A stretch of 32,000 nucleotides of DNA. Origin: Wallemia ichthyophaga EXF-994. Its lineage: Eukaryota; Fungi; Basidiomycota. Under the pieces are notes generated by a model. It was given only the letters and a program-made list of their open reading frames with translations. It searched no databases and was not told where the DNA came from. The stretch is taken from assembly GCF_000400465.1 (NCBI RefSeq), contig NW_008806274.1, positions 210,244 through 242,243 on the forward strand. The letters run 5' to 3'. A program made the translations under genes and the position numbers. This document shows, one piece after another, positions 1 through 32,000 of this stretch (within the stretch, counting starts at the first letter, position 1; each line of letters opens with the position of its first letter).

Positions 1-254
1 TGACGCGGATCAGGGAATTGGGCAGCTTCGAGCATATCGAGGATATATTCGATAACGATGTCGTCCTCGAAGCCGAGCGCATCCACCACACGCTCCGTCA
101 CCCATCCGCGGAAGACAGTGAGGTTCACGCGGCGCATGTCCACCCGTGTGCTGAACGAGGGCGGGAACTGCGTTGTGCGCAGTGTGTGCAGGTCTTTATC
201 GCGATACTTGCGGTCCTTTTCCGCTGATACTCCTGTCAGGCCTGCGTCCGGCAT
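1..254 (-). CDS. PWI-domain splicing/3'-processing factor (SRRM1/SRm160-like), 5' part; runs off the window edge
   Basis: Not in the ORF track. Hand translation from ATG 254: MPDAGLTGVSAEKDRKYRDKDLHTLRTTQFPPSFSTRVDMRRVNLTVFRGWVTERVVDALGFEDDIVIEYILDMLEAAQFPDPR. FPPxF..VDMxxVNL..W..LGFED.PDP is the PWI signature. Confidence 0.9.
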   Translation of the reverse strand, partial: MPDAGLTGVSAEKDRKYRDKDLHTLRTTQFPPSFSTRVDMRRVNLTVFRGWVTERVVDALGFEDDIVIEYILDMLEAAQFPDPR

Positions 255-267
255 TTCGTCGTTGGCG

Positions 268-287
268 GTTAACGGTCGACCGTCAAC
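268..287. promoter_or_regulatory. Near-perfect 20-bp palindrome inside a 64-bp divergent spacer
   Basis: GTTAACGGTCGACCGTCAAC; perfect 12-bp core ACGGTCGACCGT (272-283), one mismatched pair (271/284). Function inferred from position only. Confidence 0.45.
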
Positions 288-318
288 AGCCAGCACCTAC
301 CACCTACAGCTATCAGAT

Positions 319-1180
319 ATGCCACACAAGAGAGCTAAGAGGAGCGTGCGCGAGAAGAATACTAAGGATACGTGGGTGCGAGCTGTGCGTGGTGTGCTTT
401 GCGCTAACCCACTCGCTCACCAACAGCGGGTTCAATAACGCCCCAAGTGGCTATCGTATCGACAGAGAAGAACTGCCAAAAGGCGCCATGCGGATTCTTA
501 TGGGTGGTCAGATCCAGGCTGACTATCGCGATAAGAAGAATAAACGGAAGCGTGATGCAGACGATGCGAACGAAAAGGAGAAAGCTGATGTGGGTGGTAA
601 TAGAAAAAAGACTGAGAATTCTCAGCTTACAGCTCACAAACAGCTCAAAATACGCCCCGAAGAACGCCTGAAAGACTACAATCGCCGTATCGATAACAAA
701 ATGCGCAAAGATATCAACAGCACTATCAAGAGCCACTCGTCGGAGAAAACGGCCAAGCAGATGAACAAGAAGATGCAAGACGAGGATGCCAAGAGGAAAG
801 AGAAGGCGGAGAAGAAGGCAAAGACGAAATCAGACAAGCTTGAGAAGAAGAGAGAGGAAGAGACGGTCACAGCAGCAGGCTCACAATCTGATTCAGACGG
901 TGAGACTATCCAGCCCCCTAGAGATTTCGCTGGTGCTGAACGGGTGCGTCTCAATGACGTCGCACAAGCACCGCCTTCTCTCCCGCGGATGAATCGCCAG
1001 GCCAAACGATTCGGTGTGGAGGATTCGAATGCAGGCAGCAGAGTGGGCACACCCCTTATGCGTCAGCTTGAACTGGAGAAAGAACGTGCGCGCGTCATCA
1101 GTCTTTATCGCGCTCAGAAAGGCAAGCGTCTGGAGAATTGGGTGAGCAGCAAGGAAGAAGCAGAAGCACAAGTCGAGTGA
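319..1180 (+). CDS. Lys/Glu-rich, probably nucleolar conserved fungal protein (UPF0653 / CCDC137-like)
   Basis: join(319..371,427..1180); 55-nt intron GTGGGT..GCTAAC..CAG, phase consistent. Motifs MPHKRAKRSVRE, LKIRPEERLKDYNRRID, RLNDVAQAPP. Family call from recall. Confidence 0.8.
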
Positions 1181-1248
1181 TGGCTTGGATTATATAATAA
1201 CTTATTCATTTCATTTCTCTTCTCATAATATACTCGATGGTTGCACAC

Positions 1249-1919
1249 TCAAGCATCATCCACTTCGCGCGTAGACTTGTTGAGGAAATTCCAGAAGTAC
1301 CGCGCTTGAAACACGCCTGCACTGTCAAAGAGATCGGGGTAGGGTATACTGCTGAGAGATTTCTTCGCATTGATCAGGCTCTTGCCCCCATTAGCTGTGC
1401 GTCTATAAGACAATTTGATTTCGTACTTGGGACAAGTATTTGCGCTGTGACTTGCTGGAATGGTAGTAGAGCGTATCTGTACGCTCGACGTCTCTATGCG
1501 TCCCTGTAGTGTCTTGCGTCTGCCCGTAAACACCTTATTGGAAATGACCAATTTAGCGTGCAACCAGAGGAGTGCACTGAGAATAGTGTATATTGACACC
1601 GCTACTCCAACCGCCTCCTTGGATTCCTCGAATGGGACCGTGTATGACCACGCGCAGACGCCGCCGCCAATTATACACGCTATCCAGCCCACTACGAGCT
1701 GTACATCAGTGTGTCTGTATGACTGCTTGTAGCCATGGGACGTTGTCAGTATCTGTAGGAGCTCTTTAGAATCACTGTCGCTGAGACTCCCCGGCTCACC
1801 CTCTTGACGGCATCGTCGCACGTCAGCTTAGCTGCTGTCAAATCAAGCGGGTTTATCACTATCTTCTCATCCTCATCCTCTTTTGGTGGTGGCGTCGGTG
1901 CTTTTTCGTTTACAGACAT
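1249..1919 (-). CDS. SPC2: Signal peptidase complex subunit 2 (SPC25 family)
   Basis: complement(join(1249..1752,1800..1919)); 47-nt intron GTGAGC..CAG. CDDAVKR / [13 protein letters not shown] followed by two hydrophobic helices. Confidence 0.9.
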
Positions 1920-1991
1920 GTGCTGGCTGGTGGTGTGAGATAGAGGAACGTTCGGACAAATCAAAACAAAATAAATCATAGCGTTATTAGA

Positions 1992-2063
1992 AACATTAGC
2001 AACATTAGCAACATTTGCAGCATACGCAGCATATACATCATACACAGCATACATAGCATGTAC
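1992..2063. repeat. Degenerate 9-nt tandem array (8 units)
   Basis: aacattagc aacattagc aacatttgc agcatacgc agcatatac atcatacac agcatacat agcatgtac; between the LEU4 stop and the SPC2 start. Confidence 0.8.
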
Positions 2064-2077
2064 AAATACACAACAAA

Positions 2078-4031
2078 CTAATTCACCCCATTCACAGCCG
2101 CATTCACACCTCCTTTGAGATTATCCACCACACCCGCCGCAGCGGTCTTGATGGCGTCTGCAGTAGTCAGAGGCTGTACTTGAGGAAAGACGTTATCTTG
2201 ACAAGCCTGCGACGCGGCGCTGAGGACAGCCTTGAGACCTGACGCGGCGGCATCAGGATCGATACCGACACCCCAGTAATCTTTAGTTCCATCTGAGAGA
2301 TTGACATACGAGGCAGCCTGCACATATGAGCCTCTCCCGATAGCGTGTTCCTCGTAAGACTTGACGCTCAGCTGCGCGCCCAGCTGTTTCTTCAGACCAT
2401 CGAGCATAGCAGTGATGGCACCGTTGCCGACACCGTCCACAGTGCGCGACTCCCCATCCACCGCGATTCTGCCCTTGAACGTACGTGTGTATTCCGCGTC
2501 GCTAGGCGTCGACTCGCCTCCACCTCTACTGTCTTCGAGGGAGAAGTTGCGCAGGGCGAGTCGCCCCTTAGTGGAGAATTCCTCGAGATAGTACTGTCTC
2601 TTAAAAGTGTCGATGATGTCGTCGACGCCGATCTCCGTACCTGTCTTGTCGGATGCCTGTTGGATGACCTGGTAGAAAGATACCTGCATGCGACGAGGGA
2701 GATCCATGCCGAGTATCTGTTTAACAAGATACGCAATACCGCCCTTGCCTGACTGTGAGTTGACCCTGATCACAGCCTCGTAGCTGCAGCCAATATCAGC
2801 CGGGTCGATGGGCAGATAGGGCATGGACCAGATGTTGTCGCCGCCATCAGCGCGTCTCTGCTGTGCCTCGAAGCCCTTCTTGATTGCGTCCTGGTGAGAG
2901 CCTGAGAACGCGGTGAAGACAAGCTCACCCGCGTATGGGTGGCGCGGGTGGACTGGTAATCCTGTACACTGAGAGACAGTGTCGATCACAGACAGCATGT
3001 CGTCGAATTTCAACCCAGGGTTGATACCCTGGCTGTAGAGATTCATGGCGAGAGTCACGAGATCTACATTACCAGTGCGCTCGCCATTGCCGAATACACA
3101 CCCTTCCACGCGGTCTGCACCAGCGAGCTGGCCGAGCTCAGCTGCTGCCACACCGCTGCCTCTATCGTTGTGTGGGTGGAGCGATACATGTACCTTCTCT
3201 CTCTCACCGATGTGTCTGCAGAAGTACTCGATCTGATCGGCGTATGTGTTTGGTGTGCCGACCTCGACGGTGGCAGGGAGGTTGAAAATGATCGGCACCT
3301 CCGCACTAGGCTTCCAAATGCTCTTGACGACTTTGCAGATCTCGACAGCGAACTGTGTCTCAGTCTGGGTGAAAGTCTCTGGCGAGTACTCGTATGCAAA
3401 GATAGTACCGTATTTATCGGAGTACTCGTCGGCAAGCGTTCTCACCAGCTCCGTGTGCTCTTTAGCCAGTTTGATTGTTTCTTCCTTGGAGTTGCGGAAG
3501 ACGACATCGCGAAAGAGGGGAGAGGTGGCGTTGTACATGTGGATGACTGCCCTCTTTGCGCCTGCAATCGACTCGAAGGAGCGCTTGATAAGATCGGAGC
3601 GTGCCGGAGTGAGAACTTGGACCCAGACGTCGTCTGGAGTGAGGCCTGGCGTCTCAATTACAGATCGGACAAAGTTGAAATCAGTATCGCTGGCGGCGGG
3701 GAAAGCAGCCTCAATCTGCTTTACACCGATTTTAACTAGCATTTTCCAGAATCTAGTTTTCCTGTCGGAGAGATAAGCCGATTAGCTGGAGAAGCGGAAA
3801 AAGGGAATACGCACGCTTCTATAGACATAGGATTGGCGAGGGATTGATTTCCGTCTCTCAAATCTGTCGATAGCCAGATCGGGGACTTCTCCAGGGAATT
3901 GGAAGGCCAAGTCCTGTCGTCGAGCTTGATCGATGGCTGGAACTTTTTGTATTTGAGGGAAGGATCTTGTCTGCTCTGGGTGTGAGTGGTGGATTGATTG
4001 ATCAACTGAGTAATGCTCACAGCATGGGCAT
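2078..4031 (-). CDS. LEU4: 2-isopropylmalate synthase
   Basis: complement(join(2078..3761,3815..3970,4021..4031)); introns 50 and 53 nt. Spliced N-terminus MPMLQDPSLKY; motifs [39 protein letters not shown]. Confidence 0.97.
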
Positions 4032-4103
4032 ATCGGGCGATGATGATAGTTTCGGACAAGGAGAAATTCGAGAGATATCGAGTCACAGCGGAATGGAGAT
4101 GGG

Positions 4104-4111
4104 TGAGTCAT
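4104..4111. promoter_or_regulatory. Gcn4/CpcA-type element TGAGTCAT upstream of LEU4
   Basis: Exact TGA(C/G)TCA match 73-80 bp upstream of the ATG; second half-site GAGTCA at 4080-4085. Confidence 0.55.
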
Positions 4112-4125
4112 GGCGATGGCGGTGG

Positions 4126-4170
4126 GAGCGTAGGCAGTGTAGGCCGTGTATGCCGTGTAGGAAGTGTAGG
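4126..4170. repeat. Degenerate 9-nt tandem array (5 units)
   Basis: gagcgtagg cagtgtagg ccgtgtatg ccgtgtagg aagtgtagg. Confidence 0.75.
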
Positions 4171-4272
4171 TGGTGGAGCTACAGGGCTGGAAATGACTTG
4201 ATCAATCAGGTCGAGAGAAGGGTGGATGCGTGGATGCGACTTGGATACATGATTGATTAACATTATAAGATT

Positions 4273-4597
4273 CTACGTGCTATTCTCAGCTGCAGCGTCT
4301 TTAAAGGTAATTTCGAGCTTTTTGGCTGCGAGTATCTGTGTATGCATCATGAGCTGTGAGCTGTGTAGTAAACACACCAACTCACCCTACTAAAGCACCC
4401 ATCACAGAAGACAGACTGCTCAGCTGGAGCTGTATCACAATCCCACCAAACGCATTCACTTGGATTCCGGTGCTTACTCGCAATACAATCAATGCAGTGG
4501 TCGCAATTGTAGAGCTGGTGCTGGGTGCATTGGGCTGTTGCACACTTCTAGCCGCTGCGTTAGTTGCATGAACCTGTGATTACACCAAGCATACCAT
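4273..4597 (-). CDS. Small Cys-rich putative zinc-binding protein (75 aa), no recognised family
   Basis: complement(join(4273..4335,4386..4547,4595..4597)); introns GTATGC..ACTAAC..TAG (47 nt) and GTGAGT..CAG (50 nt), both phase 0. MKCATAQCTQHQLYNCDHCIDCIASKHRNPSECVWWDCDTAPAEQSVFCDGCFSRILAAKKLEITFKDAAAENST. Probable 5'-UTR intron 4718..4763 (GTGCGT..GCTCAC..CAG). Confidence 0.6.
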
Positions 4598-5162
4598 GGA
4601 ATCTGAATTATTGGGTATAATGCTTGATTTATTGAGGGATATAATGAGATTATCTCTTGTGGGGTCGAAGCCCCTGCGTCCGCCTCCGCCGAGTCTAAGT
4701 GTTGGCCGTGTGTGTGCCTGTAACGTGAGCGTGGAGGTGTAATTGGGACAGACAGGAACGCACAGGCTGTTAGCGTTGAGACTATATAGCAGCCACAACT
4801 ACATAATACATAATACAATTACAATTACAAATGTCAGGACGCTAAATACAAAGACATTCGAGTGGAGCTATCTAATAGGATAATCTATAGCGGAAAAAGA
4901 GATATCCAGGGATTCCTAGGGATAGCCAATGTCAGCCAGTGATATTGTGACATCCGAATTCACTTACACAGTTACATCTGGTACGTCAGAGTACACCAGC
5001 GTGGATAAATCCGTAGAAGCTACACGCACACACACACTACACACATCACAACACCTACACCCCGCCCACTCCCGCCGATTCCGCCTAATAAAATTTTGGA
5101 TTTCTTCTCTTCAATTGCAAAAATCTGGCGATTCGCTTCTCAGCAGCTTACGGTGTACAAAA

Positions 5163-6051
5163 ATGTGAGTAAATGGATAGGGAGAGAGCATGTAAAGGGT
5201 TTTCAGTGTTTTTGTGGGCCAGGAATATTCCCATCGCAGTCCCGCTTTGATATAGAGTATATCGAGCTATTTTCAAGTTTTTGAGAAGAGGTTCATGTGG
5301 GCAAGTAAGAAGAATATTCCATTACTTTAAGTAATCTGGGTAATCCACACACTCCCCACTCTCCCCACCCCTCACAACTCCCACTCACTCCCATTCCCAG
5401 GGGTGCCTACAAATACGTCCAAAGCATCAACCAGCACAAGCAAAGTGACTTGGTCAAGTTTAGACTTCGTGTTATGGCATGGTACTTGAGACAACTCACC
5501 GTCATCTCACGTGCACCTGGTCCATCCAACCTTGTCCGCGCCAGACAGCTCGGTTACAAGAGAAAGCAAGGCTACGTAATCTACAGAGTGAGAGTGCGTA
5601 GAGGTAACCGTAAGCGCCCATGTCCAAAGGGTGTTACGAACGGTGGGTTGTTTTGTTTTTTCAACAAGATTTTCACTCACTCCATCCAGGTAAGCCAGTA
5701 AGACAGGGTATTAACCACCTCAAGCCATCGAGAGGCCACAGAGCTCTCGCTGAGGAACGTGTCGGTCGTCGCTGCTCCAACCTTCGCGTACTCAACTCTT
5801 ACTGGATCAACCAAGACGGTGTGTACAAGTTCTACGAAGTCATTCTCGTCGATCCTTCACACAAGGCTATCAGAAGAGATGCTCGTATCAACTGGATTTG
5901 CGACGCTGTTCACAAGCACCGTGAATCTAGAGGTCTCACCGCTGAAGGCAAGAAGAACCGTGGTCTTGGTAAGGGTCACAGATTCAACAAGACCCCTCGT
6001 CGTGCTACCTGGCGCAGAAACAACACCCTCTCTCTCACCCGTTACCGTTAA
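5163..6051 (+). CDS. RPL15: 60S ribosomal protein eL15
   Basis: join(5163..5164,5401..5642,5690..6051); start codon split AT|G by a 236-nt intron; second intron 47 nt; 201 aa. [52 protein letters not shown]. Confidence 0.97.
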
Positions 6052-6210
6052 ACGAGGTGATGAGGGTGTGTGTGTTGGGTGTGGTGTGTTGTTATTACCA
6101 AGCAATGCAGGACACTCTATGTACACACTTTACACAATGCACATTCATGTCGCTGTTTTTTTAATTGCTTTTGATATGTTTTGCTAGTTTGCTATTTCTT
6201 ACTGAAATTT

Positions 6211-7852
6211 TCATCTTCCCAAAACCCCCATCATGGCATCGACAGTGAGGAATTTCTCTCTCAACTTGCCATGGTCTTTGCCATTATCGATCTCGGCCTG
6301 GTTAATACGCAGCCAATCGGACCATTTGACAGCCTGATGCTCGACAACAGGTGGTACGCCTGGGAGGGGGGATGTAGAAGGAGCCCAATCGAGATGAGAA
6401 GCGTTTGTGAAGGAAACACCAGCTGCCTCGTCCTCACCGCTCTCACCTTCAACCTGATCGCTGTGCAGATCCGAGACAATAGTATCAGCGACGCTATACG
6501 AGTCGTACATAGTAGACGCGATGACGCCGACAGGCCCTCGACTCGCCCAGCCTGTGGAGTAAACGTTGGGTATCTGCAGTGAGTGAGGTGAGTGAGATGA
6601 GACACATTTCAATCACCACGGAACCCACATTAACTCCATCTTCACCTATAACTCTCCCGCCGGAGTTACGTATGACGCCGCGTGAAGTGTCGAAGGGGAT
6701 GTTGCCTAGTGGGTGCGCCCTGTATCCTATACTCTCTATCGCGAGGTCGTACTCTTCTTCATGTGTTTGGGCTGTGGGCGTAGCGAGTACCCGTGCTGGC
6801 GTCTGCGTTGCTGGCTCACCACCCACTACACTCGTTGAGGGTGGTGTTTCGGTGAGTTTGTTCACTGCAAACGATATGTGTGTGAGGTGGTCCTTATCTT
6901 GCTTGCTGTGGAAATGTGTCGGGGAGAGAAGGAAGCGCAAGCCCCAAGTTTTAGCAGCGTCGTGCATCCCACACTTGCTGCCATCAGCCAGGAGATTGAG
7001 AATGCGTTTTTTAGCGCGCCATTCGCGGTCATTGGAGGCATGCTGATCGCCGTGCATGATGGCATGGTGAATCGCGTCACTCGCCTCGCTGACGCCCCCG
7101 CCCACACCCACGCTCTTCATAGCGACGTCTGGGAGATGCATCATTTCACGCGTCTCCTTGGCCGTGAAAGCCACCTGGGCAGGACCGCGGCGGCCGACGA
7201 GATCGACGTGATCGATGGAGGCGTGTTGGAGGGAGTGGAGGACACTCGATGGGATGTCAGTGTGTGAGAGAGCGTGTGCGCTGCGGTTGGTGGTCAGCAG
7301 AACACGCGCTATATCCAACCCCACATTGCCCTGGCCGATGATGGCGACTTTGCGCGCGCGCGAGAGGTCCGCGGAGAGAGAATCGTGGAGGTGTGTGTAG
7401 TCGGGGTGGCCATTGTACCAGCCAACTAGATCGGCAGCAGAGTACACACCGCGTAGTCGCCGTGATGAACCGACTGAGCCGGGGATGCGGAGGTGGGTGG
7501 GTTGAGAAGCACCGTAGCTGAATGCCAAGTGGGTGTAGTGCTTGGCGAGGAGGGAAAGGGATATATCATTGTTCTTGGTACTGTCACCAACTGAGACACC
7601 GCCGTAAAACTTAAATCTATTATCACTGGCAGCTCTGCTGAAGGAATTGACGCAATTCTTTACATCAGGGTGATCAGGCGCTACGCCATACCTCACTAAT
7701 CCAAACGGCACGGGTAATCGCTCGTACATGTGGATAGCGTGGTTGGGGTTGTAAGGGAGCTGGTTGAGTAGTCGCTGGGTTAGGTAGAATGCAGAAGGAC
7801 CAGAGCCAAGTACCGCGAGTTTGAACGGCTTTATTGGCTGATTAAAACCCAT
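6211..7852 (-). CDS. ARH1: NADPH:adrenodoxin (ferredoxin) oxidoreductase
   Basis: complement(join(6211..6573,6629..7852)); 55-nt intron. LAVLGSGPSAFY, PFGLVRYGVAPDHPDVK, IIGQGNVGLDIAR, GRRGP, GWASRGPVGVIASTMYD. First ATG 7852; the ORF track uses TTG 7870. Confidence 0.95.
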
Positions 7853-7882
7853 GACAGGTACTCTCAACAAGCAACATCCATC

Positions 7883-9815
7883 ATGCCAACGATATCGGTC
7901 GATAAAAGGGAATTATTTGATAGACTGGGAAGGGAATATTGTGGGTTGATTATTTGTATTTGTATGTCCCGTTAACCCACTCCCAGCCACTCAAGAATTT
8001 GATCAACTTTGCTTTGAATTTGGAATCGAATTGGACGAGGATACCACAGAGGAGGTGGCTGAGTTGACTAGGAATAACCAGCCTTCTGAGCCTCCTCAAC
8101 TCAAAATTGAAATCCCTGCCAATCGCTATGATCTTCTCTGCATTGAAGGTATCGCCAGGGCTTTGAATGTCTTCTTGGGGAGGCAATCACCCCCAGTCTA
8201 CACAGCTGCACCTGCAAATCACACTAGAAAACTTAGAATCGACAGCTCCACCAAAGACGTCAGGCCATTCGCTGCTGCTGCTATCCTCAGAGGCGTGCAC
8301 TTCTCCCCTTCCTCGTATGCCTCTTTCATCGACCTCCAGGACAAACTACACTCAAACCTCTGCCGCAAACGTCAATTCGTTGCTATTGGTACTCATGACT
8401 ACGATACTCTCGCACACACAGGCACCTTCACCTACCAAGGCACAAAACCTGAAAATATTCACTTTACTCCCCTTAACAAGGATAAAGAGGTGGATGGATA
8501 TCAACTTATGGACCTCTACTCACAAGACAAACATATCAGCAAGTTCCTCCACCTCATCGACAAGTCCCCTGTCTACCCAACTATCTACGACTCAAACAAC
8601 ACCCTCCTCTCTCTCCCCCCACTCATCAACGGTGATCACTCCAAGATCAAGATGTCTACTACAAACATCTTTATCGAGTGCACTGCCACTGATGCCACCA
8701 AGTTGGAAATGGTCCTCGACATTATCTGCGCCATGTTCAGTGAGTATACCGAGAAGCCGTATGAAATTGAGCAGGTGGAAGTGGTGAATCCAGATAATAC
8801 CACTCACCTCACCCCACCCCTTCAACCACGCCAAATCAAAGCGCGTTCATCCTACATCAACTCTTGCACCGGTCTCACAACCACAGCCGCCGAGATAGTT
8901 GGTTTGCTCAGCAAGATGGGTTTACCATCCACCGCGACTGGCGAAGCTGAGTACGACATCAGCGTCACAATCCCCATCACACGCCCAGACATACTTCACG
9001 AATGTGACATAATGGAAGACGCTGCGATTGCATACGGCTTCAATAACCTCCCGCGCACTTTCCCCAAGGCGTACACGGTCGCTGCCCCACTCCCCATCAA
9101 CAAGCTGAGTGATATTATGCGCCGCGAGGCTGCTATGGCGGGGGGGACAGAGGTCCTTCCACTCATCCTCTGCTCGCGGGATGAGAACTGCGCATACCTC
9201 AACAGGCACCCTGACGAACTCAAACATGCTGTCCACCTCGCTAATCCGAAAACACTCGAGTATCAGGTCGTTAGAACGTCCCTCCTCCCCGGTTTACTCA
9301 AAACAATACGCGAGAATAAACATCACGCCCTGCCTATCAAGGTGTTCGAGACCTCTGATGTAGCTTTTGTTGATCAAGGGCTGGAAAGAAAGTCGAAGAA
9401 TGAGAGGAGAGTAGGTGGTGTGTATAACGATAAGAAGGGTTCTTTTGAAGTGGCACACGGATTACTTGATAGACTGCTCAATATGCTCGCTGTTCACTTC
9501 CTGCCATCTGATACTCGTAAAGAGGCTGAAAAAGGTTACTATATCGTCGAAAGCGATAACCCTACTTACTTCCCTGGTCGCGCTGCTTCCATTGTCTACA
9601 GACCTCCTCCGTCTGACGATCAAGATAATGATGGCGCTTTCGCCTCACTCAAATCAACCCTCGCTCATGCCCTCCCCGACTCACTCAAAGATCTCGTCAA
9701 TTCCAGAGATAGAGTCATCGGCTCTCTCGGTATCGTTCATCCTGACGTGTTGAATCACTTTGAAATCAAAAATCCTTGTTCGGCGTTTGAGTTTAATTTG
9801 CAAGAGTTTTTGTAA
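7883..9815 (+). CDS. FRS1: Cytosolic phenylalanyl-tRNA synthetase beta subunit
   Basis: join(7883..7940,7987..9815); 46-nt intron. MPTISVDK, FDQLCFEFGIELDED, IEIPANRYDLLCIEG, DLQDKLH, TRPDILHECDIMEDAAIAYG, VRTSLLPGLLKT. Confidence 0.97.
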
Positions 9816-10006
9816 GTGCGTGGGTGTTGATGGAATAGATTTCAATGGTTTCTTTAAATTCATTGTGATTTATATGCTTTGTTTGCTTTCCTTGACACAT
9901 GATATATAAATGATATACAATAAGTGGTTGATATATAATAGATGAGAGATGTGTATACGAATTCTAAACCCACACCCACACTCACACTTACACTCACAGC
10001 CAACAA

Positions 10007-11011
10007 TTAAAGCAATCCTTGCTTGTACTCGTTGACGTAAGCGTAGTCGCACTCACGCATTTCTACCTCAATTGGTGCTGATTTGGGTTTATGCGAGTAT
10101 TTTGATTCTTTCTTGCGCGTTTGTGAGCGTGTTTGGTATCTCGATGTAGATGTAGATGCAACTGACTCGTCTTGCTCATCTGCCACCTCTTGCTGTTGCT
10201 CATTGAGGGTGTACTGGTAAATGAAATCAGCCGTGTGTGTACGTTTACGCTTTGTTTCGTGTGAGTGCGAGGGAGAGTCGACAAGGACATCACTTTCATC
10301 AGTGAGATACTGTTTCTTTTTGCCCCTGGCCTTGCCCTTGACTTGCCCTCTACCTCTAACCCGACCGCTACCTCTTCCTCTTCCCCACCTCTACTCACAA
10401 CCTTCTTCGAGTGAGCGGGCTGCAAGTCAATCCCAACTGGTTCTTCTTGCTGGTCGCCAAAAGCGTGTTGGACGGCGTTTGGGTTGGCGGAAGAAGTCGT
10501 GAGTGTGCGTTTCCTCTTGGGTGTGGGTGCTTATGGGAGAATGTATATCTAAACGAAAGGAAGTGCGACTGTGATTGGAGTTAAGCATAGTCATTGTACT
10601 CCTAAAACACCTGATAATCTGGTATTTGGAAGGAGGTAAAGGTATCATAAACTGCCTCTTTGCGTTGGTGGCAGAGGGAGTTGAAGCCAGGGATGCTGTG
10701 AAGTGTGAGTTTGACTTTGAGTAAAGTCAAACAAACACCCACTCCAATAAGAGTGATAGACGCTGTTTATGTTATGCAGTTGATTTACTGTAACGCATTT
10801 CTAATGACGATACACGTAGCCATATTTCTCGGAGAATTTCACTCGCACTCCTAATCTTAACTCTCCATATCCAATCATTGTGCCTAAGTGGGGGTAGAGA
10901 GGGGTAAGACTATGAGATGGTGTGAGTGTATGTAATTATAAACTAACCTGTATATGGTTATGGTTCATTACAATGTGATCTACCACTTGGTACTGCTTCT
11001 ACTTTGTATTC
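10007..11011 (-). pseudogene. Disrupted PARP-type zinc-finger (Hpz1-like) gene
   Basis: Splicing 10884..10947 (GTTAGT..TAG) and 10696..10738 (GTGTTT..CTCAC..CAG) gives EYKVEAVPSGRSHCNEP*PYTGTMIGYGELRLGVRVKFSEKYGYVYRH*KCVTVNQLHNINSVYHSYWSGIPGFNSLCHQRKEAVYDTF, matching the zf-PARP pattern (SGR..C..C..GELRLG..RHWxC..GFxxL). Stops at 10958-10960 and 10801-10803; second Cys is TAT (10952-10954). The basic low-complexity tail needs frame changes and ends at TAA 10007-10009 before a GT-rich 3' region. Confidence 0.7.
10709..10732. repeat. Perfect inverted repeat, 10-bp stem with 4-nt loop
   Basis: GTTTGACTTT-GAGT-AAAGTCAAAC, inside a predicted minus-strand intron. Confidence 0.9.
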
Positions 11012-11100
11012 CAACAGTTTGTTTGGTGTGTTTGCTGTGATTGTTGTGAATGCTGTCGCTACTGCTATTACTACTGCTGCCGCTGCTATGATGACTTTAA

Positions 11101-11577
11101 TTAATCTGATTTCTCTGTTTGCTCTGTTTGCTCTGTTTGCCGCGTCTGCTGCTCTTTATTAAATCTCTCAAGGAGATCTGTGTACTTGGAAGACTTAAAG
11201 ATATGATCTTGTTGATAAGTTTGATTTATTGGTGGTATTATTGGTTTTGGTTGTGTGATGAGATTGTTATCATTGAATATCTCCGCCAAGCGCTCTTTGA
11301 CCGTGTGGGTTACTGCACTTGGAAATATTTCTAAAACTTCAACAAGTCTAATTATGTCTTTGTATGATAATGCCTGCTTGGATTCATTCGCTGGTTTCAA
11401 TACTCCCACTATATCTAGCAATCTATTCAGATCACGCGTTGCTCCTTCTGCATCTCCTATGGGTAGTGCACTTGGTATTGATTCTTTTGGCCATTGAAAT
11501 GATAAATCATTTACATTGTTACTCTCACATAACTCGCGTAAAAGTAACTCGGATTTATTTCTTTGCTTTTGATTCAT
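11101..11577 (-). CDS. Hypothetical protein (158 aa)
   Basis: Uninterrupted ATG-started ORF in AT-rich DNA, divergent from YKE2 (95-bp spacer). No family recognised; only a faint resemblance to the soluble part of Vma12. C-terminal QTE x3 from 9-nt repeats at 11113-11139. Confidence 0.55.
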   Translation of the reverse strand: MNQKQRNKSELLLRELCESNNVNDLSFQWPKESIPSALPIGDAEGATRDLNRLLDIVGVLKPANESKQALSYKDIIRLVEVLEIFPSAVTHTVKERLAEIFNDNNLITQPKPIIPPINQTYQQDHIFKSSKYTDLLERFNKEQQTRQTEQTEQTEKSD

Positions 11578-11672
11578 CGTTGTTATTGAATAAGAGAGTA
11601 TTTAAATCAATTAAGTGAAAATTTAATTTATATAGTTGGATGACCGCAATTCCTCACACCAACACACTCACC

Positions 11673-12055
11673 ATGGATACAGAATATCAACAGTTAACTC
11701 AAAATCTTGATAACTTGGTTGAAGTGAGGCAGAAGTTACAAGTACAATTCAATGAGAATAATCAAGTTAAGGATGTTAGTTGGGTGTGATTAGGTGTGAT
11801 TGAAATCAAGCTAACACAACACACAAACCCCAGGAATTCAACAAACTCACTCCTAATAACACCATTTACAAATTAGTTGGCCCTGCTTTAGTCGAGCAAG
11901 ATCAACATGAATCGAAACTTAACGTTGAAAAGCGCTTAGATTTCATAAAAAGTGAGATTGATAGAACTGAATCTGAGATTGAATCTGGGCAGAAAACAAT
12001 CCAATCGATACAGCAATCTATCAGTCAACAGACTCAACAAGAGTCTACAGAATAG
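11673..12055 (+). CDS. YKE2: Prefoldin subunit 6 (beta type; Gim1/Pfd6)
   Basis: Not in the ORF track. join(11673..11774,11834..12055); 59-nt intron GTTAGT..GCTAAC..CAG. RQKLQVQFNENNQVKDEFNKL..IYKLVGPALVEQD..NVEKRLDFIKSEI. Confidence 0.92.
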
Positions 12056-12101
12056 AACACATAATTCATATATTTATATCATTTCCTTTTCTACACTTAA
12101 C

Positions 12102-12940
<839 letters not shown>

Positions 12941-12987
12941 TTAAGTGGTAGTAGATCAACACGCGCGAGACACGTTACATGTAAACG

Positions 12988-14667
12988 ATGTCCACAAAAT
13001 ATTCAAATTTCAATTTACTAAAAGTGGAAGATATTGGTGATTCTGATTCAGATGATCAGGGTGATCAGAACCCAGCTACTCCACCTAAGAAGAGTACCAA
13101 GGTGCACAAGCACAGTGATAGACACTCCAACAGTCCTTCTAAACGTGCTTCTAAACAGCAGCCTCAGCAGCCTCAATTGGATTTTAAAGTTGATCCTGTT
13201 TATCATAAAGCACAGCCAGGGGTTGAGCAGAAGCCACAGCCAGTACACAAGTCAACTCCAGTACATAAGCAGAAGCCGGTGCTTGAGCAAAAGCCTGAAC
13301 CAATCCAACAGCCTGCGCATAAGTCACAACAACCCCAGCAACCCCAGCAACCCTCACAAACCCAATCCATCCCCGCTAAACCTTCCAAAAAACAAGCCAT
13401 TGTTACTCGCACTATTTGGACCTTCATCATGGTCTTCGGCTTCTTTGGTTGTCTAATGGCTGGGCACGCTTGGCTCATCATGCTCGTCATGCTCTGTCAA
13501 TCTCTCTCGTACCGCGAAGTCACCGCTCTCTTTGGGTTTAAGACGGAGTACGGCGTTAGAGCTAAGAATAGCGAGAAAGACAGATGGTCAACTATTCTTA
13601 ACTGGTGGGTGTTTCATTTCCACATATCACTTATCATACTCACACTCACTCACAGGTACTTCTTTGTCGTCACAAACTACTTCTTATACGGCGAATCCAT
13701 CATTTACTACCTCAAACATATCATCTTCGCAGACGTCTACTTCATCCAACTAGCCAAACATCACCGCTTCATCTCTTTCATGCTCTACATTATCGGCTTC
13801 ATGGGCTTCGTCGCCAACCTCAAACGTTCCTTCCTCAAGCGCCAATTCGTTCTCTTTTGTTGGGTACACATGTCTCTCCTTCTCATCGTACTCTCTTCCC
13901 ACTTTATCGTCAACAACATCCTCGAAGGAATCATTTGGTTTTGGGTACCTGCTTCTCTCGTTATTTGCAATGATATCTTTGCGTACGTCTTTGGTATGCT
14001 ATTCGGCAAAACTCCTCTTATTGCACTCTCACCAAAGAAGACTGTCGAAGGTTTCATTGGTGGAGGTATCGCAACCGTTTTGTTTGCATGGGGATGGGGT
14101 ACTATCTTCCAGCAATGGAAGTACATGATATGTCCTGTCCACGACCTTGGCACTTCAATCTTTTCTCAAGTGGAGTGTGTACCTAACCCGGTCTTTATTT
14201 GGCGTGAGTTTGAGATTCCAAGTATGATTTCAGCTCTGCTGAGTACCATGGTGAGGGGGTTTTAAGGTGTAAAACTGAATTTAATCTAACTCAAACGCAA
14301 ACAGACACAACGCGACATTACTATTATTCCATACACTCCATTCCAAATTCACTGCCTCTTCATGGCAACTTTCGCTTCAGTTGTTGCTCCATTTGGTGGA
14401 TTCTTCGCATCCGGTTTTAAGAGAGCATTCGATATCAAAGACTTTGGCGACTCAATACCAGGACACGGTGGTTTGACTGATAGAATGGATTGCCAATTCC
14501 TTATGGGATTGTTTGCTTACGTGTATTACAGCTCACTCATCCGCGAAGCTCACGTGTCGGCTGGACAAGTTCTCCAAACGATTGTGTCCTCGTTACGAGC
14601 AGATGAACAACTTGAGTTATTTAGCGACTTTAAAAAGTATTTAGAATCACAAAATTATCTGTCTTAA
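12988..14667 (+). CDS. CDS1: Phosphatidate cytidylyltransferase (CDP-DAG synthase)
   Basis: join(12988..13604,13656..14250,14305..14667). CNDIFAY, LSPKKTVEGFIGG, APFGGFFASGFKRAFDIKDFGDSIPGHGGLTDRMDCQ. Confidence 0.96.
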
Positions 14668-14721
14668 TCAATTTATTCATTTTTGTGTGTGTCTTCCTTG
14701 TTCCAAAACACGCAACACACG

Positions 14722-17700
14722 ATGGACAGTATCGCGGTTCTATTGTCGCAATCTTTACAACTTGGTCCACAGCGCAAGCAGGCTGAGCAGCAGCTACAGC
14801 AAGGTGAATCCCAGGCAGGATTTCTTCTCTTACTGCTCCAGCTCCTCGGTCAGGAGAATGCACCAAATGAGATACGCCTGGCTGCTGCAGTTTTGCTTAA
14901 GAATAATATAAGAAAGAATTGGGTGAGTGTTGTGCGTCTGTGGTCGTGTGGTTGCTCACACACCAACAGCCAGAAGACACAGCTATAAGCGTGCAAGATA
15001 GAAACACGGTCAAGGCTCAAATAGTACCTGCTATGATTGCGTTATCTTCTAGACCTCCTTTACAAGCTCAGCTTGGTGAAGCCGTTGCTATTATCGCGGA
15101 GCATGACTTCCCTGCAAATTGGGATGGTTTGATTGATGTGCGTAGTGTTCTGGCGATAAACACAACCTAACACAACACTCCACAGCAACTCGTTGCTGCA
15201 CTCACAGAATCAGATTACTCGATTAACAACGGCGTCCTCACCACAGCTCACTCCATCTTCAAAAGATGGCGCTCACAATTTCGCACAGATGACCTCTTTA
15301 GAGAGATTATATACGTTTTAGAGCGTTTCTGTGAACCATTCTTAGGCATCTTTAGACGCACTGATCACCTCCTCAGCGATCCCTCATACCACTCTCTTCC
15401 AGAAGCTCAACGCGTACAGTTAGCACAAGCAATGATCCTACTCACTCAAATTTACCACGACCTCAACTCACAAGACCTGCCTCCTTTCTTCGAGGACAAT
15501 AACAATGAATTTATGGGCTACTTTGCAAAATACTTGGTCGAATGGAACGCCCAGTTCGATGATGGCGGCGGCGAGGACCCAACACCTCTAGAAAAGATTA
15601 GAGCGAGTATTTGTGAGATCGTTGAGCTCTACTCGCAGAGATACCTCGATGCATTCCCTCAAATGGGTGCGTTCGTTGAGCGTGTGTGGACGTTGGTTAT
15701 TGGTTTGGGTCAATCAACAAAGTACGACGTTTTGATCAGCAAGGCGCTGAAATTCTTAAGCACAGTCGTTAGAAATCCAGATCAACGTGGTGCAATTGAC
15801 AACGAGGCAACACTCAATCAATTTTGCGAAAAGATTATTCTCCCAAATATGCAAATGCGTGAACATGAGGAGGAGATGTTCGAGGATGATCCATTGGAAT
15901 ACGTGAGGAGAGATTTAGAACCTACTTCGGATTCAGACACGCGTAGATCTGCTGCTACTGAATTTACACGTGCTTTGATGGAACAATTTGAGAGCACTAT
16001 TACGACTATCATTAAGGGCTATATTGCTAATTGTTTACAAGTATTTAGTCAACAAAACTGGAAAGCTAAAGATACCGCTATATACCTTCTCACATCTATC
16101 GCAAGTAAGGGATCCACATCTTCACATGGTGTGTCATCAACTAATCAACTCATTGATGTTATTTCCTTCTTCTCTGAACATGTTTTCCAACACCTTCAAA
16201 ACCCTTCACACCCAATACTTGAAGTTGACGCCATCAAGTTTTTGTACACATTCCGTAACCAGCTCAGCAAAGAGCAGATACTGTCAGTCTTACCGTTGCT
16301 CGTTCGTCACTTGGGAAGTGAGAATTACGTTGTTTACTCATACGCTGCTATTACTTTAGAGAGAACGTTGGCGTTGAGAAGAGACGGGAAGCAGGTTATC
16401 GAAAAGGACGACGTGAGAATATTTGCTCAGGATATCTTAGTTGCCATATTTAACAAGATTGGTGAGGCTCCAACGCCAGAAAAGAAGGCCGAGAATGAGT
16501 ACCTCGCCCGTGCTGCTATGCGTATTATCTTGGTCGCTCAAGATAGCTTGTCTGATGTACATGAGGCAATCCTCGACTACTTAGTTGGTATTACGACGGA
16601 GATTTCCAAGAATCCATCCAACCCACGTTTCTCGCAGTACATTTTCGAGGCAATTGCTGCTTTGGTTAGGTTTGTTGGGGGTACACATAAGCAACTCCTC
16701 CCCAACATGACCAACAAGCTACTCTACGGACCTTTCCAAATGATTCTGGGTCAGGACGTCCAGGAGTTCCAGCCATTCGTTTTCCAAATTGTCGCTCAGT
16801 TGTTGGAAATTCAGGGCGAGGGTACGCCAGATGCATTCAAGCCTCTACTCGCGCCGTTAATGCAGCCTACACTATGGGAGCAGCGTGGTAACGTTCCACC
16901 TCTGGTGAGACTTTTGAAGGCCTTCTTGCTCAGAGTGTCCGAGGACATAGTCGCAAACAACCAGATCAGCAACATTCTGGGTGTGTTTCAAAAACTCATT
17001 GGAAGTAAGGTGCAGGATGTGTACGGATTTGAGTTATTAGAGGGGCTCATCGAGAATGTACCTGCGCAAACCATGCAGGATTACATTGCACCCGTTTTGA
17101 CTTTGCTTCTTACACGTCTGCAAGCGAGCAAGACTGACCAGTTTACACGTGCATTCATCCACTTCTTTATGCTCACTGCTGCGCTCGACGACAAGGGGTA
17201 TGGAGTGCCGTTCTTGGTTAGCGGTTTCGATAAGGTTCAGCCGGGGTAAGGGTGGCGTTTGATAGATAAACGCACACACTAACATTTCTCACAGTCTGCT
17301 CCCTCAGGTGCTCCAATCTGTGCTTCTTCCCGAAGTTCAGAAAGTCACGCAGCGCGATCGCAAGGTCGTCTACATCGGTCTGGTGAAGCTATTGACAAAC
17401 ACGCAAACTATACAAATGGGCAAGGTGTGGTCCGTTGCAATGGAGTCTCTGCTTAAGCTCTTCATCAACCCACAGGATCTCAAGGCTGCGGGTACGAATG
17501 AAATTCTTGTGGACGACGAATCAGGCTATCAGACGACTTACGCTCGTTTGGCTTCGTCTGATTATCCTCCAGCTGACAGGTTTCCCAGTGTCACCGATGA
17601 GCGCTCTTTCATGAGCTCTAGCTTGGACGCTTTCAGTAGGAACGTCCCAGGTCAGATCCCTCCGCTTCTGCAAGGCATCCCTAACGAATTACTCTCCCCA

Positions 17701-17742
17701 CTCGTGCAATTCATGCAGTCTAACGGTCAGACCATTGTGTGA
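14722..17742 (+). CDS. CSE1: Importin-alpha re-exporter (exportin-2)
   Basis: join(14722..14922,14970..15137,15186..17245,17295..17742); introns 47, 48, 49 nt; 958 aa. DFPANW, EEMFEDDPLEYVRRDLE, DTRRSAATEF, NWKAKDTAIYL, SKNPSNPRF. Confidence 0.97.
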
Positions 17743-17835
17743 TTTTAATTTGTGGAGGTTTGTTGGTTTGTTTGTGGGTGTATAAAATGCATTTATATTA
17801 TATTACACAAGACACGTGGTGGTGATGATTACTGG

Positions 17836-19382
17836 CTAAACTTGAATTGGTGCGGCTTGTGCAGCTCCTGTTCCACTTCCAGCTGCTTGAAATGGATTGT
17901 GCCTAATAACTACCTGCTCAACGACATGCTCCGAGTCTGCGAAACCGAGTATGTCTGAGATGAGTGAGCTGTAGATGCGTTGGCATGTTAGTCAGGAATA
18001 CAACACCAAACACTCCCACCTTTTGGCCCCTTTGACTCTGTCTATATCGGTGGAGTTGTAATTCGCCAATCCTCGTCCAATCTCAATGTTGATGTTACCT
18101 TCGCTCAATCCTCCGGTAATGTTCGTCTCAAGTGAAGAAACACTACCGCTTACATTTTGAGGTGCGAGATTTGGAGTTGGTGGGTAACCCTCATCGTTCA
18201 TCCTGATAGCTGCGAGCGAGAGTGGAGAGATGTTTGACGTGATTGTCGCATTAACCAAGGATATAGTGACTGCTTGACCAATGGCAAAGGTGCCGCGCAC
18301 AGCGACCACCCCGGCTGGTAGAAGTCTCCCTCCGCCTCTCACCAACGCCTTGGCAGCACCAACATCGATGACAATCTCTCCCGCAGGATTGAGACCATTA
18401 AGGATCCACCACTTGCGATCTCCCAAAGGATTACTCTTGGACAGAAACGCCGTGTGTGGAGGTGCAGCGAGCGACCCCCCCTCGTCTCCACCCGGAGCAG
18501 TGATAATGTCGAATATGCGCTCAGGGTGGGCACCGTGGGAGACGACGGTGGTGACACCGGCAGCTGTAGCCAGCTCCGCTGCTATAATCTTGGTCTCCAT
18601 TCCACCCGTACCTAGAGAAGTGCCCATTGTCGACGTCGAAACTGTCTGGCGGATATCAGCGATGTCTTTGACAATGCTCACCGGCTTCGCGTCGGGGTTC
18701 TTCCGCGGATTATCCGTATAAAGACAGTCAACGTCTGTCATCAGAAACAGGTAATCAGCGTGCACCATAGCGGCTGTGATTGCAGAGAGCGTGTCGTTGT
18801 CACCGAACTTGATCTCGGACACACTGATAGTGTCGTTCTCATTGACGATAGGCACAACGCCCATGTCGAGCAGCTCTGAGAAGGTGTTGACGGCATTGAG
18901 GTAGCGTGTGCGCTGGGCTGTTAGCAGGGCGCCACCACTCTACACTCCACTCACATCTGAAATGTCGCCCCTGGTTAGCAGGATCTGGGATATTGGCTGC
19001 GAGAGCTGGGAGAAGAGGTTGTCCCAGAGCGCTATTAGTCGTCCTTGTCCGATTGCAGCTAGGGCCTGTTTGGCGTGTGAGCTGTGTCATGGGAATCAAC
19101 AACCGCACGCGCCTGCTTCTTCGCAAGGCCTTTCGGACGACGGGCCATGTCCATCCTCTTCAGCCCCACGCCGATAGCGCCGGATGACACGATGACAACT
19201 CGGTGCCCGGCGCGTATCAGGCTCACCGCCGTCTCGACGATACTAGATAAGAGAGCAATCTTGGGGAGATGGGTGTGGTCGTCGTTCACGATGGAGCTCG
19301 TACCCAGCTTAATCACAATCGTCAGGTGCTCCTTTGGGCCCGCGTGCCGTGGATTGGTCCTAAAGTCCGCGCTGGCATTCAT
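17836..19382 (-). CDS. PRO1: Glutamate 5-kinase (gamma-glutamyl kinase) with PUA-like C-terminus
   Basis: complement(join(17836..17968,18020..18912,18955..19065,19113..19382)); intron 1 is [55 protein letters not shown]. Confidence 0.95.
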
Positions 19383-19456
19383 GATGGTACCGAAGATGGA
19401 GACAGAGCGTGGATTGCAGGCATGGTTGGGAGCAGCCAAATGAGCATCTTCTGCAT

Positions 19457-19482
19457 CTCGTGTAACTCGTGTAACTCATGTG
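19457..19482. repeat. 9-nt direct repeats in the PRO1/DLD1 divergent spacer
   Basis: ctcgtgtaa ctcgtgtaa ctcatgtg. Confidence 0.7.
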
Positions 19483-19530
19483 CTTTGTAATTCACCTGCA
19501 TCTCCTGTATCTTCAACACCTTTTACTCTC

Positions 19531-21277
19531 ATGTTCAGGCGTCTTATTGGACTCAGCAGTGCAGGTAGCAGAACTGGCCATAGAGCACTCTATGCTGGCG
19601 CAATAACTAGCGCGGTGCGTGGGCGGTCTACATTGCACTAACCTCTGACACGTTGAATCAGGCCAGCTATCTGTATTTCAGCCATCTCAGCAGCAACAGC
19701 AGCAATATCCGCAACAATCTAAGCAGCGATTTCAACAAGAAATACATACACAATGACGCATTGTCGTCTCCCGCACAACAACCGTATAACACACCAACTC
19801 CAGCCATAGTCGACGAGCTCAAGTTAAAGATCGGAGATGAGCACGTTATTACAAGACAGGATGTTATCCAGAGCAGCGTAAACTCACAGTGGTCATATCT
19901 CGTCGATGCCCCGCCCTCCATTATCGTAAACCCTGCAACAACACAGGACGTCGTAGAGATTGTTAATATTGCGCGCAAACATCACATTCCACTTATTAGC
20001 AGAACCGCTGGTACCTCCTTAGAAGGCCATTGCAGTGCCGAGCATGGTGGAATTATGATCGATTGCGAGCAGCGTATGGCAGAAATACTTGAAATATACC
20101 CTGACGATATGCAAGTACGCGTACAGCCAGGTTTGAAGTGGGTAGACCTCAACGAGCATCTCGAAGAAGCCGGCCTAAGCTTGTTCTTCCCTCTCGATCC
20201 CTCCCCAGGCGCAGCTATCGGTGGCATGTTGTCAACAAATTGTTCGGGAACTAATGCATGCAAATACGGTTCAGCATCTTCCGGAAATTGGTTTTTGAAC
20301 ATCACAGTTGTGCTAGGTGAGTTTTTTTCCGTTTGTGTCTTAATATTAACAATTATAGCCAACGGTAAGGTAATGAAGACGCGCCAGCGCGCTAAGAAGA
20401 GCTCAGCTGGTATTGATTTGACAAAATTATTCACCGGCGCTGAGGGCACTCTCGGTGTGATAACGGAGCTAACTCTGAAGCTGGCTCCGAAGGAGCCCAC
20501 CTCCGTCGCTATTGCACCCTTTGATACCATAGAGGATGCAGCCAAGGGCGTCTCCAAGGTCATCCAAAGTGGTATCAGTGTGAATTGTGCAGAGCTTCTG
20601 GACGATCTATCAATTATCGCTAACAATAGTAGTCGCACAACCAAACAGTATGCAGAGAAGCCCCACATCTTCTTCAAGTTCGTCGGCACACCAGCGCATA
20701 TGGCTGAGGATGCAGATCGCACAGCGAGCATTGTGAGGGAGTTCGGCAGCCACCTCGAATATGCAGAGACAGACGAGGAAGCGAAGAATCTGTGGGAGGC
20801 GCGCAAGTGGGGTCTGGCCAACATCAACGCGATGGTTCCTGAATCTCGAATCTGGACGACGGATGTTTGTGTCCCTCAGTCCAAATTGCCAGCCCTCGTC
20901 AGACAGATTAAGGCGGACGCAACACAAGCTGGTATCTACGCCCCCCTTCTTTCCCACGCTGCAGACGGTAATTGTCACTTTCTCCTTGCTTTCAAAGATG
21001 ATAAGGAGAGGGTTATAGTGGAGCAATTGGTAGAAAAGATGGTAGAGCGTGCACAGGCTTTAGATGGTACTTGCACGGGTGAACACGGCGTAGGCGTCGG
21101 CAAGAAACACCATCTGGTGCATGAGCTTGGCGATACCACTGTCGAGGCGCTCTGGTCACTCAAGAGAGCATTCGATCCCGATAACATCATGAAGTGGGTA
21201 CGCGCACGATACTTGGATCTCATCTCACATCTCACAGCCCAGGAAAACTATACCCAGATATCGATTTTCACAAATAG
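19531..21277 (+). CDS. DLD1: Mitochondrial D-lactate dehydrogenase (FAD-binding oxidoreductase/transferase type 4)
   Basis: join(19531..19614,19662..20316,20359..21193,21238..21277). Arg/Ser-rich presequence MFRRLIGLSS; GTSLEGH, PLDPSPGAAIGGM, GAEGTLGVITE, TDVCVP, CTGEHGVGVGK, NIMNPGK. Exact orthology within the family not proven. Confidence 0.88.
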
Positions 21278-21654
21278 GTGATTTAGCGTTTCTGTTTTGG
21301 TCACAAGTCACAAGTGCGCTTAAAACATTTCAAATGAACCAAATTTGTCAATACTTTGTCTAATCTACAATATGAACCCCTTACATGATGTCATGGACGA
21401 TAAAGGCAACTCAAGGGCACTTGGAGATAGTTTGTTAGATTATTCATATACCCTACACAATCAACAGAATAGCCTGACATTCAATACAATTATATGCTCA
21501 TAATCTGTTGAAAGTTTATGTTAATTTATGGTAAGCCGATATCAGTTTGAGAATTGCAGCTTACATCAAGAACAGCGCACACATATCACAACATTCTCAG
21601 TCTTGATGCGAATCAATCTGAACAGTCATGTATATGAGTAATGCATGGTATATA

Positions 21655-23407
21655 CTACGATAAGGATAATCTTTTAGGTTTATTGAGTCGCGAAGGTGGT
21701 GGTGGTGGTGGAGCTTTTCTCCTTGTCACGCTCTGCGCGGCGAGGCTGCTCTGTGAAGATGCAGGCGAGGGAGCGAAATCAGCGACAGTACGATGAATTT
21801 CTGTTGTGGAAGCTGGCGCGGAAAGGGGACTATCTATATCTATAGAAGTGTTGCACTCCCTCAATACATCCATATCGCTCGATATCATAGGTAGATTACT
21901 GCTGCTGGTATTCGGCGACCAAGTGCGCAGCAAGTCAGAAGCTGACTGCGTTGCTCGAAGGTTAGGCAGTGGCTGGGTGAAGTCGTTAGCGAGCGCTACC
22001 ATATTTGGTGTCGTGGGCTCGCTCGCTGATACGAATCCATTCACTCTGTCTACATCATCGAAGCAATCAGAAGACAGACATCTGCGCACAAGCCGGGAGG
22101 TTGTGGGGCTGATATCGCGCACCCGCGTTGATATAAGTGAAGTAAGTGTGCTGTGGATCTCTGCAGTCTTGTACTGGCAGTATTTCACAACTGTCTCGTT
22201 TAGCAGAGGATAAAGAACTCTGAGGTATGTGTGTCGCAGCTGTCGGAAGTGATAAGCGACAATTCACAGAGAGTATCGCACTCACCCCCTCCTGCTCATC
22301 TGGCAGATCAGACAGCTCGCGTATGAAAACATCGACGACCACCTTGAGGTCGTTCGTATAGAAGTAATCTTGTGTACCAACTGTTGTGAAGAGCAGGAAG
22401 AGAATCTTGAGAACGAGCAATTTGACGCATACGTCTTCCTTAGAATTCCTAGCTCTGTTTAAGATGAAAATGAGATTCTCTCCGAATGTTTTGCTGCTCC
22501 CTAAACGTCTAGTAAGAACATTTAATACCAAGTTTTTAGAAATTTGCAAAATTTGCGGGTTTGTAACTGATGTTTCGATATTACTTATCATATATTGTTC
22601 GTTGAGGGACGTCAGCAGCTTTACGAGGGTGTAATTGAATGTATCGTCATCCTCATCTCTTGTCCACTCCACCAAATCAAATAGATGGTCCAAAAAGCTC
22701 GAATCAAAAGTCTGGAGATCTTGATGGTGTAATTTATGAGCTCGGCTGATCTCAAACAGGAAGCAAACAACTGGGTAACGCAGTCGTACTTCGATAGGCA
22801 CTAGCCCTGTACCGTCATCGTCTTGACCAAAATATCCGTCTTCTACGTGCCTGATTATGTCTTGCGATAAAGGTAACAGCTTGCGCCAATTTGCGGGACA
22901 TTTAAAGTAGTCAATGCGTCTTTGACCGTATTTAAGGAGTAGGCTGTATGCTACGAATAGCTGATGCGGGTCTGTGGTCTGTAGCAAGTCAGTAAGTTCC
23001 GATAAGCCGCGGAGAAGGCAAACGGACCTGTATAATGAGGTCAATGAGCACCGTCTGCATTCTCATGTAATGAAATCTAAATAAATCCGATTCGATCATC
23101 ATTGATAACGCGGCGTCTAACTGAGTCGCATCGATGAGATACGTGGCTGTTTGGAGTGCTTAGACTACGTAGCCAACAAAGAAGAAGCCACCCACTGTGA
23201 TATCTTCCACACAGCTTTATAAACATTTTCAGCCTGCCGTCTAATTCTAACACTGTAGCGTCATCAGGCGCGTGGCCGTACTCATGCAGTTCTGGGGGTT
23301 GATCCGGTAAGCTGGCTACGTTAACGCACGTAACGCGACTCACCTGCCCAAAAATCATTAAAGTCATATATTTCCCAGACGATGAAATCCTCATCATCAA
23401 CCGTCAT
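21655..23407 (-). CDS. LDB17: Ldb17/Dip1/SPIN90-like (DUF2013) Arp2/3-related endocytosis protein
   Basis: complement(join(21655..22239,22286..22978,23028..23146,23196..23291,23344..23407)); 518 aa. LNEQYM, FGENLIFILNR, YFYTNDLKVVVDVFIREL, LRHTYLRVL; C-terminal polyproline. Confidence 0.85.
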
Positions 23408-23522
23408 GGGGGTGTAGCTAAGCGAGTGTTTTGAACGCATTCTGCAAGTTGATCTAGGGTACAAAATTAAGGGGTATTTGGGTTGTGTGTATGATAAAGC
23501 AATAAAAGCATTCAAATCAGCC

Positions 23523-24760
23523 CTAATGGATCGTTACTTGTGACTCTGGTCCTAGTACTTCTTTCTCAGCCTCCTGCTGCAGTGCAAACACTTGCTGCCT
23601 ATACTCCTCCTTTTCTTCATCGGAAGTATCCACAGATATAGTCTTGAGCCTGTTGATCCATTGCACCGAGCGTACAGCCGCACGGACTATCATTCGTTAA
23701 CAAGGCACACGCCTTAATATATCCACTTACAGCTCCTCTTAGCATCGAATGCTCGTCTGACATTCGGCAGCAAGTCTTCATCCTTATCACCCAATCCTTT
23801 GAGCCATGGATGATCTATTACTTGCTGTGCGGTGAATCTCTGATCTGGATCTGCATTCATGCACCCTCTAATGAAGTCTTTAGCGGTATCTGATACCGCA
23901 TTCCAGCACTCTGCAGGCTCGAAATTATAATTACCATCGATAATAGCATTAATTTCATCCTTTTGTTTGCTGTTCCTATCGAAAGGAGTTGTCCCACTTA
24001 GCAAGAAGAAAGTAATGACACCTATAGCCCAAATATCCACAGGAAACCCATGTCCAGTTTTCTTGAATACTTCAGGTGCCATATAACCAACTGTACCGCA
24101 TATATGATACAACTGGGTAAATTTTCCCGACTCTATTATCTTGGACAGCCCAAAGTCTGCAACACAAAGATCAGAAGCTGAGGAATTGTTATCCCGAAAG
24201 AGAAGATTCTCAGGCTTAAGATCGCGATGAACAATGCCTACACTGTGGAGATACCTGACTGAATCACTTATCACGCCGACGATGTCTTTGGCATCTTTTT
24301 CGAAGAAATGACCTCGCTGGCAAATCTTGTCGAATAATTCACCACCTGTACACAAATCCATGACTGTGGACTGCGTGAGTGACACCGCCTCAGCTAAGAA
24401 CGCAAGACGAACCGAGGTAAAGATTGTTCATCGTTTCAAAGTAATCGATTAGCCTGACGATATTGCTGTGTCCAGTCGATGCCCTCTTGAGCACTTCTAT
24501 CTCATTTCGTATGAGATCCTCACGGCCTAAATTCACTCAGAAAAGCCGGAGACCTTCACTACCAACTCACCTTCCATCATTTTCTTGTTTATCACCTTCA
24601 CAGCGTATTTAACACCTGTTTCATTGTGTATCGCCAGCTTCACCGATGAATAGGTACCTGATCCCAGTACCTCGCCTTATCAAGCCCTGTTTAAGTATAT
24701 ACAACAACGTCATGAGCAAAATCATTTACCAGTTTTATATTGACATTGCTGGAGCGTCAT
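23523..24760 (-). CDS. Ca2+/calmodulin-dependent protein kinase (CaMKI/Cmk type)
   Basis: complement(join(23523..23686,23731..24363,24413..24526,24571..24675,24730..24760)); 348 aa. LGSGTY, AVKVINKK, TGGELFD, HRDLKPEN, DFG, APE; CaM-binding-like FDAKRSFRAAV. Paralogue identity not assigned. Confidence 0.93.
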
Positions 24761-24847
24761 GATTGTTCAAATCAGCACAAAGAGGGCCCCCACAAATTCA
24801 GCGAAATAAATAAAATTAAAAAATACAACATTCATCTTCATAAAAGT

Positions 24848-27293
24848 CTAAGCCTCTCCGGCTAGTCTCTGTTTTTTCTTCTTAGCTCTGTCCGCCGCGT
24901 CCTTGTCGCGCTTTTTAAACAAAGAGTGTCTCGAATCCTTAGTAATCTGTTTGTTTGCAGACTTATTCTTTTCGATATACGACATGGCTTGGCCACCAGC
25001 CAGAGCTGATGTTGATCCCGTCATACGCTTAGTCACTCCGTGTATTGTACCAGCCAGGTCATCTTCTGAAGCCTTAATGTCGGATCCTATGTCTGCTGCT
25101 GATTCATTGGCAAGTAGTACAGACTCGAGTAGCTCAATCTGCTCTTTCTCAGATCTGTATACCAGTTCTGGTAACCTTTCAATACCGAACAGGTGCGTTA
25201 TCACCTTAAACGCATAACCCTGGTCTACCAAGAAACCCTGTCTCTTTGTTGAATAAAACATTTCTTGCGTATCTGTCGATACCAGCGAGTAGAAGAAAGC
25301 GTTGAACCCCTCATCGTTACGACGCTTGGCACGCAGAATACGACCTATTAGGAAAATTTAATTTGAGTACTTCCTATCATCGGTCAAACCCACCTAATCT
25401 CTGAGCTTCTTGTCTACGAGATCCAAAGTGACTACTGATTTGAATCAGGCATGTAGCCTCAGGTAAATCAATCGACGTATCGCCGACTTTCGACAAGAAG
25501 ATAGTGTTGACGTTGCTATCGAATTGGAATCTCTGTAAAACTCTCATTCTCTCTACTTGAGAAGTACCTCCGTGAATATATGGTTTTTTCAGCTTACGAG
25601 CGTACTGTTCAAGACTATAGACGCAGTCACTAAACACGATAATTTTGTCGCCCCTGTCTTCATGGAAATCAATGAGGAATTGACAAGCCTGGAACTTGTG
25701 AGGATTCATCGAATAAAGCAACATCCGCTTTCTGCTCTTTTCTCTGAGATACTCTCGGTAGAAACATGGGACCATTGGACACCACACTTCAGCACATTGA
25801 ACATTGGCGATGTGGCCTTTGGCGGCCAAGTCCATCCAATTTGCTTCGTAGAGCTTCGGTCCGATGAGGAAGTTAAGATCGTCAATCTTATCGTCCTCTC
25901 TGACAAGCGTAGCCGTCAGACCCAACTTGGAATGCGCCTTTATTGTTGTAACGACTCTTCTAAACATGGCAGCAGGCACAACATGCACTTCATCCAACAA
26001 AATAAATCCCCATTCGCGTGAAGTAAGGAAGTCCATCATTTTCTGCGACTCATGTGAACGATTGCGAGTATTAGCTACCATTGAGTAAGTTGAGACAACA
26101 ATACCGCTATCGCCACCAAACTTCTCCTTCTGGTCAGCAGTGAATACTGATATCTGGCTGTCATTTACGTTGGACCACTGCATGAATTGCTGTTTCCACT
26201 GCATAACGGATACGGAGGACGTACAGAGAACTAATATAGACTTCTTGATTGTACACGCAGCTGTAATACCAACAAGCGTCTTACCAGCACCACAAGGCAA
26301 AACGATGATACCGGATCTAGCTCTGCCGTTACCAAACATCTTACTCAATGACTTTTCTTGATACGGTCTAATAACTGTCACAGGCTTCAAATCAATATCA
26401 AGATTAGGGTTGCGTGTGTCATTGTGAAAGTCATATTCTTCCAACATTGGATACTCCAACTCGTTACACCTTCTCTTGACGGTTTCGATTTCATCCGACT
26501 TGATCTCAAAGGAGTGGACTTCTTCGTCGTCTTCCATCTCATCCTGTTTCTCAATATCTATCAGAGCGGTAAAGTATTCGTCGCCAGTGTTCTTTTTCTT
26601 ATCGTCTGGTTTGTTTTGCTGCTCGCCTTCGTTTGTGGTGTTTTCAGGAGGAGGATCAGGTTGATTAGGCTGATTAGGCTGACCACTCTGATTGTTTGTA
26701 CCTTGAGCTTCTTTTGTACCAGGAATGACTAAATCGCCTTTAGTGGGTGCGGAGCTGGTTTCGATGTGCGAATTCGAGTCGACACGAGCATTCTTGATAA
26801 TCTGATCACGGAGCAGCATCTGCAGCGTATCGGCGTGGGCAGATTCAACGAAATACCTGTTGTGCTTAAGTACCAGCTTAACTTTACCGTATGACATTGT
26901 ACACTCCTTGATAAAGGAAACGATAGAGGCAGGTACAGGCACTTTCGAGAGTCTGTTAAGAACTTCAATGATATCGTCTGTTTCCAATCCAACAGATACG
27001 GCCGCTGTGCATGCGTGTGATTAGTCATACGCTGGTGCCACCAAGTACAACTCACCGTACAACGAGTAGGGCGTAATCTTGTACTCCTCCATAAGGCTTG
27101 TTCTACTGACTGGCTCTGAAATCGCTACCAAGAAGTCCTGTGCTTGTTCAGCGATAGGCGAGAATCCCTCTAATATGATATGACCATCCTCTGGCGACAC
27201 CCAAAGTGGACGATTCGGGTGATCTGGCTTGAGTGGCAGATCACCGTAATCGTGGCTACCGAATAAATAATCCTGATTTATGCCATCTGCCAT
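24848..27293 (-). CDS. SSL2: TFIIH translocase XPB (Ssl2/Rad25)
   Basis: complement(join(24848..25344,25394..27004,27056..27293)); 781 aa. [49 protein letters not shown]. Confidence 0.97.
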
Positions 27294-27429
27294 TCGGATA
27301 AGATGGTTGTTTAGGCGAAAGGAGATAAAGGAGGATATAAATGTTTACAATTACAAATTCATGGAAATTCTTGTCTTTTACTAATACAAGGCGCAATTCT
27401 TTAGTGTTCTGTCTTTTGTCTCATACCTC

Positions 27430-29525
27430 TCACCCAGAAGCTTTGAACTCGCCATTCACTCGTATGTCTTTGATATCAATGCTGTCGAAATCTTCGATAG
27501 CCTTCAGTCCTCCGTTGACAGTAGCATCACCATCCACACCTGCCATCGCCTTTCCAAACAGCATCTTGCCCATAAATGATCGGAACACTGAGTCCCTGCC
27601 TTCGATCAACTTGATAGGCGCATCACGCACTTCTGCGTACAGGCGAGTCACCTGTGGTGCATCAACATTGTCTGGATCATTGGCAAATTCTGTAAATGCA
27701 TCAAATGCTTCATCTGGATGAAATATGGCGAATGCGTTGCGTGGGTATGATTCTGACTGCGTTGAATTGAGCGGTGGAGGTGCTCCATTGTATATTATCT
27801 AAAAGTTGTTAGTGTTGTGTTCCAAAGAAAGAGCTAACAAACCCACCAGATATGGTAAAATGCTGTTGACGTTTATAGGCAATGACCGCAACTGATCGGG
27901 CAATGCTATGTCAGCAATGAGTGTTCCGCTGACCAATACCTGTCCAGGACCTCCTGGCTGACCAGGGAAGGGATTCGGCCAAGGAAATCCACTTTTTCTG
28001 TGTACACTCAGGTTCTCCATGTGCACATTCCTTACGATATCAGGCATAGGCGGTACACCTGGTAAGTCAAAGTTGTACTCAAAATTCTTGAGAACTTGCT
28101 TAAGCCACGACGGAGTATTTTTTCTAGCTGCACCTCCTGTAATCTTGAATGGAGTGGGTGCGTTGTTGAGGAAATCACTCAAAAACCGACTCAAAGCAGT
28201 CTTTATGGTGGACAAATTATCTGAAGTGTTCTTGAAGGTCTTCCAATGCAGGTTCGTTGTAGCTTTTGCACCGAAACTCAGCTCATCATCTGACACCTCG
28301 ATTGGTTTTGTTGTGACTGTAGCTAAGGACAAGCTGCCACCACCCTCTTCTTCCTTGAGAGGGAGCACTGCATCTACTGGTATTTCATATGGAAATACTA
28401 CGCTCTTTAGTGCTTTCAATATGTCTAATTGAGGCAATGGAAGTGATGCACTAGCGTCTACATCGAGTTGTTCCTTATCATCGGAACTGTTGTGGGTAGC
28501 GACATCTAGCTGTGCAAGGTTAAAGAGATTGAGCATTTCGGAGTATGTTTCATCGATGGGTGTACCGGGCTTTGGCCATGGTGAAAGATTTGGTACTGTT
28601 TTGGGTGTTAGACAGAGTATGATTAGGAGACTTAACACCCACTAGACAAGGTCTCTTGAACAGTAATGTTATTCTTTTGGAAATGAGTATGCAATGCACT
28701 TTTATTCCAGATATGCACTTCAACTTGTGGGATAATAACAGAAACATCCATCACACCCTTCTCTGCAACCCAAACATGCTCAAAGAACGACTGTAACCCT
28801 TCCAAATCAAAGTCGGTGCCGCTGACTGGCGTGATCGACGCTCTCAAATCAACACCTTTCAACCAATCGTCTGGATGAGAGAGACGACTGTTAGAATGCT
28901 GCAAACCAGGCATAATAGGAACGCTCATAGAGTCTAATAGGGTAATGTTGAAGAGCTGTACTGTCTCATTAGACGATCTAGCTTCTACAGTGATTGGATG
29001 ATTGACTACGACGTCGAGCGGGCTAACGGCTTTGGAAAGGAATCTACCTATAGAGAGTCTCCAGCGCTGCAGAGGCCCACCTTTAGGATCCACAATACCG
29101 CCTGGACCCAATCCGTCAACGCCCAACGCCTGATCGAAATCGAGTCCAAATGGGACAGAAGTCTTGAGTACGATGGGTGCATCCTGTTCAAATTCCACAT
29201 CAGAAGGTATTTCAAAGGCAATTGAGTTGCGAATCGCGCTATCGCTCAATGGGATGGCGGACTGACGACCAGCCAAAGGATCAGAATCGCATTTGAAAAG
29301 GAGGACAAAGAGGAGGGTTAAAAAGCAAAGTACCAGGGACGCTGACCAAATAATTATCGCCCACGTTGATGGCCTGCGTGGCTTGGTCACCAATTTTGAG
29401 TCGTGGAGAAGTGGAGAGGATTCAGAGGGGAGATCGTCCTCGTCGTCTGTAGCAATATCTTCAGCTTCCTCTGCATCTGAAGATATCTGAGCTTCTACGT
29501 GCGAATATTTTCCATTTTCCGTCAT
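27430..29525 (-). CDS. Single-pass membrane protein with a large lumenal region (Tag1-like / DUF3712-like, tentative)
   Basis: complement(join(27430..27798,27847..28595,28643..29525)); introns 47 and 48 nt; 666 aa. Acidic N-tail with ESSPLL sorting-like motif, then TM IIIWSASLVLCFLTLLFVLLF. Gene model solid, family call weak. Confidence 0.75.
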
Positions 29526-29562
29526 CGGTGCTGTTGATCAAGATGAATGTTATGGTGCGTGC

Positions 29563-31067
29563 ATGCCTTCTTCCATAAACGAGAGCTTGCGAATATACAG
29601 AGAAATATTTGACAAGTCAGATCTGTTTAGCAGCAACGATGACAGGCTTCTCGTTATTGACAACTGGCTCAATGTTCCTAACGACTGGACGTGTTCGGGA
29701 ATAGAGGGATTTCATCGTTGGCGCATGTTGTTAAAATCTGATATTGAGGCTACGGAGGCAATGCTACAGTGCACAGATGGTGACGAGCCACTAATCTCGT
29801 CAAACCTCATCGCTCACTGGACTTGCTGGATGGCTCTGATCAATCCAGCGGTGTCGAAGCACCCAATCACTGCAGTCAACAAATACTTCATCCTTCCAAA
29901 GCGTGAAGGCCAGAAAGGCAAGCCAAAATCAGTCAAGGTCGATATTGTCGCGGATGCAGGAAGATCTTGGATACGTTTGTCCAAGTAGGTGGCTCTGTTC
30001 TATCCAATACCAACCTAACAATACCAACAAGCATAAAGCTTTCTTCAATCCTTGCAGAATTGGCTGAAATGGACTCTCTAATAACGTCATCAGACGACGA
30101 CAGCGATAGTCATGTTGATCAGCCAATGCCAGTTCCATCGCTACTGAAAATAGGCCATGAGCTATCTGCGGCCTCTATCAAGTTTATAATTCATGATCAG
30201 CGACCAGACATACATCTCTATTTGACGCGTCTATCGCGAGAGGAAGTAGCCGAATCGGATTCGAGGATAAAGGGTCAGCTAGAAACTCTAAATCTCTATG
30301 GAATTCAGGTGCATTTCGGTATACCAACATACGACCTAAAAGTTTCACAAAAGCAGCCTAGAGTGGCGTTGAAACCAACTACCAATATCAATTTAGACGT
30401 ATCGATACTCATAGCATTTACATCAATCACTACTCATATCTACAATCCCGCAGAGGCCTCTCTCAAGCCCAACAATGCCACTGAACACATCAGAGCCATC
30501 TCCAATCAGCTATACCAAGAGTCTGGCGTATGTGCATTGTTTGATTTGATTAAGGAGACGTGTGATACTGAAACATTACAATTCTGGACTACACAAGAGA
30601 ACAAAGATCGCACATACAGCATACTTGACAAAATCGGAGGAGCTACCGAAAAGCTCAGACTAGAAAGCATCTTTGAAGGAGGCAACGATAGCTTTTGGGA
30701 TGGTAGCAGATACTTTAGCAATCAGATGGGCGGACTACCCGTGAAGATTATCAACGACTCTGGTGATGATGTCCCTACAGCCAGCTTTGATGATTTTGTG
30801 CTAAGGAGAGCTCACAAGGCGCTCAACTCAGACGGCAACATGGGATCAGCGGGTAAGTTGACACCTCATACACTTCGCACTGTAATAGCAGGATTAGAGA
30901 GGGGCTGGACGACACTCACCTCGAATCGGCAATCAATTAAGGCTTTAGTGCAAGGATGGCATACGCATGTCAACAACAACAGCTCACTGGCGACATTCTG
31001 GTTGGTAGAGCCGCGATCGCTCTCGGAGCAACTGCTAGAAAAATCTGATAGAAAATCGAACAAATAG
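29563..31067 (+). CDS. DUF1308 / UPF0415 (C7orf25-like) protein
   Basis: join(29563..29984,30032..31067); 47-nt intron GTAGGT..CCTAAC..AAG. VKVDIVADAGRSWIRLSNIK, INLDVSILIAFTS, GWTTLTSNRQSIK, EPRSLSE. Confidence 0.8.
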
Positions 31068-31088
31068 ATAGAAACATGCATAGACTCA

Positions 31089-31957
31089 TTAAGCTTTCAC
31101 ACTATTTTCTAATACTTCAACGCGTGCATTCAGTTTGAGATCGTTGAGTGTTTTGAACGAAGATGGATCGATAAGACAAATATACTCCCACTCATCGCTC
31201 CAATCCTCGACCTCAACTTTATTTATAAAGTCGCTAATCTTATCCTTAACGTTCTTGCCTTGTTTCGAGGCACAGGTTATGCGCACCCTCATCTGAGCTC
31301 TGGCGAGTGGGAGAACACCTTTATCCTGTATCTGCTTGATAACTTCACCACTCTGTGACTTTGCGTTTTTGTTGGCATTCACGCTGTAGTGGATATCGTG
31401 CATGGCCTTCTCTACCATTGACACTGTGACTGGTCTGCCGCTCGATGGATCGACACAGCGCTCTGCTACGATTGTTGCGATCTCTCTCCACTTATTGGAC
31501 AAATCATGTCCGCGCTCCTTCTCACCGACTTGCAGCTCGCCTTTCTTGAGAATTTGTTTGATTATTTCATCGTTATCGGATGTACCAAAAGCTTTCTGAA
31601 GCTCGTCGTTATTGCATACTGCACCTTTGGACACGTTCGTGAATACAGAAGATATCTGCACGACATTATCGATATCGCTTTCGCTGTTGTGTTGTGAGAT
31701 TATCAGTGTTTCGTGGGTACACATGTACCCACGAGCCATTTCTCCATTCACCAACTTTGTTCTTGTAGCAAGCTATCTAAAATGCCGTCATTTAGTCTTA
31801 AAGTCAGAAACTGTGTCCAAACTCACTTCAAATCTTTTACCGGCCTTCTTGAGACGCACGATAGAGACATTTGTGAGCTTGACTAGATATGTGTGAGCTG
31901 TAGCTCTATATACGTCACATCCACCTCACTCTGATTCGATGGCTGATTAATGGGCAT
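31089..31957 (-). CDS. SDO1: Ribosome maturation protein SBDS/Sdo1
   Basis: complement(join(31089..31683,31733..31776,31827..31882,31930..31957)); 240 aa. [63 protein letters not shown]. Confidence 0.97.
31711..31734. repeat. Perfect inverted repeat, 10-bp stem with 4-nt loop, overlapping the SDO1 intron-3 donor
   Basis: TCGTGGGTAC-ACAT-GTACCCACGA. Confidence 0.9.
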
Positions 31958-32000
31958 CCGGGATGACGTTCAATTATAAGCTGAGCAAAAACACATATAC

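What the first reader, a model, noticed from the sequence alone, without database searches (positions are those of the whole stretch)
10611..11011. PARP-type zinc-finger gene broken only by UA-containing codons in its core: pseudogene, RIP-like damage or editing-dependent gene
After removing two introns the domain aligns without gaps to the zf-PARP pattern, but the codon at the H-W-x-C tryptophan is TAG (10801-10803), the second Cys ligand is TAT (10952-10954) and a TAA lies two codons before it (10958-10960) (seen). (a) TGG>TAG, TGT>TAT and a hypothetical CAA>TAA are all CpA>TpA changes on one strand or the other, the Neurospora-type RIP context, odd for an apparently unique gene in a basidiomycete. 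(b) All three have U 5' of an A, so A-to-I editing would give Trp, Cys and (double edit) Trp; stop-to-Trp restoration is established in Sordariomycete sexual development but not in this lineage. Inferred frameshifts in the flanks favour plain pseudogenisation (c). This is the strongest candidate for new biology in the window.
Basis: partly seen in the sequence, partly recalled or inferred. Interest (0 to 1): 0.75.

Follow-up and report, generated by a model that had tools for sequence, protein, structure and literature searches.

The report
Dead PARP-type zinc-finger gene in Wallemia
This is the decayed remnant of a small PARP-type zinc-finger gene in the salt-loving fungus Wallemia ichthyophaga: it is intact in two sister species and evolves neutrally here, so it is an ordinary pseudogene and not a case of RNA editing or RIP.

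Summary
On the minus strand at 11014-10611 lies a zf-PARP domain (Pfam E 2.8e-9) with TAA (10960-58), TAT at the second zinc-binding Cys (10954-52) and TAG at the Trp of RHWKC (10803-01). The window is Wallemia ichthyophaga, identical at this locus to reference strain EXF-994.

The same syntenic slot in W. mellicola and in another Wallemia species holds intact five-exon genes of 220 and 253 aa. Both score above Pfam's zf-PARP threshold.

Against these, W. ichthyophaga also has:
- TTG in place of the start ATG;
- a further TAA (10533-31);
- a frameshift in exon 5.

All 14 W. ichthyophaga sequences compared carry the three stops, the Tyr codon and the frameshift. One lineage adds another stop. 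One strain adds a 1-nt deletion, and that strain still has ATG.

Diversity in the remnant is 3.5% segregating sites, against 0.78% in the adjacent PheRS-beta gene (2.9% at its synonymous sites). pN/pS is 0.66 against 0.05.

CpA>TpA changes are not enriched (7/131 against 63/1173). A-to-I editing cannot mend the start codon or the frameshift, nor restore the ancestral residue at either TAA.

Verdict: a unitary pseudogene of an Hpz1-like gene, mis-annotated as coding in GenBank. Low interest.

The parts
11012..11014 (-). Former start codon, now TTG. It is ATG in both intact orthologues and still ATG in one W. ichthyophaga strain (L016).
10948..11014 (-). Exon 1 remnant, 67 nt as in both orthologues: LEYKVEAVPSGRSHCNEP*PYTG. 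It holds the first zinc-binding Cys.
10958..10960 (-). In-frame TAA where the orthologues have Lys (AAG) or Arg (AGG).
10952..10954 (-). TAT (Tyr) at the second zinc-binding Cys. It is TGT in both orthologues.
10884..10947 (-). Intron 1 (GTTAGT...TTAG, 64 nt). Its splice signals are still canonical.
10739..10883 (-). Fused exons 2+3. The roughly 100-nt intron 2 of the orthologues is absent, in frame. Reads TMIGYGELRLGVRVKFSEKYGYVYRH*KCVTVNQLHNINSVYHSYWSG.
10801..10803 (-). In-frame TAG at the Trp of the RHWKC zinc-ligand motif. It is TGG in both orthologues.
10696..10738 (-). 43-nt intron (GTGTTT...CACAG), phase 2 as in the orthologues.
10611..10695 (-). Exon 4: IPGFNSLCHQRKEAVYDTFTSFQIPDYQ, the C-terminal part of the zf-PARP domain.
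10549..10610 (-). Intron 4 (GTGTTT...TTTAG).
10007..10548 (-). Exon 5, the charged tail. It carries an in-frame TAA at 10533-10531 where the closer orthologue has Gln CAA. It also carries a frameshift between 10402 and 10351, probably at the GGGG run near 10385 beside a degenerate hexamer repeat. The ancestral stop is TAA 10009-10007.
11015..11100 (-). 86-nt low-complexity spacer between the upstream orphan ORF and the dead start codon.
11101..11577 (-). Context, not part of the pseudogene. This intact 158-aa Wallemia-restricted ORF lies directly upstream on the same strand. Its stop is 86 nt (here), 19 nt or -11 nt (overlapping) from the zf-PARP start in the three species.

Best explanation
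This is a unitary pseudogene in Wallemia ichthyophaga, one with no sign of a surviving functional copy. It is the decayed orthologue of a small stand-alone PARP-type zinc-finger protein, with an N-terminal zf-PARP domain and a charged tail, architecturally like fission-yeast Hpz1.

The gene was functional in the common ancestor of Wallemia and still is in W. mellicola and another Wallemia species. In the W. ichthyophaga lineage it lost function and has since gathered ordinary point mutations and a slippage frameshift.

Shown: the lesions, their presence in every strain compared, the intact orthologues and the neutral polymorphism pattern.

Inferred: that the locus makes no functional protein, and the order of events. 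The stops, the Cys>Tyr change and the frameshift predate the coalescence of the sampled strains. The start-codon loss is still segregating.
For: 1. Synteny and orthology. The order PheRS-beta | zf-PARP | orphan ORF | prefoldin | adenylate kinase is conserved in W. mellicola (L004/L005) and a Logan Wallemia assembly (L006).
2. Intact orthologues. Both species yield uninterrupted five-exon genes of 220 and 253 aa with canonical splice sites. zf-PARP scores are 53.3 and 46.9 bits, above the gathering score of 39.3.
3. Lesions in W. ichthyophaga against these: ATG>TTG, Lys/Arg>TAA, Cys>Tyr at a zinc ligand, Trp>TAG, Gln>TAA, and one frameshift. The two halves of exon 5 hit in frames -3 and -2.
4. 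Presence across strains. The three stops, the Tyr codon and the frameshift are in all 14 W. ichthyophaga sequences compared.
5. Continuing decay. The L008 lineage adds CAG>TAG at 10195. L016 adds a 1-nt deletion at 10825 inside the finger, and still has ATG.
6. Neutral diversity. There are 35 segregating sites in 1008 bp (3.5%). PheRS-beta has 0.78% overall and 12/407 = 2.9% at synonymous sites. pN/pS is 0.66 (19 nonsynonymous, 8 synonymous) against 0.05. Within the finger alone I count 7 nonsynonymous, 2 synonymous and 1 frameshift from the table.
7. Annotation. The two deposited protein models splice around the stops, have no zf-PARP hit and disagree with each other. Nine other assemblies have no gene model here.
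8. Genetic code. TAA and TAG terminate conserved neighbouring genes at conserved C-termini, so the code is standard.
Against: - No RNA or protein data were available, so absence of expression or translation is inferred.
- Between species dS is saturated, so no classical dN/dS could be computed.
- The W. ichthyophaga-branch dN of the finger is 3.2 times the other branches. That is inside the spread of control genes (0.3-4.7 times), so long-term acceleration is not shown.
- The intron splice signals and about 130 codons of tail ORF are still open, which is compatible with recent death but does not prove it.
- The Fisher test of N:S against pooled flanking genes is only p = 0.065.
Confidence: 0.93

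Rival explanations
1. Editing-dependent gene: A-to-I mRNA editing turns UAG into UGG (Trp) and UAU into UGU (Cys), and double-edits the UAA codons, so a working zinc finger is made in some life stage.
For: - Both G>A lesions at conserved residues would be restored exactly by A>I at 10802 and 10953, and both adenosines follow U.
- In predicted folds, A10953 sits at position 3 of a 7-nt hairpin loop with U at -1, an anticodon-loop-like geometry. A10802 also lies in a 7-nt loop. Only 17% of UA adenosines in the window fall in 5-9-nt hairpin loops.
- Stop-correcting editing with a preference for U at -1 and hairpin loops is established in filamentous ascomycetes (PMC11156358).
Against: - Editing cannot create the missing AUG, cannot fix the exon-5 frameshift, and cannot restore the ancestral residue at either TAA (Lys/Arg at the first, Gln at the second). 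Double editing there would give Trp.
- The adenosines of the first TAA are predicted to be base-paired.
- The finger evolves neutrally within the species (7 nonsynonymous, 2 synonymous, plus a frameshift deletion in L016), including loss of the conserved Arg of the SGRS motif in one strain.
- G>A is simply the commonest transition class. Every stop codon begins with U, and UAA and UAG have A next, so the 'UA' pattern is built into the ascertainment.
- The hairpin finding is post hoc and the stems are weak (about 5 bp, MFE -8 kcal/mol over 61 nt).
Confidence: 0.02
2. RIP-like hypermutation: a homology-dependent C>T mutator acting at CpA killed the gene.
For: - TGG>TAG, TGT>TAT and CAA>TAA (10533-31) are all CpA>TpA on one strand or the other.
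- TpA/ApT over the gene span is 1.05, the highest 1-kb value in the window (mean 0.74, sd 0.10) and above the usual 0.89 RIP cut-off (a value from my own knowledge of the literature).
- (CpA+TpG)/(ApC+GpT) is 1.06, near the usual 1.03 cut-off.
Against: - Over all W. ichthyophaga-branch changes, polarised by the two orthologues, CpA>TpA is 7/131 in this gene and 63/1173 in 14 control ORF alignments (odds ratio 0.99, p = 1). GC>AT transitions as a class are also not enriched.
- The intact orthologues already have high TpA/ApT over the gene span (0.86 and 0.88; 0.94-1.0 in the finger part). The index therefore mostly reflects the gene's own composition plus relaxed selection.
- Two lesions involve A>T transversions: ATG>TTG, and AAG/AGG>TAA.
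- No second copy lies in the window.
- Three of the five transition routes from a sense codon to a stop are CpA>TpA by construction.
- The RIP-like hypermutation reported in basidiomycetes is in transposable elements, mainly in Pucciniomycotina (PMC3318451, abstract only). From my own knowledge its target there is TpCpG, not CpA.
Confidence: 0.02
3. Still a coding gene, as annotated in GenBank: J056_000031 (210 aa) or E3P89_01887 (239 aa), a shortened protein without the zinc finger.
For: - Two deposited models exist.
- The last ~60 codons of the ancestral tail are well conserved with L006.
- The second TAA can be skipped by a downstream AG acceptor, as the P0001 model does (my reading).
Against: - The two models use different starts, frames and introns. 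They read ancestrally coding sequence out of frame or splice it out, and have no Pfam domain.
- MAKER produced no model at all in nine other assemblies (annotation method in PMC6738226).
- The L008 lineage has a new stop in the ancestral tail frame, and the tail has 8 nonsynonymous to 4 synonymous polymorphisms.
Confidence: 0.03

Closest known systems
Schizosaccharomyces pombe Hpz1, a stand-alone PARP-type zinc-finger protein (PMC3435320)
   Same: The intact Wallemia orthologues share the architecture: about 220-253 aa, a single N-terminal PARP-type zinc finger, and a charged low-complexity C-terminal tail. Hpz1 is 246 aa. Cells lacking it survive but are sensitive to UV in G1 and to hydroxyurea, so loss of such a gene is plausible.
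   Different: The Wallemia finger has CX5C rather than CX2C and a shorter linker to the His. The W. ichthyophaga copy is dead.
Pfam zf-PARP (PF00645), as in PARP1 and DNA ligase III
   Same: Domain-level homology. The orthologues score 46.9 and 53.3 bits over profile positions 1-85 and have a CCHC ligand set.
   Different: No catalytic or ligase domain is attached. The W. ichthyophaga sequence has three of the four ligands, two stops inside the domain, and scores 38.0 bits, below the 39.3 cut-off.
Stop-codon-correcting A-to-I editing genes of Sordariomycetes (reviewed in PMC11156358)
   Same: A UAG at a conserved Trp codon, with U at -1, in a predicted hairpin loop.
   Different: Those genes have otherwise intact, selectively constrained ORFs whose only defects are editable. 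This locus also has a lost start codon and a frameshift, which are not editable, has two UAA codons whose ancestral residues editing cannot restore, and evolves neutrally.
Neurospora-type RIP
   Same: Three of the lesions are CpA>TpA changes, and the local TpA/ApT index is raised.
   Different: No duplicate was found, there is no CpA>TpA excess over control genes, and transversion lesions are present.

Membership tests
zf-PARP domain (PF00645) | Profile score at or above Pfam's gathering threshold (39.3 bits) | tested here: not met
   The W. ichthyophaga conceptual translation scores 38.0 bits, E 2.8e-9. The intact orthologues score 46.9 and 53.3 bits and pass. So this is homologous but degraded.
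zf-PARP domain (PF00645) | Complete Cys-Cys-His-Cys zinc ligand set | tested here: not met
   The orthologues have C15, C21, H44 and C47, the only possible CCHC set in their N-terminal region. W. ichthyophaga has Tyr (TAT 10954-52) at the second Cys.
Unitary pseudogene | Homology and conserved synteny with a functional gene in relatives | tested here: met
Unitary pseudogene | Disabling mutations in the ancestral reading frame | tested here: met
   Start-codon loss, three premature stops, one frameshift and one zinc-ligand loss. All but the start-codon loss are present in the 14 strains compared.
Unitary pseudogene | Neutral evolution | tested here: met
   Segregating sites are 3.5% here, against 2.9% at PheRS-beta synonymous sites. 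pN/pS is 0.66 against 0.05. There are extra strain-specific stop and frameshift lesions. Between-species dN/dS could not be tested because dS is saturated.
Unitary pseudogene | No intact paralogue elsewhere in the genome | not testable with these tools
   No whole-genome search of W. ichthyophaga was possible. No second copy lies in the 32-kb window. A protein search with the intact orthologue returned only the local model.
Editing-dependent (stop-correcting A-to-I) gene | Every ORF defect can be repaired by A>G | tested here: not met
   The TTG start and the frameshift are not editable, and editing cannot restore Lys/Arg or Gln at the two TAA codons.
Editing-dependent (stop-correcting A-to-I) gene | Purifying selection on the rest of the ORF | tested here: not met
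   pN/pS is 0.66 overall. The finger has 7 nonsynonymous, 2 synonymous and one frameshift variant.
Editing-dependent (stop-correcting A-to-I) gene | RNA-DNA A>G differences at the stop codons | not testable with these tools
   No RNA reads were accessible. All Logan contigs recovered are collinear with the genomic DNA.
RIP-mutated sequence | Excess of CpA>TpA transitions relative to the orthologue or background | tested here: not met
   7/131 against 63/1173, odds ratio 0.99, p = 1.
RIP-mutated sequence | RIP composition indices beyond the usual thresholds | tested here: inconclusive
   TpA/ApT is 1.05 (above 0.89), but the substrate index is 1.06 (not at or below 1.03). The intact orthologues are already at 0.86-0.88 for TpA/ApT.
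RIP-mutated sequence | A duplicated partner sequence | tested here: inconclusive
   None in the window. The rest of the genome could not be searched.
Hpz1-like stand-alone PARP-type zinc-finger proteins | Single N-terminal zf-PARP domain, charged tail, about 250 aa, no other domain | tested here: met
   Met by the intact orthologues, against the Hpz1 description in PMC3435320. Sequence-level orthology to Hpz1 was not tested.

The most novel reading that the evidence does not exclude
The two G>A lesions (UAG at Trp, UAU at the zinc-binding Cys) are edited back at the RNA level by an anticodon-loop-type adenosine deaminase. A10953 sits at position 3 of a predicted 7-nt hairpin loop with U at -1. 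On this reading the locus is, or was until very recently, an editing-dependent gene in a basidiomycete with no known sexual stage.
Probability: 0.02. Interest if true: 0.75.

Novelty: new member of a known kind. Interest (0 to 1): 0.15.

Why it matters
Mostly as housekeeping. XP_009265704.1/EOR04698.1 (J056_000031) and the E3P89_01887-type models are artefacts that splice around stop codons, and the locus should be flagged as a pseudogene. The W. mellicola models also miss the zinc-finger exons of a real gene.

Biologically it adds one documented gene loss to a 9.6-Mb genome already known for its low gene count (PMC6738226). The lost gene is an Hpz1-like protein, a type linked in fission yeast to UV and replication-stress tolerance.

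It is also a cautionary example. 'UA-containing' lesions at Trp and Cys codons look like an editing or RIP signature, but they are what ordinary G>A transitions and the composition of stop codons produce.

Tried and rejected
- Between-species dN/dS: rejected because dS is saturated (pS 0.71-0.86).
- Three-taxon branch dN: the W. ichthyophaga branch of the finger is 3.2 times the others, but control genes range from 0.3 to 4.7 times, so this does not discriminate.
- Protein searches with the W. ichthyophaga reconstruction and with the intact L006 protein returned only the two W. ichthyophaga gene models. No wider family picture and no paralogue test came from them.
- A PDB sequence search with the intact finger gave no hit at E <= 1, so ligand positions rest on the Pfam match and the orthologue alignment.
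- The more distant relative (L009-L011, PheRS-beta 62% identical) has different synteny and no zf-PARP in the recovered flanks.
- Variant genetic code: rejected. TAA and TAG end conserved neighbours at conserved C-termini.
- Assembly error: rejected. 14 independent assemblies agree, and the population study reports coverage above 200x (PMC6738226).
- Fusion of the upstream orphan ORF with the finger by splicing: no consistent frame relation or intron was found across the three species. The Met start of the finger is conserved in both intact orthologues.
- Structure prediction was not used. The intact orthologue sequences are not eligible inputs, and the W. ichthyophaga sequence contains stops.

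Full report
**What is in the window**

On the minus strand between 11014 and 10007 lies a five-exon-type gene remnant. Its first 99 codons match the PARP-type zinc finger. The orthologue-guided reading gives 38.0 bits, E 2.8e-9, just under the gathering score of 39.3.

Neighbouring ORFs are ordinary intact eukaryotic housekeeping genes: isopropylmalate synthase, PheRS-beta, adenylate kinase, CDP-diacylglycerol synthase, Cse1 and XPB. They end in TAA, TAG or TGA at conserved C-termini, so the genetic code is standard.

**Which organism**

A protein search with the reconstructed product returned only two proteins, both 'hypothetical protein' models from Wallemia ichthyophaga. They are J056_000031 of strain EXF-994 (210 aa) and E3P89_01887 (239 aa). 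The window is 100% identical to the EXF-994 reference over the 4.9 kb compared.

The two models differ from each other in start, frame and introns. They splice around the stops and have no zf-PARP hit. Nine further W. ichthyophaga assemblies have no gene model at all at this locus.

**Orthologues**

I used the adjacent PheRS-beta gene as an anchor and fetched the syntenic loci of W. mellicola (L004/L005) and an unnamed Wallemia assembly (L006, Logan SRR25399871). The order PheRS-beta | zf-PARP | small ORF | prefoldin | adenylate kinase is conserved.

In both species the slot holds an uninterrupted five-exon gene with canonical splice sites, 220 aa and 253 aa long. zf-PARP scores are 53.3 and 46.9 bits, above threshold. 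The donor of intron 2 is uncertain by a few bases in both.

Their products begin M-x-Y-(K/R)-(I/V)-E-A-A-P-S-x-R-x-H-C-R-G-P-(K/R)-P-C and contain R-H-W-K-C. This gives a CX5C...HX2C ligand set followed by a charged tail. That is the architecture described for fission-yeast Hpz1: 246 aa, an N-terminal PARP-type finger and a tail biased to acidic residues. Cells lacking Hpz1 were studied and are sensitive to UV in G1 and to hydroxyurea (PMC3435320).

**Lesions in W. ichthyophaga relative to the orthologues**

1. Start ATG>TTG (11014-12).
2. AAG/AGG (Lys/Arg)>TAA (10960-58).
3. TGT>TAT at the second zinc-binding Cys (10954-52).
4. TGG>TAG at the Trp of RHWKC (10803-01).
5. CAA (Gln in L006)>TAA (10533-31). 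A downstream AG acceptor, as used by the P0001 model, could skip this one.
6. A frameshift inside exon 5. tblastn of the L006 protein hits the first half of this exon in frame -3 (to 10402) and the second half in frame -2 (from 10351), whereas in L006 it is one open exon. The shift lies beside a degenerate hexamer repeat and a GGGG run.

Intron 2 of the orthologues (about 100 nt) is absent, in frame, in W. ichthyophaga. After KCVT the exon continues as VNQLHNINSVYHSYWSG to 10739, and a 43-nt intron follows.

**Population evidence**

I compared 14 W. ichthyophaga sequences with the window: the EXF-994 reference, ten GenBank assemblies of the 2019 population study, and three Logan assemblies.

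- All 14 carry the three stops, the Tyr codon and the frameshift, so these are neither assembly errors nor rare alleles.
- The start-codon loss is polymorphic. L016 still reads ATG. The same strain has its own 1-nt deletion at 10825 inside the finger.
- The L008 lineage has an extra CAG>TAG at 10195 in the ancestral tail frame.

Diversity across the region:

| Region | Segregating sites |
|---|---|
| Remnant (1008 bp) | 35 (3.5%) |
| PheRS-beta, all sites | 0.78% |
| Prefoldin | 0.78% |
| Flanking intergenic and spacer DNA, pooled | 6/373 (1.6%) |
| PheRS-beta, synonymous sites | 12/407 (2.9%) |

In the ancestral frame the polymorphisms are 19 nonsynonymous to 8 synonymous, giving pN/pS 0.66. 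PheRS-beta has 2 to 12, giving 0.05. In the finger alone I count 7 nonsynonymous, 2 synonymous and one frameshift, including loss of the conserved Arg of the SGRS motif in one strain. The locus is drifting. The published study reports coverage above 200x (PMC6738226), so these variants are unlikely to be sequencing noise.

**RIP**

I polarised W. ichthyophaga-branch substitutions with the two orthologues. CpA>TpA changes are 7 of 131 in this gene and 63 of 1173 in 14 control ORF alignments from the same window (odds ratio 0.99, p = 1). GC>AT transitions overall are not enriched either.

The gene span does have the highest TpA/ApT in the window, 1.05 against a mean of 0.74 and sd of 0.10. But the intact orthologues already sit at 0.86-0.88. 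The second RIP index, 1.06, does not pass the usual 1.03 cut-off. No second copy lies in the window.

The 'CpA' look of the lesions is largely ascertainment. Three of the five transition routes from a sense codon to a stop are CpA>TpA by construction. Two lesions involve A>T transversions.

**Editing**

A>I at 10802 and 10953 would indeed restore Trp and Cys. In predicted folds both adenosines lie in 7-nt hairpin loops. A10953 sits at loop position 3 with U at -1, which resembles an anticodon loop. About 17% of UA adenosines in the window lie in 5-9-nt hairpin loops. This is the only observation in favour of editing. It is post hoc and rests on weak stems.

Against it:
- Editing cannot supply an AUG or repair the frameshift, and at the two TAA codons it could only give Trp where the ancestral residues are Lys/Arg and Gln.
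- The adenosines of the first TAA are predicted to be base-paired.
- The finger shows no purifying selection.
- New disabling mutations are segregating.

Known stop-correcting editing concerns otherwise intact, constrained genes of filamentous ascomycetes during sexual development (PMC11156358).

**Timing**

Between species dS is saturated, so dN/dS is not available. The finger's W. ichthyophaga-branch dN is 0.265, against 0.071 and 0.096 on the other two branches. That is 3.2 times the others, within the spread of control genes (0.3-4.7 times).

Splice signals are preserved and identity to the orthologues in the finger exons is 46-70% in the tblastn pieces. This points to a loss that is recent relative to the long W. 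ichthyophaga branch but older than the coalescence of the sampled strains.

**Conclusion**

This is a unitary pseudogene of an Hpz1-like PARP-type zinc-finger gene, mis-annotated as coding. It is ordinary biology. Its main value is annotation clean-up and one documented gene loss in a reduced halophile genome.

The most interesting side observation is the orphan ORF immediately upstream on the same strand. It is Wallemia-restricted, with only two homologues among 1.84 billion representative proteins. Its stop codon is 86 nt from the finger's start codon position in W. ichthyophaga and 19 nt in L006. In W. mellicola it overlaps the finger's start codon region by 11 nt. This suggests a tightly coupled, possibly bicistronic pair whose downstream member has died in W. 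ichthyophaga.

Noticed in passing
window 11101-11577 (-); L004 about 11103-11568; L006 11157-11603: An intact 158-aa ORF with no Pfam hit lies directly upstream of the zf-PARP gene on the same strand in all three Wallemia species. It has only two homologues in 1.84 billion representative proteins. Its stop is 86 nt (W. ichthyophaga) or 19 nt (L006) before the finger's start, and overlaps it by 11 nt in W. mellicola. This may be a bicistronic or overlapping gene pair. The EXF-994 annotation has no model for the ORF.
   Followed up: partly
window 11105-11140: A 9-nt tandem repeat (TCTGTTTGC x4) lies in frame at the 3' end of the orphan ORF, where it encodes QTE repeats. It varies in copy number among W. 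ichthyophaga strains (L014 +18 nt, L016 +9 nt, L015 -9 nt).
   Followed up: partly
window 10739-10883 versus L006 10789-11023 and L004 10767-11000: W. ichthyophaga lacks, in frame, the roughly 100-nt intron 2 that is present in both intact orthologues. This is an intron loss that probably predates the gene's death.
   Followed up: partly
window 10953 and 10802: In predicted RNA folds, A10953 (TAT) is at position 3 of a 7-nt hairpin loop with U at -1, which resembles an anticodon loop. The stem uses intron-1 donor bases. A10802 (TAG) is the last base of another 7-nt loop. The stems are weak and the test is post hoc.
   Followed up: partly
L004 10140-10804 (W. mellicola GCA_004918835.1); L007 and L008 gene models: There are annotation problems. 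The W. mellicola 176-aa model omits the zinc-finger exons of a real gene. The W. ichthyophaga models J056_000031 and E3P89_01887 splice around stop codons. Nine other W. ichthyophaga assemblies annotate nothing at the locus.
   Followed up: yes
window 10347-10394: A degenerate hexamer repeat (CCTCTA x8 on the + strand, an Arg/Gly-rich tail on the coding strand) sits where the exon-5 frameshift lies. It is a likely site of replication slippage.
   Followed up: no
window 6494-7870 (-): A 458-aa ORF, part of a 528-aa annotated gene, has no Pfam hit. It shows 12 nonsynonymous to 6 synonymous polymorphisms within W. ichthyophaga (pN/pS 0.65), so it is a fast-evolving gene next to PheRS-beta.
   Followed up: no
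window 11000-12500: This is the most AT-rich stretch of the window (36% GC against about 46% elsewhere). It covers the orphan ORF, the divergent promoter region and the prefoldin gene.
   Followed up: no
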